Origin: Oculina patagonica
Taxonomy: Eukaryota
NCBI RefSeq assembly: GCF_052425735.1
Contig: NC_135760.1
Location: 12,152,001-12,216,000, forward strand
Length of the DNA: 64,000 bases
Reading direction: 5' to 3'
Positions 1-64,000 of this stretch are shown piece by piece. Numbering within the stretch: the first letter of the stretch is position 1; each line of letters opens with the position of its first letter. The translations under genes were made by a program, and so were the position numbers. The notes below the pieces were generated by a model that was given only the letters and a program-made list of their open reading frames with translations, was not told the DNA's origin and made no database searches.

Positions 1-90
1 TCAGTCAGTCAAGCAGTCGGTCGGCGGGAGTCAAGAGTCAGTGGAGCCGCAGTCAGTGTCCGTCAGTCATTTAGGCAGTAGGTCAGTCAC
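1..90. repeat. Degenerate (CAGT)n tetranucleotide microsatellite
   Basis: Repeated tcag/cagtc units (tcagtcagtc...agtcagtg...gtcagtca). Confidence 0.6.
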
Positions 91-581
91 TCCTTATTTC
101 TTATCTACAGTAGCTAACATCAGTATTTATTGCGTTCGGAGACGTCTTTGCGTGCTGTGTCCGTGTGCCGGAACGCAAGAAGTGGATGTGTGACATATTC
201 GTATGTGGAAGTTGCCTCGATCTCATGTGATAGAAAGAAAGAATAACTGCGTCACAGCGACGCACAAGACAGGCGCGCAAACCAGAAGCGACGCTAGCAC
301 ATTTTGTGGCATCTTTGTGATGGGGTGTCCCGTGGGCGTTTTGTATGTGAGTTGGACTGGGAGACGGCAGCGCACGTGCGTTGCGAGTGCGGAGTGGCTG
401 TGGGGGCTATCTGATTTGATGCGCACGTCCGCCGTGTGACAACGTCACTCGGATTACGTTGCTGCCTCGGTACCTATCTTGGGTCGAACGCACTCCCTAA
501 TCTCTGATTATTACTAGTATAAAAAAGAACTGGTTTTCAGTTTAATTTGCCAAGCTTATAGTGTTTTGTTCATATTGTAAG

Positions 582-955
582 GTGCCCAGACAACCACGGC
601 GTCTCCAACGCCTACTCTGTCACGCGTTCCGCCAAAACCTCCAAAGACTCAGCCTCCTGAAACCGCGAAAATACATAAGCCGACACCAAGACCTAAAGGA
701 GTCTCCGCCTGGGTCATTATATTGATAGTCTTAGCAGCCATGGCACTCGTGCTCATCTCTGTGTTTCTGCTTTACCGCTGGAATCATCGCTACACGGGCT
801 CATTCAAACCCAGTAAGAACGAAGAGGGTCAGCCGCAAGAGCCTGGGGTGGAGCCCGCTGAACAACAAAATGTCCGGATGTACAATCAACCAGCGTTTTT
901 CATGTACAAGCCTCCAAAGAAATCACCAACTGCTGAAAGCCCAGTGTCTATTTAA
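582..955 (+). CDS. Terminal exon of a type-I single-pass membrane protein (Pro/Thr stalk, TM helix, short tail); gene begins upstream
   Basis: Acceptor ttgtaag|g at 581/582 (phase 1). The frame reads AQTTTASPTPTLSRVPPKPPKTQPPETAKIHKPTPRPKG-VSAWVIILIVLAAMALVLISVFLL-YRWNHRYTGSF...ESPVSI*, with stop TAA at 953-955. Confidence 0.8.
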
Positions 956-1210
956 AACCGCTGTATCTTGAAGGATGCCTTACAAGTAATCGGGCGGAGT
1001 TGTGCTTGGTTTGTATTTATAGACCTTTATAAGCCAACGTAGCCATGTTCAGTAAGAAAAACGAAATTTGGGACAGTTTTTGGTGAAGCGCAACAACAGC
1101 AATTCATTTTCGTGGAAAAGACAGTAAGAGCAGTGTTTTCTATTGGAGGTAATAAAGTTCATCAAGGAGACGCAAAATTAAAAAATGTTTTCCTGAATTA
1201 TAATGGAGCA

Positions 1211-1344
1211 GGATTGCTAAGTTACCAAGAACTCGATCACCAGCTGAAAACTCTTCTCAGCGAGACTGAGATTACAGGGATTGCTAAGTTAACAAGACCT
1301 CAATCACCAGCTGAAAACTCTTATTAGCGAGACTGAGATTACAG
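1211..1344. repeat. Tandem duplication, 67-bp unit x2
   Basis: ggattgctaagtta...cagctgaaaactctt...agcgagactgagattacag starts at 1211 and again at 1278, with few mismatches. Confidence 0.9.
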
Positions 1345-2057
1345 CTTTAGCGTGAAATCTTTAAACAGGTTTATTAGGAAAAGTATTTATTTATTTATTC
1401 CTAGCCATTTTTTTTATATAAATGTTAGGCCCAGCGAGTGAACGGATATTTTGTGCATTTTTTTAATGCTTGGAATTTAGAGTTTGGGAAATTTATACTG
1501 TATATTTCAACATAATCAGTGGCTTTGGGCCTGAATGCCGTCAAAACTACGAAATCAGTATGAGTAAGGTATGAAAATAACCTACAGACTGATAATACTG
1601 GACACCCAAATTTGTCAAGGCCAAAAGCTGAAGCTAAATTTTGGTTTTTGTGAATAAGGGAAATAGTAAGAGTATTTTGTAATGGACTGACCGATCGCCA
1701 GACTGGCGAGCCGACAATTTCGGGGTTAATCGTCGATATCTGAATATTATATCTCTATACTAAAGGGTATAAAAAGAGGAAGAACAGTCAATATGCATAA
1801 TGACAAAACAAATTTATAGAAAAGGTGCAAAACTGGATTTTATGGTTTGTATATTAAAAAAAGAAAGTAAGTCTGCTTTTTTGCCAGAACAACTCAACTT
1901 TAAATACAGCTCATATGAAATGACGTTTTTGTTCTCGACCTATGGTTTACGTTCATACCAAAAGATGCCACACCAAATTTAAGAGATCGTAGGTGATTGG
2001 ACTGTACGTATCATGCATGGTCAAATTTTCTCTGTTTTCCTGTGACGCTGGCTTGGA

Positions 2058-2209
2058 CTTGCCTAGTTCCTGTACGGCTTTTCCCCAAGCCTTCACGGTA
2101 TTACTGACGTCACTCCTCGTTTCGGTGACGTATCCGGGACGAACGCTCGGACCACGTGACCCGAAACGAGTTGACCGCGAAAAAAATAGAGGCCTAGGAA
2201 CTAGGCAAG
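2058..2209. mobile_element. Short MITE-like element
   Basis: Terminal inverted repeat cttgcctagttcct / aggaactaggcaag; TSD unclear. Confidence 0.55.
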
Positions 2210-2428
2210 CTTGGGACGTGAATGTACTTTTGGCTGCGGTTTGAAAAGGGAGTGGGACCACATTTGAGCTTCTTGAGTAGAACATTACCCAAATCCTTCC
2301 TCCCTGCAAATATTGGCGACTAAAAACTTTAAATTTGGGCTCGTCAGTATTTTAACAATGCGTATTTAACGAATAAAAACGTCATTTCATATAAATTCTA
2401 ATGTATCTTGCAATGCTTTTTATTGTTT

Positions 2429-2594
2429 TACCGTCAACTCTCGCCTCGGACACCCCGATGCGGACACCGATACGGACAAAATCCAGATCCCCGGTGAATG
2501 AGGTTGACTGAAAATGACTCCCGCTATTACGGACTTCGCATAACGGACACTAAACGACGCCCCGAGCGTGTCCGTATAACGAGAGTTGACTGTA
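2429..2594. mobile_element. MITE, TA-flanked (Tc1/mariner-type ends)
   Basis: TIR taccgtcaactctcg / cgagagttgactgta, with internal cggacac repeats. A partial end of the same family is at ~24914. Confidence 0.75.
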
Positions 2595-4160
2595 CATGGA
2601 GATCATCAGCCGGTCTGACTATATGAAATTACTTCCGTTGGAACTGATCTCGGGCTTCCGGGACCTATAAACAGGCCTATTTTCACATAAAACACTGAAA
2701 ACAGTTTCAGTAATCTGCCATTTCAGGGCCGTTTTAATGATTGTTCTTGGAAAAAAAAAGCGTTCAATTTTAACTAAAACTCCTGGTTAAAAATTTAATT
2801 CCAGATGATAATAATAACAGTAAGTTTCTGCTTTCAGCCGGTAACTGTTGGTAATGAAAACTTTGCTTGCAAGGAAGGCTATTATATTAAAAAGAAATAA
2901 AAACCTTTGAAAGAACACTTGCTTCCTTTTTTCTGCATTGTTGTTAGTAGTAGTTAGAGTGAGCGTTTGCTGCCTAAATATGTACTATAGTAGTTCATTT
3001 TCTGTTCTCTTTGCACGGTCAAAACGGCTAAAGCTTTTCGTAGAAAAATTGCAATACTATTTATTCTCGTCATATTTGAGGTTTTTCCCCGGTTCGAAAG
3101 TTTCTTTTACGGATAGAATAGATGATAGGGTTACACAGTGAAATGACAAAAAGGATACCTTACAACAAAGACCAAATAAATGCCGAATACTGAAAAATTA
3201 CGCAGGTCAGGAGAGAACTTTGTCTGGAGCTGATACACCAATATGACGAACGCATACAACAATAAGACAATGAATATGGCGGACAAAATGTTAAGAACTT
3301 AGCAGTTACGGAAAACGTTTTAAAATGTTGATTCTTGTAACTTTTCTTACTTTCGATGGGTGGATAAAAGCCAATACTTAGAGTATCAATATTTGCGTTC
3401 TGTGCTATCTGAAGAGCATATTCTTCCGAGCAGTCGAAAATTTTAAACGCCGATACGGAGCGAGCTATTGGGGACAAAATTTGAAAATATAAAACAGTAA
3501 GGGAACAGGCTTGTAAAGTAATCGATTCATATTTTGCAGTTTTGATGATGACAAACGCAAAACCTCATGAGCTCAGACTAAAACAGTTAATTTAAATTTA
3601 ATTGTACATTTGGTGAAGCTTGACAAATTTGAGCGAACTTGATAACCTGAGAGAACGCTATGGAAAGAGTAGTAAACACAGTATTTTTCGTTTTCCATAG
3701 CCAGTTCCGCTTTTGTTACACGAATAAAAAATATACTAAATGTCCATTAAAAATGCTGTAACCATTCTCTGTTTTGTTTCTCTTTATTCGGTATTTGGTT
3801 CTTGGTTGTTTGTGCTTGTGGGAAATGCCATGCCGTGTGCCCGCCACAGCAAAATTTGTGCGGCCGAACCAATTCCATAAAACTACATGTTAGAACTTCG
3901 GAGAAAAATATCTTTACTGAAAAAAAAAACTGTTTAACGTCATTCTCCTGTCACGTTCTTTTTTCGCTTGTTGGCCTATGCTGCTAAGCCAGTTTGTCTT
4001 TTAGTTTTGTCCGGTTCTTCGGTCGCCGAGTGTCCGGGTACCATGACGTACATGTGGGACTGCGGTTGGCTCGGCGCCAGGCCGCAACATCCATTTTGCA
4101 GGTGGCGACAAGACTTGCAGCAGAACAGACAGAATATCTTCCGATTTAAAGCGTTTGACC

Positions 4161-6382
4161 ATGGAACAAGCTGAAAAAATCTGCTCATATCCCGGCACTG
4201 GGGATCATATTTATGTTCTTCGTTCCTTGAGCTATGCACATCACGGTAGGTCGTCTTTCGTGTTAAGGTTTCCTTTTCCCCGTCCTCTATACAATCATAT
4301 TTGTTATTTAACATAATTGAATATTACTTTCAAAATCTAATCCAGGCCGGTATATTCAAACTCGGAAAATTAGTCGCCGAAATTACTTCACTTTGGCATG
4401 GTTGGATTATTAATTATAATTATTTCTGATTACTGAAAATAAAGGTAAATTTAAGAAAAGCATTTCTGTGGACCATTTGAGTTTGGGATTTTTCACACAA
4501 GCAAAAAGGCCGTGGTTAGCTATTTTAGAATTGATTTATTTCGCTCGTCGAATGTGTTTGCGCTATCCTTTTGTCGTTCTACAAATTTAAAGTGAAAACA
4601 CAAAACAAAAAAAATAACTCTTTTAGGGACTTTGATTACAATAAATGTTTTGATGACTGAGAAGCTTCGCTTGAAGGCAAAAGCACTTGACAGTAGAGTA
4701 TAGCAGTTATCAAATCAGTTCACCAGACACTTATGCATATAACATACTAATATTCAACTTTCGAGTGCTGTTAGACCCTGATGAGTTCTTTCGCACCTCG
4801 TGATTTAACATCCTAATACTAGTTATGCAACGCTTTCGAGTGGTATACTATGGTTATCCCCGGTCTTTTTTTTTTCTTTCCCCTTGTGTGTGTGTGTATA
4901 TATAAGTTTTTTTTTTTTTCCGCCGGGGTTTTTTTCTTTTTTTTTTTTTTTTTATAGACTGGTATAAACTTTGTAACACATCTTTTTTTCACAATCCAGT
5001 GACCGACTATTAACTCGGAATCAGATTGGCCAAGCAGGTGCTGAACATAATTATACTGAGAGCACACAAATAAACTTATTTTGCATTGTACTCGATTTTT
5101 CCGTACTGCACTCGACTAATTCCTTGTGCAGTATTTGTAAACGCCAGAGCGATGAATTAGAAGAAACTTAACAGCGCGCAATTTTGACTGAGCTTCTATA
5201 TAACAGAAAATGAAACTTTCGAAATTGAATCTGCACATTTTTACCACACTTCGCTAAATTAACCGAAACGTAATCCCGACCGCAGATGAACACTACAATT
5301 TGTAATTTACCTTATTGTTACTTATTTTCGCGATTTTTTGAAAATCGCGAAATTAAAGACCCGCGAAAAAAGGTTCTCGCGAAAAATAACGAAGCGAACT
5401 TTAATACCCTCCTATATAATTCTTTATCATTAATCAACGTTACGGTCAGTTAAATAAATAATTATCTTGGTACAGTCGTCAAACTCCCTCAACTTTGTTA
5501 CAAAGGAACATGTTAAAGTTTCGTTTTGTTATATGGTTTCGTTCAGTGTCACTATTGGCGCTATGGAAAATTAAAATTAGATGTGCCAATTTTGAGTATT
5601 TTGACAATTTCGCAAAATTTAGCTCCTCTGAACGTATTTTCATGGCCAAATCGCGAAATTTAAGTCTCGCGAAATATGCTCGTTACATTTTCGCGAAATT
5701 AAGTTCCTGCGAAAATAAGTAACAATAAGGTACTGATATCAAGGGGACACACACACAAAAGGGGCCAATCTGAGAGGTCCCTTTACGCGACTAGCGCCAG
5801 GTTACTCATTGTTTATGGACCGCTTGTTTTTTTGTAACAGGAATCTATGTGGGTGACAGCAAAGTGGTACATTTTCAAACTCCTCTTGAAACCGGTCAAA
5901 TGGACAGCTCAGAGATTGTAGAAAGCGACTTTCAAGAGTTCCTAGGACCTGACGGCTCAGATTGGTTCGTGTACAAATACGGCGCGACTGAGGAGGAATT
6001 CAGCGGAAATCCGCGCGGGACATGCACAACAAGACACAGCGACGAGGTTAGAACTGTGCTTGAACGGGCGCGCGAGGCACTGCGGGAAGGATTTGGACCG
6101 TTCAATATAGTTGGTAGTAACTGCGAGGACTTTGCTTTGTACTGCAAGACAGGCCAGCGCTCTCAGACCAGCGGTCAGTACTTATCAGCCATGCGTAGAA
6201 TAGAGGCCGCTCGCCAAGCTGCAGCTACTGGTTACAAGAGTCCCATAGTGTATGCTGGCTGTGTTTTGGGTTGGTTCTCAGCTAAGGATTTTGGAAATCA
6301 AACACACGTAAATGGTGACATGGAAAGTTCAACAAACGATGAGAATGTGAAAGAAGTGCCTTTGGTAAGCAAGCAGGATTAA
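4161..6382 (+). CDS. LRAT/NC-domain (permuted NlpC/P60) protein, 208 aa; exons 4161-4245, 5841-6382
   Basis: Spliced product MEQAEKICSYPGTGDHIYVLRSLSYAHHG|IYVGDSKVVHF...GTCTT...GFGPFNIVGSNCEDFALYCKTG has the H-box (HHGIY) and the catalytic NCEDF box. GT at 4246, AG at 5839-5840. An in-frame stop lies upstream at 4044. Confidence 0.88.
5308..5732. mobile_element. MITE family A copy 1 (24-bp TIR, TA ends), intronic
   Basis: taccttattgttacttattttcgc ... gcgaaaataagtaacaataaggta, with many subterminal tcgcgaaa motifs. Relatives at 27139 and 56939. Confidence 0.85.
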
Positions 6383-7626
6383 CATTTCCAGACAGACGCA
6401 GTTATAAATGTTTGTGAAGTAACCATGATGGTGAACTGAAAAAATAAAATCAATCAACGGAAAAAGACATTTTCTCATTACTAGAGCTGACTGACGTCAC
6501 GAGAAAACCACATGAGGGCGAGGCAGCGTTACCTAGCAACGGTCACCGCGCATTAAGTGAGACAAGTACGAACCAATCGTACAAGTTTATTTGGTGGAAA
6601 GTGCATGCTTCGCTCCTGTCGATGATCAAGACCGATAAAAACTTGACACCAAAGATTTCCGATTAAAGATAGGATAATACAACTTGGACAACTCAAGGAC
6701 AAGTTTATTTTATAAATAAGTTTTTTGTTTGTAATTGTACGATAATTTAACATCTTGACATTTTTTCTCTTTTGGGGTGTGATAAATTTTTGTCTGGCCT
6801 CACTCTGTGTTAACTATTTCACCTCCAAATTCGGCATTTAGATCTCCTTATTGATATTTTACATTTGCTGGTATCAAGATTTTATTTCTTCTTTTTTAGA
6901 ATTGCCTTCTTGAATTTGTTATGAAAAAGGTAAAGAAAAACGTTTGAAATTAATCACATTGAGTTTAAGGACTTTAAGAATTAAGCTACAAAACTCAATT
7001 AAATTTTCTACTCATTCAAATCCATCCCAAGAAGTAGGCTAAATTATGCCGGGTCTGGTAGCAGCTTTCACAAGGTCTTACACGAATAGCTTGCTGCAAT
7101 TCGAGAGAAAAACAACATGAACAATGGCCCTAGCCCCCAAAACTACTACTGACATTAGAATTACAAGATAACGAGAGCTGCTGCACTACTTTAAATTACA
7201 GCATTCAGCTTTTGTAAAGGATCTTCCAATAATTGCTGCATAAAACTTCACTGAAGCCAAATTTTTCTAAGTTTTTTTTTTCACTTCTCAACTTGAGAAT
7301 ACAGCCTCCTCCAGTAATTCTTTCACCGCCCATAAGCTATGGTCGTTAATATGTTTCCTTCATCAAATTTTTCACGTTCTTTTCTCAATAATTTATATTG
7401 CTATAAGATTATTTTAAAGCATGCAACAGGACTAAAAATGGGGTCTTAACTCAGGCCCCAAATAATCCCTCACTGAGGACGATATCCGAAAAAACATTTC
7501 AGAATAATTTCTTTTATATTTACAAAGGTGTTTGACGAAGGTCTTTTACTACAGGGCTTTGACTCTGATGGGCTGTGTTGCCAGGTTGTTAACAACAGCC
7601 TGGTCCGCTGGCAAAGAGGGCCACAA

Positions 7627-10600
7627 CTCTGAAAGAAAGAAAGCAACAGAGCACGGCTATTCAGATTTTTTGTTTTTGCTTTTATAATAAATGATCCCTT
7701 GCTACTTGATACATTTTTAAATTTTTATTTTTTTATGTTCATTGGTTTCCCATTTCTCAGCCAATCAAGTAAGTGTGGCAGGTGGAGAAGTCAAAGTGGT
7801 CACGTGATGAAGAAATGACGTGGACGTTTTGAATTTTAAGCAACAGAAAGATGTAAAAAAATATCAAAACGGATGAATGTAGTTATCGTATAGTACTTTT
7901 AGTCTTAAATGTGTGTTTTTTTCTAAGCAATTTCTGGAAGGCGATTGTTAAGGAAAAAGAACTGAAATGGGCTCTGTTACTTTTAATAACTCAAGGTGGG
8001 CAAACAAGAGAGGCTTCTCCGAGAAAAGGCAGGGAGGTACCTTTACTACTTTGTACTTCGTGTACTTGCTGTGTTTTTTTTTTTCTCTTATGTTTTTATA
8101 TCTATTATTTTTTACCGGCAACACAGACCGGTACACACAATATAGATATTACCAACAAAGTTGCCGTCTTCCCAGATTCTCGTAAATGTACAGCCTTACC
8201 CAAAGAGTTTCCGATTCTAATCAGAGAACAGTACGAATCGGATACAAACCAAAATTTTATTATAACAGTACGAATATTCCCGAACATTCCGAGTACCATC
8301 TTATCACGAGCTTGTCGCCACGAGCTTCGCTGCTTAGCAACATCTCTACCGCAATCCGCGGGCTCACTGGTCAATAACTAGGATTTCGACTTTAAACGCC
8401 ACTTGTTCCGCCAGATTTTACGTAAAAAGAAACCGCCCAGGATACTTACAGGCCTTCATAGCAAGATAGGAATCCAACTGCTCTTGCATGGCTGATGCAA
8501 GAATATCACGATCAGCCTAAAAAAGAGAAAGGAAAACAATAAACATTAGCAAATCCGGGGAAAAATAACGGAAAGCAACAGAGGACGGGACGTACTGCAA
8601 AAGGGTGAAAGGAAACATCGAGTAAAGCCTGGTTTTCACTAACGACGCAAGAACAAGCGCAAGCACAAGCGCAATCACGCAAAAAGGACAAATTTTGATC
8701 CTTGTTCTTGTGCTCGCCGCAAGCACAAGCATAAAACTGCAACGCGCTTGTGCTTTTACTTGATTCAAAGCCGCTTTCATGGTGAAATAAGAGCTGTTAT
8801 TCTTGCGCTTGTGCTTTCGTCGCTAGTGAAAACCAGGCTTAACGGGTTACTAAGTTAAAAAAAGCAACACCAAAGAATTGATTAGAAATCATCACAGAAC
8901 AAGGACGGTTAAGACTGAACCTTGTGTTACAAATTCAGGCGGATTACGATACCTTCTCCTGACGAACATGAAACTTTAAAGTAACGCGAGGAACGTAATA
9001 AACTCCTTTATCCGCGACAAAGACAATTTTGCATCGCAAGCACTGTGTAGACGAGAACAACTCGCAATCTTTTCTTGGAGTACTGAAACCCGAAGAGTAC
9101 TTTCCAATAATAACTACTTAAGGAAGATTACGCAAATTCCGGTCTTTGCCGGAGAAAGTCTCAAAGCTGAACATTAAAATTCCTGCAGCACAATTCTTGC
9201 TCAATTCCACTGGAGATAGCTAGGAAATCTGTTACCCCAGACGTTCGCAGCTTTAGAACTCGTGTAAAGGTTTGTATTTAGCTACCTTGTTTAAGAGTCC
9301 ACATCTGATCAAATCATCGGCAAGGTCTCCTCCTTTGTCACCTGTGAAGTACAAAGAATTAGGGTAACAGTTCTCTTTTATAGCACTGCAGTTTTGAATG
9401 GTTCAAACCAATCAGAGAAAGCGTTATAACATTGACAGTTATTTAATAAAAAAAAGAATATTATACCCTGGCGTATATCACACATGAGATGTCTATTCAT
9501 CTTGTCATCTAACTTGAGAAGTAGTTCCAACTGTGAATGGAAGTAAGAGTCACTGGTCATAAAACAATTTATAAAAAAATACTTCTTTTGGGTCCGCCAT
9601 GTTGGTCAACCAGATTTTGTTGTTAGCTGTCCCTCCCTCCTGAGAACTGATGTTGTTGTTTACTGACTCCACCCTCCTGGGTAACACACTGACCTGATTT
9701 TCTTGTTTACTGTCCCCTCCTTCCTGAGGCATCAACTTGATTTGACATTTGTTAATGGTGGCCTGTCAACAACGATTACAACAAAACAATAAACAAAATT
9801 ACAAAACTATCAGCACAAAATACAGACAACACCCTAAGCCAAGCACTACATGAGCTTTTTCACCATTCCTCGTGTAGCAGCTGCAAAACCGCTCTCCTTT
9901 TGATGCTGACTTTAGAAGTCTTTTTAATTTTACATATCAATTTCATAGTGGTGCAATCTGAATAAAAAATGCTTACAATGCTTTTTACGATATTTTTAGC
10001 AGCCTATAATATAGTCTTTCAAGTGCTACAGGAAAATAGGATTGTCTTTACCCTTCTTGTTTCCTCATCATAGTGATCATCCTTTTCACTTAGCACCGAC
10101 TCCACATCTTCAGGAGACTTGGGTCTTAAAAGCAAAAACAATATTAAGAGTTAACTTCACAACTCCTTTTGAGCCAGTAGTACACAAGACAGAAACATGT
10201 TCTGTCCAGGATTGCCAACCAAAAGTACTGTAGTTTCTGTCACTGACGTCCTCCCCAGGCTTACATGAAGCAATCTATTTAGTCTTCATTGGCAGCCATG
10301 TCACACAATGCTTCTCAACAAAGAAGAAGAAGCACTGCGTGACAATCCAAGTAATGACAGTGAAGGAGAGTACTTTTTCTTTTACCCTACCTTCCAGATT
10401 CCATCGGAAAATCTTTGGCGATATTACCAACCTCTATATCTCAACAGTGATTGTTACTAACTTTTTACCCCCAAATACATTAAATTTTATGTTGTAGCTC
10501 ATGATATAAGAGTTGGTAAGCCATAACTCACTACCAACCTTTGTCTAGGTCTCAACTCTTTCCTTTGTTGCATTCCTGTCAGAGGAAACAGGCCATTTCT

Positions 10601-13600
10601 AGAAAATGAAAAGAAGGAAAATATATTTTGCATTTCTACAAAAAACACACACAGTCCAAAATACCTCAAATATTTTAGGATCTCACGTTAAGCAGATAGT
10701 CAGTTCCTGTATTGTTCTCTGCATTGAGTGGTAAGGGAATCTGAGCGCCAATTTTCATTGCCCCTCTCTACTTTGGAGTGTAAATAGGCAATGGCAATTG
10801 TAGTAAGATGACTATGTTGCAAATACAAAATCTTTTACATACATACTGATGAAGAAGATGAAATGTTACGCGAGCATGGGACAAAGAAAAAAACCTGAGT
10901 CCTCGACGGGAATTGAACCCATGGCCTCCCAGGCCCTCCTGGGTTTCATTCCTGTCTTTGTCCCATTCTCGCATAACTTTATCATTTATTCACCAAGCTA
11001 CAAATCTACCATCTCTCATTATTTAATACTCAGTGGCTGATCTTGGGGAGGGGTTCGGGCTCCCACCTTATTTTTGGGCCAAATAGTGGCCCGTAGGACC
11101 GAGAAAAAAATATTTTCGAAAGGAGCCGCCTCCTTTACTTCAGGGTCTGGATGATCAAGCCCCCCACTTATCTGAAGGTCTGGATCCACCACTGATACTG
11201 ATGCAGTATTTGATGTTTTGACTCACCTTACTTCTTCCAAATACTTCTCCAATTCTAGTACAGGAGATTTGCCTCGTCTGAGGAAAAAATAATCATAATT
11301 GACATAATGAGCAGAAGACAAAGTGGCAGACATGAACAAATAATACTCCTGGTCGCTTCATGCTTCAGAAACCAGGATAAGCTCCGGCCAGTATGGGCCA
11401 CTAGGCTCGATGCAGACTGTACCTATAAAACCTTACAGAGTGTACCGTTACTCCCCATATTAACTCCACACATCATCATTATAAACATACTTCCAACTTA
11501 TGTCCTTTCCAATGATTGCCAGCAATCTCTCTGGATCAGAATCTTCAATTTTGTCAGGTGGAGCCACTAAAAACAATATTATTGACAGTATGTGAACAAC
11601 ATCACTAACCATGAACAAACACCTTTTAACAAATTTGATGGGAACCAAGTTACCTTCAACACTTACTGACTAGTAGCACATGTAGGCTTAGAAGAAAAAT
11701 AGCAGAATTTGAAGACAGATCCAGTGGAGACAATAAGTAATAATATCACAGTTTTTACTGCTAGAAAAACTTTGTATGAATCGATTACATGACATGATAT
11801 TTACCGTCATTGTCCACCATACAGTGTGCTGACAATAACTTGAGTGAGTGAACCTAAAACATACAAGGGGCAAATTAACGATAAGAACAATCAGAAATAT
11901 CCTTCCAACTAATTGTTCGCAGTTTGATACAGTCAAGAAATATTGAAAAATGACCAATACTTGATACTCATTTTATTCAGAATTCAAAGAGATTTAAGTA
12001 ATTTGTACTTTAGAAATAATATAGTTTGTAAGGCCTGGCATCATAACTGTGTCTACATATTGTCATTATTCTATCAAGAATTTTATGACCATAGTTAAAA
12101 TGACAACCTCAACAATTCATGCCATGTTTCTATGATGTTCATTTAGTATCCATGGAGTTTCCTTTAACGGAAGATTGTCATCAAAACTAGTTATTTAACA
12201 GAAAAACATGAACCAATTTTGGCTTTTTAAGGTTCCTTGTTCCTAGTTTACACTTAACTTACCACAAACAAACCAGGATGTAACAACAAGTCCCTTGCTG
12301 TTGGTCTTTCTGCTGGATTTTCAGCTAAACACCTCCGTATAAAATCCTGTCGATTAAGGTGTCATTTAGGCTTTTTTCTTGCTAAACGCTTCAACGCGCC
12401 GCTAAACATGTTTTGGGTTAAATGTGAATGCAGCTTAAGTGTAATATGAGGAAGCAACTGATGCTTTATGCGGCACTGGAGTAGCCACTGTTGTAAACTT
12501 TCGTGGCGATATTCTGCCAAATATTTTCATCACCGATAATTCATATTGTACAGCTTTTTTAGCCCATATTTGAAATAAACATTTGGTCACATAGAAGGAC
12601 CGAATCTGAAGCTTTTGGGCACTCGCCTCCTCACCACATGTCTGCCATTTTAAACTTGTTTAGCCTGATCATGATTGAAACGACTTCGTAAGGTAGTTTC
12701 AATCATGACCAGACTAATCATGTTTCAATCATGATTCACGCAATGCATTGCCTGATGTGAACACTTTTCACAACAAAACATGTTTCCTTCGTGATGAGAC
12801 TAATCATGTTTCGGCCTAGTGTGAACGCAGCTTTAGTCACCTCACTAAAATAATCAGACAACATTTTTGGCCCTTGTCTACCTTTTGGTGTGGCAGTTCT
12901 AATCCATCAATGGCTTTGTTCATATTTTCTCGTGTTACTGGGCCATCAGTATCATGCAGTTCCAAGGCTGCCATCTATAAAACATTATGATTATTATCAT
13001 CATTGACAGATTAAAAAGATATGAACAAGATTAAAAACAAAACGGTTTAATACACACATATATGGTAACCACGTATGTCTATATCAAAGGGTCTTGATAG
13101 CACAAGTGTTGCAAATATTTTTAAAAACACAACAATGCTTTTCAGTTTTCGGAACATGATGATGACAATGTTTGAAACATCAAAACATGTACTGAAAACT
13201 GAAAAGCACTGTTGTGTTTTTAAAAGTATGCCTACCGTATATACTCGAATAAGCGCCGCCCCCGAATAACCGCCGCCCTCGAATAAGTGCCGCATTTAGG
13301 ACAAAAAAAGTTAATAAGCGCCGCCCCCGAATAAGCGCCGCAGTCTCGATGCGGCGCTTATTTGAAGAATTTCGTTTAACTTAAAACGGCACTACAAAGC
13401 AACTCTAAGACAAGCTTGAACATTTCTTTGCATCAAAAGCGATGTTTTGCAGTTATGAGTGATTGTTTTTTCGCTCTCCCATTAGTTTTTCTATTCAACA
13501 CTCTAACAATACGTAGTTCTGTAAATGTTGCGAAGGCCGCCAACCTTTGCCAGGACAGTTATAGCTAGCGCCACTTCTGTCTCAGCAAGAGACAAATACT

Positions 13601-16600
13601 GACAATCAAAAGACGCTCTTTTCAATAACTGTAAAAGATAAGATACTTTGTGGCGTCCAAATTTTAAATAAGCGCCGCCCTCAAATAAGCGCCGCCCTCG
13701 AATAAGCGCCGCACTTGAGACGTGAAAAATTTAATAAGCGCCGCGGCGCTTATTCGAGTAAATACGGTATATGTTTTTTGTGGTACTTCAACTTCACAAA
13801 TGCCAACATATGGTATTGTAGAGAAGAAATACCTCCAGAGCACACACTCCAAATGCGTAAATATCAACTGCACAGTCAATAACATGTCCAGGTTTTCCTG
13901 CGAGAAAAAATGTACTTCATTTTCATAACAATAATTAAAAATATGAATTTAATTTGCTTTTACGTAACTGTGAGAAGGGCTAAGAATTAGACTAAAATAA
14001 AATGCTTGTAAACATTATTAAAGCAGACCAGTGTAACAAACCATATTCTGGGGCAATAAAGTGCATGTTCCGTCTTTCGTCTCTGTAAGTCTTAACATGA
14101 TTATGAATGGTGTCAGGAGCAACTGAAAAACAAACACAAGATTAGTGCATCAAACTTGCCATGTCATAGTGTTATGCTATTGGCAAGACACTTCACCTTC
14201 ACCAGGGTTCTCCCTAGTTTTCAGCACAACAGGTAAGAAAACTTTTTAAACCGGTAAAGAAATTCCGGTAAATCCCAGCCGTTTTCTAGTTTACCTACAT
14301 GAAACAGAATGTTGTCCAAATGCTGGTCGAATTTTATTTCATGACAACTTTATTATGGCCTTGCAGACCTCTTTCGCCTGCTATACAGCCTAAGAAAAAT
14401 TGCATAAAATTTTCTGTTGTTTTTAAGGAGATACATTTGCTGTCGCTTACATGACGTACTACTTAAAAAATCGGCGGTCCTGTTTCCTCTTTGCTACGAA
14501 TTGCTGCAGCTCTTTTTTTCTTTGCTTCGAATATTCAGCATTCACGACAGCGTCGTTACAAAGTTGTATTCTGAGTGCTTCTTTTAACCTGTCATCTGGA
14601 TTTTGGTTTTAAACACTTACGAACTTATGAAAAGAATTTGACATCGAAAGCTGCCTTTGTCTTCACCACGCGTCATAACTAAGCAATCAACTATTTTCTG
14701 CATTTTGCATGTTTTTGAAAACTGAACTATTATATGTAAGTAATATTTCTCACTTCTGGAATTATTTTTTCCTCTTTTCCTTTGTGATTGTTTTTATTTT
14801 CAATGGACAAAGTGGAAGGACAGCAAGGATTGCTGCCGCTTCATTGTAGAATCGATCGTGCAAAACTTGTTCTTTCTTTGATACCAGCCCTCAGAGATTC
14901 GGAAAGCGAAGGGAAATAAAGAATATTGAATACTAGCACAAATTCGTAAATGAATATTGCATTTGTCGCTGTTTATTTTCAATCTGTTATTTTATATTTT
15001 CAATCATGACTACGAAGGTGAAACAAGTGGTGCTACTTTGTTATTTACCTGTTGAATTTACAAGATATCTCAGCGATTCTAGGCGGTAAACAGTCGTGTT
15101 ACAAGCGGTAAATTTTACCGGTTACCGCCTGATAAGGAGAACACTGCTTCACAGTGCCTAGCTCCCAATCCAGCTGAGATTTTAAATAAGCTGTTTAAGA
15201 AACTTGGCAAATGAGGCCTTATGTGTGTTCAATGGTGCAAAGAGGATGATGAAACCTGGCAAATGTGCTTGGCAGGAGAAGCCTACAATGTACTAGCATC
15301 CCATCCAAGGTGGGAATGGGTGGGGGGGGGGGGGGCAGCAATAATTCTGAATGCCAAATATCCTACTTGGTTTTTTGAATGCTTTGGCTGGTAAGCAACA
15401 ATCAAACTGTAGCTAGCCTTACCTGATCCTATCTTGATCAGACCATTGTGTTGAATAAATATTGTATCACAGGACAAGTTTCCATGAACAATTGGTGTTT
15501 CACATTCATGGAGATAGCTGTAGGAAGACAAAATGACAGCACAAGGTTGTAGGAAATGGATAAATAAAATCACTACCATTCCTGTAAGTGATACATATAC
15601 AAGGTTAAAAAGGGGGATAAAACAATTAAAAAGAACCAAACGTTTTCGATGTGTATGTCATCATTAGGGACAAGGGGATCCTATCTTGACTATCCTATCC
15701 TATCCTGATGATGACATACACATGGAAAACGTTTGGTTCTTTTTAATTGTTTTATACCCCTTTTTAGCCTTGTATATATATCATTACTGTAAGTGATTTA
15801 TAATTTTTTTAATGCTCTTAATTAACGATGAATTATTATACATCTTTCTTACTAAGTTTTAAATAATGAAATGTCAAAACTAAAAAGAAAATTAACCTCA
15901 AAGCTGACAAAATTTGTCGTAACCATCTTTTCCACACCTGTAATGAAACAGTTAAGAAACAAAAACTAATGGTGAGTGGATTGAACAAATAGCACTGTAC
16001 ATACATGAAAATTCTGTGATTTCTTAGTTAATTACCTGATACTTAACAGCACTTATTATTTTTTTAAGGTGCTATGGTATAGCCAGATCTGCAGGAGGAG
16101 AGGTAGAGGTAGTCACACACACCCCTCCCTTCATCTGAAATTTGAAGCCCTCAATTAATAAGGCAAATGCTCCAAGAATAAGGAGGTTAAAACTTGGCGA
16201 TCCTAGTCTTTTAACTTTCCCAGTCAAGCCTGCAAGGACCCCCATCTTTCAATTTTCTGGATCACCCCTAGCAGGTACTTAGCCTGAAGGCAAGTGAGTT
16301 ATTAAGTAACATTTACGTGCATATTTACTGATACCTTTTCATTTAAAGTCTTATAATTACTCTTTCGCGTCTTCTTTAGGAACTGTTTTAGTGAACCAGA
16401 TGTCATGTATTCAGTGATGAAGATGACACGAGGTTTCTCAGTCCTAATATCAGTCCAGAACTTGTGGAACTTGACAATGTTTGCATGCTGCCAGAAATAA
16501 AGCACAGATAATAGTTAGCATGTCTTCCCAAACGTGGGCACTCTTGTTTACTGCTTTGTTACAAAGGAAACATTTTAATAACAAATACTGAAATAGATAC

Positions 16601-18905
16601 AGTTCTAACAGACACTTACATCCAGTTGAATCAGATTTTCAAACACAGCTTTGACATTTTCCTACAAAAGAGAAATGAGTCATGGATAAATTATCACAAC
16701 TAAAAAGTTTCGTTCCCACTAATCAGCAACCATCAAACTAATGTGATCAAGCCTAAATGTGGAAGCTTTAGTCAGGCTAACCAGAGTGCTATTCAAGTTA
16801 ACCAGAGTGCAAGCAGACCCTGAGCTACAGACGTGCACTCCAGTTAGCGTGAATGATGCTTTGGTTATCCTATTTATGGTTAGTTCTCCATAATGGTAAT
16901 GGCTTTTGCTTGTTTCAGTGAATCATTTTGTCATCCTTTGCTCAATAGCGATTTCAGTTTTTGCGCTTTTTTTTTTTTTTTTGTGTTTTTTTTGGTGTTT
17001 CCTTGTTTCAGGTTTTTGTATATGCCCTTCTTGAAGCACTGGAAATGTATTAAATGACAACAATTCATTACCTCTTGACTTTTGAAATATTTTCTCTCAG
17101 AAAACTGCACTTCATTCCAAACCACCTCAACACCTTCTTCTGTATCCATGGCTAGGAATGAGTGATCAATACCAGGGACATCTCTCTGCATCACCTGAAG
17201 AAACAGCCATACAGTATTACAGTAAGGTGATCAGTGCAACAACTGTATTATGAAGATGAAGTGTTCAACATGACACGAGCATGGGACAAAGAAAAAATCT
17301 GAGTCCCCAATGGAAATCGAACCCATGGCCTCCCAGATACCGGTTGGGCACCCTAACCAACTGAACAGTATTATGACGTACAGCTGTACCGCACACAGAC
17401 ACCCTTAAAACAAAAAAATGTCCACTTAATTAGGGCAGCTTATGGGAGGTTAAAAACAAAGTGTGTCTGGGACTGTGACCAAGTGTCTGCTAATGGGAGA
17501 TGAAAGGAAGGGGTGTCAAATGGTGAATGCGAGACTTTGCGAGACAGTCAGACTGATACTTTTTCTGTGAGCCCAAAACCATTTTAGCCTTGCAAAAAAG
17601 ATCGAGACTCCGAGAAGGTGTCAAAGAGAAATTCGACACAATGAGACCCCTGAAATCTGGCTAAAAGTTTGCAAGACACTAATTTTTTTAAGGACCATTC
17701 ACCATATAGGATATATCTTGGGAGCTGTCAGGAGGTGGTCTAGGATATCTTGTGTAGTGCAAACACACCTTTCTATCTATTCAAAAATCTGCCCTATTGA
17801 AAATGGAGCAAACATAGAACAAAATAGAGAGTTTGTTTACGAATTTTAGGGCTTATGATGTCAAATGATTTACAGCAAATTGCCACTGCTAAAATCCGAG
17901 GGATGTGGCTGGTGTGGAAAACCATGCATTGAAACCATCTTTTCATACCTGCCAACTTTTCTGAAGTCAAAAGCGCGAGATTGCCATTGCCTTGTTGCCA
18001 AAGATGTTCCGACTATTTCTGGAGATTTCGGAAGATGTTCCGACAACTTCTGAGCATTGCCAATGAGTACCAAAGATGTTTTGACGACTTTCAAACCTTG
18101 CCTAATTGTGTAAAATTGACTCAAACACGAATAACAATGCTCATTTTCTGGGTTATATTTCACCAAAATTGAATTAATTGACATTGAATGGGTTTCGAGA
18201 GTAAGAAATCGGGATTTGCTAGTCAGGCGTGAGAAAATGGACTGTAAGGGTGAGATCAATATTTTGGATCCATCGGCATGAGGCTCACACATAATGCGTG
18301 AGAGTTGGCAGGTCTATCTTTTTAGAATTTCTATAATGATTTACAAGATGGCACCGATATCAAAATTTACAGAGAAATGTATGAAGGAATGAAAACTGGA
18401 CTTAATGCACGACCATGACAAAATCAGTATTTAAATCATATAAGCTTACCTGATACATTAAGTTTACAGTTCATAAATCACGCAGAAATTCAATTTATAA
18501 AACTTATTTGACATCGAAATCCCGAAAATTCCCGTACCAACTCAGTAAACGTTTTCCTTTCAATATGGCGCAAAAAGGCAGGATCTGTTAAATTAAATTA
18601 AAAAGCTATGCTCTGTGTTGATCCTATTTTGATATGTGTTTAAGCACTCAATATGATTATTACATAATTTTGTTTCCTCTGAAGCACAGTGTCCATAGAA
18701 TCAAGTTACAACTGGAAGCAAATCTAGCTTTTTATATCCCTCGATATCGATGCAGTACAAGACCATACCCCCAGCATACCTCTTGCCTTCTCTTCTCCCA
18801 TCGTCCACACGGACTCTGCTCGACCACATCGTCATCATCATCTTCACTTTCATCTCCAGAATGTTCGTGATGAACCTCAATAATTCCAAGTGTATTACTG
18901 GCCAT
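7627..18905 (-). CDS. NRBP1: Nuclear receptor-binding protein (NRBP/Madm pseudokinase), ~489 aa, 20 coding exons
   Basis: Exons: 18905-18780, 17194-17072, 16661-16620, 16487-16335, 15937-15897, 15517-15423, 14122-14042, 13897-13833, 12974-12882, 12346-12263, 11853-11805, 11566-11491, 11277-11227, 10598-10539, 10124-10052, 9762-9694, 9530-9467, 9341-9286, 8516-8450, 7628-7627 (1470 nt, all GT-AG). Motifs SPCGRW, AMDTEEGVEVVWNEVQFSERK, RVIFITEYM, HGNLSCDTIFIQHNGLIKIGSVAPD, SLKLLSAH and DDKMNRHL match NRBP. Confidence 0.95.
8626..8839. mobile_element. PIF/Harbinger-type (Tourist-like) MITE, TAA TSD
   Basis: TAA|agcctggttttcacta ... tagtgaaaaccaggct|TAA, with internal (gcacaa/gcgcaa) repeats. 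Confidence 0.85.
10850..10935 (-). mobile_element. tRNA-derived SINE fragment (family also at 17250-17365)
   Basis: Shares gagcatgggacaaagaaaaaa..tgagtcc..gaacccatggcctccc with the 17280 copy. The reverse strand shows a B-box-like ggttcaattcc. Confidence 0.6.
11031..11193. mobile_element. hAT-like MITE with apparent 5-bp TSD (atact)
   Basis: atact|cagtggctgatc ... gatccaccactg|atact. A relative lies at 44946-45075. Confidence 0.65.
11341..11425 (+). repeat. Dispersed repeat fragment (probable SINE 3' part); related pieces at ~14180-14202/15147-15320 and ~34905-35030
   Basis: aatactcctggtcgcttcatgc..gaaaccaggataagctccggcc resembles aatactcctagtcatgtcatgcaatggaaactgg at ~34963. Confidence 0.5.
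13233..13769. mobile_element. MITE, TA ends (Tc1/pogo-type), with subterminal aataagcgccgcc repeats
   Basis: taccgtatatactcgaataagcgccgc ... gcggcgcttattcgagtaaatacggta. Confidence 0.88.
14203..15146. mobile_element. hAT-like non-autonomous element, 6-bp TSD (cttcac), inserted into a dispersed repeat
   Basis: cttcac|cagggttctcc ... ggagaacactg|cttcac, with subterminal cggtaaa repeats. Confidence 0.7.
15595..15777. mobile_element. Palindromic insertion with hammerhead-like cores (Penelope-like terminal inversion), 16-bp TSD
   Basis: Arms of ~75 bp are reverse complements, each carrying ct(g/a)atgatgacatacacat(c/g)gaaaacgttt. Flanked by cattcctgtaagtgat (15577-15592) and cattactgtaagtgat (15782-15797). 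Confidence 0.65.
17250..17365 (-). mobile_element. tRNA-derived SINE 5' fragment
   Basis: Reverse strand reads tcagttggttagggtgccc...catgggttcgatttccattggggactcag (A/B-box-like). Homologous to the 10850 copy. Confidence 0.6.
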
Positions 18906-19182
18906 TTTGCTAAATTTACCTTTAGATCCCAGACAACTTTCACTCTAACATGGCCGCCCGCAACTGCTTTGTACACAGCAATCCACTCTATGACTGTTAC
19001 ACCACATATTCATTTAGTTTGAGTAAACTGCTGACCAAGAAAGTGTGTCTATCACTGGCTCATATTTTCCGGATGGTGTAGATTTCTTCAGAGTGATGGC
19101 GGGTAGTACTTGTCTTTCTTTGTGTAAGACTCAGCTCTGAAGGGAGGAGGTTTCTGGTTGATTTTATTTTCGCATCATTACG
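18906..19182. promoter_or_regulatory. Putative bidirectional promoter NRBP(-)/syntaxin(+), including the inferred non-coding first exon of syntaxin
   Basis: NRBP ATG at 18905. A strong donor cg|gtaagg at 19182/19183 on + pairs with acceptor tttttag at 20480, 14 nt before the syntaxin ATG. Confidence 0.55.
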
Positions 19183-20494
19183 GTAAGGTTTTCCGCGCAA
19201 TATATATTTGTTTATTTTTTATGCAGAATTCTTGTTAGTGGTTTGTTTGTCTAGACATGTCAGTTTCGTTTCGTTTTCGACGTAGTTAATAGAGGGAAAT
19301 GGTTATGAAACCCCGCAAAGTTCTTTGTTGTAGGTTTTTGTTCGCTATTTTGGGCGTCGAGAGTGCACAAAACCTGGCAAAACATAATAGGTGGTTACGT
19401 GTGTTCATGCAACTAACCAATAGAAACATTGCGATTACGTAATTCATGCATAGTGTATGAGTGAAAAACAAAAGATGTGCACCTTCGTGGACCTTTCAAC
19501 CTAAATCTTGGCCTCTTTGTTTCCTGCTTTGATGTTTACCGAGATTCATAACCAGTTCCCTCTATTAACTATGGTTTTCGAGGGTGCTCGCTTTGCTAGT
19601 GCATCCAGTTTGGCTAATATTATTTACTTAAACATTTAATTTACTGGAATAACTGTTAAAGTAGTTGTTTTAAATATTTTATGAGAGATTTCAGGTATTT
19701 CACTTGCTCAGATCAGTTGCCTGCCAAAGGTTCCCCATTATGTAGTCCCTTTCAGGTGGTAATCACGTGATCTTGCCAATCAAAAGAATAGCCGCTAGCA
19801 TTTGATGGTTACCGAAAATGAAAAGAGCAAGTCAATGTTAATGACCAGTGCAAATTTTAGCCTTGTGCTTGTACATTTTGGGGAATTAAGGAAGTATCTG
19901 GAATGTTATGTCATGATTGGATAAAAAGCTACCACAGTGTGGCACCTATCAATTTAATTGACTCCAGCTGTTCAAGGGCACATTAAGGGTGGTCTTTGAA
20001 GTCCTGCAGTCCAACTTTATTTAGCCAGATTGCAGGAAGTTGGGGTTGGTTGTCAATTACAAAATAAGGGAAGCAGACCTTAGGACTAACCAGAAAGGGG
20101 GCGACATGTTGTTGGTCACAACATGCCATCTGATGCGTCTAGCCCTAGGAAATAATAGCAATAGTGTTTACAATGGATGGATGAAAATAGAAGGTGTTGA
20201 GCCTAGTAGAATAATAAAGCCATATTGGACAACATCATGTCATCATCATATCATCAAGTCTGGATCTGAGAAACATTTGGAAACTACCTGTAGGCTTAAA
20301 ACTCTTAGACCAGGAAAATATTATTATTCTCACAATCAAACAATCTGCGAAATTTTCCAAATTCTCAGATATCCCACATTGCACTATTTTACTACTTCAA
20401 CTAACCTTGCAGTTGCTGACCACAATTTTTGTAAAAAGTTACACAAAGTAAATCTTTTCCATTAACTTGTATGTTTTTAGTTTGTTGTCTAAGC

Positions 20495-23400
20495 ATGTCT
20501 CGTGGTGAGTTTGGAGGCAGTCCATCATACGGCACCCTTTCATCTGATAGCAGTGCTGTTGTAAGCTATGGAAGGCCGTCATCGTCAAGATACCAAGAAG
20601 GTGGTGAGATTTTTTTTATCATTGGCTCACCTGTTAAAAAATTTCTCATGGAAAATTTAATGCCAAAGGGAAAGTCAGATATTTTGTCCAAACTAGAAAT
20701 GAGTGAAGAGTAGTGTGAATGAATTTAGTTAAAAAGGAAAACTAGGAAAAGCAGTGGCAGATCTTGGAAAGGAACCTTGCAACCTGGCTGTCCAACCCCC
20801 TTTTTGGAGGGCAAGAAAACGCCAATCATTTCTTTGGGCACCATCCTTTCAGTGTTCGACATTAACTATTTTGTCAATTTGCCCTTTGGGTAGCCTCCTA
20901 CGCAGACGTTCTTAGGGCTTGGCACGGGAGAGACGCGTGCCGAGCCCTAAGAACGTCTGCGTAGGAGGCTACACAAAGGGCAACCAGTTCTGTTTTTTTA
21001 GCTGCCCATGTGTCTTTTTGGTTGCCTACCAAGTAAACTTTTGTTGCACATTAGCACTCAAAAGAAAAATGCAAAATTGCAAGAAAGCTTTTTGCAGTTT
21101 TCAGTATAATGTGAACTCTGAAATTCAAAATCCAACAAACGATTGCTTTTTTTGCTGCCGTCAATCATAATTATGGCGACAGGTAATGAACCATGAAAAA
21201 CAGAAACAAACAAAATGGATCGAAATCTGCCCATCAAAACCGAAAGACTTGACCTTTTGACCTGATTGAAGTAAACTTCTGTTTCCCGAGAGGCCTGCTA
21301 AGATGATTGACAGCAGCAAAAAGTGTAAACCTTTGGTTGAGGATTGAATTTCAGAGTTCGCATTTCACTGAAAACTGCAATGATTGCCTCTTGATTTGTC
21401 ATAAATTTGCATATATATTAATGGAACCCTTTACCTCCAGTCATGTTGTAATTTTTCTCCAACTTTTATTCATCTTTTTGGAAAATATCTGTGGAATTAT
21501 CGGTATATTTGTTTATTTTTTGTTACTGACTACAGGTGATATTAGAGAAAGATTTCAGAATCTCAGTGACACAGTCAGTAGTAACATCTTCCAGATTAAC
21601 AACAACAGTAAGTATTGGTTTAATAAAACAGTACAGTTTTGGATAAAAAACAAACAAACAAAACAAGGAAAACAAACCATGCTGACCGTTTTGGCCAGAA
21701 ACTCTTAAGATTCTTCCTTTTTACTGTGTGGCGTAATGATAGATCTTAAAGAAGCTACACCACAGATGATGCCTGATCTTGACAAAATTGGACACTTTGT
21801 TAAAGTTTGTGCTTGTCTTCTATTTTAATTTTCCTCAATCTTAACCATTCTTCTTTTTGGAAATTCACTCAATATATACTAGTTTATAAATGTGTATGGT
21901 TATTTTGTACTTAAGTGGTCTTTTAATAGAAAAGAGCACTGTATATATCATATAATTGTAACCTGCATTGTTAATTTTCTTCATAGCCTCAGCATTGGAG
22001 CGTGCCCTAAAGCAATTAATTGGAGGCAAAGAAGGCCAGGAGGAAAAACTGTGAGTTGATCCCTTTTCTCCACCCAACTGATCTTCACTGTTGGTTGTCA
22101 TTTCACAGAAAGCTTCTAGATATAATATTCACATTGTATCTCTCTACACATCTTTCTACACAGCCATAGAATACAACAAGCTACAAATGACCTTGCTAAT
22201 AAAACAACTTCCGTCTTAAAAGAGATGAGTTCCCTTTGTGGTGGAAGCAGCCCAAATGCAGTAAGTTGAGAGCTGTATTACTGTTTACATATTTAGAAAT
22301 TATTATTTGAGGTTGGGTGCCCTGGGAAATGCCAGAGACTGCCATAGTACACCCCTCTCCCCTTGATAGAACCACCCACAGAACTGCCCACTAAGGGCTG
22401 GCATTACCCACAACCCAGCAACAAGCCCCCACTGTTATTTATAACAAACCTGTCTTAACCAGTTGGCCAAGAGGTCGATCATGTTAACATTAAGAAACTA
22501 GGCAAGAATGCTGGTGAAACTAATTGATTATTAATTCCGTTTCACTGCTATAGAGACAACAACGAGTACAACATGAAAGACTAAAGGGAGAATTTAGAGA
22601 GTCCATTTCCCGGTACTACTCTGTACAAAATGTAAGTATAATCTATAATTATAATTTTTATCTATAATCAATTTATTTTGCAATTGCCTTACTTCATGTG
22701 CCAGCTAAAAAGTTAAAAAAGTGTTACTTGCCCATTGGGCAAGAGAAAAATAAAAATCCACAAGCCCAGGGCTAATGGGTATGACTTTCTTTGCTTGTTG
22801 ACCAGTGCACAGTTTTTTTTTTTTGCCAAGCCTTTTGCCTGGTACGCATTTTCTGTCTAGAAGACTACTTACAGTTCTTCTTGGGTGCCCCCAGTCTCTA
22901 TGTGTTCAAAAATGTGTAACACAAGTTCTCATTTCCATTCTTGTTTTAACACATTTTAGAGAGTGGTTGAAAAGGAAAAGTTATTAGTTGGTTCAACAAG
23001 TGCAAGACCATCACAGGTAGGAAATAATTAATTCTGTTTAACTACTTATTGTAAATTATTTGTATGTGGGTGACGGCAGCCAGGTTAGTATGATTTGACA
23101 ACCACACTGATCCTGTCACTGTTTGGAAAGAAGGTACATCTACAGTTAGAATAAATAGATTGCATACTGTATGTTGTGGTATTTCTCTTTATGTTTGCAA
23201 GTGACTATTGATTCATTGTGACACTGCTAGTATTGCAGCTTGGAAATTGAACTGCATGCAATTTAAACAACTTTTTGAAATAAAAGTTACATTGGCAGTT
23301 ATTAACCAAGGCCTGAACTTTCAGAAAATTGATATATGAGGTGTCAATTTTCACACCTTAGGTGTGAATGAGCGTTTAAATCACAGGCTCATAAATTGAA

Positions 23401-25951
23401 AATTGTGGATTTACGGCTTTCCTTTGAAAGATACAGAGATAATTCCAACTGGAGCCGCATTACCTAGAAATATACCCGGGGTATGGTGGCATTTACTTCT
23501 GGAGATAAAGCGTTCTAATTATTTTTATATGTGCCTTAACTTTGAACAGCCATTATTTTGTCAAAAATGTCTAATTAATTCTTGAAATAAATGTAATTGG
23601 ATTTACAGATGGATTAGGGTTCTAACATAACTGCAGGCTATGACCTAAATTCAAACCCCCGGTGGTCTGATCTTTCCCTAGGCTTGACATCTGGGGTGGT
23701 TGCTTATAGGAGGTTGAACTGTATTTATAAAAGAAAACTGCAGTCGCAGGATAACAATATAATCTGTTTTCAGAGGCAAGATAGTGGTAGATATGGTGAT
23801 GAAGAATTTGGAAATGAAAAAAGCAGCTTAATGGAGGATGACCAAAGGAGGTTTGTTTATGAGCCATTTGTACACACAACAGGGATACAAAACTGTGTAA
23901 ATTATCATCCCTATCAGTCTCTTCCAATAATTGAGCAGCTTTCACTTGAGTGTTGTAAAACCAAAATCAGTTGAAAGTAATCATTCGAACTGGCCAGTCA
24001 CAAACGACACTTACAATCCAATGAACCAATCAAAATTCACAGCAAATACATGTAGCTGGTGCGAAGTGCAGGAAACATGCGCAAGCAATTTAAGTCACAT
24101 TCGGTTTTGGTTTTACTCCAGATAGAATTAAACAGGCACAGATTTTTTAGACTAATCACTAAGCATAGTAATGCAAAACCAAAGCAAACATCACAGTGAA
24201 GTAAAATGTGCTCTCATAATAGTAACAATTATCACTTGTTTCTTATTTGTTTTAACAATGATGTGGACTGCAGACAAGAACAGGAGCAGCTTGATATGCA
24301 GATTGATATTGATGAATCACTGATAAGAGAAAGAGAGGAGCGCATTAGACAGATAGAGGTGAGTACACTCCTCACCAAGTTAACAATGCAAGACCTTTTT
24401 CACTACTGTGCATTGATATAATTTGTTGATTCAAATGTTATGGAAGGTTACTGACATTGAAATAATATTTGTTTAAGGGAGATATTCTTGATATCAATGA
24501 GATATTCAGAGACTTAGCAACTATGGTGTATGAACAAGGAGATATGGTTGGTTAGTAAGAACTTTATCATTGTTTTTATGTCTGTTGTGGAAAGTCATAA
24601 TCATTCCATAGCTGGGGTTTTGTTGGTTGGGGGATTTCTTACCTCTTTCTGACCATACATATATTAATATATGGCAAATCTTGGTCACTTGGCTGTTTTT
24701 TAATTTTGGTTTAATAGGTAGAGCTAGAGGCTTCTTGTAATTGAATATTTGTTTTTGTATGGTTTGATTGTAGATTCAATTGAGGCCAATGTTGAACGAG
24801 CACACACTAATGTGGAAGGAGCTAATGTACAACTTAGCAAAGCTAGTCTTTACCAGGTGAAAAAGTTTTTCTTGTTACTATACAAGGCAATGACTCCAAT
24901 AGATGCATGGGGCACAGTCAACTCTCTCTTAACGGACCGTCTTTGCGGCTGTTTGCCCCCTTTTTTTTTTTTTTTGGGCTTGGGGGGGGCTCCGGCCTCT
25001 AATTAAAATAATCAGACATGCTTGCAGAAATTTGCTTTAAAACTGCTGAGTGATAATCATTGAAACTCTATGCCTTTATATCTTTGAATTGCTGTAACTT
25101 GTTTCTTACAATAACATAGACCCAATGCAAAAATGGCCGCTGGAATTTTTTTTTAATCGCACAAAAGAAAAACTTGTCAAAAGAATTAAATTTTGAAGAT
25201 CAAGTCAAAATGAATCACTGTATGGAGTTTAAAAGCTTTATGCCTATCTAATCCTGTCTCTCTTGAATTTAAACAAGTCACAACTATGCAGCCTTTGAGC
25301 CAAAAACAAAAGCTACCAATAACCATGGGGGATCGATCCTTCCTGGCGGCAGCGCCACGGCTTTGGAACAGTCTTCCCATAAGCATTAGATCTGCATGTA
25401 CTAAAAGTGATTTTAAACAGAAACTTAAGACATTTTTATTTAGCAAGGCATTTTGTTAGTTTATATTAAGATTTTTTATATATTTTTTTCTTTTCTTATA
25501 GTTAATTGTAAATACCCGTAGTGTAGATTTCGTTTTTAATTTTCTAAAGATTGTAAATAGGTTCTTATTTTTGTATCTTTTGTAATGTTTGTAATGCGCA
25601 TTTGATTATTTTATAGAAAATGCGCAATATAAATATTAAATATTATTACCTATTATTATTAAAAACACCAACACGTCTCACAATAGCATTTTGTCTCATT
25701 TTGTGACCATCATTGTTTTGAGAAACTTGACAAAATATTTTTTGTCAGCACTGGAATCTGTTTAGTTTCTGGGATAGTAATCTTTGGCAATCTTTAGGAA
25801 TCACGATGTTTAAGCATAGATGGTTATACTGAAATTGCTTCTTTTTTTTATTTCACAGAAAAAAGCCCGAACCAAGATGTGCATTTTGCTGGTCATTCTT
25901 ATGGTCGTTGCTGGGATAATTACCTTAATTGTTGTTTTAACAAAGAACTGA
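20495..25951 (+). CDS. STX7/STX12: Syntaxin-7/12-like endosomal Qa-SNARE, ~295 aa, 11 coding exons
   Basis: Exons: 20495-20603, 21536-21607, 21987-22050, 22164-22260, 22554-22631, 22960-23016, 23774-23850, 24274-24358, 24478-24550, 24774-24856, 25859-25951 (888 nt). SNARE motif [44 protein letters not shown]; C-terminal TM MCILLVILMVVAGIITLIVVL. Confidence 0.93.
20879..20983. repeat. Near-perfect ~105-bp hairpin (fold-back MITE remnant)
   Basis: ttgccctttg.gtagcctcctacgcagacgttcttagggct.ggcacg / cgtgcc.agccctaagaacgtctgcgtaggaggctac.caaagggcaa. Confidence 0.85.
25285..25660 (+). mobile_element. 5'-truncated L2/CR1-clade LINE 3' end
   Basis: Encodes MGDRSFLAAAPRLWNSLPISIRSACTKSDFKQKLKTFLFSKAF*, a typical L2/CR1 ORF2 C-terminus. 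Followed by a tgcgcatt...aatgcgca stem-loop and a (tat)n tail. Confidence 0.85.
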
Positions 25952-26386
25952 TCGAACAAATTGAACTATTAATTTTGATTGAAACAAATTATTAGTCATA
26001 GCTGTCAATTTTGGGTTCCAGAATTTAAACTGGGAATCCTTTTGGAACCTATCTCCAAACAGATTTTGCCAAACAAGTGATATACCCGAAAATTTAGACC
26101 TTTTTAATTTACCTTATTACACGAAGTTTTTGCGTTTTTTTTTTGGAAAATTTGATATCACAAATAAAGAAAGTGGCTTATTTAATAAAGAAAATGTCAA
26201 GAAATTCTACAAATTTTACGAAAGTATCGCGAAAGATCACGCAAAATTTCGTGTAATAATGTACATGTAGTTTGAAAATATTTTTCCATTGGAATTTTTT
26301 TTTATCTTGTGACAGATCCAACGATAAACACATTCACAATCTGAAGTACTGAAAAGATACAAACAAAAGAACGCAAGTATTAGTAA

Positions 26387-26816
26387 TGGTCGGGACACAC
26401 TAGGCGACAAGTCGCTGGAACACGTCGCGGGGAAAAGTCGCTGCAACATGTTGCCTCGTGTGACATGGTGCATTTCTGCGACAATCTTTGTCACCGAGAC
26501 AGAATTTTGTCGCTGCGATCAGTCGCACGAATTCAAACCAGTTTGAATTCGTGCGACTGATCGCAGCGACAAAATGAGCGAAAGCAACGTTGTCGCAGCG
26601 TGTGCACACTTCTGCACAGAGTATAAATTAACCAATGAGAGAGCGTCATGTATTTTTTTCCATTTTAAATTCGAAAACTGTCACTTTTCCAATCTTAAAT
26701 TTGTGTGTGCAACGAACCAGCCCCGTGTCGCAGCGACTTGTTTTGAGATAGTACACACAGCGCGACTTGTCGCAGAGACCTGTCGCTGCAACTTGTCGCC
26801 TAGTATGTCCCGTCCT
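26387..26816. mobile_element. PIF/Harbinger-type MITE, TAA TSD
   Basis: TAA|tggtcgggacacactaggcgacaagt ... acttgtcgcctagtatgtcccgtcct|TAA, with internal tgtcgc/gcgaca repeats. Confidence 0.85.
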
Positions 26817-27138
26817 TAAAGGTTGAAAGAAATGCTTCTCTTTTCCATACAAAACCACATTCACTTACGTATGGCGTTAGAATGTGGTGAATTATAGCAA
26901 TCATGCAACATTCGCGGTGATTTAGAGGATTCTGGATCAATGTAGTCAGGATGTAGTTATATTTAGCATTATACAGTCAGCGTACTTGTTCCGTCAAGTG
27001 CTACAGAAAACGGGAAAGTTGGTGCAGTACTGCAGTCAATTATTTTAAAGTTTAAGATTACAAAAGGCAACTTATCAAGTTCAGTAGCCTGAATTTCGGC
27101 CGTCTTTTCTAGTCGCTAAGTCGTTGTGGGAAAGCAGC

Positions 27139-27479
27139 TACCTTATTGTTACTTATTTTCGCGGGACTTAATTTTCGCGATTTCAAAAAAAACGCGAAAT
27201 CAAATACCCGCGAAAATTTGTTTCAAAAGTTTTCTATTGTATTTGTTATGTTAATTTCGTATTTTTGGCCAAATCGCGAAAATAAAGTCCCGCGAAATAT
27301 GCCCGTTCTTTTTTCGCGAAATAAAGTTCCCGCAAAAATAAAGCCTGGTTCTCATATGATCGTCGCTGTCGCTTCAAAAAGTTTGCTTCCTCCAATCACC
27401 TCAGACTTCGCAAACGACAGAAGCGACAGAGACGATCGGGGCGATCATATGAGAACCAGCCTTAAGTAACAATAAGGTA
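27139..27479. mobile_element. MITE family A copy 2, right TIR interrupted by a nested MITE
   Basis: taccttattgttacttattttcgcg ... cgcaaaaaTAA[insert]TAAgtaacaataaggta. Confidence 0.85.
27342..27462. mobile_element. Nested Harbinger-type MITE (121 bp), TAA TSD
   Basis: agcctggttctcatatgatcg ... cgatcatatgagaaccagcct. Confidence 0.85.
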
Positions 27480-27934
27480 GAGAGAGGACGGCTGAAAATG
27501 AGGCTACAATTTAGTTACTGCCTTTTTTTCTATTAACTGTAGAAAATTATAGAAAAAGTTGTGTTTGATGCGGGTCGGTTTGTTTATTTTCACCAAAACG
27601 GCATGTGTGTTTTAAGCTCTCTCGGGCTGTGAAAGTTGTTGCCATCAAGTAATCAAAGCGCGTAGCAGATGTGTTTTTTGGTAATTTATAAAGTTTTTAA
27701 CGTATAATATATACCACAATGTTAGAAAATAAGTGTTATATTCGAAGAATGATGTAAAAGAATTTTAATAAAAGAAATACCAGGAAACCACTGTATAGAC
27801 ACAACAACAAAACGCGGAAAAGCTACTCGTGTAGAGAAAAGTTGAGTTGTACTGAAAATTCAAAATTGTTTACGCGAGAAAATCATCATGCTGGCCAAAT
27901 CCTTTCCTGGGAGGCTCTTAGGGGCCTGCGAACT

Positions 27935-28044
27935 GAACTCTTCAAGCGCTGAAGGTACGATCCCGCGAGTGCCGAAGCTTCGCTCGCCGACTCGCGCCTT
28001 CGAATTCGGCACTCGTGGGATCGTCTTCGTCGCTCAAAGAGTTC
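27935..28044. repeat. GC-rich imperfect hairpin (~110 bp)
   Basis: gaactctt..acgatcccgcgagtgccgaa / ttcggcactcgtgggatcgt..aagagttc. Confidence 0.75.
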
Positions 28045-28372
28045 AATTAGCATTCCCGACTCCCCGGAGGTGACTTGAAAAATATTTGTACGGGAAGGCT
28101 CCGCGCCAAAGTCTTAACCCTTACCATTCTCGTTCCCAGAGCCTCCGTTTCTTTTGGTCACGTGGTCGGCGAAACGAAGGGCTCTGGTAACACTGACTAC
28201 CGGATGTCGTAAAATCCACGACATCCGGTAGCGCATGCCCACTGCATAAATGTTCGTCTGCGTCTGCTCAGTAAAAGAAAGGGGAAGGCTGGGGCCATTC
28301 TCGACCCCAGAGCTATTGTCTTTTCCACGTGACTGACGGCGACAAAAGCTCTGGGAAACTCCACGCAAGCGT

Positions 28373-28967
28373 CAATCTCGTCCCCAGAGGCCGCGATCCT
28401 TCTGGTCTGCGCCAGGGATCGGGACCTCTGGGCTATCTAAAAAGCCGCTGAAACAATGAAAACACTTCTGATTGTCGATCTGTAACGCGCCAATTGAACG
28501 TCGTCGGGATGGTTGTCCTGGCCCCTGGGGAGTTGAAAGTTGTGCTTTATGCAAATCACAGATTGTGCACCCAATCGTAACATGTGCTGTTTTTGATGTA
28601 TTTCTGTTTGAGACGACATCAACAGTCTCAGAGCATTTTTTTCACTTAAATAAGCATGTTTAATGTATAACGATGTTTAACAGTAGAGAATGATCCCAAA
28701 ACAGCATTAATTATAATTACGTGACACGACCTGAATTTGCATAAAACCGCAGACATGTCTAGTCTCCTGTGAATGAATTAACGGTCGAATGACTTTTTAA
28801 TTATTCAGTGGAACGTGGAGCGTGCGCAAAAGAGTCTTGCAATCTCTGGCGCACGCGCACAATCACACCGGAACCAGGATTTCCTGGTTCCGGTTTGGAT
28901 TCGACCAGAGCCGTTGAGTTTCCCGGCCCGCTGGTCAAGGGAAACGCAGGCTCTGGGGACGAGATTG
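28373..28967 (+). mobile_element. Inner element copy A (595 bp), 9-bp TSD cgcaagcgt
   Basis: cgcaagcgt|caatctcgtccccagag ... ctctggggacgagattg|cgcaagcgt. Confidence 0.9.
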
Positions 28968-29064
28968 CGCAAGCGTAGCCAAAATCTGGCTACGATGACT
29001 CTATTGCGCACGCTCCACATTCCAGAGACAAAAAACGGCTCTTGCAACGATTACTAGCAGTAAC

Positions 29065-29666
29065 CAATCTCGTCCCCAGAGCCTGCGTTTCCCTTGACCA
29101 GTGGGCCGGAAAAACTCAACGGCTCTGGTCGAATCCAAACCGGAACCAGGAAATCCTGGTTCCGGTGTGATTGTGCGCGTGCGCCAGAGAGTGCAAGGCT
29201 CTTTTGCGCACGTTCCACTGAATAATTAAAAAGTCATTTAACCGTTAATTCATTCACAGGAGACTAGACATGTCTGCGGTTTTATGCAAATTCAGGTTGT
29301 GTCACGCAATTGTAATTAATGCTGTTTTGGGATCATTCTCTACTGTTAAACATCGTTATACATTATAAACATGCTTATTTAAGTGAAAAAGAATTGCTCT
29401 GAGACTGTTGATGTCGTCTCCAAACAGAAATACATCCAAAAACTGCACATGTTACGATTGCGTGCACAATCTGTGATTTGCATAAAGCACAGACTTTCAA
29501 TTCCCCAGGGGCCAGGACAACCATCCCGACGCACGTTCAAATTTTGGCGCGTTACAGATCGACCAATCAGAAGTGTTTTCATTGTTTCAGCAGCTTTTTA
29601 GAATAGCCCAGAGGTCACGATCCCTGGCGCAGACCAGAAGGATCGCGGCCTCTGGGGACGAGATTG
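29065..29666 (-). mobile_element. Inner element copy B (602 bp), inverted relative to A, 9-bp TSD agcagtaac
   Basis: agcagtaac|caatctcgtccccagag ... ctctggggacgagattg|agcagtaac. The interior is the reverse complement of copy A with scattered differences. Confidence 0.9.
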
Positions 29667-31414
29667 AGCAGTAACATTTTGTTGAAGAATTTCAGCAAAA
29701 ATTAATGTTACACCTTTAGCTCGTGTAAAGCCCCAGTAAAGTCAAAATCAGCAAGGTAGTTCTTCTAAATGTATATTTAATTTTAAAATGTTCAACAACT
29801 GAATAATTAAAAAAGTCATTCGACCGTTACATTCATTCACCAGAGACTAGACATGTCTGCGGTTTTATGCAAATTCAGGTCGTGTCACGTAGTTGTAAAT
29901 AGCTCTGTTCTTGGACGATTCTCTTTTGTTAAACGTCGTTATACATTAAACATGCTTGTTTGAGTGAAAAAGAATTGCTCAGAAATACATCCAAAAACAG
30001 CACATATTGCGATTGCGTGCACAATCTTTGATTTGCATAAAGCACAGACATTCAATTCCCTAGGGGCCAGGACAACCATCCCGACGCACGTTCAAATTTT
30101 GGCGCGTTACAGATCGACCAATCAGAGGTGTTTTCATTGTTTTAACGAACTTCAAATGAGAATAGGCTCTGTTCCAGGGTTGCCCAGAGCTCTTCTCGCC
30201 GTCCGTCATGCGCAAAAGAGAAGAGCTCTGGGGTCGAGAATGGGCTGGGGCTGACTAACACGAGAAGAAAACGAATTTTGAAAGAAAATACGAGATTTGA
30301 GTTTAGCGTTCGAAAGAGCTGTACATCAATCCTCGCTACAACTGTCGGAGGACATCAAGAAACAAGAAATGGAACAGGAAGCCGCCCTGCCTGCTGTAGT
30401 CGTTAAGTAGAACGACTGTCCTTGTGTTTTGCCCGCTGGTTTTGGCAATTCAAGTCGTTGATAACTTAACACAATTCGATTCGTTTGGAACTCATTGAAT
30501 TGCATGGCTGATAGATGTGTTCTTGTTGTGTCGTCTCTACACGCAATATTATCTGAAGGCAAAGTTAGAATCCAGAGGAATTGGAGTTATAGTCGCGCTG
30601 TTATAGTGTTTTTAACATGGAGTCGAGGATATCATCAGCCGATAACATTCCGACGGTTGATGATACTGTGAAATTTATTTATGGCCATGCGGAGGTATTG
30701 CAGAAAATTCAGAACTAAAAAGGCCGCTAATCGACGAGGTATCATTCTATTGAGCAGCGGTAAGAAATATCACATTGAATTTCAAAATCTTCATGTAATT
30801 CATGAACTTCATTTAGTGACCCTTTAGTGTGTATATCTTGTATAAGCTAAGTTGATAGTGCAAATGTTTGCAATATTTTTAATGCAATAAAAAGTACAAC
30901 CGAGTCACACCTTACAAGTGATGTATTTGTCATTCGTTCATAAACAAAGGTCTGCTTCGTGAATACGTTATTCCAACAAACTCCCAGTGTTATTCGGTCT
31001 TTTTCCTGTAACATTTTCAAACTTGCCCGCTTCATCTTGAATTGTTTCGATGACCGGAAGTATAACTAAAATTGCGTAGAAGCGTTTCGTTTTTTACCTA
31101 ATTACGCATGCAGTTTTTATCAGCCAATCCAAAAAATCATATTTTTTACCGTTACCAGGGCCACTACGTCATGTCATTTAAAAAAATACGCGTGGCCCTG
31201 GGGAAGAGGATGAACCCTTACCCCATCTCCGGGATCCTGTTACTAGTTAGCATCGCCACTCAGTAGATGACAGCAGTTTTTTAAGCCCACAGTTAACCGT
31301 AAAATGCACCCTTCTAAAGATTTACCGGTACGTAGAAAACTAACCTGTGTAGCTGGCAGAAAAACCGCCAGCTACACAGGCTAGTAGAAAACCAAAAATG
31401 CTGTTTGCATCAAG

Positions 31415-31848
31415 CCCGGGGGGGGGGGGGGGGGGGGTACTCAAAAAAGTCTTATACGGGGAGGCTCCGCCCCAAGTTCTAACCCCTTACCCTTTTATAT
31501 ACCATTTTTGACAGAAATTGTACCCCTTTCGTATGCCTTTTACTGAAAAAAGGTACCCCTTTCATATACCTAAATGACGTGACATAGCCTTAGAACAGGA
31601 CGTTTTCTTGTCATTTTTATGTAGCGCTTAATAAATTAAAATAATACAGCCATAAAGTGCGTCTGTTCGAAATATTTTAATTACTGGCCTTTTAAAAAAC
31701 CTAAATGACGGATTTTCATACCCTTTCATATACCTAAACTTGTGAAATCGCTACCCTTTTATATACCTGAAGCCTGAAAAAGGTACCCCTTTCGGGCGGA
31801 GCCTCCCCGTATAGGCCGATATATGGAGTACCCCCCCCCCGGGGGGGG
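31415..31848. mobile_element. Non-autonomous element with CCCGGG(G)n ends, 8-bp TSD gcatcaag
   Basis: gcatcaag|cccggggg..tactc..tatacggggaggctccgccc ... gggcggagcctccccgtata..gagtacccc..cggg..|gcatcaag. A fragment of the same family is at ~28088-28124. Confidence 0.8.
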
Positions 31849-33163
31849 GCATCAAGGCATAAATTCAGACGGAAAACCACGCACATCAATCAGGTAAACC
31901 TTCGATATATGAAAACTCGCATGACTTTTTCAGATCCTTTGATATACTAAGCTAACTGAAAAAGCAAAGTTACGGCATTTGAAGAGAAATTGCACAGAGT
32001 AAAGTCCATAACATTTGTGATAGTTTACAAAAGTCCAGCGCACAGTAGGCTGCATTGCAGATAAACTTAACCTTGAGTATTGATAACAGAAAGAATGGAA
32101 GATAATTAGCACTACTGAACCTGCACAGTGCAAATTTGAAAAACGTGAGTCTTTTGATTTGACTTTGACATGTTGATTGTGCTGCGACTAATCAGATGGT
32201 TGATAAAACCACATGGTTAACGACCATACCAGGCTTAGCAGATTACTCATTTTCCCTTGTGACACAACACTCCACGAATCTCCTTCGCTTTTCTAATTTA
32301 CATTATAACAGTATTATACTAACTTGATACCGGTCCATTGGTCAATAATATTTAGCTTTCTTCAAGTTTAGAATTACAGAAACAAGGTAACCCGAAATGA
32401 ATCACTTTCTTCTGAGATACCATTAAAGTTAATTAAAGCACCATACAAAGTTTTTGTGTAAATATCTTACATCTTTTTACATAGATGTACAGTGAGAATG
32501 GACTCTGTTACCACAACAGTAATTTACTGCGTGCACATACTCTAATGTAGAACATAACAGAACAGAAACACAAACACGTCCAGGCATCAGTGTTGGTAGG
32601 GTAGTCATGAAGAGGAACAGGTGACTCCTAGCTCAATGTTACCGGAAAATTCACAAAAATACTGCGTTGCTTCAGATGGAATTGCACACATACAACACTA
32701 TCGCAAAGAGTTTGTGTAAAAAGTGCTCTGTCACAAACTGATAACATTGTTAGTTCCTAAGAAACAGCACCAGAGGAAAAGGTGCAATGCAGATGAGAGC
32801 TGACCCGCACTGATGAGATATTAATTTGAGGTAATCAGTCCACTGCTGTTTGCTGTAGAGAAGTCACATGTCTTTTAACTGCAGGGCTGGGTCAGGTGAG
32901 GCTTTAAGCAAAGCCCTTTTTACTCTGAGTGCCAAAGGGTTTTTTTTCCTGATTTTTCTTGCATTATCACAAAAATAAAAATAAAACCTCTGGCACCCAG
33001 GGTAAGCCATATTATGAGAGCTTGATATTCTGCAGTGTCACTCTCCAACTGTAATCCCACTTCATGACTGTCTGCTCCTGCTGCATGGCAGTGTTTGCCA
33101 TACTCTGGGCAACATTCTTGGTCTTGAATCATAAAATAAGCTAAAAAATCTCCTAATAAATAA

Positions 33164-36100
33164 CTAGATGAGTAAAGATGGCGTTGGTTTCTTGCCAGGC
33201 CACGCCTCCTTGGCATACTTCTTTTTAGCAGGTTCGGCAATTGTCATTGTCACATTTTGCATAACTGGCCCAGCAGCTATGGGTTCGGGTGCATGGTGCA
33301 CAGGAACACTCATTAGTGTCGGCGAGGACACCTCAGGTGCCGATGTGATCGACATACGAGGTTTGTGTTGTGCCGTGGGTGACGTAGGACTTGTAGGATC
33401 AGGAACAGCCCCTGTTCCTGCCGGCAGATTGGAGTAAAGACCTTGCGAGTATGGGAAGCTTTGAAGTCGTCGTGTTATGTTCTCTGTGAGGCTTCCTACA
33501 GGAGAAACTGGTCCTCGCATTTTCTGTAAAAGTGAACATTTTAATCCTTTTAGCTTCAAGAATGACGGACATTAACAAGTCTGGTAATAACAGGTCATGT
33601 AAATGGGGTTCAATAATCAAAACATTACACATTTTTTAAACTTATACTATAAGAAATAAATGGAGGCCAGAGAGGAGAATTTCAATTCAAGATTAAAGCT
33701 CAGACTTTCCTTAAACATTAGGAAGCGTAGTTAGGAATTAATTAAAAGAGCAGTACATGAACCATATTTTCTCAAATAAACACAGGGCCTCGAATAAATG
33801 CCAGATTTCCAAGGAAGGGTTGTAAATAACCCTCTCAAGCAATTACTCAAGGTACAAAAAGCTGTAGTTGCAATGAAAATATTTATGCAAGTCTGTCAAA
33901 AATAATGTATTAAACCCTTGTTTAAAACATTCCAGGCTCAAATAAACTGCAGGAGTCAAATAAACCCTGAGGCCATCAGGCCAAGTTTAAAATAAACGCT
34001 GGGGAAATGGACACCTGAAGGAAAAAGACAGCGCGGGCGAACAAAAACAACTTGGAAGAAGGACGGTAGAAACTGAACTGAAGACCCTTAACTACACCTG
34101 GGGAGACATTGAGAGGAAAGCACATGACAGACATGTTTGGAGAAACTTTGTCGCTGCCCTAAGTGCCGATGGGGTATAGGGCAGTAAGTAAGTAAGCATT
34201 TAATTGAGAAAATACAGTATACTTTACAGATGGTCATACTGACAGTATCATGATATCTGTGTTGAAAAATAGAAGACGGTAAAAATTCAGACGTTGCTGT
34301 CTTCTGGAAAGAGTAATAATATCATTAGATATAAACAATATTTAATATGTTGTTAGTGTTTTAAATGGTTGAAGAAAGATTTGCAGTATTTGAAGCCCAA
34401 ACTCTGCTGGGAAGTAATAAATATGTTTTTATTATACTGTACCTTGTTTGGAACAACAACAGATGTTTGAACCATATTTCTGAACTTGCCTACAGTAGGG
34501 TCAATATCCTCTAAAACAATGAGAAACGCCTTTTATTAGATAGAGATTACCTACACCAATCAACAATTCATAAGATCCAGCTTCAGGATATAGCTCAAGT
34601 GATATTATTCTAATGGTTTTGAATTCACACGATGTTCGAGTCAATGATGAAATGTACTGTATTTTTCTTGGTTAAAAGGCGCATGGATTTTTCAAAGAAA
34701 ATGTGTTTTTCTGTGGGAAGTTCATGCTAAAATTGGGATGCGTCTTACAGCTGAGCATAAAAATACAGTATTTTATGTTTAATATCATAGTTTCAGTCAG
34801 GCTGTTAACAAAAATCCAAGAATGGAGACACCAACAACCACATTGCTGTACGACACTCAGTGAATGAACACAGCACTGTCTCCAATTCAGTAGTCAGAAT
34901 GTATTGCTTAGAATCTATCCAGGAAGGGGGGGGGGGGAGGGGGGTGAGGAGTAGTGCTGCTCAATACTCCTAGTCATGTCATGCAATGGAAACTGGATTT
35001 ACTGGCTCACTTGAACTTTGTGCATACTGGTACTTCAATTTTTTCAAGATGACTTCTGCTTCTTTCCTGCTTACATGGATGATCACTCTCAACAAAGCAG
35101 AATTAAAGAAAAATACTTACTTCACCTACAGCAGCTTTACCTGGATTTATAATTTCTTCTCCTTCTCTAAATGCAACAGATAATGAAGATCTTCTTTTTC
35201 GCTTAAGGGATGCAACACCTGCTAAGTTTGAACTTCCTTCCTCAATGCCAAGTGATGAAATCCTTTTGTTGTGAGCTGTGTTGAACTCTGTTAGATCCTG
35301 TTTCCAGAAAATAAACAGACTTAGAAAAAAGTACTGTAAAATGCCAAAGGATCTTAAGTACTTTCTTTAGTAAATGGGAAGTACATTGTAAATGGCTGGA
35401 ACACAGGGAGGTTACATAATGAAAAGTATGGCATGAAAAAGGGATTTGAAAACAACATTTGAGGTCAAAAAACATTGCTTTCCTGATGAAAACCTTGGAA
35501 TTTATAGGAAGTAGGGGAAGTGCTGTCGACTCAACCTTGGGAGGGGTACGAGGTCAAAGCATTCTACAGAGCATGTGTTCGGGGAGGGGGTCTGGGCATT
35601 TTCAGGAATGGTGCATTTCAACCAAGGGTGCAATTCTAGAAATTAATTTCCCTTCAGATTAGGGTACTTGAAAAGATCCTGAAAACCTCCCCACCATTGC
35701 TTCAGGTTCACTAACACAACCACAACTTGCACCTATACAAAAAGTAAAGAAATCTACTGTACATGTATTTGTTGTATCCTTTTGTTTTGCATGTAATAGC
35801 CTTCCAGGTAACTTATAACTATTTTTCCTTTGGCCGGCCCTTCCCCCCGGTTGCCAGCACTATAAATAAAAAAAGCCTTACCTCCAACTCTGTGTCTGAC
35901 TCTGGTAGTCCTAACAGTCCTCCCTTTGCGCCTTCTTCAGTATCATCAGACTCCATTTGTTGTGCATTTTCTGATTGCTTTAGACTTGAACTCGGCATTG
36001 CTGGTTTTTCTCGCAGTACATAGCTTCTAGAAGACGCACCAAACCTGATCACACTGTCAACCTGAACTTGTGTTGGTTTCTGTGGTTCTAAACGTACTGT

Positions 36101-37999
36101 TCCAATGAAAGTGCCATGTGCTGAGCAAGGAGAAATCAAAAACAAAAATATGTAACTGTCTCTGTTAACACTTTGGAACAAACACATGTTATTGTGATGT
36201 TTTGTGAGTTCATCAGTGATGGAGGAGTTTGGAAACTCCAGCACGTTCTCACAGTTTAATCCACAAAGATGTTTGTATAACATTGTAAAATTCTTTTATT
36301 TATTCTTGAGGGCAAACCATCTTTTTATTAACCTAAATTAACTTATTATATTTTATATATTATAATAATATATTAAATGTAATCATTACACTGAACATGT
36401 AGTGCTTAAATGATTGATCCTGACCATATGCATGTTGACATCAACTCCATTATCTTTTAAGGTTGATTTTTGGCTTCCATCAAACCAGTGTTAGTCAATT
36501 TTTTTAATGTCATATGTTAAACATTGTAAGAATGTTCAAAGAAGATAATAACAATAAAACAATATTAAACAATAATTCCATGGCAATGAATGGATAACTG
36601 TTAGGGTAAGAAATTAGATATACTTACTACTCTTGAGGTCAATCAGAAACGTTCGGTTGAGGTGTTTATGGAAAACCAGTGCAGCATGTACACGGGAACA
36701 TGATGTGTGTTCCAGACTGAAATCACAAGTTTCCTTGTTTCTTCCAAATAAGTAATATGACTTCTGATCAATGATAAGTTTCTATATCAGAAGAAAAGAA
36801 TATTCTTTAATGTAATATCTGCCTCTTGCTTCAGTTTCTAATTTATGGTTTCCCGGCTTCCCGGTTTCGCAGTTAAAGAGGGTCTGTTATACGGGGTTGT
36901 ACAGTCTGCAGACCGCCATACTTTGATCATCCTAGACCACAAATTTCTTATATTTTCTCCCGAAGACTAAGACTGCCAGATTAAAGAGTGTGACCGCTGA
37001 CTGCCACTCAAAATCGGCTCAATCTGCCAGACAGCCAGAGTATAAAAGACCCTCATTAAAACTTGCCAAGGTTAAAACATATGATTTGAGGAGAATGCTT
37101 GTTTACAACTTTTAAATAAGCAACCCCCCTCTCACCACCCTACCCAGGTCCCAAATAAATATCTCTCTTGAGTTATACATCGTACCCCCATACATTAGAA
37201 AAAAGTGCCAAGCGTATATGGCATACATGTTATTTTTTCTTTCCTTAACTTTTACATGACTCTGAGTAATTTTTATAAGATCACTTATTGTGAACAGTAT
37301 TCTGTTTGAGGAGCAATAACATCAAGCTGCACTCACGGCAAGATGCCTAAACCTCACCCAGTGTTGCTATAGCACTAAATGTAGTTGTGCAAACCAGCTC
37401 AAATGTAAGCACAGTCTGTTCCAGTGCAATTAATTAATAATACATGTCAGACCAGATGCAAAGGCATTTGATCATACGGCAAATGATCAGCCCCTTTATT
37501 TGCCCCATTAAATATAAATGAATAAGCGGTCTCTATGGCAACTGTGAAAATGTACTCACAGTGTGGAGGACAAAAGACAGAGACGCTGGGAACGAGGTTG
37601 TTCTGCCCCCCACCCCTGTAGGGTGAGTACATTTTGAAACCTTTAGCAAAAACTTTATAATGTTGATATAAAGATGTAAAATTCCTCAGTCTTTGACCTA
37701 CTACCCAGCCTCAGAAAGACCAAAAATTACTTAACGTGTGCTTTTTGTTTTAAGTGAGAATGTTAGCGTGATCTATTTTGTTCAAAATGCTATTTGTTTT
37801 GATCAAGTTTACCTCAACTAGATTTGTCTGTTTCATGACATCTAAATGAAGTCCTTGTGGCGGTTTACCTGCCCTGTAAAAATAAACATTCCTTGTTGAA
37901 CTTAAACACCAAATAATGGACCAGGGAATCTATAAAACGTTACCAGGTGGGGACATCAAAAGGTGGATTGTTCGCGGCAGAAGTCTTGTTAGCCGCCAT
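33164..37999 (-). CDS. PPP1R8: Nuclear inhibitor of protein phosphatase 1 (NIPP1), FHA domain, ~364 aa, 7 exons
   Basis: Exons: 37999-37944, 37873-37813, 36781-36628, 36120-35882, 35297-35141, 34510-34443, 33523-33164 (1095 nt). Motifs FDVPTWAGKPP, YYLFGRN..SCSRVHAALV..STHGTF, LTEFNTAHNKRIS, GKFRNMVQT and the C-terminus KKKYAKEAWPGKKPTPSLLI* match NIPP1. Confidence 0.97.
37300..37429 (-). ncRNA. SCARNA1: Box H/ACA scaRNA (SCARNA1-like) in PPP1R8 intron 2; predicted guide for U2 snRNA pseudouridylation at U37 and U89 (human numbering)
   Basis: Hairpin-H(ATAGCA, 37370-37365)-hairpin-ACA(37305-37303)+3 nt layout, with a UGAG CAB-like motif in both apical regions. 5' pocket GAACAGA/CTACATTT pairs with U2 UCUGUUC/AAGUGUAG. 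3' pocket GTTTAG/TATTG pairs with U2 UUAAAU/CAAUA. Confidence 0.82.
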
Positions 38000-38163
38000 C
38001 TTGGCACGCTTTGTCTCCAGAGGGACTGGTACCCAACTGTTTTCCGCATGTCCCGGATGCAAAGCTTCCCTTGATGCTTTGGTGCGCCATTCGATGTTTT
38101 CCCGCCACCATCTGATTTATAATTTTCGACTTTTGGTTGATTCTCTTCGTGTGTGGAACGAAA
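38000..38163. promoter_or_regulatory. Bidirectional promoter PPP1R8(-)/NSMCE1(+), 164 bp between start codons
   Basis: ATGs at 37999 (-) and 38164 (+). E2F-type TTTCCCGCC at 38098-38106. YY1-type CAAGATGGCGGC overlaps the PPP1R8 ATG. Confidence 0.75.
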
Positions 38164-41100
38164 ATGAGAGATTCTCAGCGTCTTTTCTTACGAAGTCTTA
38201 TGTCTAAACAGTTCCTTTCTGAAAATGAAACAAAAACCTTGTATCAGAAAGCATGTGGCGTGTATGGAGGTGGGTGAAAGTGCTTTAAAATTACGAACCC
38301 TTCAAAGTCGAGCTTGCGCGCATCATCGGCATGGTGTGATTTTTAACTTCTGTTGGGCTTAGCTAAAGCGTTTTAAAGGACTTTAATCTTAATTTCAGAT
38401 GAAAGCCCTCCAGAGGACTTTGACACTTTCCTGGAAACTGTAAACAAAAACCTGAGGTCTCTTTTTATGGAGATAAGGCATGGAATTTCTGAAGAAGATG
38501 GGTCCAAGAATTATGGTTTGGTAAGAAAACTAAATACTGTGGTACAGGAGGCAATATTTTTCCCTGCAACTTGCAATGCAATGATGACGATTAAAAAAAA
38601 ATTGTAAGCCACATTGCAAGTCAAAAAGGAAGTGTCCTGTGTTCTCATATTGCAACACACCAGCTGGAAATCATTATTTTGAAATCTGGGGGTAATGGAC
38701 TTATCTGATTGGCCCATTTTTACAAAATTTGGTTGCAAGATTGACATGTCACATGCAGCATTGTTGCAAAAAGTAGGGAATAGTTCTACTTTCCTTGCAA
38801 CTCGCAATGTACAGTTCCATAAATTATCCATACATCCCCACAGAAAGACCCCCAACCTCTCTGGAAATTCCAACTATCCTTCATATATATGTATTTCCTT
38901 AAAGACTTTGTGACTAAAATTTTTTGACTGGCAACCAAACTTGAGCAGGCCACTTAGGAAAAAAATAAACTTAGAGGGTTGCATTTAATGGTTAACTTTT
39001 TGTTGATAATAAACAAGCCTCAACATGTCACTTTCTGTGATTTTTTTTAGGTAAATACAGCTGAGGATGAACATTCAAAGATGGCGACAGATTTTTCACC
39101 AAATGATATTGCTTTCTTCAAGAAAGCGGTAAATATACAATCAAGTAAATAATAAGTATTTCTGTTGTGAAGAAAACAAGGATTCTTAAAACTTAAAACT
39201 AATATAACCTACCAGTGCTAAATGATTAATGAAAGCTTTATTTCACCAGATACTTGCTACCTGGGTGAGTAACCTTACAAAAATATGTGCAGTTTCTATC
39301 TGCCTAAAAGAATTGAGAGTCAACTGGCTGATTTCCTTTCCTAATTACATATACAGTTGTAAATACTATAGAAAGGAAATAGAAAGCAAATTAGATAAAG
39401 TGGTTACACTTCCAAAAGAACAATATTTACATGGTTGCTAGAATTTGCAAAAATTTGGACACTCACTTTTAAAACCCTGCTTACAGGGTTCGCACAGGCC
39501 TTGAAAGTCCTTGTATCTCAAAATAAAATTTAAATTTTAAATTTTTTTTTTTTTTTTTTTGTTTTAATTTTTTTTTTTTTTTTTTTATAGCAAAAAAGGC
39601 TCCGGGGAGAGAAGAGCGCAAAAAAAAATGTTTTTTTTTTTTTCGCACAAACAAATATTTTTTTTTTTTGGGATAAATAATAAAAAAAAAATATTTTTTT
39701 TTTTTTTAGGGTGGGGAAATATAATTTTTTTTTTTTTTTTTTTTATAAAAAAAAAATGCTTAAGGTCATTGCCCTGTATTTTATTGTGTATCCTTTCTGC
39801 GCTGAATTTTACGTGTAATTAGCGCATACACATATGGCGGCTTTTTTCTTAGCGGCTTAGTCTGTGAGAAAAATAAATTGTCTCTTTCTCGTAAACGAGT
39901 ATGGAGACCTATCAATCTTTTCTCAGATTTTGGAAGTAGCGAGCAAGTTCTTTCTGTGAAATGGAAACAGATCAATTCCTCTGTTTGAAAAATAAATTAT
40001 CACTGGAAATGTGTACTTTGCCAGTACTCTCAAAATAATTATTAAGGAATTATGTGGTATATGTACAAGGTCTTTCAGTGCTCCTAAACTAATATGCAGA
40101 CCCCGCTTTTTTGTTTCAAAATTGAAGTCCCCTTAAGGTAATCAACAAGTAGGCAAAGTTTGGTTGAAAATCTATGTTCATTTCTATTTTTGGGGAAATG
40201 ACCTTAAAAGCCTTTTTTGTAATATAGATGGACCTTATAGTGGCTTCTCCAGATGGCACAGTGTCTTCTTTAGATGTACTCAATGCTGCGTCTGACTTGG
40301 AAAAGAGGATGACCATGACTCATGCCGAGGAACTGATTGCAAGACTTCTAAAGGATAAATGGATGTCAGAGGTCAGCCTTAATAACTTGCAGGGTTCAAA
40401 ATAACGGCCATTCAACAGACAATATCTGGTCAAGATGACAATTTGTAGACAAAGTTTTGGTTTGCCGATCATTTTGACCGTTCACATACATGGCTTTTGT
40501 CACTGATGACCAGAAAAATAAATAACATTCTTGATACTACCAAATTATATCTTATGTGTTTACTTTAATTCTAAAATGAGCATCTGGTTTTCATGCATAA
40601 CTCTCCAAGTTAAGACCATTTTAGGTGCCACAGCGACTAAAATTTTGGAGCTGGCAACTAAATTGGAACCAAAGTTGCCAGGCTGGTGACTAAAATTGAG
40701 ATGAAGCATTGAAAGCTTGAGCTTAATTAAGTGACTAAAATTTTTCACTGGCAACCAAACTTGAGCAGTCAGTGGCCAAATGGCCACTTAGGGAAAAATA
40801 AACTTGGAGGTTTGATGTGGGTCCTCTATCCAGGTTGAATTGGAATTTGGAAATGCTTTCAGGAGGGAGGAAAACCAGAGAACCCAGAGAAAAACCCTTG
40901 GAGCAAGGCAAAAACCAACAACAAACTCAACCGACATGTGGCACCTGTCTGGACTTCTTGGACTGTCTGGGCCACATAGGTGGGAGGCAAGCCCTCACAC
41001 GATTGCGTCATCCCTGATTCTTGTCAAATTAAAAAGTAATCTCAAATTAAATGTAATCCACTTGTAACCTTAATTCGTTTTTACGTTGTAGTCATCAGGA

Positions 41101-41831
41101 TCATACTCTTTGGGACCAAGAGCCATGCTGGAACTTCATCCATACTTGAAAAGAGTGTATGAAGATGAAATAGTAGACTGCATGATGTGCCATGAGATAG
41201 CTATTAGGGTTAGTACATGTGTGCTGATTTTGTTCTCTGTCATAGTTTGGCCATTTTGCAAACTTTCTCATTTTCCTTAACTAACCTGATGATAATTTTG
41301 TTGTAATCATAGCATTGTTTTCTTTTTGTTACTTAGGGACAGCACTGCACCCAGTGTGATGGGAAGCTTCACAACCATTGTGCTGCTCGCTACTTTCGTG
41401 GAAGGTAATATTGCTACTCACTTACAAACAGCAAAATCTGTTGACTAGACTAGGCCCCATAAAGTGGTGTTTAACTCTGCCTCCTCTTATGTTCATGTAC
41501 AAGAATGTAGCTATAAAGGGCTATTGCATTAAATTTTTCTTCCTGACCTGTTAAGGAACAGTGAACGTCTTTGGGAGCAAGGGCAAAAAATCAATGGATT
41601 TCCTTAGGGGTAAGATAAGTAATACAGGAATTCTTTAGGGGGAATGGGTGAAAATATCTGGAATTCGTTAGGGGTAAAACCCAGAAATCCGCAGACTTCT
41701 TGGGGGCAAATGCTTTGCTAATGAATTTCATTGGGGTTTAAGGCTTTTTTAGTGAATTTCTTTAGAGGTGTAGATGTTTTCAATGGATTTCTTTTGGGGT
41801 AAGATTGAAATAACTGAAAAGACCTTTCCTC

Positions 41832-41868
<37 letters not shown>

Positions 41869-42717
41869 GGTTGCAGATATTAAATGCAATAGCCCAAAGA
41901 AAAAAAGCCAGCTCGTTACAAGCCAAGCCAGCTGTTTATCCCAAGTCTTTGTTTTGTAGTAAATTTTTAACTGGTGATAAGCTCTTTTTTAACTGGTGAA
42001 ATTAGCCAGTTGCTGGCTTGTAGCCACATTGTTGCATGTTGTGTGGTTTTAGGGTTTAATATTTTGCCAAGGAACATGTGCACTATAGTATACTAACACC
42101 ACAAATGTACCAACTGGAGTAAGTCAGTAGCAACTGCCTTGCTATTGTTATTATGTGTAACAATTCAGTAGAAGGTGCTCTCATTCCTGTGCATCACCTC
42201 ATGCTTTTAAAATCCAACAGGGCTCAGAAGACATGTCCAAACCAACAGTGTGGTGCTGTGTGGATGCATGACGTGCCTCAGCTAACATCGCCATCTCCAT
42301 CTCAAGTAAATGGTGAGTTAAAATTCATGAAAAATGATAAAGTCATCAGTTTGCAATTATAGTGGGTGACAACCAGGCCTGTAACCTGTGACACTTGTCA
42401 TGGCTGAGATCACTGGATGTTATGGGTGAAGAGGTTGATTGGTGTTAGATTACACTTCCGTACGGAGTGAAACGGTAGGGAAAAAACTGAATGACAGCCT
42501 TGATAGAAGTGTACAAACTGTCAGTTAGTTGTTGCAAAGTTGCGCAGAAAAGAACATTTGATCAGAATGATTACATGGCATTTGATATTCGTGACGTTTA
42601 ACTCAAAGGGTCAAGTCCAATCTCAGCTTAACTTTGTATTTTTTTAAAGGTGAAAACGAGGCTGGCCCTTCATCACAAGCTGGACCTTCGGGACGACAAC
42701 GTAGGAAAAGAAGATGA
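38164..42717 (+). CDS. NSMCE1: SMC5/6 subunit Nse1 (winged-helix + RING-like), ~264 aa, 8 exons
   Basis: Exons: 38164-38269, 38399-38520, 39051-39128, 40228-40371, 41092-41208, 41337-41404, 42221-42312, 42650-42717 (795 nt). Motifs SLFMEIRHGISEEDG..YGLVN..SKMATDF, LGPRAMLEL and CMMCHE..GQHCTQC..LHNHCAARYF..CPNQQC..W. Confidence 0.93.
40818..41017 (-). mobile_element. tRNA-derived SINE (degenerate)
   Basis: Reverse strand starts cagggatgacgcaatcgtgtgagggcttgcctcccacctatgtggccc..., then ggttgagtttgttgttggt..ctccaagggtttttctctgggttctctggttttcctccctcc, a layout I recognise as a common cnidarian SINE. Confidence 0.65.
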
Positions 42718-43824
42718 GAACAAAAAACTTTCTGTATAGAAAAAAAGAAATTAATTAGTTATTGTTACAGTTTAGATGTATATTTAGAGACTGAAGAGAT
42801 GAGTAATCCCACCATGGGGTAAAGGTTACATTGCTTTGAAAGGTATAAACATTCAGAGTTTCTGAATGCTAGTTACACTTATACATTAAATTGGTTTTGT
42901 TTCTGTTAAGAGAAAGCTAGGCTGCATAATGAGGACAAGAGGCTTTTTGATATTTTTATGAGGTGCATAGTGGTTTATTTACTGGAAAATTACCCTTCCA
43001 GTAAATTAATATTTTAGTTACAACAGAAAATTAATGGTGAAATAAATACGGAATATTTTATTGTCACATGTAAATGCGTGATTGTATTGATTTCTCATAT
43101 TTATTGCTTTTGAACTGACACATTGTCACAGTAACACTACCAACAATAGTTATTAACATAAACCTTTTTTTATTCATCTGATCGCCATATATTATAAGTA
43201 TTCACATTTCATCTCTTTAGACATTAGTTGAAGAAACTAGTAGTATAACCTATTGAAAACTACAAGCTGTATTGGAATATATTAATTTGTCATAAATCTC
43301 ATTTACAACCCAAACATTCATAATATATGTCTGTTATATCATGGTATACATTTTTAGAAGCACCATAACTCTGTTAACTCTTTTATATACTTTGCAACTG
43401 TCTCCTAAATGTGATATCACCTAAATAACTAATTTTACAAAGACTTTATGAAAAAATTGCTGTTCTCTTACTTAAGAGTACTTACTTTAAATTATGAAAT
43501 AAATATATTTTGTTAAATTAATATTATGCAAGGGGACAATTTATCAGATACTATCCCCTACCTTAAGGAAGTCTGCTTTCTTTGTAGAACAACTTCTGGA
43601 TATCACTCCCATCATCCATATGATACCACTGTAATGTTATTTCTTTTTGATTTGCTTTAAATATTTAAAGTGCAGGCACAAGGTGTTCCAAAAACGTTAA
43701 TGAAGTTTTTACTTCAAAGAGAGAAACTGCAAACCATGTATGAAAATATGTAGTTTGCTAGCAAATGAAAGAAATACCGAACTACAACAAGTCAACGTGT
43801 GGCAAATTGTTGCTTGTGATTGTT

Positions 43825-46281
43825 TTATATAACAGCTACACCCATGCCTTCTATAGCCAGAGGTAAAGGTGCAAATTCCTCCCACTTGTTACTTAAAGGA
43901 TCATAACAATCAATCTTTTCTGTTTCAACATTCATGCATGCACCGCCCATGGCAAATAATTTGTCATCGATAGCTGCAACTACTGGACTCTCCCGCCGCA
44001 TCAGCATTGGAGGCAGTGAAAGCCATCTGTTCATGCGTGGATCAAAACATTCCACAGAATTATGATCCTCGTCGTAATCACTTCCTCCAACCACAAATAT
44101 CTTGTTCTTAAGTACTGCTGCTCCGAAGTATCTTCGTCGGTAGCTCATAGCAACACAAGCACTCCAGCGATCCAGCCGTGGGTCGTACCTTTCAACAGTG
44201 TTTAATATAGAGACACCATTGTCCCCACCAATTGCATAGATAGCACCATCTAGTGTTACCATGGCAATACCCTCACGCATTGTGCTCATGGGCTTCATGT
44301 GAGTCCAGACATCTCTGAAGAGAAAAAGAAATCAAATTAAAGTGCTGACAAATAACTTACTTAAACTCGAACCTGTTTTGTGCCACTTGGTTGAGTTCAA
44401 TTTCAAAACCATCATTATTATTGTAAATCATTGTAAACCATGAAATAATTTTTCTCGCACACAATTGGTAAAAAGTCTAATACTCTCAGTTTTTAAAAAT
44501 TGGGCTTTTTTCATTTTTGTAAGTTCAGTTTTTATTGAATTAAATTAAGAAAAATGTAGAAAACAGACCTTTCACTTTGGCCTTGGATTACAAAAAAATT
44601 TTAAAGAATAAACACAGTTGCCATTTAGCTTTAAAAACATGCATGGACATTTGTCCATGAATGTCATTAATTTTGTTTCTTAAAACCTAGCAGTTTTAAT
44701 GAAAATAATGTTAACCTGACTGGATCATAACGTTCCAAGCTGTTATATTCAGAACGCGAGAAATCACTCCCTCCTGATGCATACAGCCACCCATCCAGCT
44801 CTACCAGACCAAAAGCGTGCCTTCCACATGCCATGGGCTGAACGTACATCCACTTGTCAGTTGCGGGATGGTAACATTCTACTGAGCTGAGGGCAACATC
44901 ACCATCACACCCTGAACAAGAAAAGTACATGATAAAGTTAATAAGCAGTAGCCGATCTAGGGGAGGGGCCCGTCCCCCTATTTTTAAAACAAATAGAGGC
45001 CCAAAGGGCCGAGAAAATTTTTTTCTAGAGCACCCCCCCCCCCCCCCTTTATCTAAAGGTCTGGATCCACCACTGTTAAGTAATCACTCTGTTTACAATC
45101 CACTTTGCAACACTATTACAGGGTTTGTACAGGTCCTGGAAAACCTGGAAAGTCCTGGAATTTTATTGTGGCATTATCCAGGACTGGAAAGTCCTGGAAA
45201 AAGACTACTGTTCCTGGAAAGTTCTGGAAATCTGTTAAACACAAGTAATACCAGAGTTCTTTGAAGAAACATAAGAAATGTACAGATGGGAAGGAGAAAT
45301 AATATTGCTGGTTTTCACTGTCACGCAATCAAAAAATAAATTCAAAACCATTTAACTACAGAAGCTATGAATTTCAAATATTATATGACGATATATAGAT
45401 AAACAATTTCTCCAAGTTTCAGGTCTGTGCGGTGTACCGTTCGTGAGTTATTTGCCGAACATTTCCACGCAAATTTATAAAGCTTAGTACAGAGATGCCA
45501 TAACTGTGTCCTTCTGAGGGACACAAATATGGTCGCCGTGATGTCAGAGAAACCATCTGGAACTCAATTCTGTTTACAACAACGGCAATCTTTGGCTCAT
45601 GAGCTAGTACAGTTTCACATAAACACTACTTATTACCGGTATATCTAAAATGTTTAATCTGCTGAAAATGGAAAGGAAAGGCATTTTTTCAAACAAAACA
45701 GCTTTGTCACGGCACTCAGCTTGATGTCACATACGACGGAGAACTCAAATATTCAAAATGCTCTGTTTAAAAAACGAATGACACTATCGATCTGGAAATT
45801 TGCAAAAAGATATATTTTTAGTTTATCTTACGTCTAATGACAACGAAAATTTAGTAGGCCTAGTGAATTTTGATTATAGAATTTTATGACGTAACATGAA
45901 AACCAAGAATTGATGTCTTGGAAGTGAAAGGGTTAATGTGCATTTTGGAGACCTGGAAAAATCAATCTGAGGTCTTGAAAAGTCCTGGGAAATTGTTTGT
46001 AAAAAAGGGTATGAAACCTGACTTACAGTACATGACTAACCTGGCTGGTAATGGTAAGATACAAAACGTACTGTAGATGTACAACAGACACACTCACTTT
46101 GCTGCTGCAGGATTCTAAGAAAAGAAAGCCCAACTTCGACTGGCTCGTCCTAGCTAATTTGTGATTTGAAAGAAGTCGTCTTCCACCCCTTTTCTCTTTA
46201 AAGCTAACCCCCCCCCCAAACCCACAAAGACCTTGAAGAGAAATACCGGTAAGCCTCCAGGGGTGCTGTTATTATAAATGT

Positions 46282-46313
<32 letters not shown>

Positions 46314-48255
46314 CCATGGTAAGGATTTGCCCTATGACCCCCCCCCCACCCTCTGGAAATTCCACTTTAGCTCCATACATTGCTTTAAAGTTTTGGGTCT
46401 TTGTGACCCCCCCTCCTCCCCGGAATTTCCAATCCCTTCTGTGGGGAAGTATGGATATTTTCTGGAACCACACAATGTAATTTTGATCCACTAGGTGATA
46501 ACAAAAAGGTTATAACCTCCTGCAGCATAAATATGTCCACTATATACAGCCACACCCACGCCGTCACGATGCTTGTTCATTGGAGCCACTTCATCCCATA
46601 TGTTGGTCTCAAAGTTAAATCTCCTGACACTGTTGAACACCCTGTTGTGTATTTCGCCACCAACAATGTAGATCATTGTACTCCGTGCTTTATGCCTTGC
46701 CTGTGTCACAAACTGGATATTGTCACGTCTTTCAGGAAGCAGATGAAAGTTCTTTGCTTCGCTGATCAGCCTCATGCAAGTGTCATTGTTTTCTACCAGT
46801 TTCTCGCTTTCTATACAATCGACTGAAACAGAAATGCACTTTCATGTTAAAATGGTCAGATTTCAGTGTGGAGGAAAAGGATGTTTGGGGAGAGAATTTT
46901 TGCAACTTTATATTTCAAATTGTTCTGTCGACAAACAACATAAACTTCACTTACTCTTTTGAGGCCTTGTTTAAATAGGGTAAAATTCTTTCAACATTGA
47001 TCAAGTTTGCTGTGGCAAATATATTTTTTAACTTCAATTTTCAATATTTCAATATCGAATTTCATTTCCTCGACAATTTGGAATCACGCTATCACAAAAT
47101 TAGTGACAATTTCTTTTTTCCCAGAAAAAATAATCTTTATCGTTGTGAAAATTTTTATTAATCATAGCCAGAAGTTTAAAGCGACATGTTTCCGCCTGTA
47201 TGACCAAGATAGAAATGAATGCGAGTTTAAAAATATAGAAACTGCTAGCGTGACTTCCTTATCACCTGCTGGATGTAAGGAAATGTAAATGGTTTTAAGC
47301 CGTCACGAGAATTTCACTTTCCGAAGAAAAACAAATAACGCTGCAAATTTAATGCAGAAAAATCTTGACCTAGATATAAAATATTTAAGTTCAAGTTAAA
47401 TGGCTTTTATTCAAAATGGACATTTGCGAAACCTGAACGACAACTCTAAGTCTGACGAAACAAAACGATATATTTACTTAAAGTGGGATTTTAAAATTAA
47501 TGTGTAAACTGTTTAGTAATTTAAATAAAACATGTCTTACCTAAAATTTTCGGTGGTAATAAAGGGAGCCTAATGTCTTTAAGAAATGCTGGTAGGTGTC
47601 GCTTCCGACGAGCTTCATCGTGATAAATCCACTCAATTGCAGAATCGAAAACTTCTTTTTCACTCGCTACATCAAGGAAATCACTCTTCAACATGGTAGA
47701 TATCTGTTCGCAAGTCGCATTTAGAAATTCCTCAGACTTGATAACCTCAAGGAAATGTTTTTCAGCGTAGCACTGTGCGGCATTTTTGAGTTTAGAAAAG
47801 CCGTGATGGTCAGCAAAATCTCCTATTCCCAGACAATTTGTGGGATGTAATTGATTCTTCAAAAACCCACAACAGGATTCGATGATCGTGTTGAACTGGA
47901 GTAAATTCGACACAGACAGAAGGTTTTGTACGTTTTTCTCCGTAATTTGTATAGTTGAAGTGTAGCAAAAGTTGACAATAAGTTCCACTGCTTCGTAGTC
48001 GATTCCTTTGAGGGAAATCCTCTCTTGTACACTTTCGCACATGTCGGTGGTAAACATTGAATAAAAGTACGCACTATTCGCAGCTAAAACCACACGATGA
48101 GCCTTGATTTCTTGTTCATCCACTATCAAAACAACGTCACAAAGTTCCTTTTTCAAATACAATTTCTTGAGTGTCTCCAAAACATGGCAAGCATGAAATG
48201 AGTCCTTGTAATTGAGGACTTCCATGATGCTTTCTCCTTCCATCGCAGCCGCCAT
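43825..48255 (-). CDS. Kelch-like BTB-BACK-Kelch protein (CUL3 adaptor type), ~568 aa, 4 exons
   Basis: Exons: 48255-47541, 46822-46517, 44911-44716, 44314-43825 (1707 nt). BTB LCDVVLIV..IKAHRVVLAANSAYFYSMFT; BACK NCLGI..FA..H; kelch repeats with GG..SVE.YDP...W. Subfamily not assignable by eye. Confidence 0.93.
44946..45075. mobile_element. hAT-like MITE (relative of 11031-11193)
   Basis: cagtagccgatctagggg ... ggtctggatccaccactg. Confidence 0.6.
45119..46020. mobile_element. hAT-like element with gtcctggaaa subterminal repeats, probably containing a nested element (~45304-45910)
   Basis: cagggtttgtac ... gtatgaaacctg ends. Inner ends attgctggttttca / tgaaaaccaagaat. Confidence 0.55.
46279..46474. 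mobile_element. MITE with 26-bp TIR
   Basis: tgtgtggttccagaaaatatccatac ... gtatggatattttctggaaccacaca. Confidence 0.85.
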
Positions 48256-48705
48256 TTCCTTTGTTTATTAAATTTCCATCCCACAATGCACTTTGCGCAT
48301 AAATTTGATGCACCTGCGATTTTGCAGGGAAAACCCGAAGCGAAGCAAGCACAAAATTGATAGAGTTTAGTACACGTTTTGCCGTTCCTCGTCAAGTTTT
48401 ACGAATACTGTGGACTTCTTTATGATACTACATGCATGTACACCAAAAATTAAATTTGGTTATAAAATAACAACAAATCAGCTATGCTCTGGTGGGTGGT
48501 GGGGGCGTTGAATATAAATTATTTGACTGATTGACAAGGTCACGTGATACACAGCTGTAAAAAAAGGTTACTGGGTACTGTATTTATTGACATTTCGCAG
48601 TTTTTTTTAATCACAAAAATTAAATGCTGTGAAAAGAGAAAGGGATAAAAAGCCTGTTTCGGTGTAACTATAATACCTTAATCCATTTTGGTATGAATCA
48701 ATTAT

Positions 48706-48790
48706 TAAATTTGTGTCCTATATACACCAAATATGGTAGTGAGATTTTAACGTGGCTTCACCATTTGGTGTATATAGGACACGAATTTAT
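48706..48790. repeat. Hairpin / fold-back element upstream of the kelch gene
   Basis: aaatttgtgtcctatatacaccaaat / atttggtgtatataggacacgaattt. Confidence 0.75.
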
Positions 48791-51100
48791 AACCCAATTA
48801 TTAGAACCCAGACTCTTCAGCCAGTCTACCCACTGACAGAGGCATACAACAGCTGTCTGGTATTCTGAACAAACCTGTTAAGGGGCTCCCTAGTGGGATA
48901 AAGGGAGAAAAAAATTAGTGAGCTGAGAAAGAAGTGCAGCTTGAGGAGGGAGATCTAACATGGGAGATCTCCCCTTCAAGTATGTGCTCTACTTGCTGCC
49001 GGGCAGTTTTTTTTGTTTTCACACAACCAGGGAGCCTGTTCACAGCCTAGTTCAGAAGCTACAGGAAGATTATTGTCTCTTTATCCAACCTGGACATGAA
49101 CTGACCAGCATAAGTTTCCTACCTACTACATCACCTTACCCTTCATAAACAGTGGCATAACCTGTTGAACTCCTTGGCCTTGTGGTTTCACAAAATCATT
49201 AAAAGCTTGCATAATTGGCAATACTAACTGAGGTTGACTTGACTAGTACACTGAGGAAAGTTGACAAAACTTTGTTCAATGCACTTGGTTATCAATGATA
49301 GCAATTTATACTGAAAATCTTTCATAAAAAAGTTTTGATCCTTTTTTATTTTTAACTAGTTCCCCACCTTCCTCCGCCTATTTACCCTTCAGTATCCTTC
49401 ATTCTAACGTTCTTCTTTCTTCCTGCGTCACCTGTCTTTGTGACAATGAATTAACAATGGTAAGAACTTAGATGATCACTTTTGGGAATAATCTCCTTCC
49501 CAGCCAATTTTTTGGATGCCACACAATGCCACCCCCAATTAAGGCATTGTGTGACATCCAAAAACGGCTGAGAAGGAGATTATGCTAGGAATTGAAATAA
49601 AGCAAAATAAAATTTTTAACCAGCCACACTTCAGTACATGATATAAAACTTTATTCACTAAAAAAGTATGTTGCAATAATTACAAGACAAGTGAGAGAAG
49701 TAATTTTCTTGGTATTAAATTGTTACATTAATACTTACATGTAAGCCTGCATTATTTGTTTTAGTGCCAATTAAACTACTTTTAGTAATACATCTTACAA
49801 AAATATTGAGAGACCCCAAAACAAGTCAATTACAATCCGCAGCTCAATTGTTTTTTTTTTTACCTCTAAATACAAAATGCCTGTGAACTGGACATTAGTG
49901 TGTTACCAAAACAAAGTATCTGTTATCAAGGCATATACAGCAGGTTAATACAATAACAGCCTAAATATGACACAGATCTTATGACCTCGACATTTTACGT
50001 TAATAAAACACGAATAAAATATATTGACAGACCCCTCCTCGTCCCTTCCAAACTAATGACATGCAGTCACTTCCTTTCCACAAAGAAAGAAATAGAAATA
50101 AAGTATATAGCTATGTCTAAAACATGTTTGACCATACACATTCCATATTAACAACCTCTATGTCACAGTTTTCATTATGTTGCAAAATTTTGTTTATAAA
50201 ATTTGATTATCTTTGAATACAAAGAAATCAGACTTCTGTACCACTGAACAAAACACATCAACCTTTTCAGTCCCATGTTCAAAATATCAATTCTCCTTTC
50301 TCACTCCTGTACATTTCTTTAAATGCTAGTTCTGAAAATTTGGCATAACATTAAAAAGATTTAAATTTAAAAAGCACTACAGAAGAATCTGCACAGACTG
50401 TTTTTTTTTTTGTCACTGAAAAGAAAATTGCTTCTCAAAAACTCTAGGAAGTTACAAAAAAATATTTCCCTAATGTAAAAAAAAAATTGAACAATTGAAA
50501 ATAATAGTGTCATCAATACAATCTTATTTTTCATAGAGAAAATAAAATAAAAAACAATTTCACATTATTTACACTGTATACAAGTGAACATTCAATCAAA
50601 GTCTCTTCGAGATACCGACTTTTTTTGCATGAAGTATGAGTCGAAGGTTTATCCTGTGCATTGTTCTTCGAACTTATCATTACGGTTGCTTTGTAGTTTA
50701 GTTTAACAATTTCCTATCTTCGCGGAGGAAATAATGCAGCCATATAATTTTGTCAAAAATGGCTCGTCCGCGCCGGGTATTTATACACATATTCCTCAAC
50801 ATTACACAAATAAACAGTGCAAATTTCACCGAGATCTGACAATTCTATACTTTAAAATTGCAAGGACCTTTCGAGGCAGTCGATTACGGCAGCGAAATTA
50901 GCAAATGAAACAGCAAAATATGCGTTCGACGCTTTGTTTTTGTGACGCCATATTTGAATTGTTATAGGTAGACCGCTGTTCAATGTGTTCAAGGCCGTAT
51001 CGTTACGATTGCTCTCGAAAAAAATACGGATATTTCCGATCCGACTACTGTCGGAGAAAACATTGCGTAAACAAATCGATACACTCAAGCTGCGTTTTTT

Positions 51101-51198
51101 CTGACTCGTCCCCAGTCGTCTTCATATAGCACGCGGCAATCTCTCCCTCCGCTGTATATTTGCCGCGTGCTGTATGAAGACGACTGGGGACGAGTCAG
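51101..51198. mobile_element. 98-bp fold-back mini-element of the CTCGTCCCCAG class, 9-bp TSD gcgtttttt
   Basis: gcgtttttt|ctgactcgtccccagtcgtcttcat ... atgaagacgactggggacgagtcag|gcgtttttt. Confidence 0.88.
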
Positions 51199-52162
51199 GC
51201 GTTTTTTCGCTCCCCGCCCTCCACCCTCTTGCTTCTTCTGTTTTGTGCTGGCGTCCAGGTCTCTCGCCGTTCTCACCGAGCGCTCATCGATCGAAAAACA
51301 TGAAAAATAGAGGGCTGTGGACAGTCTATGCGAGGGTCGGATATCAAGACAGCTTCTTCGTGGGCTTAAGAAGGATTAAACAAAAGCCATATATACAGTG
51401 AATGCTATCGAATTATATTTGAAGATGAAATACGAAGGAATTTTGCTGTCTTTGACTGGAATTCCACTCGAACTGCGTAGATACGATCGCATGTTGTAAA
51501 GCCGATTCATGCAACATTGCTGTCAACGCGAGGTCACGTCCCTAACGACCTAGGCTGATGACGAAATAGAATGGGCGCTTGTAGCGACCAAATTTGGCCT
51601 AAAAAAGAAGCCTTAAAAGAAGCCCCCATCTCTTGCATTTGTTTTAACTTCAATAATATCTTTGAAAAGAGCAAGTTTTTAGGTATGGTTTATTTTTGAC
51701 GTTTGTAATTTTTAAACGATGTAAGTGCTAGTGGCTATTTATTCGTGTTTTAGTTACGCAATCCGCCTTTCAGACACACGTGCGTTGAGATAAGAAAGCT
51801 GACATGTCACTTTTAACATTGTTATATAACGTTTGTAAATGTGACAAGTCACGTTTTTTCCACGAGATCGCGTGATCACCCACAGCGGAAAGAAATCCCT
51901 TGAGAAATTAAAATATTCCCTTGAGAAATTAAAAAAGTCCCTTGAGAGTAGACAAGAATGTTCCAAATTTTGCCCCACATAACTGCTATTCTCCTATTTT
52001 CGCTTGTAAACAAGCAAAAAAAGTCGCAAAAATTGCCTCTGCTTGACTTTATCTGAGAAACAATGAACTTTCATTTCAGTCAAACCTGTTTCTGCCTCTT
52101 TAGTGCCATGACAATCAATTGAAGGCTGAATAAAATAAGAAATTGAATTAAAATGAACTGCA

Positions 52163-52444
52163 AATTGAAGGCCTCGGTGCAAAAAGGGCGGAAGTGATTT
52201 TGGGTAAAAATGAACCTTGCCAAAACAACTCCAAACTTCGCGTGCTGGTTTGTTTACATAAGTGAAACATTGTAATGAATTTTATTATTTATTTCTTGAA
52301 AACAAAGCAAAAACCCGCAAAAATAAATACAGTACAATGTTTCATATACGTAAACAAACCCACATGCGAAATGTCAAGTCATTTTGTCAATGTTCATTTT
52401 TAGCGAAAATCACTTCCGCCCTTTTTGCGCCGAGCCCTTCAATT
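52163..52444. mobile_element. MITE with ~40-bp TIR
   Basis: aattgaaggcctcggtgcaaaaagggcggaagtgatttt ... aaaatcacttccgccctttttgcgccgagcccttcaatt. Confidence 0.8.
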
Positions 52445-54218
52445 GAGGCTGGTTTTGTACAGTTCACATTTTTGGTAACGTCTAATTCTGTCAAATATAC
52501 TGAAGTCACTTTCTGATCCTACTTAGCAAAAAGCTTCTTCCAAGTCAACAAAGGTTACGTCAGGCAAAAGTCAAATTTCTTCATCAAACATTTTGTACAA
52601 TTCTCTCTATTTATTTGACAAATTTTCCGTGAGATGATTAAGTCTTCATTCTTAAGACTAACCTACATGTACCTTTAAAAAATCGCGGAGAGAAGTAACA
52701 ACTTTACTGCTGTTAGTTTATGTATTTGTTACAAAAAGGTTGCTGCTACTTAAAAGACAGAACTCATGAAACAGTCTGAGATTAACATACACATAAATGT
52801 TAACTGTATTCTAAGCCAGCTGTTTCCAGTACAGTTTGAGTGTATATCGGTATTTACACTGCATGACAACAACTACATATACCGGTAATCATATCACATA
52901 AAAACTCACTTGAAATATCACAACTGCCGTTCATAACTATTAAGTGAAGTGTTGCAGTTCAAAGTGGCTACCATAGGTATATTTCAGACAAAGAGGATGC
53001 CCTTGAACAGATAAGAACTCTGGCACTGGCTTTCTTCTGATTTGCTACAGAAAAGCTTTTTTGTAAGCAAAACAATATGGTTTCACTGACAACTGTCCAA
53101 AGATAAACATGAAAAAAAGTGTACTGCCCACACACAAAAACTATTATAGATGTCTATCTGTTCCCAAGCAGGAAGTAATGTACTTTTTAAAATGTCTCGA
53201 CACTAACGTATCAAGACAAATTTGAGTTAAATATTTAAAGTTTAGTGCAGTTTGTTTTGCTAAATTCCTCGCCTAAACCATTCCCCTCCACCACATTTCT
53301 AATTTTTGCTGTGGATTAGATCCTGTTAAATTGCCCATTTCAATGAAAACACTGAACTCTTAGGACTCTCAGGGGGTAAAGCATAAAGGCTGCTAGCATC
53401 CCTTAACATATTTAACACTTGGCTAAACTGAAATTCCAGTCAGTTTTTCTTGTAATAATTTAGTCACAACAACCTAGCTAGCCTGTGAGAAAGGAGACAC
53501 CAACCAACACTATAAGACGCCTCTTGTGAAACATACTGTATGTTGCAGCTGCAGTGGATGATAAAAAATGTGGCATTCACAGGTAACGGACAACCCTCAC
53601 TTGTAGAGAATATAAGCAAAGTCTACTTTAGTACTAAAACAGTACAAAGATCCCCATCCCAAGATTGCAGACCTACAAACATTGTATCGATAGGTTAGCC
53701 ATTACTTAATTAATGAATAAATAGAAAAAAGGAATAAGTTGCGTATCTTAATCAAAGTACTGGCTAGTGCAGTTCTAATGAATGAAACACCTCTAATAAA
53801 TTATAATTATTTAGTTAGTCTTGTTTCATTAATGCTGGGAAATATAGGTTATTATAAAATTTCCTTTATCTAAGTTAAAATGCTTATCCTATGCACCTTG
53901 TGATGTGCACTATGAACTTTAGAATTAAAATTTGAATACTTTGCTAAAAAGTACAATTATGCAAAAATAGTGTTCCTAAGGTACTTCTCTATTTGCTCTC
54001 ATTTTCTAAGGAAGACTGATCTTGCATTCTGTGGGGAGACAAAAAGAAATTAAACAAGGAATGAGGAAGTTAACTCCATTAAATACACGCTGAAAAAGAG
54101 AGCTATTTTTTTACACCAGAATGATTCAACTAAGCACCCTTTTTCCAGTAAACGCCCCCTTTGTATTAAGCACCCCCTCGAATGTGTTTTTGTCACTTAT
54201 ACGTGTAAGAGCTAATAA

Positions 54219-54450
54219 CAGGGCTCGAGACTAACTTTTTAACTCACTGGTTTATTGGCTAGTGACATGTCAGATTTTACTAGCCAAAAGTAATTTTTCA
54301 CTAGACAGATAAATTGATTTCTTTGAAGATCTGTTGACTTTTTCATGTTTTTCAATAGCCAAAGTGGCTAGTAGGAATGCTAAACCTGGTAGCCAAAACC
54401 TAAATTTTAGTAGTCTTTGGCTAGTTGGCTACCGTTAGCCTTGAGCCCTG
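54219..54450. mobile_element. hAT-like MITE, 6-bp TSD taataa
   Basis: taataa|cagggctcgagactaac ... gttagccttgagccctg|taataa, with internal tagcca/tggcta repeats. Confidence 0.75.
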
Positions 54451-54655
54451 TAATAAGCACTTCTATCATAAGTATTAATATTCTAATAAGTGAATGTTTC
54501 TTCCAAATGAAAGTGACCTCAGGGTCAGTGAATTTTAACTATTGGTTCTAAATAAAGCTATCTGAATGAGAATCTCAAAATCTTTAGTGGCAGTACAAAC
54601 AAATAAAGTGTACGTCAGTTGACACACGTATAAGGGGAGGCCACCTAGTTACTAC

Positions 54656-55077
54656 TAGGGGTGACTATTAGGTCATTTGGCCTATTGCAATAGTATTGCG
54701 ATAGTCGAATTACTATCGCAATGCTATTGTGATAGTAGTGATACTATTGCGATGCTATTGTGATAGTATTGTATTTAGTGACTTTATAGCGTTGTAATCA
54801 TTTCTTTCTCCGTGAAGTTTGCTTTTATGGCTTGTTATACAGTACGGATTCTGAAACAATGAACAGAAAGCCGAGAAACGACGGCAGAGAACAAGAGAGG
54901 CATTTTTCAATCAAGGAAAAAGTACTACAGGACACCATTTGAAAAACTATCGTAACTATCGATAGTTAATGAAACTATCGCGATTGTTATCGATAGTTGA
55001 ATTTGCAATCGATGCATCGCTATAAAAGCACTCCCAATCGCGATGCATCGATAGTTCGATGTATCGTTACACCCCTA
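54656..55077. mobile_element. hAT-type MITE, 8-bp TSD gttactac, 54 bp downstream of the Src-A stop
   Basis: gttactac|taggggtg ... caccccta|gttactac, with numerous ctatcg/cgatag subterminal motifs. Confidence 0.85.
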
Positions 55078-55131
55078 GTTACTACTGCCTTTCATTAGAC
55101 AAGTACAAACAAATCACAACTCACCAAGAGA

Positions 55132-59813
<4,682 letters not shown>

Positions 59814-60175
59814 GGTTGCTCCAAAAATTGGAAAACGCAAGCTGAGTTTTCCCCGTTTCGAAAACTAGTGAATGTAAGAGCTAAACAGATAAGTCTAGGC
59901 AGAAAAGCTGGAATAACTACTCAAGCAATGTTGATCTCGAGGGAGGAAACCGAAGGTGATTAATGCGCAAGGCTGGGAGGGGAACTAGTCACCAGGATGC
60001 GTTCAACCAGAATAAAAAGTGAAGGCCTGGGTAGAAATAAGAGTGGGAGTGCGCAATCCCGGAACTGTGTACCAAGAACACCTTGGGCTAAAGTTTGATC
60101 AAGCATTCGATCATTCAGCGTACAGGGTGTAAAATATACGCCGTTTTAGGTGCCTGACTTGGTTCCATCTTACCC
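59814..60175. promoter_or_regulatory. Shared divergent promoter region of the two Src-related kinases (362 bp between ATGs)
   Basis: ATG at 59813 (-) and ATG at 60176 (+). Confidence 0.65.
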
Positions 60176-63758
<3,583 letters not shown>

Positions 63759-64000
63759 TAACATTATTCTACAGCTTGTCTTTTGTGAGACTTACTACCC
63801 TAGACTGAGTCCCCTTTAGACTTTTGTCTGCTGAAGTTAAAGCTTAAGTCTGCCAAGAAAAAAATGCCCAGGGATTACTAGGCTCTATTTCCAGCTGCTT
63901 TTTTGGGAAAATGAGACTGCAGTCATCCCCCGAAAGCAGTCTCTTTAAGGGAGAAACAAAGACCGGAACCAAGAAGGCGGCGGAAATCAAGCATAAGGGA

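What the first reader, a model, noticed from the sequence alone, without database searches (positions are those of the whole stretch)
28116..31221. Three-level Russian-doll nest of four related 9-bp-TSD transposons, suggesting self-targeting
Seen: outer 28125-31212 (TSD aacccttac) contains middle 28296-30242 (TSD ggctggggc), which contains A 28373-28967 (TSD cgcaagcgt) and B 29065-29666 (TSD agcagtaac). All share the end consensus CA(T/A)TCTCGN(C/T)CCCAG and have perfect but different 9-bp duplications, so these are four independent insertions. The middle element also carries a ~350-bp core (about 29798-30145) homologous to the interior of A and B. Established: 9-bp TSDs are typical of Mutator-like elements. 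Inference: three insertions into relatives within ~1 kb suggest targeting of own-family sequence (for example transposase bound to subterminal sites) or local hopping.
Basis: partly seen in the sequence, partly recalled or inferred. Interest (0 to 1): 0.72.

Follow-up and report, generated by a model that had tools for sequence, protein, structure and literature searches.

The report
Self-nesting coral jumping-gene family
Four small non-coding jumping genes of one family really do sit inside each other in this coral genome. Genome-wide, the family lands in or beside its own relatives about 20-30 times more often than chance predicts, a behaviour already known from plant and insect mini-transposons.

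Summary
Outer (28125-31212), middle (28296-30242), A (28373-28967) and B (29065-29666) each have family ends and a perfect but different 9-bp target duplication.

- **Independent insertions.** Uninterrupted paralogues of the outer type span the middle's insertion site. Copies of the middle type lack A or B.
- **Lineage-specific.** Three other coral taxa carry a precise empty site for the whole 3.1-kb nest.
- **The family.** It is non-coding, with at least 1,617 strict termini in 529 Mb and mostly 9-bp (sometimes 10-bp) duplications. It is recently active: two 1.1-kb copies match at a rounded 100% identity.
- **Nesting is not chance.** Outside this locus, 6 of 76 sampled copies lie in or against a relative. 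The family is estimated at no more than 0.3% of the genome.
- **A hot spot.** The middle's 9-bp target in the outer type was hit again on contig C2 by a different guest, and on C13 (one junction only). About 109 copies are unoccupied.
- **Other corals.** Coral-like metagenome contigs show the same habit.

Self-family targeting is supported, but the mechanism is inferred. No autonomous element was found, so "Mutator-like" rests on duplication length alone. The scan had already noted this stretch (s1-306477), without follow-up.

The parts
28125..31212 (+). Outer element. It is 3,088 bp in all; its own DNA is 28125-28295 plus 30252-31212, about 1.13 kb. It belongs to the outer type: non-coding, with unlike 5' and 3' subterminal regions.
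   Evidence: It has family ends and a perfect 9-bp duplication. It is 93% identical to an uninterrupted copy, L028:1984-3086, and 90-97% identical to L036:1534-2511. The genome holds 206 candidate copies. The whole element is missing at the orthologous site in runs X3, X15 and X16.
28116..28124 (.). Left copy of the outer element's target duplication, aacccttac. The right copy is at 31213-31221.
   Evidence: Read directly. Empty-site contigs join 28115 to 31213 and keep a single copy.
28296..30242 (-). Middle element. It is 1,947 bp in all and 732 bp without A and B. Its ends are of the middle type (CATTCTCGACCCCAGAG) and its core is related to A and B. Strand is given relative to A.
   Evidence: The inverted ends are 65 nt long and 86% complementary (I6). 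The duplication ggctggggc (28287-28295 and 30243-30251) is perfect. The insertion site is contiguous in outer-type paralogues.
28373..28967 (+). Element A. It is 595 bp, non-coding and MITE-like, with two unlike ends: End1 resembles the L031 type and End2 resembles the L032 type.
   Evidence: Its duplication cgcaagcgt is perfect. Full-length paralogues are 93-97% identical. Reads include middle-type sequence running straight through the site without A (loose end at 28968). The filled junction is unique in the genome.
29065..29666 (-). Element B. It is 602 bp, of the same type as A, in the opposite orientation.
   Evidence: Its duplication agcagtaac is perfect. It is 94% identical to A. Middle-type copies lacking B occur at multi-copy depth in all four runs (joint 29062 to 29688).
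29798..30145 (-). Core of the middle element, homologous to the interior of A and B.
   Evidence: Direct repeats D1, D2 and D8. BLAST identity is 84-85% over about 370 bp.
28066..28124 (.). Fragment resembling the end of a different, extremely abundant repeat. The outer element is inserted in it.
   Evidence: It is 75% identical to 31432-31494 (D5), which is the terminal region of the 442-bp repeat at 31407-31848.

Best explanation
**What is there (shown).** The locus holds four successive, independent cut-and-paste insertions of one family of non-coding inverted-repeat elements that make 9-bp target duplications. An outer-type copy landed first, in a fragment of an unrelated repeat. A middle-type copy landed 162 bp inside its 5' end. 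Two A-type copies then landed 68 and 156 bp inside the middle's 5' end. The nest is specific to this lineage.

**Family behaviour (shown).** The family inserts into or directly beside its own relatives far more often than its share of the genome predicts. One 9-bp site in the outer type has been hit repeatedly.

**Mechanism (inferred).** All ends share the motif CCCAGAG and an inverted partner CTCTGG about 40 nt further in. The family's transposase presumably binds these motifs. Transposase bound to resident copies, or the chromatin state they create, would then draw incoming transposition complexes. Integration would fall just beyond the bound end region. In the cases I could map, guest sites cluster at about 50-77 bp and about 135-191 bp from a host end.

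**Superfamily.** It is most likely Mutator-like, from the 9-10-bp duplications. The autonomous partner was not found.
For: **Structure and duplications:**

**Family size and age.**
- There are 1,617 strict termini, against 0 for the reversed control pattern.
- Of 22 A-type copies with two recognisable ends, 17 have a perfect 9-bp duplication, 3 have 10 bp and 2 have none.
- Two 1.1-kb outer-type copies on C12 and C14 match at a rounded 100% identity (bit scores 1990 and 1964), which points to very recent activity.

**Unoccupied versions of each insertion site.**
- Outer-type paralogues are contiguous over the middle's site.
- Reads show middle-type copies lacking A or lacking B.
- Single-copy contigs in three other organisms join 28115 to 31213, skipping 3,097 bp (the 3,088-bp element plus one 9-bp copy), with 195-199 matching letters on the shorter side.

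**Other nests.**
- L028: outer type inside A type, duplication gcgcaaaag.
- L036: both an L031-type and an outer-type copy inside one A-type copy.
- L034: an 856-bp relative inside an A-type copy, duplication ccagagccc.
- L007 and L037: copies abutting a relative.

**Rate.** 6 of 76 sampled copies are nested or abutting. At a family share of 0.3% the binomial P is about 1e-7; even at 1% it is about 1e-4.

**Hot spot.**
- Guest end followed by GGCTGGGGC gives three exact hits, with three different guest end types, on C3, C2 and C13; the control gives 0.
- The C2 case also shows the left junction with 26 of 26 bases of outer-type host context. That implies an 823-bp guest with the same duplication.
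- 109 copies have the site unoccupied.

**Independent sample.** Among 107 coral-like metagenome contigs there are clear nests in L140, L090 and L077 and a probable one in L093. Neighbours lie within 70 bp in L130, L118, L176 and L087.

**Shared end layout:**
Against: - No transposase was tied to these ends, so transposase binding and tethering are pure inference.
- The copy lists come from searches that score only the best 40 candidates, so the 8% rate may be biased.
- The one positionally unbiased list (100 termini on C1) yields only two abutting or adjacent pairs among 85 elements. It also shows 5-20-kb clustering that fits local hopping or regional preference.
- The family's genome share (0.3% or less) is my estimate from candidate counts, not a full annotation.
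- The other two sites I tested are not recurrent: the A/middle junction and A-type positions 428-436.
- Ordinary insertion sites show no significant enrichment of an end-like motif: 1 of 22.
- The distance classes were defined after seeing the data.
- The C13 hot-spot case has only its right junction.
- The C35, C12 and C1 cases rest on coordinates alone.
Confidence: 0.6

Rival explanations
1. Local hopping and regional preference only. Cut-and-paste elements reinsert near their donor or in favoured chromatin. Copies therefore pile up locally, and nests are a by-product with no recognition of family DNA.
For: - Among 85 elements on C1, gaps under 20 kb number 13 against 4.0 expected (P about 3e-4). 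One 82-kb stretch holds 9 termini.
- Several pairs of copies from different subfamilies lie 30-50 kb apart (coordinates).
- Self-insertions accompany mobilisation of artificial P-element constructs in flies: 3 of 39 mapped events (PMC4744444).
Against: - The same 9-bp site in outer-type copies was hit on different chromosomes by different guest types.
- Guests and hosts usually belong to different subfamilies.
- A is closer to copies on other chromosomes (97%) than to B (94%), which lies 97 bp away.
- Clustering at 5-20 kb is only about threefold. Enrichment within 300 bp is about thirtyfold.
Confidence: 0.15
2. Intrinsic target preference met by accident. The transposase prefers a DNA sequence or shape that happens to occur in family end regions, for example a G+C-rich stretch beside an A+T-rich one, or an extended motif around GGCTGGGGC. 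Resident copies play no active part.
For: - Exact-site recurrence is what a strong extended target motif would give.
- Family end regions have 50-65% G+C, against about 38% for the window. Several guest sites lie where G+C drops.
- The 49-bp context of ordinary sites is mildly G+C-rich, about 0.43 on average.
Against: - All three guest junctions carrying GGCTGGGGC lie in outer-type hosts. This 9-mer should occur thousands of times by chance in a genome of this size (my estimate, not counted).
- Guests enter three host types with unrelated local sequences at similar distances from an end: 156, 159 and 162 bp.
- No consensus is visible among about 30 duplications.
Confidence: 0.2
3. Survivorship. 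Insertions are random, but those in genes or regulatory DNA are removed by selection. Surviving copies are therefore concentrated in repeats, including relatives.
For: - The outer element itself sits in a fragment of an unrelated abundant repeat.
- Nested insertions are common in repeat-rich genomes (PMC3903597).
Against: - If repeats were, say, 40% of the genome (an illustrative figure), relatives would make up under 1% of repeat DNA, yet they host 4-8% of sampled copies.
- Survivorship cannot produce reuse of the same 9-bp site.
- Family termini also lie next to intronless receptor genes, so genic neighbourhoods are tolerated.
Confidence: 0.04
4. Assembly artefact. The nest is a chimaera of collapsed repeat copies.
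For: The interior is made of multi-copy sequence. The short-read contigs listed do not span the inner junctions.
Against: - Four perfect, different 9-bp duplications placed exactly at full-length element ends are not what mis-joins produce.
- Contigs of run X1 run from unique flank into both outer ends with no mismatch. They reach only 25-26 letters inside, below the tool's 31-letter rule for bridging.
- Similar nests occur at other loci and in independent metagenome assemblies.
Confidence: 0.01

Closest known systems
MITE multimers and self-insertions in rice, maize and mosquitoes (Jiang & Wessler 2001, Plant Cell 13:2553, as summarised in PMC5172404)
   Same: Small non-coding inverted-repeat elements are found nested in or adjacent to other such elements far more often than expected. 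Some families (Castaway, Gaijin) show frequent self-insertion. The nests arise from independent insertions, each with its own target duplication.
   Different: - Here the host is a stony coral.
- The duplication is 9-10 bp, which points to a different transposase superfamily from Tourist and Stowaway elements (3-bp and 2-bp duplications, from my own knowledge).
- One exact site in a relative is reused.
- Guest sites cluster at set distances from host ends.
I could not read the original paper.
Mutator-like elements (MULEs), non-autonomous forms
   Same: They share 9-10-bp target duplications, inverted ends of 20-73 bp, many deletion derivatives and mosaic subfamilies, and insertions near genes.
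   Different: - No MULE-domain transposase was linked to these ends.
- Plant MULEs are reported to prefer low-copy or genic DNA and seldom to enter other repeats (PMC3903597).
- Each end here is a short hairpin-like unit, CCCAGAG then about 40 nt then CTCTGG.
Double Ds of maize (hAT superfamily) and P-element self-insertion in Drosophila
   Same: A cut-and-paste element is inserted into a copy of itself or a close relative. L034 is such a case, with the guest inverted. Self-insertions of P{lacW} were 3 of 39 mapped events (PMC4744444).
   Different: - Those cases are explained by very local reinsertion from the same or a sister copy.
- They make 8-bp duplications.
- Here guests and hosts are usually different subfamilies, and the recurrent site lies on different chromosomes.
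Target immunity of phage Mu, Tn7 and Tn3
   Same: Transposase-binding ends in the target DNA influence where new copies land.
   Different: The effect is opposite. Those elements avoid DNA that already carries their ends; this family is drawn to it. This comparison rests on my own knowledge.

Membership tests
Mutator (MULE) superfamily | Target-site duplication of 9-11 bp | tested here: met
   Of 22 A-type copies with two recognisable ends, 17 have a perfect 9-bp duplication, 3 have 10 bp and 2 have none. All four elements in the window, and L031, L032, L033, L028 and L036, have perfect 9-bp duplications.
Mutator (MULE) superfamily | Autonomous member with the same ends that encodes a MURA-type DDE transposase (Pfam MULE, PF10551) | tested here: inconclusive
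   - 18 MULE-domain hits in the genome. None has a family terminus within 1.5 kb (6 kb upstream for L056). None lies within about 100 kb of a listed outer-type or L031-type copy.
- The one MULE hit near an outer-type fragment is an unrelated single-copy relic.
- The long copies L031 (4.8 kb) and L032 (4.4 kb) have no Pfam domain.
Mutator (MULE) superfamily | Terminal inverted repeats, often long | tested here: met
   Perfect inverted ends of 45 bp (L031) and 73 bp (L032). The middle element has 65 nt at 86%. A and B have 23 nt.
MITE (miniature inverted-repeat transposable element) | Small size, no coding capacity, inverted ends with a target duplication, high and fairly uniform copy number | tested here: met
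   - A type is about 600 bp, with 956 candidates and more than 25 full-length copies at 93-97% identity.
- Micro forms of 54-134 bp exist.
- No ORF has a Pfam domain.
- The 4-5-kb L031 and L032 types are too long to be called MITEs, but they are non-autonomous relatives.
DUF6589/RING-finger cut-and-paste lineage with 9-bp duplication (earlier notes s1-294010 and s1-310659) | Element ends identical to this family's ends flanking a DUF6589-type (PF20231) gene | tested here: inconclusive
   54 PF20231 hits. None coincides with listed family copies. Of the three C1 hits, the two that lie within the listed stretch have no strict terminus within 180 kb. Their sequences could not be fetched.
Self-nesting MITE families (multimers in the sense of Jiang & Wessler) | Nesting in own or related elements above random expectation, arising from independent insertions | tested here: met
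   6 of 76 sampled copies, against an estimated share of 0.3% or less. The duplications are distinct. A site is reused. Independent metagenome contigs show the same habit. The rate comes from samples, not from a full annotation.

The most novel reading that the evidence does not exclude
Resident copies act as landing pads. Transposase bound to the end hairpins of a resident element tethers incoming complexes and sets integration at fixed distances from the end: about 50-77 bp, and about 135-190 bp, which is roughly one nucleosome. This would be a self-homing mode opposite to bacterial target immunity. It would also bring unlike ends together, from which chimaeric subfamilies such as the A type (End1 plus End2) could be mobilised.
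Probability: 0.25. Interest if true: 0.7.

Novelty: new member of a known kind. Interest (0 to 1): 0.5.

Why it matters
Where transposons choose to land shapes how harmful they are and how genomes grow.

- A family that prefers its own relatives limits damage to the host, because it lands in DNA that is already junk.
- The same habit builds composite elements and brings unlike ends together. That is a plausible route to the mosaic subfamilies seen here.
- The family is young and probably still active. It has an exact, repeatedly used target site, and related corals carry empty sites.
- It therefore offers a tractable animal system for testing whether a eukaryotic transposase is steered by copies already in the genome.
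- Practically, such nests will confuse repeat annotation and insertion genotyping in coral genomes.

Tried and rejected
**Search for the autonomous element.**
- MULE domain, PF10551: 18 hits, no family ends nearby.
- DUF6589, PF20231: 54 hits, no overlap with family copies.
- ORFs of the 4.8-kb and 4.4-kb copies: no Pfam domain.
- Larger L031-type loci L057 and L058: no long ORFs.
- A MULE relic 2.7 kb from an outer-type fragment: single-copy and unrelated.
- ORFs next to termini in metagenome contigs: receptor genes, a phosphatase, an FKBP/TPR protein and a retroelement, but no DNA transposase.

**Recurrence of other sites.** The A/middle junction and A-type positions 428-436 each occur once only.

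**Target preference for an end-like motif (GGCTCTGGGG).** Three duplications contain GCTCTGG (L011, L034, L036). Among 22 ordinary sites only 1 scores at least 8 of 10, against 0.55% of control windows. This is not significant and I dropped it as a general rule.

**Limits reached.**
The cases on C2, C13, C35, C12 and C1 are therefore known from coordinates and short pattern matches only.
- The original Jiang & Wessler paper is not held.
- The findings search by sequence was blank.
Full report
**1.

Reading 27900-31500 shows four elements whose ends begin CA(T/A)TCTCG..CCCAG. Each is flanked by a perfect 9-bp direct repeat, and the four repeats are all different:

| Element | Coordinates | Duplication |
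|---|---|---|
| Outer | 28125-31212 | aacccttac |
| Middle | 28296-30242 | ggctggggc |
| A | 28373-28967 | cgcaagcgt |
| B | 29065-29666 | agcagtaac |

- A script pairing every plus end with every minus end finds a 9-bp match only for these four pairings.
- The end consensus matches 7 times in the region, against 0.05 matches expected in the whole window.
- The eighth end, the outer's 3' end, is a diverged version.
- A and B are inverted relative to each other and 94% identical. The middle's core is 84-85% identical to their interior.
- The middle is therefore a relative with the same layout, not merely a carrier of a shared piece.

**2. The family**

The genome is 529 Mb, with 14 large contigs among its 1,951. 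Earlier notes of this scan call it the stony coral *Oculina patagonica*; I did not check this.

- The strict 17-base terminus occurs 1,617 times. The reversed control pattern occurs 0 times.
- Subfamilies share the terminal motif but differ inside:

| Subfamily | Size | Notes |
|---|---|---|
| A type | about 600 bp | 956 candidates; more than 25 full-length copies at 93-97% identity |
| Outer type | 1.1 kb, plus a 978-bp variant | 206 candidates |
| Middle type | 732 bp | |
| L031 type | 4.1-4.8 kb | 45-bp perfect ends |
| L032 type | 4.4 kb | 73-bp perfect ends |
| Micro forms | 54-134 bp | |

- Of 22 A-type copies with two recognisable ends, 17 have a perfect 9-bp duplication, 3 have 10 bp and 2 have none.
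- None of the long copies has a Pfam domain.
- Two outer-type copies on different chromosomes match at a rounded 100% identity over 1,103 bp (bit scores 1990 and 1964). The family was therefore active very recently.
- All ends share CCCAGAG followed, about 40 nt further in, by the inverted CTCTGG. This agrees with the scan's other note on this stretch.
- The A type has one end like the L031 type and the other like the L032 type. Another subfamily (L035, and the guest in L034) joins A-type ends to a middle-type core. The subfamilies are therefore mosaics.

**3. The four insertions are independent, and the nest is lineage-specific**

- Uninterrupted outer-type copies (L028:1984-3086 and L036:1534-2511) align straight across the point where the middle sits.
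- When public contigs were laid on 27000-32400, middle-type sequence was seen running through A's site without A (loose end at 28968).
- Middle-type copies without B appear at multi-copy depth in all four runs (joint 29062 to 29688).
- The filled A/middle junction occurs once in the genome.
- Three runs from three other organisms and studies (X3, X15, X16) each have one contig at single-copy depth that joins 28115 to 31213.
  - The contig skips 3,097 bp: the 3,088-bp element plus one 9-bp copy.
  - At least 195 letters match on the shorter side.
  - This is a precise empty site.
- The flanks of those contigs differ from the window by about 2.7%, so they come from related taxa or very divergent haplotypes.
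- Contigs of the best-matching run (X1) run from unique flank into both outer ends without a mismatch. They stop 25-26 letters inside, which is below the tool's 31-letter rule for bridging.
- Whether the nest was built in place or moved here as a unit cannot be told from these data.

**4. Is nesting more than chance?**

I estimate the family's share of the genome at 0.3% or less. This comes from candidate counts multiplied by element lengths, not from a full annotation.

Setting aside the window's own copies, the sampled copies that sit inside or against a relative are:

| Sample | Nested or abutting | Cases |
|---|---|---|
| Full-length A-type copies | 1 of 24 | L007 |
| Outer-type copies | 3 of 38 | L028, inside an A type, duplication gcgcaaaag; L036, inside an A type, duplication attattcag; C13, against another outer type |
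| L031-type copies | 2 of 14 | L036, inside the same A-type copy; C35, by coordinates only |
| Total | 6 of 76 | |

- The binomial P is about 1e-7 at a 0.3% share, and about 1e-4 even at 1%.
- L034 adds an 856-bp relative inserted into an A-type copy, with duplication ccagagccc.
- Caveat: these lists hold only the 40 best-scored candidates of each search.
- The one list ordered by position (100 termini on C1, about 85 elements) shows two pairs within 111 bp of each other (L037 and L032), where I estimate about 0.06 would be expected.
- That list also shows threefold clustering at 5-20 kb: 13 gaps against 4.0 expected. Regional clustering is therefore real, but much weaker than the close-range effect.

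**5. A reused target site**

- The pattern "family 3' end followed by GGCTGGGGC" has three exact hits and no control hits. The three have three different guest end types: this locus, C2:35993843 and C13:11163863.
- Adding 17 bases of outer-type context to the left of the duplication, plus the start of a guest, finds this locus and C2:35994668 with no mismatch.
- On C2, therefore, a different 823-bp relative sits in the same 9-bp site of another outer-type copy, with the same duplication.
- The C13 case has only its right junction, next to outer-type positions 163-298.
- About 109 outer-type copies carry the site unoccupied.
- If guests entered the roughly 1,100 positions of an outer-type host at random, two further hits on the same position would be expected at well below 1e-4 (my estimate).
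- Coordinates alone suggest more insertions just downstream:
  - an L031-type copy starting 14 bp after the site pattern on C35;
  - inserts of 4.0 kb on C12 and 8.2 kb on C1, between outer positions about 178 and 216-253.
  - I could not fetch these sequences.

**6. Where guests land in hosts**

Distances are from the nearest host end to the guest's duplication.

- About 50-77 bp: A in the middle; the L031 type in L036; the guest in L034.
- About 135-191 bp: the middle in the outer (162); B in the middle (156); the outer types in L036 (159) and L028 (135); C2 and C13 (162); C35 (about 182).

The classes were defined after seeing the data, so they are a lead and not a result.

**7. Independent sample**

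- A scan of public metagenome contigs for the terminus returned 120 stretches. Of these, 107 have coral-like composition, and their ends are 81-92% identical to the L032 type.
- Clear nests, with the start-to-start offset of the inner element from the host's left end:
  - L140: a 250-bp element about 167 bp in; the host has a perfect 9-bp duplication.
  - L090: 84 bp in.
  - L077: 135 bp in.
  - L093: probable, 256 bp in.
- Neighbours within 70 bp occur in L130, L118, L176 and L087.
- This gives a rate of 4-8%, in line with the focal genome.

**8. What kind of transposon?**

- The 9-10-bp duplications point to the Mutator superfamily (established knowledge).
- Earlier notes of this scan describe another 9-bp lineage in this genome, with a DUF6589/RING transposase.
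- Neither could be tied to these ends.
- The superfamily therefore remains an inference, which I put at about 60% Mutator-like.

**9. Mechanism and rivals**

- **Shown:** independent nested insertions, enrichment in relatives, and one reused site.
- **Inferred:** resident ends attract incoming complexes, through bound transposase or the chromatin they create.
- **Rival, intrinsic extended target motif:** it fits the reused site. It fits less well with similar distances in three host types that have unrelated local sequence.
- **Rival, local hopping:** it explains the kilobase-scale clustering, but not hits on the same site in unlinked copies.
- **Rival, survivorship:** it cannot produce exact-site reuse.
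- **Rival, mis-assembly:** it cannot produce the four perfect, different duplications.
- A general preference for an end-like target motif was tested and was not significant.

**10. Comparison with what is known**

- Nested and self-inserted MITEs are well documented in rice, maize and mosquitoes (PMC5172404).
- Self-insertion is known for P-element constructs (PMC4744444).
- Plant MULEs are reported to seldom enter other repeats (PMC3903597).
- This is a new animal example of a known behaviour, with an unusually clean reused site. I score it moderately.

Noticed in passing
window 31407-31848: A 442-bp inverted-repeat element with poly-G/poly-C tips and an apparent 8-bp duplication (gcatcaag). 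Its read depth is thousands of times the single-copy level. It is absent from the orthologous contigs of runs X3, X15 and X16 (joint 31406 to 31849), so it is another lineage-specific insertion, of a different and extremely abundant family.
   Followed up: partly
G000 C12:15488804-15489906 and C14:8748149-8749250: Two outer-type copies on different chromosomes match at a rounded 100% identity over 1,103 bp (bit scores 1990 and 1964). One of them sits inside an A-type copy. This implies very recent transposition, so an active transposase source should exist or have existed recently.
   Followed up: partly
G000 C12:14811261-14816180 and C1:37892093-37901221: Outer-type copies whose 5' part (up to about position 178) and 3' part (from about position 216 or 253) are separated by about 4.0 kb and 8.2 kb. 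They are either further nests at the hot region or candidate autonomous elements. They are known from coordinates only.
   Followed up: no
L062, L103 and L147 (metagenome contigs): Family termini lie 100-700 bp from intronless rhodopsin-type receptor genes in three separate coral-like contigs. This may reflect a preference for gene-proximal sites, or simply the abundance of such genes.
   Followed up: no
L033 (G000 C1:28596177-28597511): A 1,335-bp family member whose interior stays open for 190-335 codons in several frames on both strands. It is stop-poor sequence with only a small tandem repeat. The reason is unexplained.
   Followed up: partly
G000 C6:28389340-28390181 and C1328:4943-5558: Pairs of outer-type 5' regions in opposite orientation within 0.6-0.8 kb. 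This suggests fold-back derivatives, or head-to-head insertions.
   Followed up: no
L034 and L035 (G000 C10:17404411-17405982 and C5:9765364-9766222): A subfamily of about 860 bp joins A-type ends to a middle-type core. It carries a degenerate internal terminus (CATTATCGACCTCAGAG) 129 bp inside its End1-type end (both ends in the L034 structure). This may be the trace of an old nest that has since been copied as part of the element.
   Followed up: partly
window 37586-37600: A single terminus-like sequence (one mismatch) with no recognisable partner, about 160 bp from the guide-RNA gene noted earlier at 37300-37429.
   Followed up: no
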